Source of the DNA: Candidatus Altiarchaeota archaeon
GTDB lineage: Archaea > Altiarchaeota > Altiarchaeia > IMC4 > SCGC-AAA252-I15
Length of the DNA: 64,000 nucleotides
Direction of reading: 5' to 3'
NCBI GenBank assembly: GCA_043800705.1
Contig: JAZDMS010000022.1
Span: 1-64,000, forward strand
The notes under the pieces were generated by a model. It did no database searches. It was not told the DNA's origin and saw only the letters and a program-made list of their open reading frames with translations. Both the position numbers and the translations under genes were made by a program. Shown here one piece after another: positions 1 through 64,000 of this stretch. How positions within the stretch are numbered: position 1 is the first letter of the stretch; each line of letters opens with the position of its first letter.

Positions 1-1789
1 AGCCTGAAAAGTTCAGGATAAGTCTGTGCATCTCCACCCTCATTCGCTGGTTTACTGTGGAAATACTCCTTACCGCCGTTGCAACGATATGTTTCTTGGG
101 TATAGGTTATGCCAAGTCTCGGAAAAACATACTTTTTTAGGGTATCCGCCGCGAATCGGCTCTTCGAACATATCTCACCAAAATGGTCTGAATAATATCT
201 CAGAACTTTATCTTTCATCTCTTTGCAAGCGATTTTATCCCGGAACCATACTGTAGATATGTGGATCCCCCCAGTCTGCATATAGTATCCGTTAGGGATA
301 GTGACCGAGCAATTGTAGTATCTGGTGAAATTGGAGCTTATGAGCGCATCCTTCAGCTCCAGGTAGTCGGGAGGCCCTAGCAGGACCATCTTATATTCGC
401 CGTTCCTTAGACTCTTGAGGACCTCCTGATTCCTTGCGGCCCTGCCCGCCATCGTCCTCAGCTCTTCAGGGTTTTTTTCTCCTCGGCTTCCCAGCTGACG
501 TCCTTCACGATCCCGGCCGACAGCATCATGGGGGCGTTCAGGGAGTCTATGCCGTATGTTTCCGTTATATCCTGCAGGTATTCAAAATCGTAGTCGGACA
601 TGCGCAAGCCAAGCTCTTTGAAGAGTGGTTCCAGGTGCTCCCTGTTGTCGTATCCGGTGAGGATCCTTCCCCCCGCCGGGAGGAATTTGAAGCCGTATTG
701 GAATTCGACCAGGTCGGGGTCGATGAGATGTTCCGACAAAGGCCAGACCTTGTAGATTGGGCTCATGTAGAGGATGACGACCACCAGTACGAAAACGTTC
801 AGCCATCGCCGGGCTGAATCCTTCCGGGACCTTGTCCGCTCAAATAGGAGGGCGAATATGATGAACACGTTGAAGGGGATGTAGTAGTACAGCGTATAGA
901 TAACGGATATGCCCCCCCTTAGAATGTGGGTCAGGAAGAAGGGGATCATCGTCAGGGAGAGGAAGCTGAAGATGTCGCGATTCTTCAGGAAAAGGTAAGC
1001 CAGATAAAGTGAGAGGATGTAGAATGATATCTTTTGCTTCATCAGGCCGTCCAGGGGGGACAATGCTTCGAGCATGCCCCGGAAGGTGTAGATGCCGTAG
1101 GCCGCCTGTGCGGTGACCACATGGGAGACCATGTTCGGGAACGCCAGGTAGAACAACAGGGCTACGGAGGCGATCGTGGCAGGCACGACCAGCCTGGATC
1201 GGCCGCGTGTTTTTACGAACACGACGTCATGGAGGAGCAAGGCTGCGATTATGGGGGATGTGACCACCTTGAACAAGATCGAGACGGAGAAAAGGATGCC
1301 CGAGACGATAAGCCGGGAGGGCTCTGGACCCTGGCGGAAGACGATGAATCCCGCAAGAAGGAACGCGATAGGCATCAAAGTCAGCAAGTCGGTGGCATTC
1401 GCCACGATGAGAAAGATGAACAGCACATTGAACAGATCCCGATTGATGGCCAGCCTCTCCCTGGATATGATCCCCGACATCATCGCCCAGATGGCGGCCA
1501 ACGATAGGCCGACCAGTGCGACGTTGATGGTCTGGAGATTCTCGAAGCCGAAGACCTTCGTGGAGACGAGGGTGAGGGCATAGACCAATGGCGGATGGAC
1601 GCAGTAGGGCTTGTCCCGGTACAGATTACCCTCAGCCAGGTATCTTGAGCAGATGAGCCATTCGTCGCGATAGGCGGTATGCGCCAATTGTGGAAGCGTA
1701 AAAATCGAAAAAACCACGAGGGCGATGAGGATGAGCAAAATCGGCCGCATGGTATCGCATTTTTCCGAGATATGCCTAGACCACCTCAC
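1..1789 (-). CDS. Polytopic membrane protein, GT-C/ArnT-PMT-like glycosyltransferase; frameshifted at 472-478, C-terminus runs off the window
   Basis: ORF 458-1789 has many TM segments and a DE...Y.D...HPPL luminal motif. One extra A in the A7 run joins a stop-free frame (KKNPEELRTMAGR...) that stays open to position 1. Confidence 0.6.
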
Positions 1790-1901
1790 AACAGATTAAA
1801 GGGGAATGACAAATATAAGGTGGATGGCGCCCCAACATTATTCATAAGCACGAATGATTCTTCACCAAACCTTTTAGGTGCATATTTCATATCTTATTGC
1901 A

Positions 1902-4464
1902 ATGGAAGAATTTTCCGAGGGTTATATCCAGGGGCTCACCGACGCCGAGGCAGAAAGGCTGCTTAGGGAGTGCGGCCCCAACGAGCTCCCGTCAGCCAAG
2001 GGAAAATGTGTTTTGGCGACCGCGTACGAGATAGTCCGCGAGCCGATGTTCCTGCTCCTCTTGACTGGGGGCATAATCTACATGATGCTGGGGGATGTCG
2101 CCGAATCCCTGATGCTCCTCCTGTTCGTATTCATCGTGATGGCTATCACATTCTACCAGGAGCGCAAGACCGAGAGGGCCTTGGAAGCTTTGCGGGACAT
2201 GTCGAGTCCGAGGGCGCTCGTGGTGAGGGGTGGCAGGCACGTCAGGATCGCGGGGAGGGGAGTCGTACCGGGCGACATAATGATCCTCGCCGAGGGCGAC
2301 CGGGTCCCAGCAGACGCCATCCTCTTAGTCTCGTCCAACATGCTCCTTGACGAGTCCCTCCTCACCGGGGAGTCGGTCCCTGTGCGGAAGGTTGCGGGCA
2401 GGGGAGACGAGCCGGCAAGCAGGCCGGGCGGCGACGACCTGCCGTGGGTGTTCTCTGGGACGATGTTATGCCAGGGCCGGGGGATCGCGCGCGTGATCTC
2501 AACCGGTGCCGCGACCGAGATAGGGAAGATAGGGAAGGCGCTGAAGACAGTGGAGGAGGAGGATTCCCCGCTCCGGGTGGAAATGGGTTCCCTAGTCAAG
2601 AAATTCGCGGCCGTCGCCCTATGCTTCTGCGCGATAGTGGTCGTGTTCTACGGGCTGATGATGGGCCACTGGCTGGACGGCCTCCTGGCCGGGATCGCGT
2701 TGGCGATGGCCATCCTACCGGAGGAGATTCCCGTCGTCCTGACAATATTCTTCGCCATCGGGGCGTGGAGGATGTCCAAGTGCAGGGTTCTGACGAGGCG
2801 CCTGCAGTCGATCGAGGCCCTCGGCTCCGCCACCGTATTGTGCGTCGACAAGACGGGTACGCTGACCATGAACAGGATGACAGTGACGAAGGCATATTCG
2901 GGCGGCGGATACTGCGAGCTCGGAGGCGGTGTCGAACGGGTGCCCGAGAGTTTCCACGAGGTCATAGAATACGGCGTGCTCGCAAGCCAGCCGACGCCTT
3001 TCGACCCGATGGAACAGGGAATAAAATCCCTGAGCGACCGCGTCCTGGCCAACACCGAACACGTCCACGAAAGCTGGACGCTCGTCCACGAGTATCCCCT
3101 TTCGAAGGGCCTCCTATCTTTGTCCAACGTCTGGAAGTCCCCGGACGGCTCGGATTATATCATCGCGTCGAAGGGCGCCCCCGAAGCCATCGCCGACCTA
3201 TGCCACCTCGGCGAGGATCAGGCGAAGGAGGTCGACGCGAAGGTGACGGAGATGGCAGACATGGGCCTCAGGATCCTTGGCGTTGCGAAGTCACATTTCA
3301 AGGCGTCAAATGACCTTCCCTCCGGCCAGCACGACTTCAGGTTCGAGTTCCTCGGCCTCCTCGGGTTCACAGACCCCGTAAGGGAGGGTGTCGGGGCGTC
3401 GGTCAAGGAATGCTACCAGGCGGGTATCAGGGTCGTCATGATCACCGGCGACTATCCTGGGACGGCAAGGAACGTCGCCGTACAGATAGGGCTCGAGCGC
3501 CCGCAGGAGCACCTCACCGGGTCGGACCTTGCCAGGATGAGCCACGAAGAGCTGAGGGAACTGGTGAAGACGGTCAACATTTTCGCGAGGGTGGTCCCTG
3601 AGCAGAAGCTGCTTCTGGTCAACGCGCTGAAGGCCAACGGCGAGGTCGTCGCGATGACTGGAGACGGCGTGAACGATGCCCCCGCGCTCAAGAGCGCCCA
3701 CATCGGCATCGCGATGGGGGGCAGGGGGACTGACGTGGCGAGGGAGGCCGCCGCGCTCGTCATCCTAGACGACGACTTCAAATCCATTGTCTCGGCGGTG
3801 AGGATGGGCAGGAGGATCTTCGACAACCTCAGGAAGGCGATAGCGTACATACTGGCCGTTCACATACCGATCGTGGGGGTTGACGGTCGTCCCCGCGATC
3901 CTGAAATGGCCGCTGGCCCTGATGCCGGCGCATATAGCCTTCCTGGAGCTGATAATAGACCCCGCATGTTCCACCATCTTCGAGGCCGAGCCCGAGGAGT
4001 CCGACGTCATGTTAAGGAAGCCGAGAGGCCTTGGGGCTCCCCTCTTCTCCAGGAGGGACGTAATGCTGGGGGTCGCACAGGGCCTGATGGTGTTCCTGCT
4101 TGTGGCGAACATCTACGGCTTCGTCCTTTATCGCGGAGGCGGGGAGGACAAGGCCCGTGCGCTCGCGTTCACCGCCCTCGTCATCGGCAACCTCGCACTG
4201 ATAATCACGAACAGGTCCTGGCTGAGGACAGTCATCGAGACGATAAGGGTCCCGAACAAGGCGATGTATTATGTCTTCGCTGGGGCGGCTGTCTGTCTCG
4301 GCCTGATATTGTATGTGCCGTTCCTGTCCCAGCTATTCCATTTCGAGACGCCCCACTTCCATGACATCATGTATGCAGTCTTGGCGGGCTTGGGAAGCAT
4401 CCTCTGGTTCGAGGGATTGAAGGCCATAAACAGGAGGATGCACGCCGGGATCCTCAGGATCTAG
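1902..4464 (+). CDS. Cation-transporting P-type ATPase (Ca2+-type, P2); frameshifted at G5 3875-3879
   Basis: Motifs LTGES, PEE(I)P, DKTGTLT, KGAPE, MITGD, TGDGVNDAPAL. The C-terminal TM helices (IVGLTVVPAILKWPL...) lie in ORF 3880-4464. Confidence 0.9.
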
Positions 4465-5347
4465 TCGTCACTTCGCAGCCGTCTTCGGTGACTATCAGTG
4501 TGTGTTCGAACTGGCTGACCATGCCCTTTCCTCGGTCATGCAATGGGGGGTAGGATTTTAGTATTCCCTGCTGGCTCAGCTGGTTCAGCGTCAGGATAAG
4601 CTTCATCGGAGGCATCATCTTCCCGTACCACCTGGCCGCAAACGGCATCCCCTGCCGGTCCTCGACCTCGGAGAGAAGCTGCCTGGCTTCCCGGATCCTG
4701 GTAGGCCGCTCATCAAGGACGGAGTATATCTCGGCGTTCCGCGACTCGATCACGTGGCCTGCGCCGTCCGTGGCGAACGGCTCCAATGCTATCACCATCC
4801 CCTCCTCAAGCTTCCAGTCGTACGGGACCTTGATGTTGGGTATGCTGAGGCCCGCGTGCAGGTCGTACTGCTTCAGCTCGTGGCCTGTGAGGTTCTCGAT
4901 CGGCTTATAGCCTGCCTTCGCGAGTATGGATTGGACGGTTTCCCCGATGCTGCTGACTGAGACGCCGGGTTTAACCAATTTGGTGGCTTCCTCTAGCGCC
5001 TTCTTGTTGGCGTCCATCATCTTCCCGTATTCGCCGGTCAGGTCAACTGTTACGGCGGTGTCGGCTATGTATCCGTCGACGTGGACGCCTATGTCTAGCT
5101 TCACCAGGTCCTTGTCCGTGAACGCCGCAGGATCGTTGAACTTCGGCGTATAGTGGGCCGCCGCGTCGTTTATGGATATGTTGACTGGGAACGCGGAGCC
5201 GACCTCCTCCTTCGCGAACCTCTCCTCGATCTTGTTCGAGACGTCTATAAGCTTTACTCCCGGCTTGATGAGCTTCGAGGCCCAGGCCAGCGTCTCGGAA
5301 GCGACTTTTCCGGCATTCCGGTAGGATTTGAGAGCCTCGGTTTCCAT
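4454..5347 (-). CDS. map: Type II methionine aminopeptidase
   Basis: Motifs AAHYTP, KLDIGVHVDGYIADTA, NLTGH, EPFAT, QFEHT. Confidence 0.97.
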   Translation of the reverse strand: METEALKSYRNAGKVASETLAWASKLIKPGVKLIDVSNKIEERFAKEEVGSAFPVNISINDAAAHYTPKFNDPAAFTDKDLVKLDIGVHVDGYIADTAVTVDLTGEYGKMMDANKKALEEATKLVKPGVSVSSIGETVQSILAKAGYKPIENLTGHELKQYDLHAGLSIPNIKVPYDWKLEEGMVIALEPFATDGAGHVIESRNAEIYSVLDERPTRIREARQLLSEVEDRQGMPFAARWYGKMMPPMKLILTLNQLSQQGILKSYPPLHDRGKGMVSQFEHTLIVTEDGCEVTTRS

Positions 5348-5372
5348 GTGAGAATAGTATAAGGATGCGCCG

Positions 5373-6353
5373 TTAAAAACCCGGCCTATTCCCGTCTTGG
5401 ACGTATTTTTTTGCCCGGGCTATGCCGTACTGATATGCCATCCTTGCGAGCATGTTGTCGTCCTTTTTCAGCCGCTTTATTATTCGCTTCTGGCTCTCCT
5501 CAGGAAGGCGTCTAATGTGGTCGATTATTTTTGGCCATCCGTCTTTAGTATGCCTGCCACCACCCCATAATTCAAAATCAGAGGACATATCAATCCCTTT
5601 TCGTTCTTCTTCGGTGAAATATCTTAGAAAGTGCCCCTTTAGCGCATCAATTAGTCTAAAACCGTCACGGGAAAAATCATCTTGTGAGATCTTTGGGTTT
5701 TCCGGATTCTGCTTCAGAATCAGCTCCAACAGCTCCCCCCGTGAGACGTTTATAATGCCGTCTTTGGTTTTGTCCTTTGTCAGATGGAATTCATCTGCTA
5801 TCCCTGCACCTAAATTATTGGTATTATAAAAATCGATTGATACGCCGAGATTGTCTCTGATGGAGCGAAAAGTGGTCCCACTGCCCCACTTGTCCAGTAC
5901 CACGAACTCGGTATCTTCTTTTTTGGCGCCATGCTTCCTTAAAGCCTCTTCTAAATTGAGTCTGAGGGATTCATTGGCAGATTCAAATCCAGGCACACCA
6001 TCCGCGTATAAATTGAGCAATACCCTGTACGGTGTTTTGAGAAAGGTCAGTGCCACCCCCCCTTCTGGCGATAGGACCTTCAGCACCCCTTTCATGAATT
6101 CCCCGGTCGCCTGTTGCCCGGTCATGGGCATGAGAAAATGCACCTTTTTGCCTTTATTTTTTTCCAATATTAAACACACGCGTTCAATGAAGTCTTTCGG
6201 ATAAAATATGCCTGTTTGCGATTCTAATTCCGGTGGAAAGCCTATACCCAAAGGGTTAATACCATCCAATAATGACATCTGGCCTTTGAACTTTTCCCTG
6301 AAATCATCTAGCGATTTTGGCTCTCTGCGATACCTGGCTGCTACCCCGGCCAT
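5373..6353 (-). CDS. Hypothetical protein, possibly a divergent phosphoribosyltransferase fold
   Basis: 326-aa ORF, visibly more AT-rich than its neighbours. FVVLDKWGSGTT resembles a PRPP-binding loop. Confidence 0.55.
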   Translation of the reverse strand: MAGVAARYRREPKSLDDFREKFKGQMSLLDGINPLGIGFPPELESQTGIFYPKDFIERVCLILEKNKGKKVHFLMPMTGQQATGEFMKGVLKVLSPEGGVALTFLKTPYRVLLNLYADGVPGFESANESLRLNLEEALRKHGAKKEDTEFVVLDKWGSGTTFRSIRDNLGVSIDFYNTNNLGAGIADEFHLTKDKTKDGIINVSRGELLELILKQNPENPKISQDDFSRDGFRLIDALKGHFLRYFTEEERKGIDMSSDFELWGGGRHTKDGWPKIIDHIRRLPEESQKRIIKRLKKDDNMLARMAYQYGIARAKKYVQDGNRPGF

Positions 6354-6381
6354 GATAGGATATGGGACGCGAGGAATTATA

Positions 6382-7392
6382 CTATATAGTGTCTGACTGG
6401 ATTGTCCGCCCCATCAGCCGAATGGAGTATCCAAACATGCGCAACACGTCAACACTAGTCCTGGCGTGTTCGGTTATCTGTGAACCGTTCACCTCCCCGC
6501 CGACCATCGCCAGATACGGGATTATCTGGTCTGCCATGTGCTCATCGAGTGGGGCATCCGATGACATCTCTTCGAGTAGCCCGTCAGCCGCCATTTCCCC
6601 CACGTCTTCGGCCTTTATCCCCCTTTCCCCGAGGACGCAGACGCCAACCCTTGTGTTATCGTATTTTGCGACTGCCAGGAAGCTGGTGCCGATGCTCGGC
6701 GACTCTACGTACTGCCTGCTGATATGTCTCACCTCATGTGTGGGCGATATCTTCTTAAGGAACCCCTTCACCTGCCTCTCGGCCACTTCCTGCTTCCTGA
6801 GATGCTCGGTTGCTGTGCTGAATACGTCTACGGATTCGAATGGCCTCCGCTCGATGAGGTCGATGCGTCGGGAATGATTCCACGGCCTCGTCCTGAGCCG
6901 GACCTGGCCGCCGCCTTTGGGATAGAATCCCCGCTTCAAGACCTCAAACTCGACATCACATCCGACGCTGCGAACGATTGGGAGGAAGACGTGTTCGAAG
7001 TAGTCTACTGTGGGGCTGTGGCTGACGTCGGTCCCGCCAGAGACATCGATGATTACCTCATCAGGCGCCTTCAAGGCCACTGGCAGCAAAGCCTGAAGAA
7101 GCAGGGTAATCGAGCCTGCAGTACCTATGTTCACGCTGATGCGGCCCGCTTTAATGATCCCAGGAGAGAATGAGACCTCAGTAGAGCCGATACGCAGGCC
7201 GTCGATATCCGCATCGCAGAGTAGGCCGAGTGCTTCGACTGCCTTCAGGTGCTGGGGGCGAAGACCCGGATTCTCGCGGCCGGCCCGGATTTTAGTTATC
7301 CTGACGGGCTCCCCTTTGATGGCGCTCAACGCGACGGCTGTGCGAAGTATCTGGCCGCCGCCTTCGCCGAAAGAGCCGTCGATCTCTAGCAT
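6382..7392 (-). CDS. rtcA: RNA 3'-terminal phosphate cyclase
   Basis: Motifs DGSFGEGGGQILR, R..PGLRPQH, GSITLLLQ, GFYPKGGG, DEHMADQ, ITEH. Confidence 0.96.
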   Translation of the reverse strand: MLEIDGSFGEGGGQILRTAVALSAIKGEPVRITKIRAGRENPGLRPQHLKAVEALGLLCDADIDGLRIGSTEVSFSPGIIKAGRISVNIGTAGSITLLLQALLPVALKAPDEVIIDVSGGTDVSHSPTVDYFEHVFLPIVRSVGCDVEFEVLKRGFYPKGGGQVRLRTRPWNHSRRIDLIERRPFESVDVFSTATEHLRKQEVAERQVKGFLKKISPTHEVRHISRQYVESPSIGTSFLAVAKYDNTRVGVCVLGERGIKAEDVGEMAADGLLEEMSSDAPLDEHMADQIIPYLAMVGGEVNGSQITEHARTSVDVLRMFGYSIRLMGRTIQSDTI

Positions 7393-7395
7393 TTT

Positions 7396-7869
7396 TTACT
7401 TCGTCTCGTATAGTCTGGCCGCCAGTTTAGTGTAAAACTGCGGCGCTATGTAGTAGCCGTTTTCTATTATCTGGTTGAGCAGTGTTATTGCCTGCTTCCG
7501 GGATATTTTCCCTGACGCCGTCGCCTCCAGGACGACGGTGGTTGTTCTGATGCACTCTAGGCCGATTATCTGCGCTATTTTAATCGCGCGGGCGTCGTCG
7601 AGTATTATCCTGTCTTTCTGTTCCTCGGCCAGCTGCAGGGCCTGGGTTTCTCCTTCATCGACTCCGTACTCTTTCTTGGACTTCGGTTCGGACACCTTTA
7701 GCCAGCCGTCACGGATGGCTTTTTCTATTTGATGAGAGTCTTCTTTTCCGCTGTTAAGCACTTCATCACGCACTGCAGGGGGTATTTTCACTTGAACATA
7801 TAGGTCCTTCAGAAGTTCAAGCCTCCGAACCTTGCTGAGGCATATTAGGGACGTTGAATCGGATATCAT
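7396..7869 (-). CDS. PIN-domain protein (DUF3368-like), putative toxin
   Basis: Motifs ISDSTSLI, IPPAVRDE, DEGETQAL.LA, IILDD..A; overlaps the upstream partner by 4 nt. Confidence 0.85.
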   Translation of the reverse strand: MISDSTSLICLSKVRRLELLKDLYVQVKIPPAVRDEVLNSGKEDSHQIEKAIRDGWLKVSEPKSKKEYGVDEGETQALQLAEEQKDRIILDDARAIKIAQIIGLECIRTTTVVLEATASGKISRKQAITLLNQIIENGYYIAPQFYTKLAARLYETK

Positions 7870-8174
7870 GTTCCATCGAGCGCGGCGATATCTCTTTCAA
7901 CGTCCTGCGCCGAATACCCAGTCCAATCTATGTTGTTTTTCCTGGCGAGGTCCATGACATCCCATATGCTCTTTCCCGTCTCCCTCGCAGCCTGGCCGAC
8001 CGTTATCTCATGGGCTGCCAATTTTTGGAGGCTTTGACTGGTCTTCCAGGAGACTAATGCCTCATGAAGCAGCCGCCTCACTATCTCCGAGCGGTCCGTA
8101 TGACACACCCGCTCCACCTTTTTCAGCTCCTTCAGCGTCCATTCATCCAGACGAACCGATACAGTCACAGCCAC
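7866..8174 (-). CDS. UPF0175-family ribbon-helix-helix antitoxin
   Basis: GTG start after an AGGTG RBS; motifs TVSVRLDE...DRSEIVRRLL and ITVGQAARETGKSIWD. Confidence 0.8.
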   Translation of the reverse strand: MAVTVSVRLDEWTLKELKKVERVCHTDRSEIVRRLLHEALVSWKTSQSLQKLAAHEITVGQAARETGKSIWDVMDLARKNNIDWTGYSAQDVERDIAALDGT

Positions 8175-8262
8175 TTCTAACACCTGTATACATAATATGA
8201 CAACGTATATGAATTTAAATGCATTAGTTTCACATATTATCACGTTTTCCAGACCAAGACAT

Positions 8263-8361
8263 TCAAGACAGGAGCAAGTTTCCGCGGATGGCGCCCATGA
8301 CAAAGGATGCCCGCAGAATCTGTCCGCCGCCCTCGCCGAAAGAACCGGCGATGTCGATCAT
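8263..8361 (-). pseudogene. Degenerate copy of the rtcA 5' end (32 codons)
   Basis: Translates MIDIAGSFGEGGGQILRASFVMGAIRG, versus rtcA MLEIDGSFGEGGGQILRTAVALSAIKG. Confidence 0.85.
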
Positions 8362-8389
8362 CCTAGTAGGGGTAGGATAAGTGAGGCAG

Positions 8390-9427
8390 TCATTGCTTTA
8401 TTCGTGGTGTATCAAGAGGGACTGGTTTCGAAGCCCCGGGTTTAATCGATTCTATCCATTCAGCCCGTTCTTCAGGTCGGACTATCCCATATCTTGCGCG
8501 ATATTCCTTTGCCCTTTCAGCCATCCCTTCAGTGTTCAGTTGGACTGATTTTCCTGGCATCCGAGTGGGATTAAGGAACATTGTCTCTATCGTCTGCTGT
8601 CCGTCTTTGTCGATTCTGATTACAGTCCTTAGCGTCTCAAGAGGCCTGAATGCGCCACCAGCCGCCTCTAGCGTATCGAATCCTTGTTGGCTTTTTCCGG
8701 TCGTATTGTCGTGTGCATCAACGCATTCTTTTACGAACGCGCTCAACGACGGTTCATGCCCCACGATGGCTACGGCCACCCTCGAACCGGACTTCAATCT
8801 CGATGCGGCCTGGACATGATGCAATACATCTTTCGCGATCATCCCCGCACTGACCCTTGAAAAGTCCCCGTTTTTGATCGCGACCCTAACGGAATAGTTT
8901 TCAGCTTCGTCCAAGACAATTTCCTTCTCTCTGGCCGGCAGTCCTTTAACATATGCTCGCGGATTCGGTTCGCCAGGATATTTTTGCCTGAGATAATCAA
9001 CCTGCAATTCACCTAGTCCTTCCGGGTGGACACTTTTTACCTCCTCCAAGTCCCCGTGGAAGAGAGGATGCTTGCGTGGGGTCAAATCTACAACGATTTC
9101 ATCGTCCGAAAGCATGGCATCAGATCTGCTCCCAGCAGCCAAGACCTTGTATGGAACCGGCTTTTTTCCCCTTGATTTTAAAGCTCCATCATAACCCGCT
9201 TTTATCAACTCTACAGTCCTCTTGCTCCTGTCTTGGCGCGTGTGATAACCCTTCAAACTAAATGATCCATCCCCTGGAAGATTTTCAGCAAGCTTCCTGC
9301 CGGCTTCGAGGGCCGCCCGCTCCCCTTCCGGGCTTAACACAGCGTTCATGTTCCCGGCTTCCGCCTTCGGCCCATGCCGCATAAGGTCGATCACGACCAC
9401 AATGTCTTTGCCCTTAGCTGAATCCAC
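8390..9427 (-). CDS. Histidine phosphatase superfamily protein (divergent)
   Basis: Motifs DLMRHG, LSPEG, RSKRT, IVGHEP. Start uncertain: GTG 9427, or ATG near 9444 if one base is missing. Confidence 0.7.
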   Translation of the reverse strand: MDSAKGKDIVVVIDLMRHGPKAEAGNMNAVLSPEGERAALEAGRKLAENLPGDGSFSLKGYHTRQDRSKRTVELIKAGYDGALKSRGKKPVPYKVLAAGSRSDAMLSDDEIVVDLTPRKHPLFHGDLEEVKSVHPEGLGELQVDYLRQKYPGEPNPRAYVKGLPAREKEIVLDEAENYSVRVAIKNGDFSRVSAGMIAKDVLHHVQAASRLKSGSRVAVAIVGHEPSLSAFVKECVDAHDNTTGKSQQGFDTLEAAGGAFRPLETLRTVIRIDKDGQQTIETMFLNPTRMPGKSVQLNTEGMAERAKEYRARYGIVRPEERAEWIESIKPGASKPVPLDTPRIKQ

Positions 9428-9471
9428 AATATCCTCAAAACCATGCGGTCTGTATAAGCTATCTCGTTGGT

Positions 9472-10911
9472 TTAATTTATCTTCGAGACGATTCCCCTTT
9501 CTGCGTCCACTTCCACGAGGTCTCCGTCCTTGAACACCCTCGTCGCGTCGTGCGTCCCGACTATGCAAGGTATGTCGAACTCCCTCGATATTACGGCCGC
9601 GTGGGAGCATATTCCCCCCTGGTTCGTGACGATTGCCGCGGCTTTCACGGCTATCGGGATGATGAGAGGGGAGGTCATCGTCGTCACGAGGATTTCACCA
9701 GGTTTGAAGGCTTTCATGTCCTGCGCCAGCCTGGCGAGGTTGTCGACCCTCACGATTCTCACAGGCCCTATGACTTTACCTGGGTTAGCGGTCATGCCCC
9801 TCAATTCCGTGACGTCTGTCGGGGAAGTATGGAATTGTCTATAATGGTCTCTAGCTTCCTGGCCGCATAGGTATCGCAGCCTGCCGCCCTTGTAATGGAG
9901 TATGGAGTATTCCGTGCGGTCTTTTATCTCTTTGCCGGTGAGTCTTTTCCCTTTTTCGAAAAAGTTTATCAGGTCCGTGAAGTTATATGCCGCCATGAAA
10001 GACGCCATGTCCAGCCCGATTCGTTTTGCCAGGAATGTTAGGAAATCCAACATCATGGTCTCCGCTCCGCCCCAGGCCTCCTTAAGATCGAATCTGGAGA
10101 GGCCTAGGTCCTGAAGCATCTCACAGTAGTATTTTAGGGTGGGTTCGTCTTTGAATTCGGAGTATATCCTGTCCTGTTTTTTTCTGACTACAGTCTTGAA
10201 TTTTTTGATTGCTGTGATTTCTTCGCTCAGGCTTTCGGGGCTGGTCTGTTCCATCCGGCTGCGGAGGAATCCTGTTATTTCGTCGCGGGACCATGCGTTG
10301 GCGTATTTCTCCGGGTACCTCATGGCATGCTTCATCAGGGCCCTGTCGGTGACGCGTTTCCCCCGGGAGGTGAGCCTGCACCAGTGTATCAGCTCCTGTT
10401 GCGATCTGTCTAATTTTGTCGACGTCATCAGGATGCCGAAATTTCGTGTCAGCTCGCCCTTCCGATATCTTGTCGAGAGTGTTTTCCTAACCACCGCCTC
10501 TAATGCGCCCGTGGAACTGGGATCAGATGTCCGATATACCTTGTTCATCCAGATGAGGTGACTCTGATATTCCTTCACTATCCCCAAGATTTCCTTGTCA
10601 GACAATTCGCCATAGTCTAGTCTCGCAACTCTTCGGTAGAACCTCATGGCCTTGGATTTCGTGTCCCTTAGCCGTTTGAATATCTTCTTGGCTTGTGTTC
10701 TGTCAAGGTATTTTTCCCCGTTCTTGTTCACGTTCCTGAGTGCCTCCTTCGAGTAGTATATGTAGGAGAATCCGTTCGTGTGTTCCCTGAAGACGTCGTC
10801 CACTCCCGCCGTCATGGTGAACTCGCTGTTGTAGTCGGAAAAGAGCCGCAGCATGCATTCCGCCACCATGGCGGACTGCCTTTGCCCCCACATGAAGGTA
10901 TAGGAGTCCAT
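9472..10911 (-). CDS. Helical domain plus C-terminal PEP-utilising mobile (phospho-His swivel) domain
   Basis: GEILVTTMTSP...AIVTNQGGICSHAAVISREFDIPCIVGT; no ATP-grasp or TIM-barrel domain. Confidence 0.9.
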   Translation of the reverse strand: MDSYTFMWGQRQSAMVAECMLRLFSDYNSEFTMTAGVDDVFREHTNGFSYIYYSKEALRNVNKNGEKYLDRTQAKKIFKRLRDTKSKAMRFYRRVARLDYGELSDKEILGIVKEYQSHLIWMNKVYRTSDPSSTGALEAVVRKTLSTRYRKGELTRNFGILMTSTKLDRSQQELIHWCRLTSRGKRVTDRALMKHAMRYPEKYANAWSRDEITGFLRSRMEQTSPESLSEEITAIKKFKTVVRKKQDRIYSEFKDEPTLKYYCEMLQDLGLSRFDLKEAWGGAETMMLDFLTFLAKRIGLDMASFMAAYNFTDLINFFEKGKRLTGKEIKDRTEYSILHYKGGRLRYLCGQEARDHYRQFHTSPTDVTELRGMTANPGKVIGPVRIVRVDNLARLAQDMKAFKPGEILVTTMTSPLIIPIAVKAAAIVTNQGGICSHAAVISREFDIPCIVGTHDATRVFKDGDLVEVDAERGIVSKIN

Positions 10912-10943
10912 TGTAGGTTATCTGGAACGACCGATATAAATAC

Positions 10944-10974
10944 TTTAAATAGTTTAACAACTATTGATAGTTGT
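10944..10974. promoter_or_regulatory. TATA box and two overlapping palindromes, putative TrmB operator
   Basis: TTTAAATA 10944-10951; AATAGTT-taac-AACTATT 10948-10965; ACAACTAT-tg-ATAGTTGT 10957-10974; lies in the divergent intergenic gap. Confidence 0.65.
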
Positions 10975-10976
10975 AT

Positions 10977-11723
10977 ATGGATGAACTTTTGCGTCTTGGA
11001 CTTACAGAATACGAAAAAAACACTTATATTGCACTAATCCAAGCCGGACCTCTCACCGGCCAGAAGGTTAGCTCAGTGAGCGGGGTACCGCAGGGAAAGG
11101 TCTATCAAGCGTTGAAGGGCCTTGAGGGGAAAGGCATGGTCAAAGTAAATCCTGTCAGACCGAAGGTCTTCTCAGCAGTTGAGCCTGAAGATGCATTGAA
11201 AAAGGTGGTCGAAGAAAGGAGGAACGAACTCCAGAGGATACAAGACCTGCTGATTCCCCAACTCACGAACCTGAAGAAGGCTGAGGCTTCGGAGCCGACC
11301 TCCGAGCGTATCAAGATAATCACAGGCATCGGCAGACAATGGGATTTTGTAGAATACCTCTGGAACACGACAAAAGACAGCATCAAATACATGTTCACCT
11401 ACGAGGAGCGGCCTGAGCGGATAACAAGAGCCACTTACAAATGTGCCGGCCGGGGGGCGGATGTGAGGATAATCGGGACAAAGAAGACGGAGGATGGCAT
11501 CAAAATGATGAAAGAGGACGTACGACACGGTGTCCAGGTCAGATATTTCCCAGTCGACGAGCTCCGTCTTGCCATAAAGGACCATAAAGAGGCGAGACTC
11601 CACCTCGTCAACCCGAAAAACGATCAAGACAGGATAAGCGCCCATGTGCAGAGCGTCGAACTGGCCAATGCCCTCGAACACTACTTCGACGCCCTGTGGG
11701 AGAAGGCCGAGGTGATACAGTGA
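10977..11723 (+). CDS. TrmB-family transcriptional regulator (HTH plus PLD-like effector domain)
   Basis: LGLTEYEKNTYIAL...SGVPQGKVYQALKGLEGKGMV...RPKVF.AV.P; C-terminal LAIKD...YFDALWEKA. Confidence 0.92.
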   Translation: MDELLRLGLTEYEKNTYIALIQAGPLTGQKVSSVSGVPQGKVYQALKGLEGKGMVKVNPVRPKVFSAVEPEDALKKVVEERRNELQRIQDLLIPQLTNLKKAEASEPTSERIKIITGIGRQWDFVEYLWNTTKDSIKYMFTYEERPERITRATYKCAGRGADVRIIGTKKTEDGIKMMKEDVRHGVQVRYFPVDELRLAIKDHKEARLHLVNPKNDQDRISAHVQSVELANALEHYFDALWEKAEVIQ

Positions 11724-11791
11724 TACGCCGCCTCGAGGAGGATGACTGCAGCGGTCGTCGACGTTTTATTCTATGAGTTTTATTCTATTCT

Positions 11792-14149
11792 ATGCGGTAT
11801 GTTCTCTACAGCGCCGGCACCCAGCCGATAAACAAGCATTACCTTCAGATGCAGCGCCACCTCCTCGACCGCGACGTCATAGGCTGCGTTCAAAAGGACA
11901 TCATCATGTGGGACGACCACGGATACGGACGATGGTTCTGGTCCGAAGACGACATCAAGAGGATAAACAAAGACGGCGAAAGACTCCTCAATCCGAAAAT
12001 CGCCAGAAAATCCATAATAGGCCAAAAGAAGGCCGTAAAAGACTACTGGCAGCGGGCGAAAATACTCTTAGAATCTGTTAAAGCAGGAGTATGTGATGAA
12101 GAACTGGCGAAGGAGTATTGGCTTTACTCTGAAGCGTTGAGGAGGGCTTATGCGCACTTCCAAACCAGCGTATCCCATTCGACCCATATGCTCGAATCCA
12201 CACTCTATGAAATTCTGGAAAAACGGTTCCACGACGATGCGAGAAAAAATTTCTCTATTCTAACAACTCCTGAACGGCCGGACCTGATTTACGAAGAGCT
12301 TCAGGACTGGGTTAAGGTGCTGAAAAACCCCACAAAGCAGAGGATTCTCGATCATTCAAGGAAGTATTCATTTCTTCTGCCGAACTTCTTCTCCGAGCGG
12401 GAAGTCCTGGCATGGGCCGACAAACGTATGCGAATCGAGCCTCTGGAGGTTATATCCGACCGCTTAGGGGGGTATCTAAATAAAAAAAGTGACCTGAAAA
12501 AACAGCAGAGACGCATCCTTGCCGAAGCATCATCAGAGAAGGCATCCTACACCTCATCTGTCCTTCGCGAGTTTGCGTTGACCCGGCTTCTGATAAAGAA
12601 CTGCTGGAATGGGGAGGCATTTCATATGCTGCCATTTTTCAAGCATGCCGCCAAGAAGGCGGGGTGTTCGATAGAGGACGCCTACTTCTTTTACACCTCA
12701 AGTGAAATACAAAATCTGCTTGCAAAAGGGGGGAACATCCCCCGGAAAGAATTACAGCGGAGGAAGACGTACTGCCTGCTACAATTCTCAAACGGTAAGA
12801 TCAAGGTGTACAGCGGCCAAGATGCTCTGAGGATGAAGAGAAAACTCCTTGACCCTAGCATCCCGAGCAGGAAGATCAGAAGATTCAAAGGGACGATCGC
12901 CAATCATGGTCGTATAGTTGGGAGGGCAGTTATCCTCAAGGAGGAGAATCCGGCGAGATTCCATAAGATGTCGGAGGGGCTTACAAAAAAGCACATCTTG
13001 GTGACCGGGATGACAAACCCCGCCATGACGATTTTCATGGGCAAGATAGGCGGAATCATCACCGATGAGGGAGGCGCCGCATGCCATGCTGCGGTCATTT
13101 CTCGTGAATTTGATTTGCCATGCCTTGTAGGCTGTAAAGTCGCCACTTTAGTTTTGGAGGAGGGGGACTTCATCATCCTGGACGCGGAAAACGGCTTAGT
13201 CCGCAGGATAAAAGGCTCCGAATACAGAAGACAAAAAAAGAAGGGCAACAAACATCGTTTGCGAAAGACATATTCGCCGGTCGGCGCCCAATTGCCGGTA
13301 ACGGAGGATATCCTGCGGCTTTCAGAAACGTCCAGAGCGGACGCATATCGTGTCGGGGGGAAGGCCGCCAATCTCGGCGAACTCGCCGGATTTTTAATGG
13401 TTCCTGACGCCTTTTCCGTGACGACAAAAGCCTACGCCGACTTCGTCAGAGAGCATGGCATCGATAGGGAGATAGTGAAACTGGACCGGATTAGCTCCGA
13501 TGACATCAAGGGTTTGGAAAGGACGGGATTGAAGATACAAAAACTCATTATGAGGGAGCCGATTGCCAAAAAGCTCACCAAATTGATACTTCATGAGTAT
13601 CGGAGATTGTGCGCCGATAAGGTGGCGATAAGAAGTTCTGCAACTGCGGAGGACCTGGAACATGCAAGCTTCGCAGGCCAGCACGACACCTTCCTTGACG
13701 TAGGCGAGAAAGACGTCATCCAGTCCTTAAAGAAATGCTGGGCGTCGTTCTTCAACCTGCGGGCGATCATCTACAGAAAACACAACGACATACCCAATGC
13801 AAACTCGGGCGTCGCAGTCTTGGTTCAGAGGATGGTCGAGGCCGAATATGCCGGCGTGATCTTCACAAGGGATCCGATAAAGAAGAAGCACATCTATATG
13901 GAAGTTGTGGAAGGCCTCGGCGATAAGCTGGTTTCGGGTGAGGTGACGCCGTCGTCGTATATGGTGGATCGGGACGGATTAGGCATCGTCGAGGAACGTG
14001 AGCCGATACTGTCCAAGGGCATCGTAAAGGAGTTGGCGAAGACGGCGTTGAAAATAGAAAAAGCATACGGGAGGCCGCAGGACATCGAGTTCGCAGTCAG
14101 GAAGGGCGGGATATTCATCCTCCAAAGCAGGCCGATAACTACGCTTTGA
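11792..14149 (+). CDS. Helical domain + phospho-His swivel domain + C-terminal PEP-synthase/PPDK-type ATP-grasp domain
   Basis: ITDEGGAACHAAVISRE, followed by VGGKAANLGEL, AIRSSATAED...SFAGQHDT, VLVQRMV, PQDIEF, ILQSRPIT. Confidence 0.9.
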   Translation: MRYVLYSAGTQPINKHYLQMQRHLLDRDVIGCVQKDIIMWDDHGYGRWFWSEDDIKRINKDGERLLNPKIARKSIIGQKKAVKDYWQRAKILLESVKAGVCDEELAKEYWLYSEALRRAYAHFQTSVSHSTHMLESTLYEILEKRFHDDARKNFSILTTPERPDLIYEELQDWVKVLKNPTKQRILDHSRKYSFLLPNFFSEREVLAWADKRMRIEPLEVISDRLGGYLNKKSDLKKQQRRILAEASSEKASYTSSVLREFALTRLLIKNCWNGEAFHMLPFFKHAAKKAGCSIEDAYFFYTSSEIQNLLAKGGNIPRKELQRRKTYCLLQFSNGKIKVYSGQDALRMKRKLLDPSIPSRKIRRFKGTIANHGRIVGRAVILKEENPARFHKMSEGLTKKHILVTGMTNPAMTIFMGKIGGIITDEGGAACHAAVISREFDLPCLVGCKVATLVLEEGDFIILDAENGLVRRIKGSEYRRQKKKGNKHRLRKTYSPVGAQLPVTEDILRLSETSRADAYRVGGKAANLGELAGFLMVPDAFSVTTKAYADFVREHGIDREIVKLDRISSDDIKGLERTGLKIQKLIMREPIAKKLTKLILHEYRRLCADKVAIRSSATAEDLEHASFAGQHDTFLDVGEKDVIQSLKKCWASFFNLRAIIYRKHNDIPNANSGVAVLVQRMVEAEYAGVIFTRDPIKKKHIYMEVVEGLGDKLVSGEVTPSSYMVDRDGLGIVEEREPILSKGIVKELAKTALKIEKAYGRPQDIEFAVRKGGIFILQSRPITTL

Positions 14150-15584
14150 GCTTTTTTACGGTGCCTTTTGTCGCGTCCACTTCCACCAGGTCCCCATCTT
14201 TGAAGACTTCTGTTGCTATTCTTGTGCCGACGACACAGGGTATTTTGAGTTCCCTTGCAGTTATCGCGGCATGGCATATGAGGCCTCCGGTGTTGGTGAC
14301 TATGGCGGCAGCCTTTTTCATCGCCATTATGAGGTCCGGGCTTGTGGCCTGGGAGACGAGTATGTCTCCGTCCCTCATCTTTTCCATGTCTTTTGGCACG
14401 TGGATTATCCGGGCCCTCCCTATCGCCTTCCCCCGGTAGGCGACCTGGCCTTTGACTTCCGTCAATCCGCTGTGGTCTCTGTCCAGGCCAAGGGTGGTGT
14501 AGAATTTGCGTGCCCTCTCCCCGGTCAGTAGCTGGGTCTTGTCTTTGGCCGCTATGTAGCACGAATATTCCCTTCGTTTTTTCAGCTGTGCGACCGTTGG
14601 TTTATTTTTGAGGATGAATTCTTCCAGTTCCCAGGGTAACATGTAAAGGAGGGTTCGCCAATCTTCGACTTTATGCCGCTTCGCCAGTTCCTTGAAGAGG
14701 GGTTCGTAGCAGTAGAATCCGTGATATTCGACGTCTTTGCGCCATCCCTTCTGCCATAGGACCGTCTGGGCGAGTTTGACCAGGTTTCTCCCCCGGCTTG
14801 TGAATTTGAGCCGATTCATCAGCGTATCCTGTCTCTTGCGCGTTTCCTTTAGCCGTTTCAGGAGATCGAGGTTGGCGTTATTCGAAGTAGCCTTCGCATA
14901 CTCCGATTCCAGCTGTTCGAAGCTCGATGGGGGTCCGTAGTACATGTAATCTAGCCAGCAGTATTTTTCTTGTATCTTATGGAGCCTCGTCTGGACGCTC
15001 GTGCTTGGCCGGCGCTTCGCCTTGTCCGCCAGTTTCGCGACTCCGACGTCTTTTATCTGTCTTATGCTGGGTTTTGTGACCTGCGTGAGAAGCGTCCAAT
15101 ATTCCTCGAACCGTTCGTCGTCGGATATCATCTCCCCTAGTTCGGCCCGTATCCTGTTTGAGAGGTGGTTTCTTCCGTCCACCGGGAGGCCGTTTATGTA
15201 TATGGCTAATACACGGGTCTTCATCTGGAGGGGGACGATCCTCTTCGCCTCTTTGGCGATCTCCCGACCGGTCATACTCGTGTAATCCAGTCGCCTCAGC
15301 CTATCTCCCGCCTTGAAATACAGTTTCGCGTTCCTGTAGAAGTCGGAGTAGATTTTTCTGCGCCATTTGCAGTCGTTCATCAGCTTGTCTGCGAGGTACT
15401 CCCCCAGCCTGTTGAATTGGCCGGTTTTGAAGACCATGGGATTGACATCATCGTGCATGAAGCCTATGAACCGTGAGTCCTCAGGGTTTCCGGCCTCTAT
15501 CAGCATGTTCGGGAAGTGCCTGGATGTAGCGCCGACCAGGAACCAGTGTGCGCCATATATCCGTTCGAAGATCTCCCAGCCCAT
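14139..15584 (-). CDS. Helical domain plus C-terminal PEP-utilising mobile (phospho-His swivel) domain
   Basis: GDILVSQATSP...AIVTNTGGLICHAAITARELKIPCVVGT. Confidence 0.9.
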   Translation of the reverse strand: MGWEIFERIYGAHWFLVGATSRHFPNMLIEAGNPEDSRFIGFMHDDVNPMVFKTGQFNRLGEYLADKLMNDCKWRRKIYSDFYRNAKLYFKAGDRLRRLDYTSMTGREIAKEAKRIVPLQMKTRVLAIYINGLPVDGRNHLSNRIRAELGEMISDDERFEEYWTLLTQVTKPSIRQIKDVGVAKLADKAKRRPSTSVQTRLHKIQEKYCWLDYMYYGPPSSFEQLESEYAKATSNNANLDLLKRLKETRKRQDTLMNRLKFTSRGRNLVKLAQTVLWQKGWRKDVEYHGFYCYEPLFKELAKRHKVEDWRTLLYMLPWELEEFILKNKPTVAQLKKRREYSCYIAAKDKTQLLTGERARKFYTTLGLDRDHSGLTEVKGQVAYRGKAIGRARIIHVPKDMEKMRDGDILVSQATSPDLIMAMKKAAAIVTNTGGLICHAAITARELKIPCVVGTRIATEVFKDGDLVEVDATKGTVKKLKA

Positions 15585-15632
15585 GGGGAGTATATTGTCG
15601 TGGCTTATTTTAAATCCTTCTTATTATTTACC

Positions 15633-16190
15633 ATGTTCATCGTCTTGGAGGGCGTCGACGGAAGCGGGAAGTCCACCCATGCGAGGCTCCTGGCGGATTG
15701 GTTGAGGGGCAGGGGGAAGGGGGTCTTCCTGACAATGGAGCCGACCGACGGGAAGATCGGGAAGCTCATAAGGGAGGTCCTGTCAGGGAGGATCCATGTC
15801 GACCCGAAGGCGCTCGCGCTCCTTTTCTGCGCGGACCGGGTTGAGCATGTGAGGCAGATCAACGAGGCCCTCAGCAAGGGTGACACAGTCATATCCGACC
15901 GCTACTTCCATTCCACCGTCGCCTACCAGGCCGCCCAGGGCGTCGACCGTAATTGGCTCATTCAGCTGAACAGGTTCGTGATCGAACCAGACCTCGTAAT
16001 CCTTTTGGACGTGGACCCCGCAGCCGGCGCCGACCGGGCCAGGAGCGGGGAGATATTCGAGAAGAGTGATTTCCTCGACAAAGTTAGGGTGGGGTACCTT
16101 AGATTCAAGGAGATAAAGGTAGTCGACTCATCGAAGGATAAGGATGCCGTGCAAGAGGAGATCAGGAGTATCGTTCACGGCTGCCTCTAG
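15633..16190 (+). CDS. tmk: Thymidylate kinase
   Basis: Motifs FIVLEGVDGSGKST, LLFCADR.EH, VISDRYFHSTVAYQ, PDLVILLD. Confidence 0.95.
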   Translation: MFIVLEGVDGSGKSTHARLLADWLRGRGKGVFLTMEPTDGKIGKLIREVLSGRIHVDPKALALLFCADRVEHVRQINEALSKGDTVISDRYFHSTVAYQAAQGVDRNWLIQLNRFVIEPDLVILLDVDPAAGADRARSGEIFEKSDFLDKVRVGYLRFKEIKVVDSSKDKDAVQEEIRSIVHGCL

Positions 16191-16197
16191 CCGGGCC

Positions 16198-17667
16198 TTA
16201 TCTTCTTCCACCAGGGTATTCGAAGTCTATGTATGCCTTGTACGGGTCGGCGTATGTCAGCCGCACCCTGATTCTGTCCCCTATCCTGAGTCCTTTTTCG
16301 CCGCGGATTATGCGGCCTTCCACCGACGGGCTCAGGAGGCGGGCGTATGTGCCTTTTTCGCTCGCTCCCGTCACGAGGGCTTCGAATGTCTCCCCTATCC
16401 GGCCTTGCAGCATGACGGCGGCAGCCGATTTCCGCATGTATCTTTCGACCTTTTTCGATCCTTTTTCGCGGTCTGTCAGCCAGGCCGCTTCGTCGACGAG
16501 CTCTTTCAACGAGTAGGGAGCCGGTTTCTTGTCGATGACGGCTTTGACCAGCCGTTGGACTATCAGATCCACATACCTTCGGTTCGGCGCCGTAGCATGG
16601 GTATAGTCCGTCACTGCGAGGGAGAAGTGGCCGATGCCGGCTTTCCCCGGCTCTTGTGTCACGTATTCTCCCGGGCCGAGCAGTTTTACGACGGTGACTG
16701 AGAGGTCCGGGAACCGTTCGGGGTCGGCCTCCTTTCTGCGGTCGAGGAATTCAGACAGCGCCTTCGAGTCCGGCTGAGGCGGGAGGGCGGTCCCGTATGC
16801 GGCCGCCGCGTCGACTATCCCCTTCCAGTCCCTCGGGCTCCTGACGACCCGCTGTATCATGGGGACGCCGGCTTTCTCGAGGAAGCCGACCATGGCGCCG
16901 TTGGCTGCGACCATGAAGTCCTCGATTATGCATCTGGCCCGGTTCTTCCGCTGGATTATGAGGTCCTTGACATGGCCGTCTTCCATGAGCGGCTTCGCCT
17001 CTATGGTGTCGAATTCAAGAGCCCCCGAATCCATGCGGTATTTTTTCAGGCGCCTGGAGGCCTCGTCCTGCAGGCGCAGCTGCTCCTTTAAGCCGGGGGT
17101 CTTCTCAACCTGGTGAGGCATGGGCCCTTTACCTTCAAGCCAGTCTCCGACCTCTTCATAGACGAGCTTTGACTTGTTCATCACCGTCGCACGGCTTATG
17201 CCCCCGGGTCTGATTCTGCCGTCCGGGAGGACGGAATATTCTATGACCATCGCCCTGCGTTCCTGATTCGGGAGGAGGGAGGTTAGGCCTTTGGACAGGC
17301 GATCCGGAAAGAGTGGGAAGACTTCCACACCGGTATAGACTGATGTGCCGTTGTGTGCGGCGTATTCGTCGAGTTTCGAGCCTTTTTTTACGTAGCAGTC
17401 GACGTCCGCTATCGCCACCCTCACAAGGATTTCCCCATCCTGGCCTTGTTCGCAGTATTCTAGCTGGTCCAGGTCCTGCGAGTCGCTGTTGTCTATCGAC
17501 GACCACAGGAGCCGGTTCAGGTCTTTTGAATTTTCGCTTGAGCCGGCTTCACTGACGATCGATAAGGCTTCGCCCGCCGCGGCGGCGGGAAATTTAGAAT
17601 CGAAACCGTACTTCGCCATCGCCTGCCGGGCGATCGCCCCAAGGTCCACTTTTCTGCGGTTTTTCAT
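16198..17667 (-). CDS. RNB-domain exoribonuclease (RNase II/R family)
   Basis: Motifs SIDNSDSQDLDQ, VAIADV, GTSVY, IEDFMVAAN, HFSLA..DYTHATAPNRRYVDL; C-terminal S1-like domain. Confidence 0.92.
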   Translation of the reverse strand: MKNRRKVDLGAIARQAMAKYGFDSKFPAAAAGEALSIVSEAGSSENSKDLNRLLWSSIDNSDSQDLDQLEYCEQGQDGEILVRVAIADVDCYVKKGSKLDEYAAHNGTSVYTGVEVFPLFPDRLSKGLTSLLPNQERRAMVIEYSVLPDGRIRPGGISRATVMNKSKLVYEEVGDWLEGKGPMPHQVEKTPGLKEQLRLQDEASRRLKKYRMDSGALEFDTIEAKPLMEDGHVKDLIIQRKNRARCIIEDFMVAANGAMVGFLEKAGVPMIQRVVRSPRDWKGIVDAAAAYGTALPPQPDSKALSEFLDRRKEADPERFPDLSVTVVKLLGPGEYVTQEPGKAGIGHFSLAVTDYTHATAPNRRYVDLIVQRLVKAVIDKKPAPYSLKELVDEAAWLTDREKGSKKVERYMRKSAAAVMLQGRIGETFEALVTGASEKGTYARLLSPSVEGRIIRGEKGLRIGDRIRVRLTYADPYKAYIDFEYPGGRR

Positions 17668-17674
17668 CGCGGAT

Positions 17675-18280
17675 TCAACGCATCACGTGTATGCTGTTGT
17701 CGAGCGTATATAGCCGTGCGAAACCTGGTTTGACGTCCAGTACGCTGATAGAGCAGTTCTTCTGCTTGATATTCTTGGCTTTCTCCAAGGGCATACTGAG
17801 GAGGTACGAAAGTATCACGCGGTTGACGACGTTATGGCCTACGGCGAGTATCGTCGGGTTTCCATCATTCTGCGCCAGGCTTTCCAGAAGAGGAATCACC
17901 CTTGTGCTGACGTCCGCCAGGCTTTCCCCGCCGGGTATCGGCTTGTCAGGATGGGCGAATATATCCTCGAATATGTTGGGAAATCTTTTCTCGGCTTCCT
18001 CGTGGCTTAAGCCGACCAGGTCGCCCATCTCTATCTCCCGAAGCTCTTCCTTGAAGGTTGGCCTTATTTCGCGTCCTTTTAGCATCGCTTCGCATGTCTG
18101 CCTGGCCCTGTTGGCGGGACTGCAATAGACTTCGGATAACCTCTCGGCCGCCAGCCTTTCGCCGAGGGCTTTGGCCTGCCTATTGCCCCTATCGGAGAGT
18201 GTTCCTCCCTCTTTTCCGCCAAGAATCACCGAATTCGTGTTCGCGGTCGTTTCTCCGTGCCGGACCAATATGAACTTCAT
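17675..18280 (-). CDS. Histidine phosphatase / phosphoglycerate mutase family protein
   Basis: Motifs LVRHGET, SP..RA.QT, LREIEMG, PGGES, VGH. Confidence 0.92.
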   Translation of the reverse strand: MKFILVRHGETTANTNSVILGGKEGGTLSDRGNRQAKALGERLAAERLSEVYCSPANRARQTCEAMLKGREIRPTFKEELREIEMGDLVGLSHEEAEKRFPNIFEDIFAHPDKPIPGGESLADVSTRVIPLLESLAQNDGNPTILAVGHNVVNRVILSYLLSMPLEKAKNIKQKNCSISVLDVKPGFARLYTLDNSIHVMR

Positions 18281-18298
18281 GTACAGACAATTATGTGC

Positions 18299-18433
18299 TT
18301 ATGTAAAAATGCCCCGTCGAGAGGACGGGTCGGCTATCCTCTGTATGATGGCGTCGCCTGCCGGGACTCCCAGGTAGGCGGCGAGCGCCATTACCCCTAT
18401 GCAGGAGCTGATTATGTGCTCTTTAGGGAACAT
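18299..18433 (-). pseudogene. 44-codon ORF, probable truncated membrane-protein 5' remnant
   Basis: MFPKEHIISSCIGVMALAAYLGVPAGDAII..., starting 5 nt after the HD gene stop. Confidence 0.4.
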
Positions 18434-18438
18434 GCTGG

Positions 18439-19629
18439 TCAGATGAATCCGCTTATGCGCGTCTGTTTATAGGTGAAATAGTCCTCGGGGGAGAACTCAG
18501 ACAGCTTCTGGCGGTCTTGAGGGCGGACGTAGATGTTGACGGTCAGCTTCTCCTTCTCCGATCCCTCGAGGGATTTCGCCAGCTGAGACACCTCGCTGAT
18601 CGATTTGAGGCCGTGCGGCGTCTTGACCTTGACCCGGTATTCGTTCATGCTAGTCTCGGGGTAGTCCAGGAGGAGATAGCCTTCGTCTATCCCGTGTTCT
18701 TTGGCCATCTTCGCCTCGATCGCCACAGTATTCTCGGCTAGCTCCTTCTTCGACTCCTCCGTCAGGAGGTGGATGTTCTCGCTGTAGGCATTCTTGAAAA
18801 GGCGGCGGCAATCTAGCCTGGCCATCATGTCCTGCGCATATCCCGTCGACATCCTCATCTTCGAGATGAGGCCTATGTCGTCCATCCGCGCCAGCGCGAT
18901 CGGGTCCGATCCATCCTCTATCAGCCTGCCGAGGGCGTGAGTCATCATCGACTCCGCTATCCGTTTCGCATGGTGTCGGTAGACGGTCTGATACATCATG
19001 TTGCGGTTTATCAGGAGCGACTCCGCAGCCTCAAGGCCGCCTGATTCGACGAGGACGTCGCCTTTTTCGAATCTGATGCTGTAAAGGAGCCGTTCGACGT
19101 CGGTGACGCCGTAGGCCACGCCGGCATAGTAGGCGTCCCTGACGAGGTAGTCCATCTTGTCGACGTCCACCTCGGAGGAGAGGAGTTTTCCCAGCTTTCC
19201 CCGTCCATATATGAGTTCTACGACGGCCTTTGGCTTGATCCCCGCCTTTCCCATCATGTCCGATATCTCCGTCTCATTGATGATCCTCGCCGATTCCCCC
19301 TCGTGGTCGAAGCCGTGCCTGAGCATAAGCTCGTCGAATGTGTGGCTGAACGGGCCGTGGCCAACGTCGTGCAACAGGCATGCGGCCTTCAGCTCCATCT
19401 CGTCGGATTCATCAAGCTGAAGGTGTTCGGATATAGAGCCGCCGAGGTGGAATACTCCGAGGGAGTGTTCGAATCGGGTCGAGTTCATGGCTGGGTATAC
19501 GAGGTAGCAGAGGCCATTCTGCTTGATGTTTCGCAGGCGCTGCATCTGGGGAGTGTCCAGAAGGCCGAGGAATGCGCCATCTAGCCGTATGTTGCCGTGG
19601 ATCGGGTCCCTGACGACTTTCTCGGACAT
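18439..19629 (-). CDS. HD-domain phosphohydrolase (SAMHD1/YdhJ-like dNTPase family)
   Basis: Motifs RDPIHG, QRLRNIKQ, TRFEHSLG, LLHDVGHGPFSH, DVDKMDYL.RD. Confidence 0.93.
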   Translation of the reverse strand: MSEKVVRDPIHGNIRLDGAFLGLLDTPQMQRLRNIKQNGLCYLVYPAMNSTRFEHSLGVFHLGGSISEHLQLDESDEMELKAACLLHDVGHGPFSHTFDELMLRHGFDHEGESARIINETEISDMMGKAGIKPKAVVELIYGRGKLGKLLSSEVDVDKMDYLVRDAYYAGVAYGVTDVERLLYSIRFEKGDVLVESGGLEAAESLLINRNMMYQTVYRHHAKRIAESMMTHALGRLIEDGSDPIALARMDDIGLISKMRMSTGYAQDMMARLDCRRLFKNAYSENIHLLTEESKKELAENTVAIEAKMAKEHGIDEGYLLLDYPETSMNEYRVKVKTPHGLKSISEVSQLAKSLEGSEKEKLTVNIYVRPQDRQKLSEFSPEDYFTYKQTRISGFI

Positions 19630-19659
19630 GGTAGATACAATTAGGAGAGGGGTAATAAA

Positions 19660-20565
19660 CTACTTGCGGGGCGCGTTCCGGTGGGGTGTGGGCCTGATGT
19701 CCATGTGTGTGGGCTTGTCGAGGCCTCTTTCCACGTCGGCAAGCGGTAGCCTGCGCATGAACCCGAACGCCTCCTCGTACTGTCGTGGGTCGAATCTGGA
19801 TGGGGAGAACGTAAGGAGCGAGTCTGCCATGTCCCTCATCTTCTGCAACCGCTTCATCTCGGCCTCGAGGCGCACTTCCTCTTCGGAGGGCGGCCTCTCC
19901 TTCATAGGGCCTTTTATTGCCCTCTCAGCCCTCAAGCCGTTGAGCCGTACAGCGTCCAGCTGCAATGCCGCCTCTATCCGCTCGGTTATCGGCTTCAACA
20001 TGAAGCGCTGCCTCAGCATCTGGTCCAGTTTGCGCAATGCATCGCTTCTGCCCTCTTTTCCTTCGCCAGAATAGATTATGGGTGGCCGAACCACCGTAGG
20101 GTTCCCCTCGACCATGAGGGAGAGGCTGCCCGAACCCCGCTTTATTGTATGCTGCTCTATCTTTCCGTCGGCCCGCTCCGTATAGTATGTGGTCTCGGGC
20201 GTGAGCGCTTTTCTGACGTCTCCCTTGGCCATTAGTATGATTGGGGTGCCGTTCTGGCTCGCCCTCTCCAGCTCCTGTCCGGTCCCGGTCGAGGATACAG
20301 TGAGTTCGGCTATGACGAGGCCAGCCCAGTCGACGCATGCCTGGTCGACGCGGTAACATTCGGCTGCGCGCTTGTGCCTCGGCTTCTCGTTCAGCCACAC
20401 TTCGTTGTCCAGGAGGGCGAACGACGGATTGAGCCCGTACCTGAAACGCAGCATGTTCGCCGTCTGCATCAGGAAGTATATGTGGTTTGGGTACTCCTTC
20501 TCAGGGACGTGTGTTATGGCCCCCACCAGGAAGACATTCCGATTGGCCAGGGGAATCGTATCCAT
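19660..20565 (-). CDS. Nucleoside 2'-deoxyribosyltransferase/RCL-like protein with C-terminal helical extension
   Basis: VFLVGAIT...D...VDWAGLVIAELTVSSTGTGQELERA...PIIL matches the NDT/RCL S.G...E pattern. Confidence 0.6.
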   Translation of the reverse strand: MDTIPLANRNVFLVGAITHVPEKEYPNHIYFLMQTANMLRFRYGLNPSFALLDNEVWLNEKPRHKRAAECYRVDQACVDWAGLVIAELTVSSTGTGQELERASQNGTPIILMAKGDVRKALTPETTYYTERADGKIEQHTIKRGSGSLSLMVEGNPTVVRPPIIYSGEGKEGRSDALRKLDQMLRQRFMLKPITERIEAALQLDAVRLNGLRAERAIKGPMKERPPSEEEVRLEAEMKRLQKMRDMADSLLTFSPSRFDPRQYEEAFGFMRRLPLADVERGLDKPTHMDIRPTPHRNAPRK

Positions 20566-20626
20566 GTAAGATCCTAGGAATGAGGGGGATATAACTGTTA
20601 TATTGCCTGAAACGTATTTTTTATCG

Positions 20627-21769
20627 ATGTGGCAGCAGAAGCACAGTCCGCCATCCCTTGACGCCTTCCTAGGGAAGGCTTCGGCGGAGGAGGCGAGGAA
20701 GTGGGACGGCAGGCCCCTGATCATACACGGCGGCACCGGAACCGGCAAGACCACGCTGGCGCGCCTCATCGCTGCTGACAGGGGATACGACGTCGTCGAA
20801 GTATCCGACGAGAACATAGGCTCTGCGGAGAACATGGCGAACACGGGCAGCATCTTCGGCAACCCAAGGATGCTGCTCATAGAGAACGTCGACGCGATAA
20901 AGGACATCAAGGCGGTCGCCGCCATCGTAGATGACTCGAAAAACCCCATAATCCTCACGACCTCAGACTACTCAAGCAAAAGGCTTTCGACAATCAAGAA
21001 AAAATGCGCCGAGCTTCAGCTCAGGCGCGCCCTGCCGGCATCCATAGCAAAGCACCTGCAGACGATTGCCGAGGCCGAGGGCGTGTCCGTAGAGAAGGCC
21101 GTCCTGGAACAGATTGCCAAAGGCTGCGGAGGCGACATCAGGGCGGCCTTGAACGACCTTGAGACGCTCTCGACGGGGAGAAAGAACGTCCGTGAGGCTG
21201 ACACCGTGGGAGTCAAACCGGAACGCGACAGGCAATCGGACATATACAAGGCGCTCAGCACCATATTCGGCGGAAGGGATTTCGCCAAAGTCGTCGAATC
21301 CACATGGGACCTCGACGAGGAGCTCAGGGACGTCATCTGGTGGGTGGAGGAGAACACGCCCCGCCTATACCAGGACAGGCAGGCCATCCACGACGCATAC
21401 GGCAACCTCTCAAGGGCAGACATATTCATGGGCAGGATAATGAGGAGACAGCACTGGGGATTCCTCAAGTATGCGAACACCCTCATCACCGCGGGCGTGA
21501 ACTCGTCAAGGCCTGCGAAGGTGAACTTCGCCCAGTACATGTTCCCCGGCTACTTCTCGGCAATGGGCAGAAGCAAGGGCGACAGGAAAATAGAGGCCTC
21601 GATTTCCGCAAAAATGGGCCCGAAAGTCCACGCATCGGCGAGATTAATAAGGGGGGAATACATTCCACTTTACAGGCACCTCCTGAAGAACAACAAGGCG
21701 GATATTGAGGGGTTGAGGGGGGAGTACAAACTCGAAGATGAAGAGATAGAGTATTTGACGGGGGCATGA
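20627..21769 (+). CDS. rfcL: Replication factor C large subunit
   Basis: N-terminal W.QKH.P, Walker A GGTGTGKTT, PIILT, GDIRAALNDL, LSRADIF.GRI.RRQHW.FLKYA. Confidence 0.9.
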   Translation: MWQQKHSPPSLDAFLGKASAEEARKWDGRPLIIHGGTGTGKTTLARLIAADRGYDVVEVSDENIGSAENMANTGSIFGNPRMLLIENVDAIKDIKAVAAIVDDSKNPIILTTSDYSSKRLSTIKKKCAELQLRRALPASIAKHLQTIAEAEGVSVEKAVLEQIAKGCGGDIRAALNDLETLSTGRKNVREADTVGVKPERDRQSDIYKALSTIFGGRDFAKVVESTWDLDEELRDVIWWVEENTPRLYQDRQAIHDAYGNLSRADIFMGRIMRRQHWGFLKYANTLITAGVNSSRPAKVNFAQYMFPGYFSAMGRSKGDRKIEASISAKMGPKVHASARLIRGEYIPLYRHLLKNNKADIEGLRGEYKLEDEEIEYLTGA

Positions 21770-22512
21770 TGAAAGTATCAAGATGGGAGTTGAATGCGGG
21801 GATAATACTGGTAGTAATGATGGTTTGCCTCTACGGTCTGCACTTCCTAGTCTTCAAAGACGTCCGAGGGGAGGGATTCCTTATTGTGAACGACCTGGCA
21901 TTCCTCCCGATTCAGATACTCCTTGTATCCCTGGTTTTGGAAAGGCTCCTCAACGAGAGGCAGAAACAGGAGAGGATGGAGAAGCTCAACATGATAATCG
22001 GCGTCTTCTTCAGCGAGGTCGGAACCAAGCTGCTCACATACCTGTCTGACCACGACCCGAACCTCGAGACAATCAAGGGCGACTTGGTAGTCGGAAAGGA
22101 CTGGACGGAAGAGGAATTCAATAAGACATCAAATAAGCTAAAAGGCTACAAATACGGCATAGACATCGAGAAGATAGACATGGAGCAGCTGAGGTGTTTC
22201 CTCCTATCCAAGAGGGACTTCATGCTGCGACTTTCCGAGAACCCCAACCTCCTGGAACATGAGACCTTTACGGAGCTCTTGAGGGCCGCATTCCACCTCA
22301 CCGAGGAGTTCGGCCAGCGCGGTATCCTGTCCGGCATACCCCCGAAGGACAGGGAACACCTCGCAGGCGACGTGAAACGGATTTATGGACTGATAGTCCT
22401 GGAATGGATAAGCTATATGAACCATCTGAGGCAGAATTACCCGTACATGTTCTCGTTCGCGATGAGGACGAACCCCTTCGACCGGAAGGCGTCCGCGACG
22501 ATATGCGAATGA
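21766..22512 (+). CDS. Conserved-looking hypothetical membrane protein (2 N-terminal TM)
   Basis: Translationally coupled to rfcL; DLAFLPIQILLV...EKLNMIIGVFFSEVG...ENPNLLEHETFT. Confidence 0.8.
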   Translation: MMKVSRWELNAGIILVVMMVCLYGLHFLVFKDVRGEGFLIVNDLAFLPIQILLVSLVLERLLNERQKQERMEKLNMIIGVFFSEVGTKLLTYLSDHDPNLETIKGDLVVGKDWTEEEFNKTSNKLKGYKYGIDIEKIDMEQLRCFLLSKRDFMLRLSENPNLLEHETFTELLRAAFHLTEEFGQRGILSGIPPKDREHLAGDVKRIYGLIVLEWISYMNHLRQNYPYMFSFAMRTNPFDRKASATICE

Positions 22513-23024
22513 ATATGGCCAACCCCGCACCTAATCAGCCTGCCTCACGGGGCATCCCCTCAGACGAGAGCCTCTGGCTGCCGCCGCACTACGGCATAGA
22601 GGTGAGGCGAAAGGGGGGCCTGGACAAGACCGTGTACTGGGAGCTTGGCGAAGTCGTCGACTTCGTCTTCCCGAAGAGGTATCAGCCAGTATACCACAGG
22701 GTAGCATCCGAGTTCCTTGGACTGGTCCTTCAGCGGGACTGGGTGACCAAGAAGGAGATCGGCGAGTTCCTCCAAAGGACGGGATACTCGAAAAGCACCC
22801 TCGAGAACAAGGTCATCCCCAAACTCGTCAGGTTCGGGTTCGTCAAAAGGGAGCGGGAGATCACGGCCGGCATGGGCAAAGGCCGCGCCCTCATACTCTC
22901 AGAGTCCCTAACCTTCGCCAACTACCTCGAGAGGATAAGCTTCGCATGGAACATGCAGGTGAGCACCGCCAGGAAAAAGAAGGTAAAAGGCGACCCCGAG
23001 CAGACCATGATAACACAGGATTAA
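22509..23024 (+). CDS. Hypothetical winged-helix protein
   Basis: TKKEIGEFL...YSKSTLENKVIPKLVRFGFVKRER; start at 22509 or 22515. Confidence 0.7.
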   Translation: MNMANPAPNQPASRGIPSDESLWLPPHYGIEVRRKGGLDKTVYWELGEVVDFVFPKRYQPVYHRVASEFLGLVLQRDWVTKKEIGEFLQRTGYSKSTLENKVIPKLVRFGFVKREREITAGMGKGRALILSESLTFANYLERISFAWNMQVSTARKKKVKGDPEQTMITQD

Positions 23025-23285
23025 CAAGGCAAATAAACGAGGTTTTTCAGAAACCGCACCCGCAAGCTGAAATTTCCGGGAAAAGAGGGCATAGGAGTTG
23101 CAATTACAACTAATTACAAAGTAATCATAACAGAAGATTTTTGTTATTTTTTCGTCCGCCCCGCCTCCTATTCGTTCGTTAGTTTCGTTTGTCTGGCAGC
23201 TCGCAATTTTAGGATAACAACGATTATCCGTTCATCAATCGACCATGGCCGATGCATTCAAGGGGTGTTAGTCCCCGCGGTCGGG

Positions 23286-24044
23286 TCAGAATCCCTTGAC
23301 GCGTATCCCTTCCCCTCTGACGAACTCTATCGTGTTTATGTTCTCTGAGTGTTTTGTGGACCGCATCTTCTTTATGATGAGGTGGCGGCCTGTGTCGGGG
23401 CCTGAGACGTTGTAGTGGAGCGTTATGACTCCGTCGGCTATGAACTCCTCCATCCCGTACCTGCCGGTCCGGTGGTCGTCGAACAGGTCTTTCGTGAGGA
23501 TGGATGTGAGTCCGAGGCTTTGGAACTTGTAGTTGATGCCGAGGGTCGTCTTCCGCGAGTCCTCCTGTATCGAGCCGCTCGTGTGCGACCTCCTGGTCTC
23601 GATGAGCGTGTCCAGCGCGCTGAAGCTGTCGACGACTGCCCGTTTCGCCCCTACCTTGTTGGCTGCGTCCTCTATGAGGCCGAGTATGGATTCCATCCCG
23701 AAGCTCGCCGTGGGGGAGAGCGCGAATTGGCTGCCTCTTTCCTTGAATATTATGTCGGAGAGGCTGGCGTCGACGATGGCCAGCTTGCCCTCCCGTTCAA
23801 GCGCTTCGAGGTCGAAGCCCATCACGAGCATCTCCTGTTTGATTCTCATCGGGTGCTGCTCTAGGGTCACAAGGACGCCGGGTTCCCCGTATCTCGTTAT
23901 TCCGTTGCACAGGAATTGGACCGCCAGGGTCGATTTGCCTGTGCCGCAGCCGCCTGCGACAAGGATGACCCGGCCCCTCGGAAAACCGCCTTCTAAAAGC
24001 TCGTCCAAGCCCGCGATACCCGTCGGGCACCTATCGACTTCCAT
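23286..24044 (-). CDS. Single-domain KaiC-like (RecA-superfamily) ATPase
   Basis: Motifs TGIAGLDELLEGG, GGCGTGKS, VTLEQ, RAVVDS, EEFIADGVI, KMRST.H. Confidence 0.92.
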   Translation of the reverse strand: MEVDRCPTGIAGLDELLEGGFPRGRVILVAGGCGTGKSTLAVQFLCNGITRYGEPGVLVTLEQHPMRIKQEMLVMGFDLEALEREGKLAIVDASLSDIIFKERGSQFALSPTASFGMESILGLIEDAANKVGAKRAVVDSFSALDTLIETRRSHTSGSIQEDSRKTTLGINYKFQSLGLTSILTKDLFDDHRTGRYGMEEFIADGVITLHYNVSGPDTGRHLIIKKMRSTKHSENINTIEFVRGEGIRVKGF

Positions 24045-24046
24045 GA

Positions 24047-24607
24047 TTAACCGCCCCCTATTGCCTTGATCTTGGCATCTATCTCTATCTGCTTGCGCTG
24101 GTATCCCTCCATGATGTTGTCGAAGGACTTCTTGTCCATCTCCAGGTATTTCGACTTCGTCATGGCTATCATCCTCTCAACGTCGGCCTTGTCGTCCTTC
24201 AGTTTCTGAAGGTCTGTGGAGCTCGACGCCGATTGGCCCATCACTCCGATCCTGTTCCAGTAGTTTTTGTCAAGGCCGTCGAAGCGGCATTTTGCCTCGT
24301 CTGAGGCCTCCTTCGCCTTGTGCATCTCCATCGAGACCCGGGAATCCATGTCCAATGAGGCATCCTTCCTGCGCCGCCTCACATCGGCCTCGTATTTTTC
24401 CACCTCCTCCTTGAGCTTCCGAAGCTGGGCGCTCTTGAGCATTATCTGCGCGTCGAAGCCGTTTTTCGCATATATGAGGCGGTAGCTGAGGATGAGTGAG
24501 AGTATTCCGAAAAGGCCTGCGACGAAACCCAGGGAGTCAAGATCCGATTGGGCGCTGACTGACGACGCCGCCATCATGACTGCAAGCGCTTTTTTCTTGA
24601 GGTCCAT
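24047..24607 (-). CDS. Membrane-anchored coiled-coil protein
   Basis: Signal-like N-terminus, one TM, coiled coil; C-terminal domain paralogous to part of the upstream gene. Confidence 0.75.
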   Translation of the reverse strand: MDLKKKALAVMMAASSVSAQSDLDSLGFVAGLFGILSLILSYRLIYAKNGFDAQIMLKSAQLRKLKEEVEKYEADVRRRRKDASLDMDSRVSMEMHKAKEASDEAKCRFDGLDKNYWNRIGVMGQSASSSTDLQKLKDDKADVERMIAMTKSKYLEMDKKSFDNIMEGYQRKQIEIDAKIKAIGGG

Positions 24608-24633
24608 TTTTAGACTATATTGAACATGCCCCC

Positions 24634-25854
24634 CTAAAACTTCAACTGCTGGTCGCACATCGGCGAGAGCGTGTTTACCAGGTCTTCGGCCTCCTTCTTT
24701 TCGATGCTGAGTATGATCCCCGCGATTCCGTCCAGGCGCATCCGGTTTATTATGAAGTGGGTGAATTCCTTGACGCTCTTGTTGCTGTTGTATATGAGCA
24801 TGCTCGACAGGGAGTCGAGGAAGATGAACTTTCTTTTACTGATGCTCTGCAGGCCCCGGTCCAGGTACATGCTGACCTCCTCGAGGCTGCTTGGGTTGTC
24901 GACGAATACTACGTTCTTTTCAGGCACCGAAGTGTTTTTTCCGGCCATCCTGCTGATGCAGTCGATGAAATACACGTCCTCCGAGGATAGCCCCGAGGCG
25001 GCAAGGAGGGCGGATATGCTCTCCTGCGGACGGCTCACGCAGATATAGACTCCGCCCATGTTCCTCTGGCGCAGGAGGATGTCCAGTATGGTCGACACCA
25101 CGAGGGTGTCGTTTTCGCTTTTTGTGGAGACCAGCATGACGCTTGCGTCGCCCATACCCCCCATTTTCGACTGGAGCATCGCCTGCTGCTGCCGCCCCGC
25201 TGTGACGGCCCACGGTGCGGCCTTGGCCTGTGTGTCCTTCCCCGCCGCCGGCTCCAGTGCGGCGGTCTGTCTTTTGATCTTGGACTCTATCTCTATCAGC
25301 TTCTTCTGGTATCCTTCGGTTATGTTGCTGAAGCTCTTTTCATCGATGGCGCGCGTGTGGTATTTTATCTTGGTCAGTTCGATCAGGCTGTTTATATCGT
25401 CGCGCTCTAAGACCAGCTTGTCGAGGTTCGGGTCGTCCCCCGGGCCGCCGACCTTGTCGATGCGTTCCCAGTACCTGTCTGTCACGTTCGCCCCCTGTCT
25501 GGCGATTTTCATCCCGTCGGCTATGGGGCCTGATTCGATGGTTTTCCTTTGTTTTTCGATGAACTGTTCCTGCGCTTTTATGCGTCTTTCATCGGCTTCG
25601 AGGCGCGTGTGGTCTTCCCGCAGCTGGGTCTGGAGTTTCTTGATTGAGTCATCGTTTTTCAACGCCTCCGAATTCAGCCGTTTCTTCTGCAGGGTCAGTA
25701 CGAGGTTGATTGCAAGCGACAGGACCGCTATCGAGAACACCGCCAGGATTATGTTCTGGGGGGTCAGCCAGGGCTGTAGGAGGCCGCCAATGTCCGCGAT
25801 AGATGGCTGCGCATCGTACGGCGCGTCCGTCAGCGCGGATTGGAGGTCCATCAT
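24634..25854 (-). CDS. TM + coiled coil + inactive KaiC-like C-terminal domain
   Basis: GVYICVSRP, FIDCIS, PSSLEE, FIFLDSLSSMLIYN; no Walker A. Confidence 0.8.
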   Translation of the reverse strand: MMDLQSALTDAPYDAQPSIADIGGLLQPWLTPQNIILAVFSIAVLSLAINLVLTLQKKRLNSEALKNDDSIKKLQTQLREDHTRLEADERRIKAQEQFIEKQRKTIESGPIADGMKIARQGANVTDRYWERIDKVGGPGDDPNLDKLVLERDDINSLIELTKIKYHTRAIDEKSFSNITEGYQKKLIEIESKIKRQTAALEPAAGKDTQAKAAPWAVTAGRQQQAMLQSKMGGMGDASVMLVSTKSENDTLVVSTILDILLRQRNMGGVYICVSRPQESISALLAASGLSSEDVYFIDCISRMAGKNTSVPEKNVVFVDNPSSLEEVSMYLDRGLQSISKRKFIFLDSLSSMLIYNSNKSVKEFTHFIINRMRLDGIAGIILSIEKKEAEDLVNTLSPMCDQQLKF

Positions 25855-26195
25855 TCATCTTTCGGTTTTTCCGCCGCAGGCCCCTGCGGCTTCTCCTTCG
25901 CCCCGGTCTTCGAGACCTTCTCGAGGTATCTTACGAGGCCTTCCAGTTCGTGCGCGACGTCCTCTCCGAGTTCCGTCAGCTTCACGTATTTTATCCGCCC
26001 GTCCTTGTCGAATTCGACAAGCCCGTATTCCTTCAGTTCCTGGAGGATCTTCAGCGTGTGGGTGTATGTGCAGTCGTTCTCCTTCGACAGGACGGTCGGG
26101 TATTTCTTCTCCTTCTCTTTGAGGCTCAGTATTATTCCGGCAGGCTTCTCGTGCAAAAGGAGCCTTGAGATGTTTCTCTCATCCATAGGGGTCAC
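25851..26195 (-). CDS. Winged-helix (MarR-like) transcriptional regulator
   Basis: YPTVLSKENDCTYTHTLKILQELKEYGLVEFDKDGRIKYVKLTELG. Confidence 0.85.
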   Translation of the reverse strand: MTPMDERNISRLLLHEKPAGIILSLKEKEKKYPTVLSKENDCTYTHTLKILQELKEYGLVEFDKDGRIKYVKLTELGEDVAHELEGLVRYLEKVSKTGAKEKPQGPAAEKPKDE

Positions 26196-26275
26196 CTGAG
26201 TAAGTATATGATTCGATTAATATATTTGACGGAATAGGTGGTTTGTTTTTTCTGGGGTCTGATGGGGGGGTTTCC

Positions 26276-26632
26276 CTATTTTTTAGCCACAGTGACCCTG
26301 AGCCTGCCGTCCGTGCCGTGTTCGACATTCAGCCTCGCGGGGTCTATCGGGGCCGGCGTGGCGTAGCTGTTGTGGAACCTTACGTTGCCCGAGTCGGCGC
26401 GTTCGAGGATCAGGTCCAAGTGTATCGAATCAGGCGATGCGGAGACTTCGACGTCCTCTCTTTCATATCCTCTTACGTCCGCTTCGAGGACGATGTCCGA
26501 GCCCGCCTCCTTGATCTCGGCCCTCAGCTTGATGGTGGCGGGCATGTGGCCCCGGTGCCTTTTGAAGAATGGGGTGACCGTTATCTCCTCCACCATATAC
26601 CGGTGTTCTCTGGAGGCCTTCTGATCGTCCAT
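26276..26632 (-). CDS. Hsp20/alpha-crystallin domain protein
   Basis: EIKE....IVLEADVRGYEREDVEV...F...Y..P..IDP...DGRLRVTV.K. Confidence 0.75.
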   Translation of the reverse strand: MDDQKASREHRYMVEEITVTPFFKRHRGHMPATIKLRAEIKEAGSDIVLEADVRGYEREDVEVSASPDSIHLDLILERADSGNVRFHNSYATPAPIDPARLNVEHGTDGRLRVTVAKK

Positions 26633-26651
26633 GATAAGGATTAGGGGGGCC

Positions 26652-26909
26652 CTATTTAAGCTTCCCTTCGACGGCTTTCCTGAACTGGCTCCATTCGAGA
26701 TCAAGCGCGGTTACTGCCTTTTTAAGCTCGGCCATTGCGTCGTCCGCGTCTATGTGGAGCCTGAATCCCGTCTTCAGCGGGTGCGGCTCGTACCAGTACG
26801 CATCGATCCCGTTCTGGAGGAGGACTCCGCTCAGGGCGAGCGGTATCTCCTTCTCGTCGAACTCCAATTCCAGGGTGTCCTTCTTCTTTTCGACAAACTT
26901 GAATTCCAT
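26652..26909 (-). CDS. rpoL: RNA polymerase subunit Rpo11 (L)
   Basis: 85 aa with Y.EPHPL motif; directly downstream of csl4, the conserved archaeal order. Confidence 0.85.
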   Translation of the reverse strand: MEFKFVEKKKDTLELEFDEKEIPLALSGVLLQNGIDAYWYEPHPLKTGFRLHIDADDAMAELKKAVTALDLEWSQFRKAVEGKLK

Positions 26910-26910
26910 T

Positions 26911-27468
26911 TTAAACCTCGCTGACGTTGCCGAAGTCCGCTGCCAGCTTCCGTTTCTCGATGCGCCTGCATGAGGGGCACTCGAGCCTGTCGGGCTGTTT
27001 GTTTGATTTTACCAGGGGGTGCCTGCAGTTTCTGCAGAACGCCTTGACGACGCCCATTTCCCCTTTGGTGGATATGTCGATGACGTTGCCTTCCATCCTG
27101 ATGATCTTGGCCTTCACGATGTCGCCGATGGCGAAAAATTCTTCGGGCTTGTCCACGTAGCTGTCGGCGATATTCGAGACATATATTGTCGTCTTCTCGT
27201 CTATGTGGCCCTTCTGGCCCTGTATCTTTCCTGCGATGACGGTGACCATGTTGGTCCTGAATCCCGCGACTTCCCCGAATATCGTCTGCCCCAGCGCAAT
27301 AAACGGAAGGTCCTTTCCTTTGACTTCTGCGACGTGTTTGTTGGCGTCGACTGCCTTTAAGCCGATCTTTGCGGCGTAAATTTTGCCGTCTTCGGCGTAT
27401 GTGCCCTTTCCTGGCGTGAATTCCTCGATCGTTCCGAGATACTCCCCAATCATGACTTTAGATTCCAT
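26911..27468 (-). CDS. csl4: Exosome RNA-binding subunit Csl4
   Basis: GEYLGTIEEF.PG.GTY, S1 domain, GVVKAFCRNC...CPSC...EKRKLA. Confidence 0.93.
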   Translation of the reverse strand: MESKVMIGEYLGTIEEFTPGKGTYAEDGKIYAAKIGLKAVDANKHVAEVKGKDLPFIALGQTIFGEVAGFRTNMVTVIAGKIQGQKGHIDEKTTIYVSNIADSYVDKPEEFFAIGDIVKAKIIRMEGNVIDISTKGEMGVVKAFCRNCRHPLVKSNKQPDRLECPSCRRIEKRKLAADFGNVSEV

Positions 27469-27531
27469 CTTTTACCCCTGAATTGAGCTATACTATATGA
27501 AACAAAGGCTTAAAAAGGCCCAGAGCACTTT

Positions 27532-28563
27532 TCATTGGCTGAGGAACCATTCGCTCAACCGCACCTCCTTTAGGTTCCCTACTGTGTGGGTGGCCAATAT
27601 CTTCCTGGACTCAAGCTCGTACACATACCTTGAGACGGATGCTTTGGATATGCCGGTCTTCAGACAAATATCCGCTTGCCGGAGTTTGCCTCCTGAGTCA
27701 CAGAGGACGGAGACCAGGGGCCTCTGTTCGTGGGGTAGCGTCTCGATTATGGATGACATCCCGGCTGAAGGCTTGATGGAGGGTCTTTTTTCTTCGATGA
27801 AGAGTCCCTGCCTTCTCCTCTTGAGAAGCAGGGCATATGCCGCGGATAGTGACATGACAGATGCTAGGATGTAAAACCAGATATTCGTCGACTGTGCCTT
27901 CTCGTTTTCGAGCGGGACCTTGACTTCGAAGAGCCTGCCTTTTTTCAGGTCGACAGTTGTGGACCCGATCATGTTTTGATAAAGCGCGGATATCTTGCAC
28001 TGGCCTTGGGGCAGCCATTCAGCCTTGAATATGCCGTATTCGTCGGTCTGGACTTCATCCTGCCTCCCATAGTCGCTTGAGCAGTCGAATTTGACCCTTG
28101 CCCCGGAGACGATCTTCCCATCCGAGTCTGTTACGGTTCCTATAATACTCCCTGCAGGTTTCATGAGGACAACCCGCTCGGGGCCTTGTTTGTCGGGCTG
28201 CGTCAATGAGACGCTGGAATAGTAGTCCTTCCCGTCGGTTTTTAGATCGTCGGCGCGGGCTATTATGCTCCAACTGCCCTCTTCAAGGTCCAATGTTAGA
28301 GTGCAATTGGGGACGTATCTGAGAGTCTCCACAGGTTCTGCGCCGGCCCTGCTCATGAATAGTTCGATGTGGACGTCGGAGAGGCATTCCCCTGTCGAGA
28401 CGTCCACAAGGCGAAGGACTGCCAGGTTGGATGATTCCTTCGGGGTGTTTGCCGGGAATTCCGGCGGGGATAATAGGCCGTTTTCGAAAGGATTCAGTTG
28501 AGCTATTGCTAAAGATGGCGCGAGCAATAGAACTGAAATGATGCAGATTACTAAGCCCCTCAT
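27532..28563 (-). CDS. Secreted beta-sandwich (carboxypeptidase regulatory-like) domains + TM + cytoplasmic winged HTH
   Basis: Signal peptide; GSIIGTVTDSDG..VSGA.V...TDEYG.F; TM; QADIC..TGISKASVSRYVYELESR. Confidence 0.8.
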   Translation of the reverse strand: MRGLVICIISVLLLAPSLAIAQLNPFENGLLSPPEFPANTPKESSNLAVLRLVDVSTGECLSDVHIELFMSRAGAEPVETLRYVPNCTLTLDLEEGSWSIIARADDLKTDGKDYYSSVSLTQPDKQGPERVVLMKPAGSIIGTVTDSDGKIVSGARVKFDCSSDYGRQDEVQTDEYGIFKAEWLPQGQCKISALYQNMIGSTTVDLKKGRLFEVKVPLENEKAQSTNIWFYILASVMSLSAAYALLLKRRRQGLFIEEKRPSIKPSAGMSSIIETLPHEQRPLVSVLCDSGGKLRQADICLKTGISKASVSRYVYELESRKILATHTVGNLKEVRLSEWFLSQ

Positions 28564-28587
28564 CTCATTAAGAGATGGTAGGGGGGA

Positions 28588-28812
28588 TTAATAATCTGGT
28601 GGGGGCATCTGCGGCGGAGCAATATTCGGAGATTCCTTGAACATTTCCGAAAGGTTCGGTTTCGCCAAAGTAGTGGCCGTCGGCGCCGGCGGCTTTGACA
28701 GCGTAGTCTGCGTCTGTTTCACCGTCGTTGTGGGCTTTGGGTAGTCCTCAGAAGGCTCCATGCAACCTAAGACCAGCATCATGGATAACAGGAGGATTAT
28801 GATGATTTTCAT
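28588..28812 (-). CDS. Small Thr/Pro-rich lipoprotein
   Basis: Lipobox-like VLGC after a hydrophobic leader; starts 1 nt after the upstream stop. Confidence 0.75.
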   Translation of the reverse strand: MKIIIILLLSMMLVLGCMEPSEDYPKPTTTVKQTQTTLSKPPAPTATTLAKPNLSEMFKESPNIAPPQMPPPDY

Positions 28813-28813
28813 C

Positions 28814-31800
28814 CTACTCCTCGGGGGGGAAGCCTGGCGGAGAAGGCACGCCCAGCCCTAGTTCGCATGCCTTTTTCGTGTAGACCAACACGCCATCATA
28901 CCGGTCTGTCGAGCCGAAGATGTAGTCTATATGTGCCTTCCGCCAGTTCTGTGTCTGTGCATCCCAGAAGAATATGTTTCCTTGACCGCTGGCCTGGGTG
29001 AAATCGCATTCGCCGCCGACGCTCTTCATCGAGTTGCCGACTAGGTCCTTTGTTACCGGAGCGAGGTTCCATCCTTTGTCGAGGGACACATCTTCGAATG
29101 TTGCGTAGCTGTCGACTACGAATTCAAGGTCGCATTCGGTGAGCGAATATGCCCAGAAGGAATGCGTGCTTAGGTAATCGACGAGCCCTGTGCCGAGCTT
29201 CTTCTCGGCCTCGCTTAGGGTGATGTACTTGCCGTCCAGGAACACGAACCCATAGGGCTTGCTGCACGTCCCAAGATTTAGGCTTCCTTTGCCTGGGAAC
29301 GCCATCAGGTTCCAGCCCTTCTTTAGGGAAAGGACTACTTTATCCCCTACAGCCCCGATGCATGCGCCTTCCTTGCAACCGTTGGGGCATGTGTATAGCT
29401 CGTTTTGGAGCTGGCCGTTTTCGCAGTAGAATTCAATCAGGTTGTCCCCTTTGCAGACGTCGTCGTAGCTGCCTGCGCCCCACCTAGTCGTACCCTTAAC
29501 AGGGTAGTTTTTCCCACCATCGGAGTCAGTACAATTTGTTGTGTTTTCTGCGACCGTCGGGTTTATGAAGAGGTCCCCGCCTGCGATGTAAAGCATATCC
29601 TTCAGGTACGCCCCAGAGAATACGTCCGTATCCTGCGGCAACGGATCCGGCTCCAACTGATATTCCTTCCCGCATGCCGTGAGAATTATCCTTCCCCCAG
29701 TCCTCGGCGCAAGACGCACCCTCAACATTTCAGAATTGCTTGTGAACACAGCAGTCATCGAATGATCTGACTCCTCCATAAAATCGCTAAAGTGGTAGCT
29801 TTTCCCGCCTAACACCACATCATCGCCTTTATAAAACGGCCCCTGTCTACAAGTAACCGGCTCCTTTTTACACGCCCCATCCTGGCAGCCGCTTGGGCAT
29901 GTGTACATTTCGTGTTGGGGCTGGTTGTTTTCGCAGTAGAATTCAATCAGGGTGTTGTCTTGGCAGACGTCGTCATCGCTTTTTGCACCCCACTTAGTCG
30001 TCCCCTTCACATAATAGTCTTTTCCGCCGTCTGAATCAGTGCAGTTTGTCGGCGCAACAATGCTAAAATGGTCGTCGCTGGCGTCGCTTACACCTGCGCC
30101 ATCATCAATTACAGCAATTTTGTAATTGCTTCCCGCCGGTATGTCGGAGGGAAAAAGGCAGGTTGTTATACCCTCTATCATACTGTTATGTTCGACTGTT
30201 GAACAGCCAGTTAGCGAACGATACAAACCCCCATTTTTCAGTAGTTCAATTTTAACTTTTGAATAATCTGTACTCAACATATTTCCTGACCATTTAATTG
30301 TCCAATATCCACCTGCCGCTATTGACTCCCCCCCATTCGGCGAAGTCACCGTTATATACGGCTTGCACGCTTTATCGCCGCCGGTGCAATTTCTTGTGGG
30401 CTCTGCAACTGTCGGGTTTATGAAGAGGTCCCCGCCTGCGATGTAAATCATATCCTTCAGGTATGCCCCAGAGAATACGTCCGTATCCTGCGGCAGCGGA
30501 TCTTCCGCGTACTGGTACTCTTTTCCGCACGCTGTGAAAAATATTCTATCCCCAGTCTTCGGCGTAAGCCGTGTCCTCATCATTTCGCCGCTGCTTGTGA
30601 ATACGACAGTCATCGAATGGTCCGTTTCCTCCATATATTCGTCAAAGACATAGGATTTCCCGTTCAACACCACCTTGTCGCCCCTGTAAAACGGCCCCTG
30701 CTGGCATAGGGCCGGCTCCTGTTTGCACGCCCCGTCCTGGCAGCCGTATTTGCATTCCTGATACTGGAAGAAGCTGCCTTTACCGTCCAACGTGCACGCC
30801 GCCTCATATATCGTGTTGCCGGAACAGTAATCATAAGACCTCCGATCACCCACCGTAGTCCAACCATACGTGTAAATATCTATCCCGCCGTCAGAGTCAG
30901 TGCATTTGGAGGTTACCACATTAATCAGCACCAAGTTTCCGTCCTTATTCATTACCTTATACGATCCCACAGGAAGATACAAGCCCTGCCAGTTGGCCAA
31001 CGTCACAGAATGCCTATAAACCAACTTAACCATACCTTGCGGCATCCCAGCAAACTCACACTTCCAATACGTCTGCACCACACCGTCACATACAGCATCC
31101 CTGCCGTCTTCGAAACTGCAACCAGGAGTACTGGCAGACAACTCATACTCCAAAGCCTGAGACTGGAGTGTGATTGTCATCGGCGGACTGAGTGAGATTT
31201 TCGAAGGCCAGTAGTAGACGCCATTACTGAGGGAAACCCTGCCGCCAGAGCCATTTACGCACGCTCCATCCTGGCAGCCCAAGGGGCAGCTATATGACTC
31301 TTTCTGGGGTTGGTTGTTCTGGCAGAAGAACTCGACCAAATTAGCCTCCTGACAGACATCATCATAACTGCTCACACCCCACTTAACGGTACCCTTAACA
31401 TAATAGTTTTTCCCACCATCGGAGTCTGTACAATTTGTCGTGTTTTCTGCGACTGTCGGGTTTACGAAAAGGTCCCCCCCGTTAAGATAAAGCACATCCT
31501 TCAAGTACGTCCCAGAATACACGTCCGTATCCTGCGGCAACGGATCCGGCTCCAACTGATATTCCTTCCCGCATGCCGTGAGAATTATCCTTCCCCCAGT
31601 CCTCGGAGCAAGACGCACCCTCAACATCTCACCATTGCTTGTGAACACAGCAGTCATCGAATGATCCGACTCCTCCATAAAATCGCTAAAGTGGTAGCTT
31701 TTCCCGCCTAACACCACATCATCGCCTTTATAAAACGGCCCCTGTCTACAGGTAACCGGCTCCTTTTTACACGCCCCATCCTGGCAGCCATATTTGCATT

Positions 31801-33199
31801 CTTGGTACTGGAAGTAGCTGCTTTTCCCGTCCAATGAGCACGCAGCCTCATAAATTGTGCTGCCTGAACAGTAATCATAAGATCTCCGGCCATTCACCGT
31901 AGTCCAACCATACGTGTAGATGTCTATCCCGCCGTCCGAGTCTGTACATTTCGGTTCCTCCGCGCATGCTCCATCCTTGCATCCGTTCGGGCACTTGTAG
32001 TAGTCTGCTTGCACTTGCGTGCCTTTGCAGTATGTCTCTTTTAGGGTTATGCCGTCGCTGGTGCAAACGTCTTCTAACCTAAATTTTACGCCATTCCAAT
32101 AGCCCGATGTTATGCCTTGAATGTTGTAATTGCCTCCTTCATCGCCAGCCGTCTCGTCAAAGCAGCTGTTAGGCAGGGTCGTTGACGTTGAAGTTGAACT
32201 CGTGGTTGATGTTGTAGGCGTTTTCATGCATGCTCCGTCCTGGCAGCCGTATTTGCAGTCTGAGTACTGGAAGTAGCTGCTTTTGCCGTCCAATGAGCAC
32301 GCAGCCTCATATATTGTGCTGCCTGAACAGTAGTCATAAGATTTTTGGCCGTTCACCGTGGTCCAACCATAGGTGTAGATATCTATTCCGCCATCTGAGT
32401 CAGTGCATTTCGGCTCTGCGCTAGCGCATGCCCCGTCCTTGCATCCGTTCGGGCATTTGTAGTAGTCTGCCTGCACTTGCGTGCCTTTGCAGTATGTCTC
32501 TTTTAGGGTTATGCCGTCGCTGGTGCAAACGTCTTCTAACCTAAATTTTACACCCATCCAAAAGCCGGATGTTACGCCGCGAATGTTGTAATTACCTCCT
32601 TCATCGCCAGCCGTCTCGTCAAAGCAGCTGTTAGGCAGGGTCGTTGACGTTGAAGTTGAACTCGTGGTTGATGTTATGGGCGTTTTTATGCAGGCTCCAT
32701 CCGTACAGCCGTTTGGGCAGTCATGATAATATCCCGTTTTGATATCCCCGCCTGGGCCGCAGTCCATCTCGAACAATCTTGTCTGCGTCAGGCAGAGGTC
32801 AGATTCGCAGGAAGTCCCCTGACAGGTCGTTCCCTTAAGATAATAATTTTTACCGCCGTCGGAGTCGGTGCATATTTTGGATAGTGTCGTCGTTGTCGTG
32901 GGCTGCTCCCTAAGGCACGCCCCGTCCTGGCAGCCGTATTGGCATTCTTGGTACTGGAAGAAGCTGCTTTTGCCGTCCAATACGCACGCAGCCTCATATA
33001 TTGTGCTGCCCGAACAATAGTCATAATATTTTTGGCCGTTCACCGTAGTCCAGCCATATGTGTAGATATCTATTCCTCCATCTGAGTCTGTGCAGTTCGT
33101 CTCCTGGGCCGCAATCGTGCCTGAGAGAATCAGTAATAACGCTGTTGCTGTGAGAATTTGGTATATTGTCTTTGTTGATGTTTTCATTTGTTCGTTCAC
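28814..33199 (-). CDS. Giant secreted Cys-rich repeat surface protein (CTDSDGG...C..GC.DGAC modules)
   Basis: 1461 aa; signal peptide; about 10 Cys modules; Thr linkers; an SPNGGE Ig-like domain; GWNL repeats near the C-terminus. Confidence 0.9.
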   Translation of the reverse strand: MNEQMKTSTKTIYQILTATALLLILSGTIAAQETNCTDSDGGIDIYTYGWTTVNGQKYYDYCSGSTIYEAACVLDGKSSFFQYQECQYGCQDGACLREQPTTTTTLSKICTDSDGGKNYYLKGTTCQGTSCESDLCLTQTRLFEMDCGPGGDIKTGYYHDCPNGCTDGACIKTPITSTTSSTSTSTTLPNSCFDETAGDEGGNYNIRGVTSGFWMGVKFRLEDVCTSDGITLKETYCKGTQVQADYYKCPNGCKDGACASAEPKCTDSDGGIDIYTYGWTTVNGQKSYDYCSGSTIYEAACSLDGKSSYFQYSDCKYGCQDGACMKTPTTSTTSSTSTSTTLPNSCFDETAGDEGGNYNIQGITSGYWNGVKFRLEDVCTSDGITLKETYCKGTQVQADYYKCPNGCKDGACAEEPKCTDSDGGIDIYTYGWTTVNGRRSYDYCSGSTIYEAACSLDGKSSYFQYQECKYGCQDGACKKEPVTCRQGPFYKGDDVVLGGKSYHFSDFMEESDHSMTAVFTSNGEMLRVRLAPRTGGRIILTACGKEYQLEPDPLPQDTDVYSGTYLKDVLYLNGGDLFVNPTVAENTTNCTDSDGGKNYYVKGTVKWGVSSYDDVCQEANLVEFFCQNNQPQKESYSCPLGCQDGACVNGSGGRVSLSNGVYYWPSKISLSPPMTITLQSQALEYELSASTPGCSFEDGRDAVCDGVVQTYWKCEFAGMPQGMVKLVYRHSVTLANWQGLYLPVGSYKVMNKDGNLVLINVVTSKCTDSDGGIDIYTYGWTTVGDRRSYDYCSGNTIYEAACTLDGKGSFFQYQECKYGCQDGACKQEPALCQQGPFYRGDKVVLNGKSYVFDEYMEETDHSMTVVFTSSGEMMRTRLTPKTGDRIFFTACGKEYQYAEDPLPQDTDVFSGAYLKDMIYIAGGDLFINPTVAEPTRNCTGGDKACKPYITVTSPNGGESIAAGGYWTIKWSGNMLSTDYSKVKIELLKNGGLYRSLTGCSTVEHNSMIEGITTCLFPSDIPAGSNYKIAVIDDGAGVSDASDDHFSIVAPTNCTDSDGGKDYYVKGTTKWGAKSDDDVCQDNTLIEFYCENNQPQHEMYTCPSGCQDGACKKEPVTCRQGPFYKGDDVVLGGKSYHFSDFMEESDHSMTAVFTSNSEMLRVRLAPRTGGRIILTACGKEYQLEPDPLPQDTDVFSGAYLKDMLYIAGGDLFINPTVAENTTNCTDSDGGKNYPVKGTTRWGAGSYDDVCKGDNLIEFYCENGQLQNELYTCPNGCKEGACIGAVGDKVVLSLKKGWNLMAFPGKGSLNLGTCSKPYGFVFLDGKYITLSEAEKKLGTGLVDYLSTHSFWAYSLTECDLEFVVDSYATFEDVSLDKGWNLAPVTKDLVGNSMKSVGGECDFTQASGQGNIFFWDAQTQNWRKAHIDYIFGSTDRYDGVLVYTKKACELGLGVPSPPGFPPEE
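29470..33095 (-). repeat. Intragenic direct repeats: module A x4, module B x2, module C x3
   Basis: A = CTDSDGGIDIYTYGW... (~32915-33095, 32228-32408, 31768-31948, 30724-30905). B = PNSCFDETAGDEGG... (~32425-32690, 31963-32228). C = C.QGPFY...NPTVAE (~31445-31750, 30403-30708, 29545-29850). Boundaries are approximate. Confidence 0.9.
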
Positions 33200-33246
33200 C
33201 TCGTAAGATTCATGTGTGAAACAGCATAAGAATCAAGGGTGGAACG

Positions 33247-33266
33247 GACGTTTCAGTGACGTTTCA
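33247..33266. promoter_or_regulatory. Tandem GACGTTTCA direct repeat upstream of the surface-protein operon
   Basis: Copies at 33247-33255 and 33258-33266 (11-bp period); inverted half-site TGAAAC at 33217-33222. Confidence 0.4.
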
Positions 33267-33295
33267 AGCCTGAGAAAATGGGGTTGTGGGAGGCT

Positions 33296-34540
33296 CTATG
33301 TCCCCTCCTCCCATGAGGTCAGGTATTTTTTCTGTTTCGCTGTAAGCTCGTCGATTCCGATGCCCATGGTCTTCAGCTTCATCCTGGCGACCATCTCGTC
33401 TATCTCCCTCGGTATCTTGTGGACTCCGGGTTTGAGGTCGTGTTCCTGGATGTATTTGCACGCCATCGCCTGGTTCGCGAAGCTCATGTCCATGACCTCG
33501 CTCGGGTGGCCTTCGGCCGCTGCGAGGTTGACGAGCCTTCCTTCGCCGAGGACGTATATGTGCCTGCCGTCCTTGAGCTCGAATTTTTCGACGTTGTTTC
33601 TTATGACCTTCTTGCCCTTGCTGAGGGACTCCAAAGCGGGCAGGTCTATCTCGATGTTGAAGTGGCCGCTGTTGCAGACAACCGCCCCCGATTTCATCGA
33701 CTCGAAGTGCTTCTTCGTGATGATGTCCCTGTCGCCGGTGACGGTTATGAATATGTCCCCCATGCAGGCTGCGTCGTCCATCTTCATGACGGTGTAGCCG
33801 TCCATCGCCGCCCTGAGGGCGAGTATTGGGTCGACTTCGGTGACTATGACCTGTGAGCCCATCCCTTTGGCCCTCATGGCGACGCCCCTGCCGCACCAGC
33901 CGTATCCTGCGACGACGACGACCTTCCCTGCGAAGAGTATGCTCGTCGCCCTGAGTATGCCGTCGATGGTGGACTGGCCCGTGCCGTAGTGGTTGTCGAA
34001 CATGTGCTTCGTATCGGCGTCGTTGGTCGCCATGACGGGGTACTTCAGCGCCCCGTCCGCCTCCATGGCCCGAAGCCTGATGACGCCGGTCGTTGTCTCC
34101 TCGCATCCGCCCTTGACGTGCTTCAGGAGCTCCGGCCTCTTGGTGTGTATCATCGAGATGAGGTCCGCCCCGTCGTCGACGGTTATCTCTGGCCTGTGGT
34201 CGAGGACCTTGCCTATGTTGTCGTAGTATTCCATGGTCGTCTCCCCGCGCCACGCGTAGACGTCGACTCCGGCTTTGGCGAGGGCGGCAGCGACGTCGTC
34301 CTGCGTGGAGAGCGGGTTGCAGCCGGTTATGGCGACCTTGGCGCCACCCTCAATGAGTGTTTCTACTAGCACTGCCGTCTCCTTGGTGACGTGCAGGGCG
34401 AATCCGACGGTTACTCCCTTCAGCGGCTTATCCTTCTTGAATGTTCTCCTTATGTCCATCAAAACCGGCATATGCGCCTGCGCCCACTCGATGTTGAGGC
34501 GGCCGGAATCTGCCAGTTTCATATCCTTTACAGCGCTCAT
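33296..34540 (-). CDS. ahcY: Adenosylhomocysteinase
   Basis: Motifs [54 protein letters not shown]. Confidence 0.98.
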
Positions 34541-34630
34541 CTTGGGAAGGTATTATGGTGGGCATATTTAATAATTGAGTGAGTACAACGTATTGGATAA
34601 TAACCCCAAAGTGGCAAATACTGATACCCT

Positions 34631-35122
34631 ATGAAAGTGGCGTTCAGAAAGGTGGGTGTCGGGGACCTGAAGGCGCTCAACAGGATAGTCAACGATTCGC
34701 GCGTAGCCCTTCATCTGATGGTCACGCCGCCTGTGTCGATGAAATCCACGAGGCTTCTGTATGGACAGATTCTGAGGGAGAGGGGTTTTTGGGATGCCGT
34801 CCTCGTGGACGGGATGATCGCAGGGTCTGCGACGCTAAGGAGGATGCCTGAGGAGAAGAACGCCCATGCCGCAGATTTCGGCATCGCATTGGCGGAGGAA
34901 TACTGGGGGATGGGCATAGGGGGCATAACGATCGATTACATGATCAGGAGGGCCAGGGCCGCAGGCATCAAAAGGGTGCAGCTGACCGTCGCTTCGGACA
35001 ATTGCAGGGCTTTGGCGCTTTACAGGAGGCACGGGTTCAAGATGGAGGGAAACCTCAGGAGGGCATACAAGGTGGGCGGAAAATACCGCGACGCCATCCT
35101 TATGGCGAGGCTCCTTGCATAG
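34631..35122 (+). CDS. GNAT acetyltransferase (RimJ/YhhY-like)
   Basis: FGIALAEEYWGMGIG, N.RALALY...GF..EG. Confidence 0.9.
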   Translation: MKVAFRKVGVGDLKALNRIVNDSRVALHLMVTPPVSMKSTRLLYGQILRERGFWDAVLVDGMIAGSATLRRMPEEKNAHAADFGIALAEEYWGMGIGGITIDYMIRRARAAGIKRVQLTVASDNCRALALYRRHGFKMEGNLRRAYKVGGKYRDAILMARLLA

Positions 35123-35129
35123 GGGGGTT

Positions 35130-35624
35130 ATGAAAGTCAGTTTCAGGCGGGTCCGAAGGGTTGATCTGGAGGAGCTAAACAGGATAGTGAACGACCCGGA
35201 CGTCTGCCGATTCATGAGCGGCGTGCCGCCGATTACGATGAATTCCACTGTGAAGTTCTACGAGCAATGCGGCAAGAGCGGCTGGCGCTGGCACTGCATC
35301 TTCGCAGACGGCAAAGTCGTCGGGTCGGCGCTCCTGCAGCCTGTGAAAAAAAGTTCGAGGAGCTCGCACGTGGCCGAATTCGGGGTAAGCATCGCGAGGG
35401 AATACTGGGGTCGGGGGATCGGCTCAAAGGCCGTCAGATTCATCCTCCAGGACGCAAGGAGCCGTGGTTTGAAGAAGGTGTCGCTCTGTGTCGTCGAGGA
35501 CAATCACAGGGCGAGAAGGCTGTACCTGCGGCACGGATTCAGGGAGGAGGGTAGGCTGAGGAAGCATACTAAGGTCGGCGGAGGATACAGGGACATCATA
35601 TTGATGGCGAGGCTGCTTCGGTGA
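35130..35624 (+). CDS. GNAT acetyltransferase, tandem paralog
   Basis: FGVSIAREYWGRGIG, N.RARRLY...GF..EG; collinear with the upstream gene. Confidence 0.9.
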   Translation: MKVSFRRVRRVDLEELNRIVNDPDVCRFMSGVPPITMNSTVKFYEQCGKSGWRWHCIFADGKVVGSALLQPVKKSSRSSHVAEFGVSIAREYWGRGIGSKAVRFILQDARSRGLKKVSLCVVEDNHRARRLYLRHGFREEGRLRKHTKVGGGYRDIILMARLLR

Positions 35625-36214
35625 AATACGGTGAAAAATACGAAGGCAGGAAGTTCAGGGTCGAGTTCGTCAGAGACGGCGCCGCGCCCGAACGCGTACT
35701 CAAAGGCATACGCGACGCAGGATCCGCCCTGGACAGGCTCGGCCTCACGCCCGAGAACGCAGGCAACATCAGCGTCAGGTCGAATGAGGGCATGCATATC
35801 ACCGTCGGCGGAGTCGGCAAGGGGAGGCTATCGGAAGACGACGTCGTCGAGGTCCTGGACTTCGACTTCGAGAGGGCGGTGGTCGTCGGGGGAAAGGAGC
35901 CTTCCAGCGAGACGCCGATGCACTGGCTGATATACCAGAGCTATCCTATGGCGAACGCCGTCATACACGCGCACGACGAGCTCGCAGTCGACTCAGCCAA
36001 AAAGCTGAAGGAGACCATAGGCGTTGAAACGACAGAGGCACATGCGCATTACGGCACCGACGATCAGGCATACCAGGTAATAGAAACCCTCAAACACGCC
36101 CAATATGCCATCATCAGGGGGCATGGTGTCGTATGCATGGGCGAGAGCCTGGAGGAATGCGTGTGCTTGATCGTCAACATACACAGGAGCCTGCAGGCGG
36201 ATATTAACCGCTAA
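35621..36214 (+). CDS. Class II aldolase/adducin family protein
   Basis: Motifs GNISVR, PSSETPMH..IY, AVIHAH, RGHGVV. Confidence 0.9.
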   Translation: MKYGEKYEGRKFRVEFVRDGAAPERVLKGIRDAGSALDRLGLTPENAGNISVRSNEGMHITVGGVGKGRLSEDDVVEVLDFDFERAVVVGGKEPSSETPMHWLIYQSYPMANAVIHAHDELAVDSAKKLKETIGVETTEAHAHYGTDDQAYQVIETLKHAQYAIIRGHGVVCMGESLEECVCLIVNIHRSLQADINR

Positions 36215-36229
36215 GGACAATCCATAAGG

Positions 36230-37225
36230 ATGTTGTTCGACAAGGAGTTCATAGAGGAAGCCAACAGGCTGATCGCCCTCGATGACCGCCTCCTAGAGCT
36301 CCTTCGCAAGGGCAAGATCAAGAAAGGGGAATACGACAATGATTTCGAGGCCATCAACCGCAGGCTCGAAAGACTCAAGGTGGATAACCTCCGGCTGATC
36401 GGGCAGTCGCTTGGGAGCATTGGTAAGGCGTCCTTTGCGCTGCAAAACAAGAAGAATGCGAAACAGATCGGGGAGACTGAGTACCTCGACATCAAACACG
36501 AGCTCGTACTGAAGAAGAACGACCTAGAATCCGAGAGGGACGCGATAGAGCTGAGCCATGGCGCAGAATACCTGGCGTGCCTGCGAAGGAGGGTGCAGGA
36601 GAAGAAGTACGAGCACCTCAGGATAGTAAGGTTCGACGTCAATAGGATAATCAAGATGTTCCCGCCGCGGAAGGCTACCTTTGCCCCTCCAAAGGCCATG
36701 ATTCAGGCCGCGGGCGGGAATCTGCCGCCGCTTGGGGCATGGGCGGTCGCCGGCGCCTTTGTGTCCGCCGCCCTATGGTACGGGATGAGATACATGGACG
36801 AATCCGTGGCTTATTTCCCGGCCGCAGCCGTCGTTTTCGCCATCGTATTCTGGAGCGCGCTCCTGCACGCATCGACCAGGATCGTGGGGCTGCAAGGCGC
36901 ATCCTACCGTAGGGCTTTCAGGTGCGCAATGATGGATTGGGCGCTCAAGACGGCCTGCGCCGTATTGTCCGTCGCCGCATACGCGCTGGCCTTCAGGGGG
37001 GAGTTTTTTCCGGCCGCTTCCGGTTCGGATCCCCTCCTGTCCAGGGCATTTGTTTTTTTATCGGGGATTGCAGCCATGGCCCTTTCGCCGATATACAGCG
37101 TCTATGCCTCCTATGATGCAAACATCCGTCAGTCTGCTTTGACAGTCCTCATGGAATACGCCCTCCTTCTGATCATGGGGGTCGCAGCCAAAACGGTTAT
37201 TACATACGTAATCGTGGGTTTTTAA
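36230..37225 (+). CDS. Hypothetical protein: N-terminal coiled coil, C-terminal multi-TM domain
   Basis: 331-aa ORF with about 5 hydrophobic segments. Confidence 0.7.
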   Translation: MLFDKEFIEEANRLIALDDRLLELLRKGKIKKGEYDNDFEAINRRLERLKVDNLRLIGQSLGSIGKASFALQNKKNAKQIGETEYLDIKHELVLKKNDLESERDAIELSHGAEYLACLRRRVQEKKYEHLRIVRFDVNRIIKMFPPRKATFAPPKAMIQAAGGNLPPLGAWAVAGAFVSAALWYGMRYMDESVAYFPAAAVVFAIVFWSALLHASTRIVGLQGASYRRAFRCAMMDWALKTACAVLSVAAYALAFRGEFFPAASGSDPLLSRAFVFLSGIAAMALSPIYSVYASYDANIRQSALTVLMEYALLLIMGVAAKTVITYVIVGF

Positions 37226-37248
37226 CCGGCCATGCCTTATTTGGTTTC

Positions 37249-37794
37249 ATGGACTGGGTTGTTCTCGCCATACTTTTGGTTTTCTTCATCGGTTTCATGG
37301 GTGCGGTGACGGCGGGTCTCCTCAAGGTCCAGTGGGCTGTCCTCTTCCTCGTCGGCATGTTCTGCGTCAGCTTCACGGGGGGCGTCCTATACAGGCTGTG
37401 GTACGCCAACTTCTACAGGAAGCCGAACCTTTTCAGGACGCAGGTCAGCCTCGAGATCGACGAGAGCGTCGTCTACCTGAACCACATATCGTCTATCACG
37501 GAGGAGTACGTCCACAGCAGGTTCCTGATGTGCTCCGGATTCCTGCTCGGATTCATCGTATACCTGCTCCTGTTTACCTCCACAGGCATATCGACTTCCG
37601 GCACGCTGCAGAACATGGTCGCGTCGGTGACGCTGACCGCCTCTGGAGGAATCCTCGGCATCCTCTTCAGCCTCAGCGAGCAGCTCATAATAAGGGACTC
37701 CAGCGGGATGAGCCACATCCTCAGGCTAAAGGACTTCGAGCGGATCGAGCTCAAGCAGGAACTCACCAAAGACATCTGGAAACTCAGGAGATAG
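37249..37794 (+). CDS. Hypothetical membrane protein (4 TM)
   Basis: 181-aa ORF with host-like codon usage. Confidence 0.7.
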   Translation: MDWVVLAILLVFFIGFMGAVTAGLLKVQWAVLFLVGMFCVSFTGGVLYRLWYANFYRKPNLFRTQVSLEIDESVVYLNHISSITEEYVHSRFLMCSGFLLGFIVYLLLFTSTGISTSGTLQNMVASVTLTASGGILGILFSLSEQLIIRDSSGMSHILRLKDFERIELKQELTKDIWKLRR

Positions 37795-37851
37795 GGCATC
37801 CGGACGCCGGGAAAAGCTTTTAGGGGATCAAACACATAGGATTTGTGGGCC

Positions 37852-38025
37852 ATGGCAATCGAACTCTTCCAGAACCGGGCGGAACGTTTCTTCATCATCA
37901 GGGACGGCGACGCAGTCCTCAAGGTCACGGAGGCGGAGTTCGACGCGATGAAGAAGAACGGGACGAGCCCCCTGCTCCGGAGGCTCTGGGACCAGGCGAA
38001 GAAGGAGAGGCAACAGGGGTTGTAG
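37852..38025 (+). CDS. Small hypothetical protein (57 aa)
   Basis: MAIELFQNRAERFFII...; ends 5 nt before the PAS gene start. Confidence 0.55.
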   Translation: MAIELFQNRAERFFIIRDGDAVLKVTEAEFDAMKKNGTSPLLRRLWDQAKKERQQGL

Positions 38026-38030
38026 GCCGA

Positions 38031-39002
38031 ATGACATCCAAGAAGACCACAAGGGACTCCGTAATAATCACCCCGGAAAGGTCAAAAACGGCCCAGGCCC
38101 CGCAGAGCCCTCAAGAGGACGGATTCAGAAGCCTGTTCGAGAACGCCGTCATCGGCATATTCAGGTCAACCGTAGATGGCGGGTTTATAGAAGCCAATCC
38201 CGCCCTGGCTGCCATGCTGGGCTACCGTTCGCCCGATGAGCTGGTATCTGAGGTGTCCGACCTGTCAGGGGTATACGCAGACCCCGGATCCAGGAAGACT
38301 ATAATCAATGCCGCCCTTGCGAACGGTGGCAGACTCCTCAGGTGGGAGGAGCGCCTAAAAAGAGGGGACGGAGGCACGTTCACGGCAAGCCTCAACATAA
38401 GGGTGATATCCGACGAGAACGGCGGACCCAGCCGCATGGAAGGGTTCGTCGAGGACATATCAGACCAGAAACTGATGCATGAGGCCATCAGGGAGAGCGA
38501 AGACAGGTTCAAGGCCGTATTTGAGGCGTCGAATGCAGGCTTCGCCATCTTCGACCGCCTGGGACGCCTGGTGAGCGCCAACCAGTCCTTCCTGAACATA
38601 TTCGGAGTCCAAAACATATCAGATATCATAGGCTCAAGACTGTTCGATCTGCCATACATCGACGAAAAAGCCAGGCAGATGCTCAACGAGCGCAAAACCC
38701 TGAGGAAAGACCTCGAATTCGACTTCGAGGAGATAGCCAGATACAACGTCTTCCAGAGCGAAAAGAAAGGGAGGATATGCCTCGATGCGTCGATAAAAGC
38801 CCTCTGCGAGGAGGATGAGAAAACACCGACAGGTTACCTCCTGCAGGTCCAGGACATAACGGAGATAAAGCACCACCGGATGGAATGCCAGAAGATAAAG
38901 GCCGAACTCGAAGCCTGCAAGCAAAGCCTCTCCGAGGCCGAGAAAGCAAGGCCGAAGGATAAGCACCAATGCCAACAGGACCAGAATCAGACGACGCTCT
39001 AA
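38031..39002 (+). CDS. Tandem PAS/PAC domain protein without a kinase domain
   Basis: FRSLFENAVIGIF...ANPALA.MLGY...EDIS; SEDRFKAVFEAS...QDITE; short coiled-coil tail. Confidence 0.88.
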   Translation: MTSKKTTRDSVIITPERSKTAQAPQSPQEDGFRSLFENAVIGIFRSTVDGGFIEANPALAAMLGYRSPDELVSEVSDLSGVYADPGSRKTIINAALANGGRLLRWEERLKRGDGGTFTASLNIRVISDENGGPSRMEGFVEDISDQKLMHEAIRESEDRFKAVFEASNAGFAIFDRLGRLVSANQSFLNIFGVQNISDIIGSRLFDLPYIDEKARQMLNERKTLRKDLEFDFEEIARYNVFQSEKKGRICLDASIKALCEEDEKTPTGYLLQVQDITEIKHHRMECQKIKAELEACKQSLSEAEKARPKDKHQCQQDQNQTTL

Positions 39003-39008
39003 TGAGCT

Positions 39009-40523
39009 TCACATTATCAGGCTTTCCCCGGTCATCTCCGAAGGCTTCTTCAAGCCCAGCAGGCCTAAAACGGTCGGGGCGATGTCCTGCAGGCCCCGCC
39101 CGGTCTTCAGTTTTCCGGTCTTCAGTCTTGGGTCGTCAGACACAATGATACAGGGGACAGGGTTGATGGTATGGCTCGTCCTCCATTCCGGGGTCTGGTC
39201 CTCCGCGTTGCCGTGGTCCGCGAAGACGAGGGTCGTATAGCCGCATCCCAATCCGGCCTTCGCTATGTCCCCGACGCAGTCGTCCACGGACTTGACCGCC
39301 TTCTCTATCGCAGGCACGATGCCGGTGTGGCCGACGAGGTCGCAGTTGACGAGGTTCGTCACTATGAAGTCGTATTTTCCCCCCTTTATCTCGGCCACCA
39401 GCCTGTCCCGGATCTCATATACGCTCATTTCCGGCTTCAGGTCGTAGGTAGCGACCTTCGGGGAGTCGATGAGTATCCGCTCCTCGCCCGCGTTCGGGAC
39501 CTCCACCTGGCCGTTGAAGAAGAACGTCACGTGCGCGTATTTTTCGGTCTCGCTTATGCGAAGCTGCCTGAGGCCGGCGTCGCCGACGACCTTCCCGAGG
39601 AGGTTGCCCAGGGATATGTCCTCGAACGCTATGTGTGCGTTCATCGGCTGATAGAACTGCGTCATACCGACGTAGTAGACCTTCAGCGGCTTCCGCTCCC
39701 AGCCCTCGAACCTCTCCTCGACTATCGCCTTCGTCAGCTGCCGGGTCCGGTCCGTCCTGAAGTTGAAGAAGAACATGGAGTCCCCGTCCTTGACGCCCTT
39801 GTATCCCTTCGCCTTGGTGGGGACTATGAATTCGTCGGTCAGTCCCGCGGCATGTGATGCCCTGACTACTCCCATCGCATCGTCGAATTCGCCTTCGGCC
39901 TCGCCCCCGACGATGCAGTCGTACGCCTTCTTGGTGCGGTCCCACCTCTTGTCACGGTCCATCGAATAGTACCTGCCTGACACGGATGCGACGGAGCCGA
40001 CGCCCTTCTCCTTGAACACGGCATCTAGCTTTTCCAGGTGCTTGAGGCTGTCGTGTACCGGCGCGTCCCTGCCGTCTGTGAAGACGTGGACGACGACATC
40101 CCCGAATCCCTTGCGCCTGCACAGCTCGAGTATCGCATAAAGGTGGTCTTCGTGCGCGTGAACGCCTTCCGACTGCAAAAGCCCCATGACATGCAGCCTT
40201 CCGCCAGTCTTCATGCAGTTTTCGACCGCGGCGACGAGCGAGGGATTCTCATAGAAGCTGCCGTCCTTTATGCTCTTGTTTATCTTCACCATCGCCTGGA
40301 ATATGATCCTGCCGGAGCCGATTGTCATATGGCCGACTTCGGAGTTGCCCTGATACCCGTCAGGGAGGCCGACGGCTTCGCCAGACGCCGCCAACACGAC
40401 GTTCGGATATTCCGCCATGAGCCGGTCGGTATTTGGCGTCGGCGTCTGCGCTATCGCGTTGTCCGACTTCTCAGCCCGGTACCCCCAGCCGTCGCGGATG
40501 ACGAGGATGACTCCCTTACCCAT
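39009..40523 (-). CDS. gpmI: 2,3-bisphosphoglycerate-independent phosphoglycerate mutase (bacterial type)
   Basis: Motifs DGWG, GNSEVGH, TDGRD, GRYYSMDRD.RW, ETEKYAHVTFF, DLVGHTG, ADHGNAE. Confidence 0.96.
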   Translation of the reverse strand: MGKGVILVIRDGWGYRAEKSDNAIAQTPTPNTDRLMAEYPNVVLAASGEAVGLPDGYQGNSEVGHMTIGSGRIIFQAMVKINKSIKDGSFYENPSLVAAVENCMKTGGRLHVMGLLQSEGVHAHEDHLYAILELCRRKGFGDVVVHVFTDGRDAPVHDSLKHLEKLDAVFKEKGVGSVASVSGRYYSMDRDKRWDRTKKAYDCIVGGEAEGEFDDAMGVVRASHAAGLTDEFIVPTKAKGYKGVKDGDSMFFFNFRTDRTRQLTKAIVEERFEGWERKPLKVYYVGMTQFYQPMNAHIAFEDISLGNLLGKVVGDAGLRQLRISETEKYAHVTFFFNGQVEVPNAGEERILIDSPKVATYDLKPEMSVYEIRDRLVAEIKGGKYDFIVTNLVNCDLVGHTGIVPAIEKAVKSVDDCVGDIAKAGLGCGYTTLVFADHGNAEDQTPEWRTSHTINPVPCIIVSDDPRLKTGKLKTGRGLQDIAPTVLGLLGLKKPSEMTGESLIM

Positions 40524-40576
40524 AGCATCAATTATGTGCGACACGTTTAATATCCACAGCCTTCCTGTTTTTTATC

Positions 40577-42709
40577 GTGAACGCCAGAAGGGTGCCTGTT
40601 CAGACCGCAAATCTGCCGCAGAGGGAGATTGACGAGCTGGGCATAGCTGTGGACGGCATCCGAATAATAGGCGAGAACACGAGGCTTTCGCACCCCGCGT
40701 CGCCGGGGACGGGGGAGCGCGTCTTCTCCAACCCGGACCTGATGGTCGAAGACTCAGCCCTCCTGGCTGGAGGCCAAGGCGGAGTCAGCGGATTCAAACA
40801 TGTCGGCGGCAACCAGCTGGAGTTCAGCAGATTCTCCCACCCCCTCTCCCTCAGGGACGTTCGCTTCCTAAGATGCAGGGGCAGAAGATGGGATTTCGTC
40901 AGCGCAGGCAGCAGCATCTACAACCCGCTAAAGGAGACCGACGACGAAGCTATAGTACCTCTCATGGGGGGCATATACGTCAACGGCGAAGACATAACAC
41001 AAGACGAGGAGAAGATGAGGAAGCTGGGCCTTTCTTTCGTCAAGGATGACGCAGGAAACGACGCCACCCACCCGGCAGTCGTCGTAGGCGGCCGCAGCGT
41101 CATGTGGCCTTACCGCTGCCGCCTGCCTGCCTTGAAGACCCAGGCCGGCGGCTACGCCTGCGTCACCTCGGGCCAGATGAGGGATACCGTAAGGAAAGTG
41201 GGGAATCACGAGGCGGAGGCCGCCTACTCAAAGGCTTTGGAAGACCTCCTGCGAGCAGAGTGGGGGGTGGCGAACGAAGGCCTAAGCTGGGAGGACTACC
41301 ATAGGCTGCATTTCGCTCAGATTTACATTATGGAGTTCATAGCCCAGGCGAATCAGCGCGGGGACGAGATTGGGAGGGTGTTCCCTGGAGTCGCGGTGCA
41401 GGTGAAGGGAATCGGCTGCCACAGGTACGTGTACCACTTTGACAGAGTCGAAGACGACGGAACACCCACGCTCCAAGAGGGCGACGTAGTCCTCAAGTCG
41501 AGGAAACAGAGCGAGCAGGAGCGCATGAACTTGATAATGGACCACGTCTTTGCACAGCGGCCGGAATATGCGGGCAAGTCGGGGATTTTATTGGACGTAC
41601 ACCACGAACCATTCGACAACAGCCCGACCGGGGCGATATACTCCGAGCAAAAGGGCATCGAACGCGCCCAAGTCCTCTGGGGCGCCGGGGCCGAGATGTC
41701 CGAAATCCCCACAGGGACCATGCGCCTTTTGACTAGGGTCCAAATAGACGAGGCAGAAGGCAGGCCGACGAGGATGGTGTGCGAGGAAATCGTCGTTTCC
41801 CAGAAGGTCATATTCGACGACACACACAGGCTCGAGCTTTTGGCCAAGGGGCCGAAGACCCCAGAGGAGCCCAACGATGACTTCAAGAAGCTTATCGAGC
41901 GGGACTTCGGCACATACACCGATGGAAACCGGGACCGATTCCTCCAAGGCCTGTGCCGCGTCATCGGCAAGAACATGCGCGTCTGCCTCACCAAGAGGCT
42001 GACGGTCACCAACGAGCAGGCGACCGCAGACAACCTAAGCATATACGGCCGCATAAAGGACCCGCAGAGCTTCGTCGACATGGTGAGCCGCTACCAGGTC
42101 AGGCCACTGATACGGCAATGGATGACCGATGCGATGGACACTTATAGGGCGGCCGGCATGCCATCGGACGACTTCATAAAAGGCGAAGGCCTCAAGGCTA
42201 TGGCGGTTTCCATGCTAGGGAAAGCCGACGGCGAAGCCGCATACGAGCGGGTGCAGGCGCACATCCGCGGAGAACTCAAGACTGAGGTTAAAACTGAGAT
42301 GTCGCCCGCATCTTACGCCACGGTCGAGTTAACCAGGCGCATCATCCAGCAAGGCCTCAGGGCCGAGGGCAAAAGGCTCGACAGGAAAGCCCTCCACAGG
42401 AGGCTGCTCTCCGACGCTGAATTCAGGAAATACTCGGGTTTGGAGGGAGTCGGCATGAAGGTGATGAAAGGGCTGAAGTATGGGGAGTTCAGGGAGTTCA
42501 AATGCAAGATAAAGACCCTCCAGAACCCCATATGGGGGAGTGCGGCCACATACACGTCCGAGTCCCTCTACGACCACCTCCAGCGTGCCTATATAGAATA
42601 CGCCGCCCTCTCCGACGAGCCGTCGATGGCACACAACCTAGACCAGAGCCTGCGACCGTTCATCGAAGGGATGCCGCTCGAGAAAATACCACAGAAAAAG
42701 ACGAAATAG
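40577..42709 (+). CDS. Large hypothetical protein with SelO-like (kinase-fold) motifs
   Basis: VQVKGIG, EIPTG, THRLE, ATADNLSIYGRIKD in SelO-like order; start codon uncertain. Confidence 0.55.
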   Translation: MNARRVPVQTANLPQREIDELGIAVDGIRIIGENTRLSHPASPGTGERVFSNPDLMVEDSALLAGGQGGVSGFKHVGGNQLEFSRFSHPLSLRDVRFLRCRGRRWDFVSAGSSIYNPLKETDDEAIVPLMGGIYVNGEDITQDEEKMRKLGLSFVKDDAGNDATHPAVVVGGRSVMWPYRCRLPALKTQAGGYACVTSGQMRDTVRKVGNHEAEAAYSKALEDLLRAEWGVANEGLSWEDYHRLHFAQIYIMEFIAQANQRGDEIGRVFPGVAVQVKGIGCHRYVYHFDRVEDDGTPTLQEGDVVLKSRKQSEQERMNLIMDHVFAQRPEYAGKSGILLDVHHEPFDNSPTGAIYSEQKGIERAQVLWGAGAEMSEIPTGTMRLLTRVQIDEAEGRPTRMVCEEIVVSQKVIFDDTHRLELLAKGPKTPEEPNDDFKKLIERDFGTYTDGNRDRFLQGLCRVIGKNMRVCLTKRLTVTNEQATADNLSIYGRIKDPQSFVDMVSRYQVRPLIRQWMTDAMDTYRAAGMPSDDFIKGEGLKAMAVSMLGKADGEAAYERVQAHIRGELKTEVKTEMSPASYATVELTRRIIQQGLRAEGKRLDRKALHRRLLSDAEFRKYSGLEGVGMKVMKGLKYGEFREFKCKIKTLQNPIWGSAATYTSESLYDHLQRAYIEYAALSDEPSMAHNLDQSLRPFIEGMPLEKIPQKKTK

Positions 42710-42713
42710 GCTG

Positions 42714-44414
42714 TCACGGGGCCTTGGCTTTCACCACGTTTTCCATGAACCATGCTGCTGCCCCTTCTTCCACCCTGCCTTCTGCTTCAAGGCTGACGAG
42801 GGCCGGGTGGTATTTCTCCCGGAGGTTGTGTTCTGATATGTTGGTCCAGGGCCGTTCGCCGTATGCGAGGTTGTAGGCCAATCTCTCGAGCTTTTGGCGT
42901 TCCAATCCGAGGCCCATTTCGTCGACTTCGTCGATGAGTCTCGCATATACTGCCCCGTATTTCATCTTGGGGGCATCCTCCGGCGGCATCCGCCTAATTT
43001 CCTCAAGAAGCTGGATCCGTTCCGGGGCTTCGAGTCGCCGAAGGAGTGCGACGCCGGCGCAGATTCTGCCGAGCGTCTTCACTTCGGCAGCGCCCAGGCC
43101 CTGTGAATGGGTTCCAAGAAGCATCCGTCTGGTGTCCTCAAGAAGCTGCGGCACTCGGCCATGGATTTCGCAGTCTAGGTCGAAGAGCGCCTGAGCTCGC
43201 ATGATATCCTGGCCTTCCCCTGTGAGTGCGACATAGTTTTTCTGTCCGGTCTTCCGTTTCACTACGACCCCATCGGTCTCGAGCCGGTCGACAGCCTTCA
43301 GGACCACGGCGGAATTGTATCTGCCTTCGATTGAGCCGATATTTGAGTCCTTTATATTTTCATGAGCCGTGAAGTGGTCAATGGATGTTTCACCGTTCTC
43401 GAAAAGGTGGGAAAGTATGTCGTAGTCTATGCACTCCCTGGGGGGCAGGTACACGGAATGTATGTGGCCGACGTGAACCCATCTTAGGCTTGAGCCTTCG
43501 GACGTCGGCATCGGATATTTCTTCACCAGACCCATTGATTCTAGAACTCCCCCCGCAGTCGTCAGGTACTTGCTGGCAGTCTGCCTGATGCGCTTGGAAT
43601 TCGATCCGTCCTTTGGATCCAAATGCCTCCGGCGGTATTCCTCCCCAAGGTACTGGTATAGGCCCATCTTATCCGCTATCTCGTCAGTCGAAAACATCTT
43701 CTTCCCGGAACCGGGCTTCCAAAGGAGTCGGTGCATCCCTTCAAGGATACCATCCCTTACGATTTGGGCATAGTCTGACATGTTGCCTGAGACAACCTCG
43801 AATCCGTCGTTTTGTTTCAGCGCCCTGACGGCGTTTAGGTGCTCGACATATCCGTCACCAGACAGCCCGTTCTCGTAAGCGACGGCAGCCGCCAATTCGC
43901 ATGCTGTGAAGCTTCTCTTTCCTGCGTCCCTTAGGGCTCTTAGGATATGTTCCTTCCTGTAAAGCACCGCAGGGGGGCCGATCCGCCTTCCCTGAAACCA
44001 GTGCCGGCCGGCGTCCTTCTCAGCCTTCTGCCCGCTGATAGCCGCATATGCATCGCGGATGATGTCCTGCGCTTCATCGTCCCCCCGGTCGAACTCCCGC
44101 TTAACGGACTCCGACACGACACTCCGCCCGTATCTTGGCTTCAAGAGGCCTAAAGCCTTCTTGAGGGAGATGCTACCTATGCTTTCCACCAGTCGGACGG
44201 CCTCTAGCGAAGGCGCCCTCGACTCAAAGCGCCCCTCAGGCCGCAGAGACTTTAAGGAACCATCACCCCAATCGCTGACCCTGCCCCTAAGGGGGCCTGG
44301 AGCCTTGATTTGGACCTCCAAGAGAGGGTCCTTATCGTCCCGCTCCCGGTAATTCCTCCGAATCTGATGCCTTAACGCCCCTGGCTTATCCGGGTTGACG
44401 TATCCTACACCCAT
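42714..44414 (-). CDS. Hypothetical protein with several winged-helix-like segments
   Basis: FSTDEIADKMG...LESMGLVKK; ILSHLFENG...AVDRLETDGVV.K...YVALTGEG. Confidence 0.6.
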   Translation of the reverse strand: MGVGYVNPDKPGALRHQIRRNYRERDDKDPLLEVQIKAPGPLRGRVSDWGDGSLKSLRPEGRFESRAPSLEAVRLVESIGSISLKKALGLLKPRYGRSVVSESVKREFDRGDDEAQDIIRDAYAAISGQKAEKDAGRHWFQGRRIGPPAVLYRKEHILRALRDAGKRSFTACELAAAVAYENGLSGDGYVEHLNAVRALKQNDGFEVVSGNMSDYAQIVRDGILEGMHRLLWKPGSGKKMFSTDEIADKMGLYQYLGEEYRRRHLDPKDGSNSKRIRQTASKYLTTAGGVLESMGLVKKYPMPTSEGSSLRWVHVGHIHSVYLPPRECIDYDILSHLFENGETSIDHFTAHENIKDSNIGSIEGRYNSAVVLKAVDRLETDGVVVKRKTGQKNYVALTGEGQDIMRAQALFDLDCEIHGRVPQLLEDTRRMLLGTHSQGLGAAEVKTLGRICAGVALLRRLEAPERIQLLEEIRRMPPEDAPKMKYGAVYARLIDEVDEMGLGLERQKLERLAYNLAYGERPWTNISEHNLREKYHPALVSLEAEGRVEEGAAAWFMENVVKAKAP

Positions 44415-44450
44415 AGGAAAATACTTGATAAACAGGGTAAAAAAGTGAGC

Positions 44451-46100
44451 CTACTCCAGTATCGCCCCTTTCGCCGCGCTCTGCACCATCTTCGAGTATC
44501 TCAGGAGCCAGCCTTTGACGTTCGTCCTCTTTATCCTGCAGGTCTTCTTCCTGGCTTCGAGCTCGCGGTCGGAGACCATGAGCTGCAGCTTCCTGCCGGG
44601 TATGTCGACGAGGATCGTGTCGCCTTCCTTGACGTAGGCTAAAGGTCCGCAGTCGGCTGCCTCAGGGCTTATGTGGCCGACGCATGGGCCTCTGGTGCCG
44701 CCCGAGAATCTTCCGTCGGTTATGAGCGCGACGGATTCGGACAGGCCCATGCCCGCTATTGCGGCGGTGGGGGAGAGCATCTCCCGCATCCCGGGGCCTC
44801 CCTTCGGGCCTTCGTATCTGATGACGACCACGTCGCCCGATTTTACCTTGCCTGCGAGTATCGCCGCCATCGCGGCCTCTTCGCAGTCGAATACCCTCGC
44901 CGGGCCTTCTATCCGCATCGCCCTCTCCGAGACGGCGGTCTGTTTGACGACGGAGCCGAGGGGAGCCAGGTTCCCCTTCAGGACGGCGATCCCGCCCTGG
45001 CGGTGGTATGCGCGGTCGAGGGACCTGATGACGTTGTCGTCCAGGACCCTGGCCTTCTCCGCTATCTTCTTGATGTTGAATCCGTTCACCGTCGGGTTCG
45101 GCTTCAGCCGCTCCCTCAGCTGATGCAATACCGCGGGTATTCCCCCCGCATATTCTACGTCTTCCATGAAATGCTCCCCTGCGGGCCTGAGGTTCGTGAT
45201 GTGGGGGGTCTTCCTCGAGACCTCGTCGAACATGTTGAAGTCGATATCTATCCCGGCCTCATGGGCTATCGCCGGAATGTGGAGGGTCGTGTTAGTCGAT
45301 CCGCCCATCGCGTTGTCCACGACGACCGCGTTGTATATCGCATTCTTCGTGATGATCCTCCTTGCTGTGAGGCCCTTCCTGACGAGTTCTACCACTCTGA
45401 CGCCGCTGGCGTACGCTATCCTCTTCTTCTTCGCGGACACCGCAAGCGATGTGGCGCAGCCTGTGAGGCTCATCCCCATAGTCTCTGTCAGGCAGGCCAT
45501 CGTGTTGGCGGTGTAAAGCCCCTGACATGCTCCGCAGCCGGGGCACGCCTCTATCTCCAACGCCGCCACCTCCTCGTCGCTCATCTTCCCGGCCTGATGC
45601 ATCCCGACCGCCTCGAACGTGTCCTTGACCAGGTCGAGCCTGCGGCCGTCCTTCCTGCCGGTCATCATCGGACCCGCGGTCACGACTATGCAGGGTATGT
45701 TGAGCCTTGCCGCGGCCATCAGCATGCCAGGTGTGATCTTGTCGCAGTTGGTTAATAGTACCAGTCCGTCGAGGGCGTTGGCGCCCGCCATCGTCTCCAC
45801 CGCGTCTGCTATGAGCTCCCTGGAAGGGAGCGAGTACCGCATCCCGAAATGTCCCATTGCGATGCCGTCGCAGATGGCCGGCACCCCGAATATGAACGGC
45901 GTCCCGCCGCCGGCTTCGACGCCGCGCTCTATGAACCGCTCGAGCTGCCTCATGTCCACGTGCCCGGGGACGAGGTCGGTGTACGATGACGCTATGCCGA
46001 TGAAGGGCTTGTTGATCCCCTTCCTGGAAAGCCCCGTGGCATACAAGAGCGCACGATTGGGGGCCCTTTCTACGCCTCGCTTGATTCGGTCGGATTTCAT
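44451..46100 (-). CDS. ilvD: Dihydroxy-acid dehydratase
   Basis: Motifs [58 protein letters not shown]. Confidence 0.98.
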
Positions 46101-46198
46101 AAGAGTAATATATCGGGGAGATGATTTAAAAGAAGCCCAAAAGGCCCATAAAACACCCTAAAGAGGTATAAAGGCGCGTCCGCCATAGAGTATATTGG

Positions 46199-48904
46199 AT
46201 GAATTACAGGAAAAGCCTCATAGCCCTGTCGCTGATAGCGCTGACTATTCTGGCCTGCGCCCAAGACAACACCACACCCCCGGCAGCAGCCCCGGAAGAG
46301 ACAACGACGACCACGGCCGCGCAGGAGACCACGACGACGCTCCAGGCCGACACGACGACCACGACCCCAGACACTACGACGACGTCCACGGACACCACAA
46401 CGACCACCGAGACGACGACCCCGACTGATACGACATCGACTACGACTTCTACGACACTAGAGGCGACCACCACCACAGACACGACCACAACGACGGAGGC
46501 GCCCACGACGACCACGGAGACGTCGACCTCGACGACGGAATCGACGACGACTTCCACAACCGAATCGACGACGACCACGACGTTGGAGATTGCCTTGGCG
46601 GCCCCGGAATATGCTCCGCAGTCGGGGATGGTAATTATGTACAATCCGGCCACGCGGTACTGCACCGACCTCGGGTATGGGTATCAGAGGATTAGCACTT
46701 TGAAGGGCGAAGACATCGAATGTGTCCTGCCGGACGGCAGCGCATGCGGCGAATGGGACTTCCTCGCAGGGAAATGCGGCAAAGGATACAACTTCTGCGG
46801 AGTCAACGGATACGACACAGAAGTCAGAGCAGACGGCAGAGGTCCCCTCACAAGGGAATACGCGGTATGCAAAGGCAGAAAGGGGAGGGGGCCAATTAAG
46901 GAATCAGCCAGGGACTTCGACGGCCTTTCTGTCCTCGACGCGCTGAAGGCGGAAGGCATGCCGCTCCTGCCACAGAACACACAGAAAAGGCCGATACAGA
47001 AGGCCTCTGGAGACGATCAGCCTGCAGGTTCCCCTAATCCGCCGCTTGGAGCCCCCTCCTCATATGATTGGCGGAACCTCTACGGCCAGAACTGGATAAC
47101 CTCCGTGAAAAATCAAGGTAACTGCGGCAGCTGCTGGGCTTTCAGCTCGGTCGGTGCTACGGAGGCGAAACACAACATCAACGCACAGAATTCCAGCCTC
47201 GACCTGGACCTCTCGGAGGAGTATCTGGTATCGGACTGCCACACATACGGATACCCCGTTACGGGAGCCGAGAACTGCTGCGGAGGATGGCAGGACGAAG
47301 CCATTTGGTTCATCTATTCCACAGGCGTCCCTGACGAATCATGCATGACATACATAGACGGCACCGGAGGCTGCAGCTGCACCCCCGGAGTCCTCTGCGG
47401 TGCAGGATGCACATACAGGACGAATCCCGCATGCAGCGACCGAACATGCGGCGACCGGTGCGCGGACTACGCAAGCCGCATGCAGAACATAACGGCATAC
47501 GGCCTCGTGTCCGGGACCCAGGCGGCGATAAAAGAGGCCTTGGTACGGTACGGCCCCCTGTCTGTCTCGCTTTACGTCAGCGGATGGAGTTCTGTCACAA
47601 AGACCTGCTCTGCTGGAAGCTCAGACCACGCGGTCGTCCTAGTCGGCTACGACGATTCGGTCAGCGAATGGATCCTAAAAAACAGCTGGGGCAGCACATG
47701 GAACGGTGACGGATACTTCAGGGTCAAGTACGGCCAATGCAACATCGAAAACGACGTCTGGTACGTGAACATCCGCAGCTATCCGCAGCTGACAGGCAGC
47801 GTCTCCCCATCGTCCGGCAGTACCTCGACGAACTTCAACTTCACAGCCAACTACACACACCCCGAATACACATTGCCTGCGACGATGAGGGCCAACATCG
47901 ACGGCACATACTATACGATGGCCCAGGCCGACGCCTCCGACAACGACACAAGAGACGGCAAACTCTACTATTACAACAGGACCCTGGCCGCTGGATCGCA
48001 CACCTACTTCTTCAACGCCACCGACTACGGCGGGAAAGTCAATGTTACATCCACCGCCTCAGCCCCGTCCGTCAGCGGCCAAAATCCCACCCTTGGCTCA
48101 GGACAGGTATCCCCCCAGACTGGGAACGCGTCCATAGCCTACAATTTCACCGTCGCCTACGCCAGCCCCGGAAACACCGCCCCATCATATGTGAGGGTCT
48201 ACGTCGACTCCAACCAGTCCACTATGGCCTCCAACGGCTCCTCCAATTACACGGCAGGCGTCCTCTACAGCCATTCATCCAACCTGTCCTGCGGTGCCCA
48301 CACATTCTACTTCAACGCCTCCGACGGGTCGAGCACCAACCAGACCGCCCAGCAGTCTGGGCCGGGGGTGAATTGTCCGCCGACGCTTTCCTCTGGCCAG
48401 GCCTCGCCGTCTTTAGGCCCCGATTCGTCCCTATTCAACTTCACCGTCACCTATACGGACTCAGACGGCGATCCCCCCGCGTCGATAAATGCCGTCATCG
48501 ACGGAGCCATGAAGAATATGACGGGTATTTCGGCCTCCTATGCGTCAGGCGTGGTCTACTATTACAACGGCACACTCACGGCAGCCGCAGGCGTTTATTA
48601 TTTCAAGGCTTCGGACGGGAACTCTTCCGTCTCGACGGTGACATCGGCCTGCCCGTCCGTCTATTCAGAGACGCCCTCATGCAGCGGCGCGGACGCCACC
48701 GGTCAGGCCTCCTGGGACGTGGACCAGTACACCAATTGCACAGGCACAGCCGTACTGCCGACGTCGACGCATACCGGCATGCTGAACATCACCGGAGGAA
48801 ACGTCCTGAACCTGACCGCTACATACGTCTACCTGAACAACTCGCAGTTGAGGGTCGACGGCAGGATAATATTGGACAACTCGATTCTGAGGTTCATCAG
48901 ATAG
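46199..48904 (+). CDS. Secreted papain-family (C1A) cysteine protease with Thr-rich stalk, DUF333-like domain and Ig-like repeats
   Basis: Catalytic motifs QGNCGSCWAF, DHAVVLVGY, WILKNSWG; NPA..YC...CVLPDG..C.EWDF; three VSP..G...FNFT..Y repeats. Confidence 0.92.
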   Translation: MNYRKSLIALSLIALTILACAQDNTTPPAAAPEETTTTTAAQETTTTLQADTTTTTPDTTTTSTDTTTTTETTTPTDTTSTTTSTTLEATTTTDTTTTTEAPTTTTETSTSTTESTTTSTTESTTTTTLEIALAAPEYAPQSGMVIMYNPATRYCTDLGYGYQRISTLKGEDIECVLPDGSACGEWDFLAGKCGKGYNFCGVNGYDTEVRADGRGPLTREYAVCKGRKGRGPIKESARDFDGLSVLDALKAEGMPLLPQNTQKRPIQKASGDDQPAGSPNPPLGAPSSYDWRNLYGQNWITSVKNQGNCGSCWAFSSVGATEAKHNINAQNSSLDLDLSEEYLVSDCHTYGYPVTGAENCCGGWQDEAIWFIYSTGVPDESCMTYIDGTGGCSCTPGVLCGAGCTYRTNPACSDRTCGDRCADYASRMQNITAYGLVSGTQAAIKEALVRYGPLSVSLYVSGWSSVTKTCSAGSSDHAVVLVGYDDSVSEWILKNSWGSTWNGDGYFRVKYGQCNIENDVWYVNIRSYPQLTGSVSPSSGSTSTNFNFTANYTHPEYTLPATMRANIDGTYYTMAQADASDNDTRDGKLYYYNRTLAAGSHTYFFNATDYGGKVNVTSTASAPSVSGQNPTLGSGQVSPQTGNASIAYNFTVAYASPGNTAPSYVRVYVDSNQSTMASNGSSNYTAGVLYSHSSNLSCGAHTFYFNASDGSSTNQTAQQSGPGVNCPPTLSSGQASPSLGPDSSLFNFTVTYTDSDGDPPASINAVIDGAMKNMTGISASYASGVVYYYNGTLTAAAGVYYFKASDGNSSVSTVTSACPSVYSETPSCSGADATGQASWDVDQYTNCTGTAVLPTSTHTGMLNITGGNVLNLTATYVYLNNSQLRVDGRIILDNSILRFIR

Positions 48905-49145
48905 CCTGGGCCCTGCGTTCCACGAACTCGTGGATGAAGAACCGGTCCAAGGTCTTCTTCAGCTCCGACGGGGTCTTAAGGAGGGGATGCTTCGGGCTGA
49001 AGGCCTTATGGAGATGCTCATGGTCGACGCAGCTTCCGTCGCGCAGGCGCACCGCCTTCAACTCCATGTTCCCGTCAAGTATGTATTCCTCGATTTCGTT
49101 CGAAAACCCTATGTGTCCGTCCTTTTCAGACAAAATTGTTGCCAT
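48897..49145 (-). CDS. Small hypothetical protein (82 aa)
   Basis: ATG start with an AT-rich upstream region; fills the gap between the flanking genes. Confidence 0.5.
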   Translation of the reverse strand: MATILSEKDGHIGFSNEIEEYILDGNMELKAVRLRDGSCVDHEHLHKAFSPKHPLLKTPSELKKTLDRFFIHEFVERRAQAI

Positions 49146-49293
49146 AGCTTATCATCCCCTAGCATATATTATATGACAACATCATATAAAAAGGTTTCTT
49201 TTTTTCCTAAGGCCCCGTATAATGACTCCCCAAAGCGTAAAACATATATTCGGATAAGGACAGTAGTAAGACACAAAGAGGGGGGCAACACAG

Positions 49294-50160
49294 ATGGATT
49301 CCAGAACAGCCATAACGCTCATATTGGCCATATTCGCGGCTTCCCAGGCCGATGCCGCCATTGACGTGAGCCTCTCCGCAGACCCGGTCAACTGCAAAGA
49401 CCCGTTCACTATAACCGCGGTCTTCCACACAGGCACCGGAAACAGCCAGGTCGAGTTCTTCGTAGACGATGTCGGGCTGGAAGTGAAGAACATCAACGGA
49501 GAGACGGAGTCCAAGACGACGTTCAGCGGGGAAAGCATGTGGGCAAGGCTCCCCCCAGGGAACCATAAAGCCAACGTGAAGCTCATAAGCCATGAGAGCC
49601 TGGTAGATGAAGGCTCTCTGGACTTCGAGGTCGCAGGAAGAAGATGCCCCCCGACAACCACCACGACACTCGCACCCACGACAACCACAACCCTGAGGTT
49701 CTACTGCTCTTCCAACCTGGACTGCGCCGAGCCGGTGACCGCGCCCCCCGAATGCGACGGCCAAAACATCACACAGGCCCTAACCTGGGGCGAATGCCGG
49801 AACGCAAACACACCGGACGCGAAATGCGTTGACAGGCTTGAGATCGCATACTTGAGGACATGCGCAGAAAACGAGACATGCACAGGCGGAGAATGTATTG
49901 CGATCCCCGAGACCACGACGACACTGGAGCCTACAACCTCGACCAACCAGGAGCTTGGGACAACGTCGACCATCGGATCCACGACCACAACCGACGGCAA
50001 GGAGCCTGCGACCACGTCGACAACCACGGACACGACGAGCCCGACATTGGCGGACACGACCACCACGCAGCCGCCGATATTCGGCAGGACGAACACACGC
50101 CTGGACGCCCTAATGGACATTTTCGAGGCGATGATCAGGCTTATACTCTTCTGGAGATGA
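49294..50160 (+). CDS. Secreted Thr/Cys-rich surface protein
   Basis: Signal peptide, Ig-like region, Cys cluster, poly-Thr linkers, hydrophobic C-terminal helix. Confidence 0.8.
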   Translation: MDSRTAITLILAIFAASQADAAIDVSLSADPVNCKDPFTITAVFHTGTGNSQVEFFVDDVGLEVKNINGETESKTTFSGESMWARLPPGNHKANVKLISHESLVDEGSLDFEVAGRRCPPTTTTTLAPTTTTTLRFYCSSNLDCAEPVTAPPECDGQNITQALTWGECRNANTPDAKCVDRLEIAYLRTCAENETCTGGECIAIPETTTTLEPTTSTNQELGTTSTIGSTTTTDGKEPATTSTTTDTTSPTLADTTTTQPPIFGRTNTRLDALMDIFEAMIRLILFWR

Positions 50161-50221
50161 GCCGGGACGAGGGCATCATCTGGCCTTTTATACCCGTCCT
50201 CCCTAATTGATGTCCACTAAA

Positions 50222-50437
50222 ATGGCACTATTAGACGTCGGAAGGGTTTGCAGGAAGACCCGCGGCAGAGACGCAGGACAATACTGCGTAATAGTGGGCA
50301 AAGAGAAGGGCGGATTCACAGTCGAATGCGCCGACGCCAGGAAATCTAAGGCGTCAGGCGCCCACCTTGAGCCGACACCCTGGACAGTAAGCGAAAAAGC
50401 CGTGGGGAAAGGCCTCGCAGACCTTAAACTCGCATAG
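50222..50437 (+). CDS. rpl14e: 50S ribosomal protein L14e
   Basis: DVGRVC.KT.GRDAG..CVIV...HLEPT; upstream of cbf5. Confidence 0.9.
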   Translation: MALLDVGRVCRKTRGRDAGQYCVIVGKEKGGFTVECADARKSKASGAHLEPTPWTVSEKAVGKGLADLKLA

Positions 50438-50456
50438 GCGAGCAAGAGGACCACTG

Positions 50457-51440
50457 ATGGAAGACGGGATTCTAATCAAGCACGAAGGGGAGAGCACAGA
50501 CCCCAGATATGGCCGCAGACCCTCAGATAGGCCCATACAGGAACACATCCGAAAAGGCATCGCCAACGTCGACAAGCCCGCAGGACCCACATCCCACCAG
50601 GTAAGCGCCTGGGTCAAGGACATATTCCACATCGACAAGACAGGCCACAGCGGGACATTGGACCCGAACGTCACCGGAGTCCTCCCCGTCGGACTGGGCG
50701 AAGGCACCAAGGTCCTCCAGGCCCTCCTCATAGCAGGAAAACAGTACGTGACCGTGATGAAACTCCACGCGGACACGACAAACAGCCAGATCAAGAAGAC
50801 CTTCAGCCTCTTCCTCGGGGAAATCTACCAGCGCCCGCCCCTTAAGTGCGCAGTGAAGCGCGAACTTCGGACGAGGCACATCTACTCCATAAAATACATC
50901 GAACGCGAGGGGGACCTCGTCCTTTACACCGTCGACTGCGAGGCAGGCACCTACATCAGAAAACTCTGCCACGACATCGGCCTCATCCTCGGCGTCGGAG
51001 CCCACATGCAGGAGCTGAGGAGGACCAGGGCCGGCCCCTTCGGGGAGGATACCTTGGTGAGCATGCACGACCTCAGAGACGCCTGGGAGAACCACCAGAA
51101 GACCAAGGACGAAGCCGAACTGAGGAGGCTCATACAGCCGCTCGAATCCGCGGTCGAACACCTTCCGAAGATCTGGATCAAGGACTCCGCGGTAAGCGCG
51201 GTATGCCACGGCGCACACCTGGCGGCACCAGGGGTGGTGAAGCTCACCGACACGGTCAAGAACAAGCAGGACGTCGCCATCATGACACTCAAGGGTGAGC
51301 TTGTCGCCCTCGCGACAGCCATGGGCGACGCAAAATGGATCCTCAACGCCAACAAAGGAGAGGTCGCGGCCGCGGACCGCGTCATAATGCACCCAGACAC
51401 GTACCCGAAACAGTGGACGACGGTGGAGAAGAAAGACTGA
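50457..51440 (+). CDS. cbf5: RNA-guided pseudouridine synthase Cbf5
   Basis: Motifs DKPAGPTSHQV, GHSGTLDP.VTGVLP, QRPP, CEAGTYIRKLC; PUA domain. Confidence 0.97.
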   Translation: MEDGILIKHEGESTDPRYGRRPSDRPIQEHIRKGIANVDKPAGPTSHQVSAWVKDIFHIDKTGHSGTLDPNVTGVLPVGLGEGTKVLQALLIAGKQYVTVMKLHADTTNSQIKKTFSLFLGEIYQRPPLKCAVKRELRTRHIYSIKYIEREGDLVLYTVDCEAGTYIRKLCHDIGLILGVGAHMQELRRTRAGPFGEDTLVSMHDLRDAWENHQKTKDEAELRRLIQPLESAVEHLPKIWIKDSAVSAVCHGAHLAAPGVVKLTDTVKNKQDVAIMTLKGELVALATAMGDAKWILNANKGEVAAADRVIMHPDTYPKQWTTVEKKD

Positions 51441-51543
51441 GGACTCCAGGATTTCCTGCACCAGCATTACCTGAATGAGTCGCCTCCCGCACGCTTCGAC
51501 GAGGGGATTTATATGCAAAAAGGCCCTTTTTCTAATGCATAAG

Positions 51544-51717
51544 ATGACACTCGACAAGAAGCTCCTGGAAATATTGGCATGCCCGAAATGCAAAGGCGAC
51601 CTCGCCTACAAGGACACGAAAGAGGAGGAAAGCCTCAGCTGCAAAAAATGCAGGCTGAAATACAAGGTAGAAGACGGCATACCCATTATGTTGATAGACG
51701 AGGCAACGCCGATATAG
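51544..51717 (+). CDS. Trm112 family protein
   Basis: LLEILACPKCKGDL...L.C..C...Y.VEDGIPIML. Confidence 0.92.
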   Translation: MTLDKKLLEILACPKCKGDLAYKDTKEEESLSCKKCRLKYKVEDGIPIMLIDEATPI

Positions 51718-51770
51718 CCGGTTAAGCCGGCAAAAAACAATGCCGCATAATCTTTCCTGGGAAAAAGTTT

Positions 51771-51874
51771 CGCAGGGGTTGGGATTTGAACCCAAGCGGC
51801 CTTGTGGGCCACAGACTGGCTGCCTGCTTTTAGTTAGCAGGCCTGCGCGTTAAACCGAGCTCTGCCACCCCTGC
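51771..51874 (-). tRNA. tRNA-Ser(GCT) with 17-nt BHB intron at 37/38 (51818-51834)
   Basis: Acceptor GCAGGGG/CCCCTGC+G; anticodon stem CAGGC/GTCTG; central helix CTGC/GCAG with 3-nt bulges; long variable arm; TTCAAAT loop. Confidence 0.92.
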
Positions 51875-51922
51875 TTCGTGTAATAAATGGGTTTTTGTAT
51901 GTTTGTTTACGGTTTCGTAGAA

Positions 51923-52096
51923 GCTGGGGTGCGCGACACGAAGTGTCGCAGGCACCCCTGCCCTATGAATGTGATGCGGGGGTAGCGACCGAAGGTTGCC
52001 GGAACCCCTGCTTCGAAGTGATATTCGATGGACTCGTCGGGATTCTCTAAAAAGGCTTCGCCTTTTTACATCCCGAGAGTTTCGCGATACACTCTC
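51923..52096. repeat. Cluster of palindromes built from tRNA-end copies
   Basis: Hairpins at 51923-51961, 51976-52011 and 52031-52081; a 16-nt copy of the tRNA-Ala 3' end at 52029-52044. Confidence 0.8.
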
Positions 52097-52115
52097 GCTT
52101 CGAACATATACGAAT

Positions 52116-52189
52116 TGGACTCGTCGGGATTTGAACCCGAGGCCCCCACCATGCCAAGGTGGTGATCTACCGGACTGATCTACGAGCCC
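52116..52189 (-). tRNA. tRNA-Ala(GGC)
   Basis: Acceptor GGGCTCG/CGAGTCC+A with G3:U70; anticodon arm CCACC-TTGGCAT-GGTGG; T-arm TCGGG-TTCAAAT-CCCGA. Confidence 0.96.
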
Positions 52190-52241
52190 AATTGAGCTAA
52201 CATATAGGCGGTATTATAATATAAAACTCCAGTATTTTTCT

Positions 52242-52640
52242 ATGCCCAAAATTACCGAGGAGATGAGGAGGCGCATACACGGCCAGAATGCAGACCTGCC
52301 CGGAGTCATGGAAGAGGGGGTGCTGAATCCTCCGGAAAACCTCGATAAAATCCTCGCAGAAAGAGGCCTCGACGTAAAAAGCCTCACAGACAGACCCAGT
52401 CCCGTCGACGTCTACACTGTGCTCGATTTCACCGCAACATTCGACGTCGGACATGGAGACAAACAGTATGAGGTGACCCATCAGGTCTGGGATCTGCTGG
52501 CGGCAGCGAAGAAGAGGTCCGGGCCAAGAGGTTTGACGCAGGCGTTAACGGGGATGTTAGAGATGATGAAGTTGTCTCCTGAAACCTTTCCAAGCTTCAT
52601 CAACGGCAAGCACCATCGGCTTAAATTTGGAGAAGACTGA
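52242..52640 (+). CDS. Hypothetical protein (132 aa)
   Basis: ATG preceded by a TATA-like AT-rich element; no family recognised. Confidence 0.6.
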   Translation: MPKITEEMRRRIHGQNADLPGVMEEGVLNPPENLDKILAERGLDVKSLTDRPSPVDVYTVLDFTATFDVGHGDKQYEVTHQVWDLLAAAKKRSGPRGLTQALTGMLEMMKLSPETFPSFINGKHHRLKFGED

Positions 52641-52669
52641 CCGATTCAAACCCGCACAAACCCCAGCAA

Positions 52670-54217
52670 TCAGAGAACCTTGAATTCCGCTGCGGTGAAC
52701 ACCGGCCCTTTGATAGAGATCTGCTTGTTCTGTGATTCTATGCATCTTCTGGCTTTGTTGGTGATTTTGATGTTGACGTCTGCGGGGCCTTTGGCCATCT
52801 TGTACTGGATGAGGCCTTCTTTTTCTCCTGATTCGATTTTTTCCTCTATCTCGGATGCTATGCCCGAGGTTATCGCGTCGAGGAAGTTGAAATGCAGGGG
52901 TATGCCTTTTTGGATGATGTGGGACATGTCCTGTTTCAGCTTGGAGGTGTCCTTAGGCAGGCCGTATATTCCGCCGTCGTGGACATAGAGGTCGTTGGCT
53001 GCGGCGGGCCCGAGGAGCGTCGTCTTTTCCTCCTTTTCGAGCACGTTGACGAGTATGTTCTTCCCTTTAAGGGGGCCTTCGTATGCTTTGAAGCTGCAGG
53101 GGGATGGTTTTTGGCCGTTTTCGAGGTATGCTTTTTTCAGCTCTGTGGCGAGGTTCTTTCCCTCTTCGGTCGCCGGCTCCCTTGCGATCTTGACGTGGTC
53201 CTTCAGTTCCTGGTCTGTGAGCTTCGTGATAGAGTAGAACTGGGGGTATAGGACCTGCCTCACGTCCGATATCTTGTTTTTTACCATGAGTATCCGTTCC
53301 ATCCCGAATCCTAGGTTGAATACGTTGTATTCGAGGTCGTATTCTGCTAGGGCGACTGGGGAGTACATGCCTATGTCCGCCACCTCTATGCCGGATGAGT
53401 ATACCTCGTATTCGGTGTCTGGTGCGTAGTAGTTCGATGTGGCCTTCTTTTTTTCGAATGTTATGTCTCCGAATTCGAGGGAGTTGAGTATCTTCCTCGT
53501 CAGCTCCATCCCGGTCTTGAGGCTGATGTCCTCGTCCATGACGACCATGCTGCCGCCGTAGTGAGCCCTTAGGTGGGATGCGTCGATCTTCTGCTCGCGC
53601 CTGAACCTGAGGCCGACTGAGAATAGCCGAAGCGGGACGTCGTCCTGCATCGCCTGTAGGGTCGGGAACCAGGCCGCGGTCATGTGGGAGCGGAGGGTGG
53701 TTTTGCCGCATACGGGGGTTATATCCTTGAATTCCGGGAACATGTTGAGTATCCTGGAGGCTTCGTCTGTGGTGAGTTTCAGCCATTTCACCATCGTCTC
53801 TATGACGTCGTCGCCTTCGATCTTGCCTTCCCGGTACTGCCTGAACAGCTGCTTCAGCTTTTCGGGCTCGACTTGGGCGACCTTCCCGACTTCCGCCATC
53901 TTCTCCTGGCTTATGCCGATGTCCGGCCTCGTCAGCCCTCCGAGGTAGAAGCAGCGGTCGAGTATGACCGGCGCCTCCGGGCCGTATTGCTTGTATACGT
54001 CCTCTTCGGGGATGAATATCTGGTTCTCTGTCTCGGAGAATCCGAGCTGGAGGAATACCTGCCGTACTTTCGCGGTCAGCTCGTGCATTATGTGAGGCTT
54101 CCCCTGGCCTGGGGGGATTTCTTTCCGCTCCGGGGGTATGAGTTTGGCGGTCTCGATCCAGGCTTTGCGGTAGTCGGCGTGCGATTGCGCCTTGATTGCG
54201 GAGGGTGTCAGTTTCAT
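52670..54217 (-). CDS. sepS: O-phosphoseryl-tRNA(Cys) synthetase
   Basis: EDVYKQYGPEA..ILDRCFYL.GL.RPDIGIS, TLRSHMT.AWF, FRREQ..D.SHL..H, LLGPAA.N. Confidence 0.93.
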   Translation of the reverse strand: MKLTPSAIKAQSHADYRKAWIETAKLIPPERKEIPPGQGKPHIMHELTAKVRQVFLQLGFSETENQIFIPEEDVYKQYGPEAPVILDRCFYLGGLTRPDIGISQEKMAEVGKVAQVEPEKLKQLFRQYREGKIEGDDVIETMVKWLKLTTDEASRILNMFPEFKDITPVCGKTTLRSHMTAAWFPTLQAMQDDVPLRLFSVGLRFRREQKIDASHLRAHYGGSMVVMDEDISLKTGMELTRKILNSLEFGDITFEKKKATSNYYAPDTEYEVYSSGIEVADIGMYSPVALAEYDLEYNVFNLGFGMERILMVKNKISDVRQVLYPQFYSITKLTDQELKDHVKIAREPATEEGKNLATELKKAYLENGQKPSPCSFKAYEGPLKGKNILVNVLEKEEKTTLLGPAAANDLYVHDGGIYGLPKDTSKLKQDMSHIIQKGIPLHFNFLDAITSGIASEIEEKIESGEKEGLIQYKMAKGPADVNIKITNKARRCIESQNKQISIKGPVFTAAEFKVL

Positions 54218-54226
54218 TTTATCTCT

Positions 54227-54589
54227 TTAGCAGTATGTTGCCGGATTGCAGGTGAAGCAGGGTATTCTTGCTGGAGGGGGATTTGGGTTTATTGGGCAGG
54301 TTATGGTGGCTGCCGCGTTGTCGCAGTAGATTTGCAGGAGTCCGCAGGCGCTGGCGACGACTAGGAGGCCGATTACGACGTATATCATGCTTTTCTTGGC
54401 GTCGGCGCGTTCGTTGGGGCTGTCAGCCACTATCCATTTGACGCCCATTAGGACCATCATCATCCACCCCAGGGCGTATGCGACGCCTCTGAGGTTGCCG
54501 ACCCATGGGAGGGGTGCTGTGGCGGCGGCCGTGCTGACGATCAGGTTGATGAGGATTATGGCAGAGGATGATTTCCTGGTCCAGTCCAT
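54227..54589 (-). CDS. VirB2/TrbC-like pilin with Cys/Pro-rich tail
   Basis: Leader, then MMVLMGVKWI.ADSPNERADAKKSMIYVVIGL. Confidence 0.8.
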   Translation of the reverse strand: MDWTRKSSSAIILINLIVSTAAATAPLPWVGNLRGVAYALGWMMMVLMGVKWIVADSPNERADAKKSMIYVVIGLLVVASACGLLQIYCDNAAATITCPINPNPPPARIPCFTCNPATYC

Positions 54590-54617
54590 GGTAGGATTAT
54601 GGATTTTGGCGTTTATA

Positions 54618-54691
54618 AAAAACTGTCGGCTGAAGCCGGCCGTTTTTAACAGACAAAACTGCCGACGATCTAGTGAAGGGGGCGGTTTTGT
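54618..54691. repeat. Two inverted repeats between the pilin genes
   Basis: AAAAAC.GTCGGC-TGAA-GCCGGC.GTTTTT at 54618-54647; ACAAAACTGCC...GGCGGTTTTGT at 54653-54691. Confidence 0.6.
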
Positions 54692-54719
54692 TGATATAAA
54701 AAAACCGGAGGAATAGTCA

Positions 54720-55013
54720 TCAGCAGAGGAGGTAGTGGACAAATTCCTGCGCTCCGCGGAGCATTATCAGCCCGATTACGACGTAGATTATGCCTCGTCT
54801 GGCGTTTTCTCGGTCTTCCGGGCCTTCTGCCATGTACCATTTGATGCCCATGTAGACCATCATGAGGAACGCTATGGGGGACCCGAGGGTCAGGAGTTGG
54901 TTGATGATTTCCGTCAGTTTGTCTCTGAGGTCGGTGGATGCCGGCCAGCATGCCAACGCGGATGCTGTCTGCGCCGCGAGCATCAGGAGCAGGGCTGTCT
55001 TTTTCGGGGTCAT
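54720..55013 (-). CDS. VirB2/TrbC-like pilin
   Basis: Leader ...ASALA, then LMMVYMGIKWYMAEGPEDRENARRGIIYVVIGL. Confidence 0.82.
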   Translation of the reverse strand: MTPKKTALLLMLAAQTASALACWPASTDLRDKLTEIINQLLTLGSPIAFLMMVYMGIKWYMAEGPEDRENARRGIIYVVIGLIMLRGAQEFVHYLLC

Positions 55014-55017
55014 GTTC

Positions 55018-55173
55018 TCAGATGGCCCCGACGCTGAAGTAGGGGCAGTTTGAGCAGTACCACTTCGATTGCAGGCTGTCGTTTACTACGGGCGTGTTGG
55101 CGACCCTTTCGTTCTGGCATCGGTTGCCCACCCGGTGGACGCATGCCTTGTTGTCTTTGGCTATTGTCACCAT
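55018..55173 (-). CDS. 51-aa Cys-rich microprotein (not in the ORF track)
   Basis: MVTIAKDNKACVHRVGNRCQNERVANTPVVNDSLQSKWYCSNCPYFSVGAI; fills the gap between VirB4 and the pilin. Confidence 0.7.
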   Translation of the reverse strand: MVTIAKDNKACVHRVGNRCQNERVANTPVVNDSLQSKWYCSNCPYFSVGAI

Positions 55174-55187
55174 GGTATTTTTCGGCT

Positions 55188-57461
55188 TTAGCGGAAGTAT
55201 GATGCTATTCTTGCAGGGATCTCTTCCCTCATGAGGATGTCGCCGAATTTGCTGCCGTAGTCTCGCTTTATGGAGGGGTTTGTGACGACGAAGAAGTGGT
55301 CGTCGTATTTCTGTATGACGGGGAGCTTCTCCTGCATGTTGTCTATGCTCTTTTTGACGCCGACGTCCGCCTCCACTTCGACTGCGACCAGTTTGCCCAA
55401 CTTCGTCTCGAACGTGACGTCGGGCAGCCGCGTGTGGTGTATTAGAACGCGGTCGGTGTATTTCCTGACTTCCTCGAATATGAGCTCCTGGAGGATGAAG
55501 TGCTCGTCTGTCTCTCCGGTCTCGTTCTTGATGAGGAACAGGTCGGATTCATCCTGGAGGTTCTTCACCCTCAGCTCCATGAAGTCCCTCTGGGAGAGGG
55601 CCTGTATCTGGTCGTCTGTGAGGGTTTCCTTCCGTTGGACTGCCTTGTTTATGTCGAATTCCTTGACCAGTTCCTCGCCTTCGGGCCGCCATATCTCCTT
55701 CCGCATGATCATCTCGTCAGGCCTTGTCGTGATTATCCTGTGCTCCTCCGGGGAGGCTTGGATGTATATCGGGATTCGGGTCGTCTCCGCTATGAGGAGG
55801 GCCCGGCCCATGGTCGATATCTGCAGGAACCTGCGTTCGGCGTCGTTGAGGTGGAAGCGCTCGACTATGTTGTCGAGGACGGAGGTGTCCTGTTTGAGTA
55901 GGAGTTTCGTGGCCGTGTTCGTGAGGACCGCCCTTCCCGCCCTTGATGCAAGCACGTCTTCCACGTCTTGTGTTATCATGATGAGGGCGAGGTTGAATTT
56001 TCGGCAGGTCTTGACGAGCCTAAGGATGTAGTCCGCCTGTTCGCCTGCGGCCAGGACCGTCCATGCCTCGTCTATCACCAGGATTTTCCTCGTCTTGGAC
56101 TTCTTCATCTGGGTATAGACGTATTCCAAAAGCAGGAACATGATCGTGCCTTTTCCTATGTCTGGGGAGTCGCGGATGTCGAAGCTTATCATTCGGTTCG
56201 CGATGTTGATCTTCGTGTGCTGGTTGAGGAACCTCATGGGCCCGAACACGTACGCCTTGAGCCGGTTGACGATCGCCATGGCGGGGCCGTATATGATCTC
56301 CTTCGGGCTCTTCGTGAGCGGCAGCACCTCGTTGTAGAGGTCCTCCAGGAGGGGCGGCTGTTTGCTCCATGTCTTCGGGTCCTTGGATATGCCTTTTTCC
56401 TCGTAGGCGCGGTCTATGGTCTCGTCGAGGATGGCGGCCTGCGGCTCGGTAAGCTCTCCGAGGAGGCATCTGAAGAACGCCAGAAGCGAGAGCTTCTTCT
56501 CGTCGAACGTCTGGTCCATCAGGTCGAACGGGTTGATGATGCTGTCCGAGTCCGGGGAGATCCGTATGACTTCGCCGTTGAAGGTGTGTATGAGATCCGT
56601 GTATTCGGCCTGAGGGTCAATGATGTTGATGGCGACTCCCTCCATGAACTCCCTCATCAGGATGAGCTTGATCCCGTAGCTCTTGCCCCCGCCGGATGTT
56701 CCGAGGACGAGTATGTTGGGGTTGGAAAGCTGGAAGGGGTCAAGAATGATGGGTATGCTGTTGTATTCGTTGAATCCCATCAGTATGCCGGTTGCGTGCT
56801 GCTCCAGCGAGGTGATGGCGAATGGGAAGCATGCCGCTGCGGCTGAGGATGTGATGTTTCTCGTAACCAGGAGCTCGTCTAGGCCGAGGGGGAGCACGCT
56901 CCTGAGGCCTTTATACATCTGGTATGACGGCACCTTCGGGATTATCATGATGCTGTTCATGGTGTCCCTGACCTGTTTTGAGACCTTCTCCATGTCGTCT
57001 TTTGTGAATCCCTTCGCATTGATGTAGAGTGATATGTCGAACATCTTCTCCGTGCCTTCCTGGATAAGCTGAAGGAGGGCCATGGTGTCCTGGTGCTGCT
57101 GTATGAGCGCCTGGGGCACGATCTTGCCTTCGGTCTCCATCGCGTACAGGTCGGTCTTCTGCTTCTTTATCTCGTTCTCCAGCAGTTTGACGGTGGTGTC
57201 GACCTTGTATGGGTTGATGTGGAGGGCCAGGTCGAAGTCGAGGTTCATCTCGATGAGGCGGGTGAGCCATCCAGGGTCGACGAGGCGCGGGTAGTTGATG
57301 GCGCAGATTATCTGGTTGAATTTAGTGATCTCGATGTCGGACGCGTGGACCTGGATGGTTGAGGGGGATGTGAGGTATTCGATGAGGCGGTCCTCATACT
57401 CCGTGTAAGTCTCTCCCTTGGCCTTTTCCTTCGCGATCTTCGCTGCTTCAGTGTCGGCCAT
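55188..57461 (-). CDS. VirB4-family secretion ATPase with C-terminal extension
   Basis: NPNILVLGTSGGGKS, IIDPQAEY, INPFD, ILVIDEAW, RKFN...ITQ. Confidence 0.9.
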   Translation of the reverse strand: MADTEAAKIAKEKAKGETYTEYEDRLIEYLTSPSTIQVHASDIEITKFNQIICAINYPRLVDPGWLTRLIEMNLDFDLALHINPYKVDTTVKLLENEIKKQKTDLYAMETEGKIVPQALIQQHQDTMALLQLIQEGTEKMFDISLYINAKGFTKDDMEKVSKQVRDTMNSIMIIPKVPSYQMYKGLRSVLPLGLDELLVTRNITSSAAAACFPFAITSLEQHATGILMGFNEYNSIPIILDPFQLSNPNILVLGTSGGGKSYGIKLILMREFMEGVAINIIDPQAEYTDLIHTFNGEVIRISPDSDSIINPFDLMDQTFDEKKLSLLAFFRCLLGELTEPQAAILDETIDRAYEEKGISKDPKTWSKQPPLLEDLYNEVLPLTKSPKEIIYGPAMAIVNRLKAYVFGPMRFLNQHTKINIANRMISFDIRDSPDIGKGTIMFLLLEYVYTQMKKSKTRKILVIDEAWTVLAAGEQADYILRLVKTCRKFNLALIMITQDVEDVLASRAGRAVLTNTATKLLLKQDTSVLDNIVERFHLNDAERRFLQISTMGRALLIAETTRIPIYIQASPEEHRIITTRPDEMIMRKEIWRPEGEELVKEFDINKAVQRKETLTDDQIQALSQRDFMELRVKNLQDESDLFLIKNETGETDEHFILQELIFEEVRKYTDRVLIHHTRLPDVTFETKLGKLVAVEVEADVGVKKSIDNMQEKLPVIQKYDDHFFVVTNPSIKRDYGSKFGDILMREEIPARIASYFR

Positions 57462-57462
57462 T

Positions 57463-58368
57463 CTATTTTCCCCCTGTCTGGGCTGGGGCTTCGGCTCTTC
57501 CCTTCATGTCTTTGATGGATTTTGGCGCTTCTTTCCACATTTTGCGGTACATCGTTATCGGGCTTATGAAGCTGTCGTACAGCTCGAAGCTGTCGGTGAA
57601 GTACGACTTGTACAGGTTCAGAAGCTGCCTTGAGTTGAGCCTTTCTGCGACGATGCCGGATAGGGAAAGCCTCAACATGATCTCTGAGCATTGGCTCTCG
57701 AGGTAGTCGACCGTCTCCTTCTCGGTTTTCCTCTTCCTTCCGCTTATGACGATGTAGAAGTGGCGGTCGTTGATCTTGTTGACTTTGATGTAGCTTCTCA
57801 TGTATTCCGCGAAGTGCTCATAGTATGCTAGGGCGACCTTGTCGTCCCTTTGCACGATCCTCCGCTTCAGGTGGCGGAGGTAGTCTTCGATGTCGAGGTT
57901 GATGCTCCGCATGACTATCTGTATGGGGAAGTTCAGGCTGTTTAGGAACGCCAGGAATCCGTAGATGACGGTGTCCCGATCCTGCGCGCTCAGGACGCCG
58001 AAGTTTATGGGCTTGACCTTGATGACCCCAAGCAGGCGGTTGTCCTTCATGTATACGGCGTCTGCCCGGATTGATTTTACGCCCATGAGGCTCCTTGCAG
58101 CGGGGGAGATCCATGAGGAGGTCTTGGTCAACTGCATGAACGAGATGTAGTTCGTGAGGAATTCCTCGAGGTTCATGAACGCGAAGCCAACCCCTATCAG
58201 GGCTAATGCTGCCGCGACGACCAGGTTGATGGGTGAGGGTATGCCTGAGCGGAAGTATATAAAGCCAGCTGCGATGAGGAATCCGAATAGGAACAGCGAT
58301 TGCCGGATCGTAAGGGGACCGACCAACCGCTCCTCGTATTTTATGTTAGCTGGTATGGCGTATGGCAT
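57463..58368 (-). CDS. PrgI/VirB3-like membrane protein fused to a cytoplasmic domain
   Basis: IP.NI.YEERLVGPLT.RQ plus 2 TM, then V.PINF..LS..D....I..F..FLNSLNFPIQI. Confidence 0.82.
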   Translation of the reverse strand: MPYAIPANIKYEERLVGPLTIRQSLFLFGFLIAAGFIYFRSGIPSPINLVVAAALALIGVGFAFMNLEEFLTNYISFMQLTKTSSWISPAARSLMGVKSIRADAVYMKDNRLLGVIKVKPINFGVLSAQDRDTVIYGFLAFLNSLNFPIQIVMRSINLDIEDYLRHLKRRIVQRDDKVALAYYEHFAEYMRSYIKVNKINDRHFYIVISGRKRKTEKETVDYLESQCSEIMLRLSLSGIVAERLNSRQLLNLYKSYFTDSFELYDSFISPITMYRKMWKEAPKSIKDMKGRAEAPAQTGGK

Positions 58369-58463
58369 GGCGTATCTAGGAGTATATTTGTCTTGGAGGT
58401 ATAAATAACGGCCCGGATTTTCAGCGATAGAATTGCTCCTTCTTTGACTTTGCGTTGTGAAGA

Positions 58464-58650
58464 GCGGCGGATACTGCCGGCTTAAACCTACGGCTTCTGG
58501 GCTCCTTCGGAGCCCGCCCCGCCGCCCTCGCGGCGACTGCTTTTCGCAGACGTCGCGTGCCAAAAATCCGAATGATTTTTTGGGGAACACACGCCGCAGT
58601 CCGCCGAGTCATCTGTGGCCCTCAATCCGCCCCCTGAAATGGGACGGATT
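58464..58650. other. Dense palindrome cluster (structured non-coding element)
   Basis: GCGGCGG/CCGCCGC enclosing two hairpins, plus hairpins at 58529-58557, 58560-58583 and 58623-58650. Confidence 0.6.
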
Positions 58651-58666
58651 GCGAGCGTTTCAGCCG

Positions 58667-59932
58667 TCAATAGTATTGATCCTCCTTTCCAATGGCGGTT
58701 TCAGCCTTCAGGTAGTCATCGAGCATCTTGGCTATTTTGCCCTCTTCCGCGACGGTGAATTGGTCGTATCCCGTAAGCTCCTCCTCGAGTTTCTCAAGCT
58801 CTGCCTCCCCTTTTTTAACCTTTTCCTTCCATGCCTTGTCAGAGTATATTTCCTCGTTCCAGTCGTCGAAAAGGTGTTCTATTTCACCCTTCTTCTTCTG
58901 CCGGAACCATGCCATGCTAGGCTTCTTCGGGAGGAAGCGGGGGACTATAGCGTTCTGCCACCGGAGGAAGTAGTTGTCCGCTAGCCAGCGGCTGGCCGTC
59001 TTCTGGGAGGGGGTCAGGAGGTCCCAGGAGTTGAGGACCGTATAGGGAGTCACCCCCATCGCGCCTTTGCCGAGGGGCTTCAGCCAGTGGATCTTTTTCT
59101 GCTTTTCGAGGGGCGCACGCCTTATGAACTTTTCCCGAAGCCAGTACCTCAGGGCCTCCTCGTCTTCCATGCGGCGAAGCTGGGCAGCCTCGTCGGAATC
59201 CAGCTGATTCTGGGCTTTGAGTATGTTGAGGTCCCGTATGGTCCTGTGCCGGATGGGCGTCCTGTCCTCTATTCCGCGCAGGTCGTTGAGCATCCGTTCG
59301 TTGATTATTTCGCTCATCCCGCCGAATATCCACCGCCGCTGGGAGAAATTCTCGGATGTCATGTCCTGCCCCTTGGCTTCGTCCTTCAGCACGGAGTCCC
59401 AATGCCGGAGGACTGCCTCCTTCACGTAGCCTTCGACAGACGACGCCTGGGGCCGTATCTGCCTGCGCCCCGGAATCCGCATGCCAGATGCCTCATCCCC
59501 CCCGTCTGCTGAGCCGGCATCTGAGTCCTGGCCGCCGTCGTGGTCGTCTACGCCTTTCGCGGCCTCGACATCGACTCCTTTGGTGACGTCTAGCGACATG
59601 TCCCCCTTCGCCGCCTCCTCTACGTGCATAAGGTCACCTTTGGCGTGGTGGTCTAGCGCCTTGCCGCCGGCCATCTCCTCGCCTTTGGGCCTCTCCGGCT
59701 TCATGTCGACTCCTACGGGAGCCTTATCTTCGGGGGTTGGTTCGGCCCCCTTCGCCGTGGGTTTGTACTCTTCAATGAGCGGCCGCCTGAGAAGCTTGTC
59801 CTTTGTCCGGTAGTCCGCCTCGATCCTAAGCCTGTCTATGTTCTCCCGTTTCCCGATGGTCTTGGCCTGATCTTCCGGGGGTGCTGACTGATCCTGTATC
59901 TTTTTCTTCTTTCCAGCGTCGTCTGTGCTCAT
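58667..59932 (-). CDS. Hypothetical charged protein in the T4SS-like operon
   Basis: 421 aa with a disordered acidic N-half; 4-nt overlap with the upstream gene. Confidence 0.75.
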   Translation of the reverse strand: MSTDDAGKKKKIQDQSAPPEDQAKTIGKRENIDRLRIEADYRTKDKLLRRPLIEEYKPTAKGAEPTPEDKAPVGVDMKPERPKGEEMAGGKALDHHAKGDLMHVEEAAKGDMSLDVTKGVDVEAAKGVDDHDGGQDSDAGSADGGDEASGMRIPGRRQIRPQASSVEGYVKEAVLRHWDSVLKDEAKGQDMTSENFSQRRWIFGGMSEIINERMLNDLRGIEDRTPIRHRTIRDLNILKAQNQLDSDEAAQLRRMEDEEALRYWLREKFIRRAPLEKQKKIHWLKPLGKGAMGVTPYTVLNSWDLLTPSQKTASRWLADNYFLRWQNAIVPRFLPKKPSMAWFRQKKKGEIEHLFDDWNEEIYSDKAWKEKVKKGEAELEKLEEELTGYDQFTVAEEGKIAKMLDDYLKAETAIGKEDQYY

Positions 59933-62031
59933 TTCTTCCCCTTCCTCGTTTCAGCGTCGTTTGAGCGCTTGGTTTCCGCCCCCTCTTCCTGGTCGTTGCC
60001 TGCCTGGTTTTTCTCGTCTGCTTGTTTGTCGGAGGCCTGTTTCTGGTCTACGGTCTGCTGGTCTGTTTGTTCCGTGTTGGCTTGTTTTTGCTTTCTCGCC
60101 TGACTTTCGCCCCGAACCTCCTTATGGATCACTTTCTTCTCTTGTATTCCAGCCAGCTCCTTCTCCTTGTCTGCCGCGAGGCCTGCGAGCCTCCTCAGCT
60201 CTTCCTGCCTGAATTCCTCGGATCTGTCAGGCTGCTGCGCCGGTCGGGCCCCCGCATGTCTCGGCTGCCTCGCCGGAGTGGGTCTTCCGCCGCCTAAGGA
60301 TACGGTCCTCTCCGGCCGGGATATGTCTTTGCCGGTGCGGCCAGACGGTTCGCCTGCGGCCTGCACATCCCTTTCCGAGTCCGTGCTGGTCTGGGATGAT
60401 GAGACGGTATGCAACGGCCGCCTGGTCAGTGACTGTATCTGTTCGTCATAGGTCATCCCCGGGCCTTCCATCGCCTCTTCCTGGCCGCCTTTGTTATCAA
60501 GAGTCGATTTGAGCTCCGATGGGGTGAATCCGCCAACTCGGTCCGACGGCTGTCTTTTAGCGGGGTTTATGAGCGGAGAGCTGAGGCCAGTTTCGTCGGC
60601 TTTGGGTGCGGGTCTTGCCTCCTCGTCTTCGGTTCCCTGATCCTTGTGCGACGGGTTGCTGAAGCCGCTGTAGACTGACCCCCCTTTTTGGGCTCCTTTG
60701 CCCCGTTGGGTGCCGTCGATCCCTGCGGCGCCTTCCATCTCCGAGTCGCCGAGGATTCCAGGACCCCACATGTCCGATCCTCCGGAGCCGCCCGCTGCAC
60801 CGCCAGGGGAGCCCGCAGCCCCCGACGGATGCCCGCCTCTGGAGCCGAGCGATCCCGTCGACTGCATGGAATTCATGTATCTCTGCAGCGCGCTGCCGCG
60901 CGCGTATTCGGCGTCCGCCTGTATTATGGCTCCGCTTCCGCCGCCGGCCAGCAGGCCGCCCAAAGCGACCATCCACTGATTGCCTGTGCCGAGGCCGACG
61001 GCGACTACCGCGTTTCCGAGCCAGCTCATCAGCTGGGTGATTAACAGGGGTGCGAAGACGAAGCCCGCTATTCCCGCGAGGAATATGCATCCCGCCATTG
61101 AGTCGCTGATCAATTTCAACGAGACTGCGTCGATGATTCCGCTCACCGAGAACGTCATCATGCCGAGGCTGAAGTGTATGTCCTTCGCTATCGCCGTCAT
61201 GAAGACCAATATGATGGCCTGCAGCGGCGGGACGAATATCCATTTCAGGGCGCCGTTCAGCCATTTGTTGCCTTCGGGCTTGGTGACTTCGAAGGAGTAC
61301 ATGAAGATGATCAGGGGAAAGAATGTCGCGTAGAAGAGTATCATCAGCTTCCTGACCCACATTATTATCTGGCCTGAAAGGAGGACGAGCGACTCGAATG
61401 ACGCGAATATGCAGTTCATGTTAAGGCCTGTGGAGTTAATCATTGCTGACAGCAGGTTGAAGTTGCTCGATTGGTCGAATTCCTGGAACGGGTTCAGTTC
61501 CAGGGGGATACGGACTATGAAGAGGTTGATGACTGCCGGATGGGCGGCTGTCCCGTACATCCCGAAGAAGAACTTCACCATTTTTGCCGATAGGTCAAGG
61601 AGGAATTGGTATATCATCGGTGAGGCGACGACCAGCACCATGCCGAATATGAGCTTGAGGAACATGCTCCTCGCCCTGGCCCTGCCTCGCGGCGTGCCGG
61701 CCTTGATGAGGAAGAAGAGCGCGGTGAACAGGAGCGCGATGACGTAGAATGGCACCAGGAGGCTTGACCATATATGCATAAGGATGTCGATGCCGGGGGA
61801 TACGGTACAGGCACCGGGGGGGCAGTAGACGCGGGGGTTGTCCTCCAGCCCCTCCAGGACGGAACCGAAAAGGAGGAGGTTGGTTTCCTGCGCGGGCTTG
61901 ATGAGCTCGTTCTTTATCTGGGTTATGGCGCCCGCATCCTTCTTTGCCTGGGCCTGCGCAAAGAGGGGAGAAAACGCCAGGCCGGCAAGGGCCAGCGCCA
62001 ATAGTGCGATGCATATCCTACTTTTTCTCAT
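59929..62031 (-). CDS. VirB6/TrbL-like polytopic membrane protein with long disordered tail
   Basis: Signal peptide, about 7 TM segments, Gly-rich linker, charged tail; genomic context. Confidence 0.65.
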   Translation of the reverse strand: MRKSRICIALLALALAGLAFSPLFAQAQAKKDAGAITQIKNELIKPAQETNLLLFGSVLEGLEDNPRVYCPPGACTVSPGIDILMHIWSSLLVPFYVIALLFTALFFLIKAGTPRGRARARSMFLKLIFGMVLVVASPMIYQFLLDLSAKMVKFFFGMYGTAAHPAVINLFIVRIPLELNPFQEFDQSSNFNLLSAMINSTGLNMNCIFASFESLVLLSGQIIMWVRKLMILFYATFFPLIIFMYSFEVTKPEGNKWLNGALKWIFVPPLQAIILVFMTAIAKDIHFSLGMMTFSVSGIIDAVSLKLISDSMAGCIFLAGIAGFVFAPLLITQLMSWLGNAVVAVGLGTGNQWMVALGGLLAGGGSGAIIQADAEYARGSALQRYMNSMQSTGSLGSRGGHPSGAAGSPGGAAGGSGGSDMWGPGILGDSEMEGAAGIDGTQRGKGAQKGGSVYSGFSNPSHKDQGTEDEEARPAPKADETGLSSPLINPAKRQPSDRVGGFTPSELKSTLDNKGGQEEAMEGPGMTYDEQIQSLTRRPLHTVSSSQTSTDSERDVQAAGEPSGRTGKDISRPERTVSLGGGRPTPARQPRHAGARPAQQPDRSEEFRQEELRRLAGLAADKEKELAGIQEKKVIHKEVRGESQARKQKQANTEQTDQQTVDQKQASDKQADEKNQAGNDQEEGAETKRSNDAETRKGKK

Positions 62032-62530
62032 CTCTTCCCCCCGTTAGATTCGACCCCGCCCTTTTATCGGGCTCCTGGGGCGCTGGCATCGCCTGCCGGC
62101 GCCTCTTGACCTTTAGCTCATCCAAGGCCTCCGCCACCGCAGCCTCGTATATCATGCTAACCCTGCGGCTGTCGTATCCCACATTGGCCATTTTTTCCCG
62201 GACAACGTCATCTTCTTCGCGGATCGCCATCTTGCGCCTGTACTCCTCTACGGCCTTATCGTAGACTGCAAGGGGTATGCGCAGCCCGCATTTCCCGCAG
62301 CTGTAGGATTTTTCCCCGAGTGTTATGGTGTCTGCGCATTCCGGGCAGCGGCCTACGCCGAAGACCCGGTCCCAGTCAACCGGAATCATGGGGTCCCTCG
62401 CGCCCGGCCCGTACCTGTGCGCCACCATCAGCTGATATACCTCATCCTCTGAGCTGTCCTCCGCGGCCGACAGATACTCCCTCTTGAAATGCTCGAAGGC
62501 CTCCCGCTCCAATGTCTCGTCAGTTCCCAT
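62018..62530 (-). CDS. Zinc-ribbon hypothetical protein
   Basis: CPEC-x11-CGKC. Confidence 0.7.
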   Translation of the reverse strand: MGTDETLEREAFEHFKREYLSAAEDSSEDEVYQLMVAHRYGPGARDPMIPVDWDRVFGVGRCPECADTITLGEKSYSCGKCGLRIPLAVYDKAVEEYRRKMAIREEDDVVREKMANVGYDSRRVSMIYEAAVAEALDELKVKRRRQAMPAPQEPDKRAGSNLTGGRDEKK

Positions 62531-62533
62531 GTC

Positions 62534-63241
62534 CTATGCGCCTCCCATTACCTTTGCTTTTACATGTGCTTTAATCGGTTCGTAGTTGTCTAGGACTTTC
62601 CGCATAGTCGATACGTAGGGGTCCGTCACATTCATGCAACTCAATTTGACTTCATCGCTTGCCGGAACAAGGCGGTAGTTCTCCTGCAGGTCTCCCTTTC
62701 CGTCGCCATACCTGATAGTGAAGGCTGGCTGTACCATTGGCGCCATCGCCTCCGCCAGCGCCGCTTTGACGGAATCGACCTTGTCCCCCCCTGCGCCGAT
62801 GTCATTGGCGAGGTTTTTCGGGAGGAATTTATCCGCCGCTTTGCTGTCTACGCCGCCAAGCCCCTCAGTCAATGTCAGATCGATCAGGTGTATCATGTCA
62901 AGCGTCTGCCCCGCCCCAATTAGAGCCTGCCGGAACCAAGTCTTCTGCCAGTCCCGGACGCTGATATATAACCCCATGGTGTCGTCGTTTTCGAGGTGCT
63001 TTATCCTGTAGGCCACATCGTCTCCGAAGGTGTAGACCTCCCGTTGCGCATGGGTGCCGCTGACGCTGAGGGCGACCTTTGCTTCTTGCGCCTGTTTTTC
63101 CAGCTGCCTATAGACGGCTCCTCCCCCGCTGTTGTCGTACCATTCCTTCCATTTCGCGTCTTTATCCGTGGGCCTGTTTTTGAGTCGTTCCATAAGATCA
63201 GCCAATTGTGCGGGCTCCAGTTTCTTCGCCTCTTTTGCCAT
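62534..63241 (-). CDS. Hypothetical protein
   Basis: ATG 63241 preceded by a GGTGAGGT RBS; 3-nt gap to the next gene. Confidence 0.7.
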   Translation of the reverse strand: MAKEAKKLEPAQLADLMERLKNRPTDKDAKWKEWYDNSGGGAVYRQLEKQAQEAKVALSVSGTHAQREVYTFGDDVAYRIKHLENDDTMGLYISVRDWQKTWFRQALIGAGQTLDMIHLIDLTLTEGLGGVDSKAADKFLPKNLANDIGAGGDKVDSVKAALAEAMAPMVQPAFTIRYGDGKGDLQENYRLVPASDEVKLSCMNVTDPYVSTMRKVLDNYEPIKAHVKAKVMGGA

Positions 63242-63273
63242 TGTTACCTCACCTTGTTTTACTTGAACCGTTA

Positions 63274-64000
63274 TCATGTCCTATCATCGACTGTCTCGAA
63301 CGACAGTGGAAGCTCCTTTGTCGGGTCTGCTGCGTCGACGACGCGGATTTTTATCGTCTTGCCGCCGACCCTGTTGCTCCTGTTGGCCTCATAGGCCCTC
63401 CAAACCTGGTAGCCTCCGAGACCGACGTCTATATCACCGCTCGTGCCGTCCTTATAGCTCCTTTTCTCAGTTACCACCTTTTGGTTGTATTCTTCGTACT
63501 TGGCGCGGTCTACGCTGATTGTAAGGGTGTCTCCCTTGAGCTGGACGTCCTTGACGGGCTCGCATCCCCCGAAGTGGCGTATGGATTCGCTGTTTTGCCT
63601 CCTGCCGAAGTCCTTGACCATCGCTGGGTCTATGCCCCTTTTCTCTAGGCCTTCGACGGCTTCGGGGGTCATAATTTCCTCCACGATCCCCTTCTTGTAT
63701 TGTGATATTACATGGGTTATCGCATCTGCCCCAACCCGCTCCGAGAAGTCCAGTCCCGAATAGTGCTCTATTACGGCGCGGTTACCTTCGTCGGAGATTA
63801 TACCGTCCAGCAGCTTCTGGGCTTCTTCACCCTTCTTCGCGGCATCCTCCGGTTTCCCGTCTTTTTTAAGTTTCCCGCATTCCTTATCCAGACGCTCGAC
63901 CTGCTCCATCTGCGCTAGGATATTGCCTCTTGGGTTGTCGTCTGTGCCTGCGAATGCCCGGTATATCTGCTTGAATGGCTCGCTCCTCTGAAGCTCCGAG
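63274..64000 (-). CDS. Hypothetical protein, 5'-truncated by the window edge
   Basis: Frame of ORF 63274-63909 stays open to 64000. Confidence 0.7.
   Translation of the reverse strand, partial: SELQRSEPFKQIYRAFAGTDDNPRGNILAQMEQVERLDKECGKLKKDGKPEDAAKKGEEAQKLLDGIISDEGNRAVIEHYSGLDFSERVGADAITHVISQYKKGIVEEIMTPEAVEGLEKRGIDPAMVKDFGRRQNSESIRHFGGCEPVKDVQLKGDTLTISVDRAKYEEYNQKVVTEKRSYKDGTSGDIDVGLGGYQVWRAYEANRSNRVGGKTIKIRVVDAADPTKELPLSFETVDDRT

Follow-up and report, generated by a model that had tools for sequence, protein, structure and literature searches.

The recognition of split small-molecule dikinases is recent and has so far been limited to 1:1 pairs in aromatic catabolism. In HpeHI, CreHI, and PpsAB (phenylphosphate synthase), the ATP-grasp and acceptor subunits are separate and form no stable complex; the ATP-grasp unit charges the acceptor in trans, yielding AMP + Pi, and the 1:1 pairs serve phenolic catabolism in ordinary bacteria (as described in the sections of PMC12167813 drawn on here). 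Rifampicin phosphotransferase (RPH; PDB 5fbs, 5fbt, 5fbu, 5hv1) is one polypeptide with ATP-grasp, RIF-binding, and swivel domains, and its swivel His lies near the C-terminus of the acceptor part (PMC4844700, in the sections drawn on here). The prodiginine-condensing enzymes PigC, RedH, and HapC each consist of one polypeptide and act in biosynthetic condensation (according to the part of PMC13534948 used here). In PEP synthase and PPDK, ATP-grasp and swivel domains, the latter with the GGxx[CS]HAA motif, occur together with the TIM barrel PF02896. The alpha-glucan, water dikinase presents the order substrate-binding part, His domain, and C-terminal nucleotide-binding domain, works with dedicated phosphatases, and acts on a polymer substrate via carbohydrate-binding modules.

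The window analysed here (64,000 nucleotides of contig JAZDMS010000022.1, which belongs to a metagenome-assembled genome of a Candidatus Altiarchaeota archaeon) contains a cluster with another arrangement of these domains. It is probable, in our estimate, that the segment 7396-15629 was acquired horizontally by an Altiarchaeota-type genome and that it encodes a split small-molecule dikinase with three acceptors and one ATP-grasp. ORF A (9472..10911, minus strand) is an acceptor module with an RPH-like helical domain (aa 1-365) and a swivel domain (His437). ORF B (11792-14149, plus strand) starts with a helical domain, a swivel domain (His432), and a basic linker (11792..13273) and ends with an ATP-grasp domain of the PPDK_N type (13274..14149, aa 495-785), the only one in the cluster. 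ORF C (14139..15584, minus strand), convergent with B and overlapping it by 11 nt, is an acceptor module with a diverged helical domain and a swivel domain. Downstream from A, in the same direction, lies PHL, a divergent protein of the histidine phosphatase superfamily (8390..9427, minus strand, 345 aa). A TrmB-family winged-helix regulator of 250 aa (10971..11723, plus strand, with ATG 10977 as alternative start) sits between A and B, in the middle of the cluster as had been noticed (PF01978, 3e-21).

A preliminary description of this stretch had read three genes, each combining a helical domain with an intact swivel domain, next to a single ATP-grasp, and had proposed that this ATP-grasp could charge all three; its interpretation of the cluster is partly supported, and the checks by computation that it suggested, on fold, complex, and linkage, all turned out in favour of it. 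The open frames are where it placed them, with helical domains of ~365 aa, and the translations contain both the quoted swivel motifs (GGICSHAAVISRE in A, GGAACHAAVISRE in B, GGLICHAAITARE in C) and the helical-domain motifs NFGILMT/NFSILTT and EIKDRTEY/ELQRRKTY/QLKKRREY. In Pfam, the swivel domain PF00391 is matched by all three proteins (A 1.2e-23, B 2.9e-22, C 9.5e-25), and the catalytic His motif GGxx[CS]HAA is intact in A, B, and C. The ATP-grasp domain PF01326 is matched, among the three, by B alone (1.9e-76, residues 520-735 and a second stretch), and the PEP/pyruvate TIM barrel PF02896, reported as missing, is matched by none of the three at E <= 0.01. B has the domain types of RPH in another order: it runs helical-swivel-ATP-grasp (5e-93 and 5e-40 with our own HMMs HEL and SWV for the first two), a permutation of RPH with the ATP-grasp last. 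The ATP-grasp of B matches those of PEP synthase and RPH structures in the PDB and keeps all columns invariant in 20 permuted homologs, with conserved residues such as K524, R614, E620, D621, Q630, D764, E766, Q778, and R780.

The paralogy of A and B extends over the full length (29% identity over 450 aa, E 9e-57). In C, BLAST alignments with A and B begin only at about residue 295; the N-domain is joined to the family by a profile of 69 sequences, built without C, whose alignment with it spans 277 columns (97.3% probability in hhalign, E 1.9e-11). A swivel-only protein on contig C32 (L001:1046-2425) was considered as a fourth member and rejected; its N-domain could not be related to the family (0.5% probability in hhalign, and no phmmer match in 80 related loci), and the protein was therefore left out of the system.

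The helical domain resembles the substrate-binding domain of RPH, as had been suggested. The AlphaFold (AF2) model of ORF A is confident (pLDDT 95.6, pTM 0.93), and in Foldseek its top six matches are all Listeria RPH (best E 2.6e-13, TMq 0.59); the first four RPH matches have TMq of 0.54-0.59, versus about 0.20 for PPDK. Listeria RPH is the only structural match that extends across the helical domain, and the structural relative there is the rifampin-binding domain, for which the authors of the RPH structure found no structural homologue (PMC4844700, in the sections drawn on here). The family profile aligns with RPH residues 698-866, and the sequence identity between A and RPH is 13%.

Compared with the described systems, as far as the sources used here present them, the window acceptors are like the acceptor subunits of HpeHI, CreHI, and PpsAB in combining an RPH-like substrate-binding domain with a C-terminal swivel His in GGxx[CS]HAA. 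They are unlike them in that three diverged acceptors occur with one ATP-grasp fused behind B, without separate 1:1 pairing; models of the NCBIfam PRK08296 group (PpsA/HpeH-like acceptors) match in the swivel region only (best 92.3 bits vs. a cut-off of 578). With RPH, the window proteins share the three domain types and the position of the swivel His near the end of the acceptor part, whereas RPH is a single chain, B is permuted, and A and C are without ATP-grasp. B is also like PigC, RedH, and HapC in its ATP-grasp and swivel domains, and the corresponding NCBIfam models match over those domains only (269 bits vs. a cut-off of 1350). The likeness to PEP synthase and PPDK is in the same two domains and the His motif, without the TIM barrel (TIGR01418, 312 bits vs. 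a cut-off of 740). The order of domains in ORF B is that of alpha-glucan, water dikinase, but Pfam detects neither carbohydrate-binding nor protein-interaction domains in the cluster proteins.

The proposal that ATP-grasp and swivel domains could meet between chains was followed in a complex prediction of B 495-785 with A 362-479, ATP, and Mg. The score is 0.64, against 0.01 for the best of three controls; in the calibration of the tool, 58 of 80 solved complexes attain that mark, as do two of 110 mismatched pairs. The three runs have at least 98% of contacts in common, with partner pLDDT of at least 82, and the A His437 loop (431-441) is predicted to contact B 688-691, 702-704, 713-722, and 764. 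The controls are thus passed, but because similar cis complexes are already solved, the score shows likeness only; it may reflect memory of the solved PPDK, PEPS, and RPH structures.

We infer a scheme in which the three acceptors share one charger. ATP would be bound by the C-terminal ATP-grasp of ORF B, which would pyrophosphorylate its own swivel His and, via transient docking, those of A and C. Once the gamma-phosphate is lost, every phospho-His swivel would swing onto its own RPH-like helical domain, and each acceptor would phosphorylate a different small molecule (X-OH + ATP + H2O -> X-O-P + AMP + Pi). PHL, in the operon of A, would hydrolyse either the phosphorylated product or the phospho-His, and the TrmB-type regulator would control the divergent A-PHL and TrmB-B transcription units. 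For the charging step, HpeHI, CreHI, and PpsAB provide, by analogy, a biochemical precedent (PMC12167813, sections drawn on here). If true, one-to-many phosphotransfer in trans would represent a principle of organisation new to dikinases, and a compact way to obtain many kinases from one energy module.

The layout with many acceptors and few ATP-grasps recurs elsewhere. The helical-only alignment (A3) has no conserved stretch for a locus search, and alignment A4 was used instead, so that the search patterns derive from the swivel domain. The 80 related loci (mostly from CPR bacteria and DPANN archaea), a sample biased by its choice through swivel motifs and similarity to A, contain 307 swivel domains and 30 ATP-grasp ORFs (19 stand-alone, 11 fused). 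At least two swivel domains occur in 59 of the 80 loci and at least five in 26, and no locus among the 80 has two ATP-grasps. Five genomes of 1.0-1.5 Mb have 10, 9, 17, 14, and 14 swivel matches with, in the same order, 1, 2, 3, 2, and 2 ATP-grasp-bearing frames. In the archaeal operon L025, an unfused ortholog of B (46% identity) is followed by an ortholog of C, 50% identical across 481 aa, then by a third protein with a swivel domain and by an ATP-grasp encoded on its own, which shares 38.5% identity with B 503-785. With respect to L025, the window cluster is rearranged, C being inverted and B fused. Among 247 family rows with a full helical domain and an adjoining swivel domain, the ATP-grasp is absent in 207, N-terminal in 21, and C-terminal in 19, and a FastTree of family rows implies at least 26 changes among these states; the A clade (six rows) includes one N-terminally fused form, and the B clade (nine rows) three C-fused and six unfused forms. 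The expected linkage of swivel-only homologs to a single ATP-grasp is thus found in gene arrays, in fusions of both orders, and in whole-genome counts. No description of swivel arrays or of a one-to-many layout in CPR or DPANN was found in the literature searched, supplementary family tables lying outside the search.

This recurrence in ultra-small microbes suggests one charger serving several small-molecule kinases. Somewhat more tentatively, the cluster could belong to a mobile platform in which one ATP-grasp charges interchangeable acceptors, each with its own pocket, and many small molecules are phosphorylated under a dedicated regulator and phosphatase; such a platform would take up to ~1% of genes in ultra-small CPR/DPANN genomes and would have been transferred here into an Altiarchaeote. 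Its use could be, for example, the trapping of scavenged metabolites in the cell or the neutralisation of foreign compounds. One-to-many charging, if true, would explain a large unannotated gene family of the smallest known genomes, and the substrate identities would tell what the host organisms take up from, or resist in, their surroundings.

The same survey bears on another reading, unlikely in our view, in which B is a self-contained dikinase acting in cis and A and C are ATP-independent phosphotransferases or are charged by the ATP-grasp of a housekeeping PEP synthase or PPDK. An acceptor module may act without ATP-grasp, because HpeH on its own can exchange phosphoryl groups between small molecules, moving phosphate from 4-phosphoacetophenone to acetovanillone (PMC12167813, sections drawn on here). 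In 50 of the 80 loci, the fetched span has swivel genes and no ATP-grasp, which makes physical linkage common but not universal, and two other ATP-grasp frames of the same genome, one PEP-synthase-like (contig C4) and one PPDK-like (contig C25), could in principle charge A and C. Each of those two frames, however, carries its own swivel domain. Also against cis action of B alone are the repeated gain and loss of ATP-grasp fusions in both orders, the co-operonic stand-alone ATP-grasp with the C ortholog in L025, and genome G061, whose one ATP-grasp stands alone and closes an array, against 10 swivel matches in the genome (its triad of TrmB, A-type, and PHL genes is on another contig, L023).

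The position of PHL after the first paralog, given in the preliminary description, stands; its assignment as a histidine phosphatase is supported by homologs and fold, the protein alone being below the Pfam threshold (His_Phos_1, E 0.11-0.14, 12.6 bits vs. a cut-off of 21.7) and without significant match in the Pfam and PDB searches. The start of PHL (called product P0267, 345 aa) is probably GTG 9427, 45 nt after the stop of A, and not 9610. Homologs, taken by phmmer from the fetched loci, are present in seven of the 80; one candidate, L072:11635-12120, failed to align and was dropped. In the RHG motif, R17 and H18 are invariant in six of six homologs, three of which match His_Phos_1 (best E 1.1e-6). 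The AF2 model has a confident core (overall pLDDT 75.3) and a long low-confidence insert (residues 99-136), and its top PDB matches in Foldseek are histidine acid phosphatases (7doq, E 7.4e-9, TMq 0.46). PHL is thus like the superfamily of histidine acid phosphatases, PGAM, and SixA in its RHG motif and alpha/beta core, and unlike it in its score under the Pfam cut-off and its long insert. A word-indexed search of 5.8 billion proteins returned PHL itself only. A bona fide His_Phos_1 gene is also present in the window at 17675-18280. In the related loci, a His_Phos_1-like neighbour cluster is mixed, one of its two tested members (L059:7959-8948) being without Pfam match.

Four kinds of phosphatase-type gene (HAD, LMWPc-like, His_Phos_1-like, and PHL) are found in 23 of the 80 related loci, in 18 at 300 nt or less from a swivel or ATP-grasp ORF. 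Such proximity would also fit a phospho-His relay for signalling or protein modification, with helical domains that bind proteins or polymers and linked phosphatases that reset the phospho-His. SixA, a His_Phos_1 member that acts as phospho-His phosphatase, and the glucan-water dikinase would be precedents. We consider such a relay improbable: the helical domain has a single structural relative, whose ligand is a small molecule, the searches for carbohydrate-binding and protein-interaction domains were negative, and the characterised relatives (RPH, HpeHI, CreHI, PpsAB, PigC/HapC) are all small-molecule enzymes in the sections used of PMC4844700, PMC12167813, and PMC13534948.

The history of the segment is in keeping with horizontal acquisition. 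The island, of ~8 kb, is inserted between rtcA and tmk, which are adjacent without insertion in four of four relatives examined. Within the phylum, the helical family was found in three of 61 genomes; of four other genomes in the same genus, none has it. The GC content of the cluster is 51.1% vs. 55.4% for the genome (7.7th percentile), and that of 7396-8303 is 49.6%. The first gene of the inserted segment is a PIN-like/DUF3368-like ORF, a candidate toxin (7396..7869, minus strand; DUF3368 2.2e-5, PIN-TPR-GreABC 4.2e-3), followed by a UPF0175/ribbon-helix-helix-like ORF, a candidate antitoxin (7866..8303, minus strand; UPF0175 1e-4, RHH_1 7e-4), all four Pfam matches being under the cut-offs. 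At 8287..8361 (minus strand), a 75-nt direct repeat, 76% identical to the true rtcA start at 7318-7392, translates like the rtcA N-terminus over 25 codons, then diverges and stops; this remnant of the rtcA 5' end, a recombination scar, is the only notable repeat, and inspection of the island borders revealed neither long flanking direct repeats nor an integrase or tRNA. No RNA run is among the sequencing runs listed, and two DNA metagenome runs have small shares (0.15 and 0.05); their contigs, of 681 nt or less, match portions of A, TrmB, B, and C with a likeness of 90-99%, and none bridges the island junctions.

Horizontal acquisition, the patchy distribution, and a fold closest to RPH would suit an island of RPH-type resistance in which each module phosphorylates, and so inactivates, a different antibiotic. 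This is less probable still than a relay: the NCBIfam RPH models NF041857 and NF000283 are far from reached (B 258 bits, A and C about 62, vs. 999), the identity to RPH is low, a linked phosphatase acting on the product would reverse the inactivation, and the roles of other members of the family lie in catabolism or biosynthesis (PMC12167813, sections drawn on here). That A and C are functionless, decaying leftovers of a transferred array, as the rearrangement with respect to L025 and the gene-fragment scar might indicate, is very improbable, the frames and catalytic motifs of A, B, and C being intact, A having kept all the positions that are listed as invariant or nearly so in alignments A1 and A2, and orthologs at 50% identity keeping full length. 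For the split dikinase with a shared charger, the island shows a kit moving between lineages, and the window offers a small tractable test case, in which three acceptors come with a single charger, phosphatase, and regulator.

The regulator is the only protein of its genome with a PF01978 match above the cut-off (75.5 bits vs. 25.6). TrmB and TrmBL2 structures of the PDB match it at N-terminal residues 4-119 only. For the sugar-binding C-terminal effector domain of TrmB proper, there is no Pfam match, only a weak DUF7436 (26 bits vs. 34.2), and the NCBIfam TrmB equivalogs score 44-53 bits vs. cut-offs of 500-650. The linkage of TrmB to swivel genes is uneven: in G062, G064, and G065, a hand comparison finds none of the swivel genes with a TrmB gene at 10 kb or less. 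In the 59-nt intergenic region between the divergent A and TrmB genes, a perfect palindrome, AATAGTT-N4-AACTATT (10948..10965), is a candidate operator but only a weak lead, with one match in the window vs. 0.09 expected and at least one match in nine of 100 shuffles.

Three paralogs carry a helical domain followed by a phospho-His swivel domain (PF00391): ORF A (9472–10911, minus strand, 479 aa), ORF B (11792–14149, plus strand, 785 aa), and ORF C (14139–15584, minus strand, 481 aa). The PEP-utilizer swivel is recognized by Pfam in all three (E-values of 1.2e-23, 2.9e-22, and 9.5e-25, respectively), with complete catalytic motifs (GGICSHAA in A, GGAACHAA in B, GGLICHAA in C). The PPDK_N ATP-grasp (PF01326) is present in B only (Pfam, 1.9e-76), C-terminal to the swivel, and keeps all the invariant columns of 20 proteins of the same architecture; a PEP/pyruvate TIM barrel is absent from A, B, and C in the Pfam search. 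A and B are paralogous from the helical domain through the swivel, with 29% identity over 450 aa (E 9e-57). The BLAST similarity of C to A and B begins at about residue 295, and the N-domain of C is aligned over 277 columns by a 69-sequence family profile built without C (probability 97.3%, E 1.9e-11). A TrmB-type regulator (10971–11723, plus strand, 250 aa), carrying PF01978 (Pfam), lies between A and B. The preliminary description of three helical genes with intact swivels, a single ATP-grasp, no TIM barrel, and a TrmB gene is confirmed by the Pfam matches, the motifs, and the paralogy.

The helical domain of A matches only 210 proteins among 1.84 billion cluster representatives (E ≤ 0.001), the majority being helical-plus-swivel proteins of about 480 aa; some are about 800 aa long with the helical domain in the middle of the protein, and some have it N-terminal. 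Its suggested likeness to the substrate-binding domain of rifampin phosphotransferase (RPH) is found again in the fold. With the AlphaFold model of A (pLDDT 95.6, pTM 0.93, 70-row alignment), the top six Foldseek matches in the PDB are Listeria RPH (5fbu, E 2.6e-13, TMq 0.59), and all other matches (e.g., PPDK or pyruvate kinase) cover the swivel only, with TMq around 0.2. The match to RPH is specific, since the rifampin-binding domain had no structural homologue according to the RPH paper (PMC4844700). At the sequence level, the family profile aligns to RPH 698–866, ~70 residues past the swivel. The NCBIfam models for RPH, PigC/RedH, PEP synthase, and the PpsA-like PRK08296 group all score far under their cut-offs. 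With such a fold match and such scores, A, B, and C are predicted to work like RPH-, PigC/RedH-, PEP synthase-, and PpsA-type enzymes, yet outside those families. Residues R273 and K277 of A (window ~10081–10095, minus strand) form an R-x3-K pair, invariant or nearly so in the family; its spacing equals that of the phosphate-binding Arg666/Lys670 of RPH, as given in the same paper (PMC4844700), the correspondence being a lead only.

The domain order of B (helical–swivel–ATP-grasp) is permuted relative to that of RPH. In an uncultured archaeon (locus L025), four co-directional genes encode an unfused B ortholog (46% identical over 486 aa), a C ortholog (50% identical over 481 aa), another swivel protein, and an ATP-grasp standing alone, which shares 38.5% identity with residues 503–785 of B. 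Given this gene order, the order in B would most simply come from the fusion of an acceptor gene (helical and swivel) with a downstream charger gene (ATP-grasp). Among 247 rows in which a complete helical domain adjoins a swivel, the ATP-grasp is missing in 207, N-terminal in 21, and C-terminal in 19. In a FastTree built from the 242 distinct rows, A, B, and C belong to three separate, well-supported clades and at least 26 changes of architecture are required, in a quick tree with several long branches and with incomplete metagenome proteins possibly counted as unfused.

An alignment (A4) led to 588 relatives, from which the best 80 loci were kept, a biased sample picked by swivel motifs and similarity to A. 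Their titles comprise Altiarchaeota (the best ones), Woesearchaeota, Micrarchaeota, Nanoarchaeota, Iainarchaeum, many Patescibacteria/CPR, and a few other MAGs. Purpose-built HMMs of the three domain types (helical, swivel, ATP-grasp), run over the stop-to-stop frames of these best 80 of 588, detect 307 swivel domains vs. 30 frames bearing an ATP-grasp, of which 19 are stand-alone and 11 fused. At least two swivel domains occur in 59 of the 80 loci, at least three in 43, and at least five in 26, with a maximum of 12 in 21.8 kb (L045). Two ATP-grasps never occur in the same locus (0/80), and no ATP-grasp is found within the fetched span of 50 of the 80 loci. In a Nanoarchaeota MAG (L072:5594–19939, plus strand), a frame of 4782 codons, with neither stops nor Ns, joins one ATP-grasp and ten swivel domains in a single giant protein. 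Five genomes of 1.0–1.5 Mb searched whole have 10, 9, 17, 14, and 14 swivel matches and, in the same order, 1, 2, 3, 2, and 2 ATP-grasp-bearing frames. In one of them (G061), the lone stand-alone ATP-grasp sits at the end of an array, and a TrmB/A-type/PHL triad is on a separate contig (L023).

A complex was predicted from the ATP-grasp of B (495–785), the swivel of A (362–479), ATP, and Mg. It scores 0.64 vs. 0.01 for the best of three controls. In the calibration of the tool, 58 of the 80 solved complexes attained the mark, as did 2 of the 110 mismatched pairs, counts that apply only roughly here, with own alignments and ligands. The three runs have at least 98% of the contacts in common, with a partner pLDDT of at least 82. 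The loop of A with His437 (431–441) contacts, in the model, residues 688–691, 702–704, 713–722, and D764 of B. The prediction shows likeness, not binding, because the swivel/ATP-grasp contacts in PPDK, PEPS, and RPH were solved in cis. The proposed charging has a direct precedent in HpeHI, CreHI, and PpsAB, two-component dikinases in which a separate ATP-grasp subunit charges an RPH-like and swivel acceptor and does so without a stable complex (PMC12167813). The window cluster differs from them by its 3:1 ratio, an ATP-grasp re-fused in reverse order, a linked phosphatase and regulator, and a different host lineage. No description of one-to-many swivel arrays was found in the literature searched, supplementary files being outside that search. 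The reading of the cluster as a multiplexed phosphotransfer system is partly supported, with all computational checks, on sequences and predicted models, in its favor.

The gene following A encodes PHL (8390–9427, minus strand, 345 aa), a divergent protein of the histidine-phosphatase superfamily. Its open frame extends to 9610, and the called product (P0267) starts with a GTG, 45 nt past the stop of A. PHL by itself is under the Pfam threshold, and no close relatives were found in a word-indexed protein search. Its assignment as a histidine phosphatase is sustained by its homologs and by the fold model: the RHG Arg and His are common to PHL and five homologs from the fetched loci, and His_Phos_1 is matched by three of these six sequences (best E 1.1e-6). 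The nearest structures to the model (pLDDT 75.3, lower in confidence at 99–136 and 315–345) are histidine acid phosphatases (E 7.4e-9, TMq 0.46), followed by PGAM and TIGAR.

All non-swivel neighbors in the best 80 of 588 loci were clustered, and one or two representatives per phosphatase cluster were checked by Pfam. The commonest family is that of TrmB-like regulators (16/80), and the phosphatase clusters are HAD (10/80), LMWPc-like, His_Phos_1-like, and PHL (7/80 each). Since at least one of these four types occurs in 23 of the 80 loci, and since the order TrmB/A-type/PHL of L023 matches the window and PHL follows a permuted B-like protein in another Altiarchaeote (L029), a phosphatase partner is a recurrent feature of swivel loci. 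In 18 of these best 80 loci, no more than 300 nt separate the phosphatase gene from a frame with a swivel or an ATP-grasp. LMWPc-like genes are often directly upstream of the A-type gene (L010–L089). Either the product or the phospho-His is a candidate target of PHL.

The cluster TrmB is the sole PF01978 match above cut-off in its genome (87.6% complete), and its likeness to solved TrmB and TrmBL2 ends at about residue 119. In the five other genomes, compared by hand, about 8 of some 30 TrmB genes have a swivel gene no farther than 7 kb away (roughly 3 expected by chance); a single Woesearchaeota genome accounts for 7 of the 8, and three of the five genomes have none. The TrmB–swivel link is real in places and not universal. 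A perfect palindrome, AATAGTT-TAAC-AACTATT, is present at 10948–10965 in the divergent intergenic region between A and TrmB, ~6 nt upstream of the TrmB start. With a single match in the window, and at least one in 9 of 100 shuffles, it is a candidate operator, only as a lead.

In its genome (2.0 Mb, 43 contigs), the cluster has a GC content of 51.1% vs. 55.4% (7.7th percentile of 1716 windows). The helical family occurs in 3 of 61 genomes of the phylum set and in none of four other genomes of the same genus. RtcA is present in 13 of 20 family relatives, and the four best rtcA regions were compared (two congeneric and two from the same family). The region 7396–15629 is an insertion, since rtcA and tmk are neighboring and divergent in all four; it contains a PIN-like/UPF0175-like pair, an rtcA 5′ fragment, PHL, A, TrmB, B, and C. 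A second insertion is beside it at 16198–18280, between tmk and an HD gene, since tmk abuts the HD gene in the same four relatives; it contains a gene for an RNB-domain exonuclease and a true His_Phos_1 gene (E 1.1e-52). The rtcA fragment (8287–8361, minus strand), placed between the toxin–antitoxin-like pair and PHL, duplicates the 5′ end of rtcA (7318–7392, minus strand) over 75 nt with 76% identity and encodes 25 RtcA-like codons before a stop. It has the appearance of a recombination scar, derived from another rtcA allele. At the island edge (7396–8303, minus strand), the PIN-like/DUF3368-like and UPF0175/RHH-like ORFs overlap by 4 nt, as in a toxin–antitoxin pair, with Pfam matches all under the cut-offs. 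A fourth swivel-only protein of the same genome (459 aa, GGRLAHAA) is encoded on another contig (C32; L001:1046–2425, minus strand), with an N-domain without detectable relation to the A/B/C family. Its gene adjoins an eIF-2B-like gene, with proteasome and exosome genes nearby.
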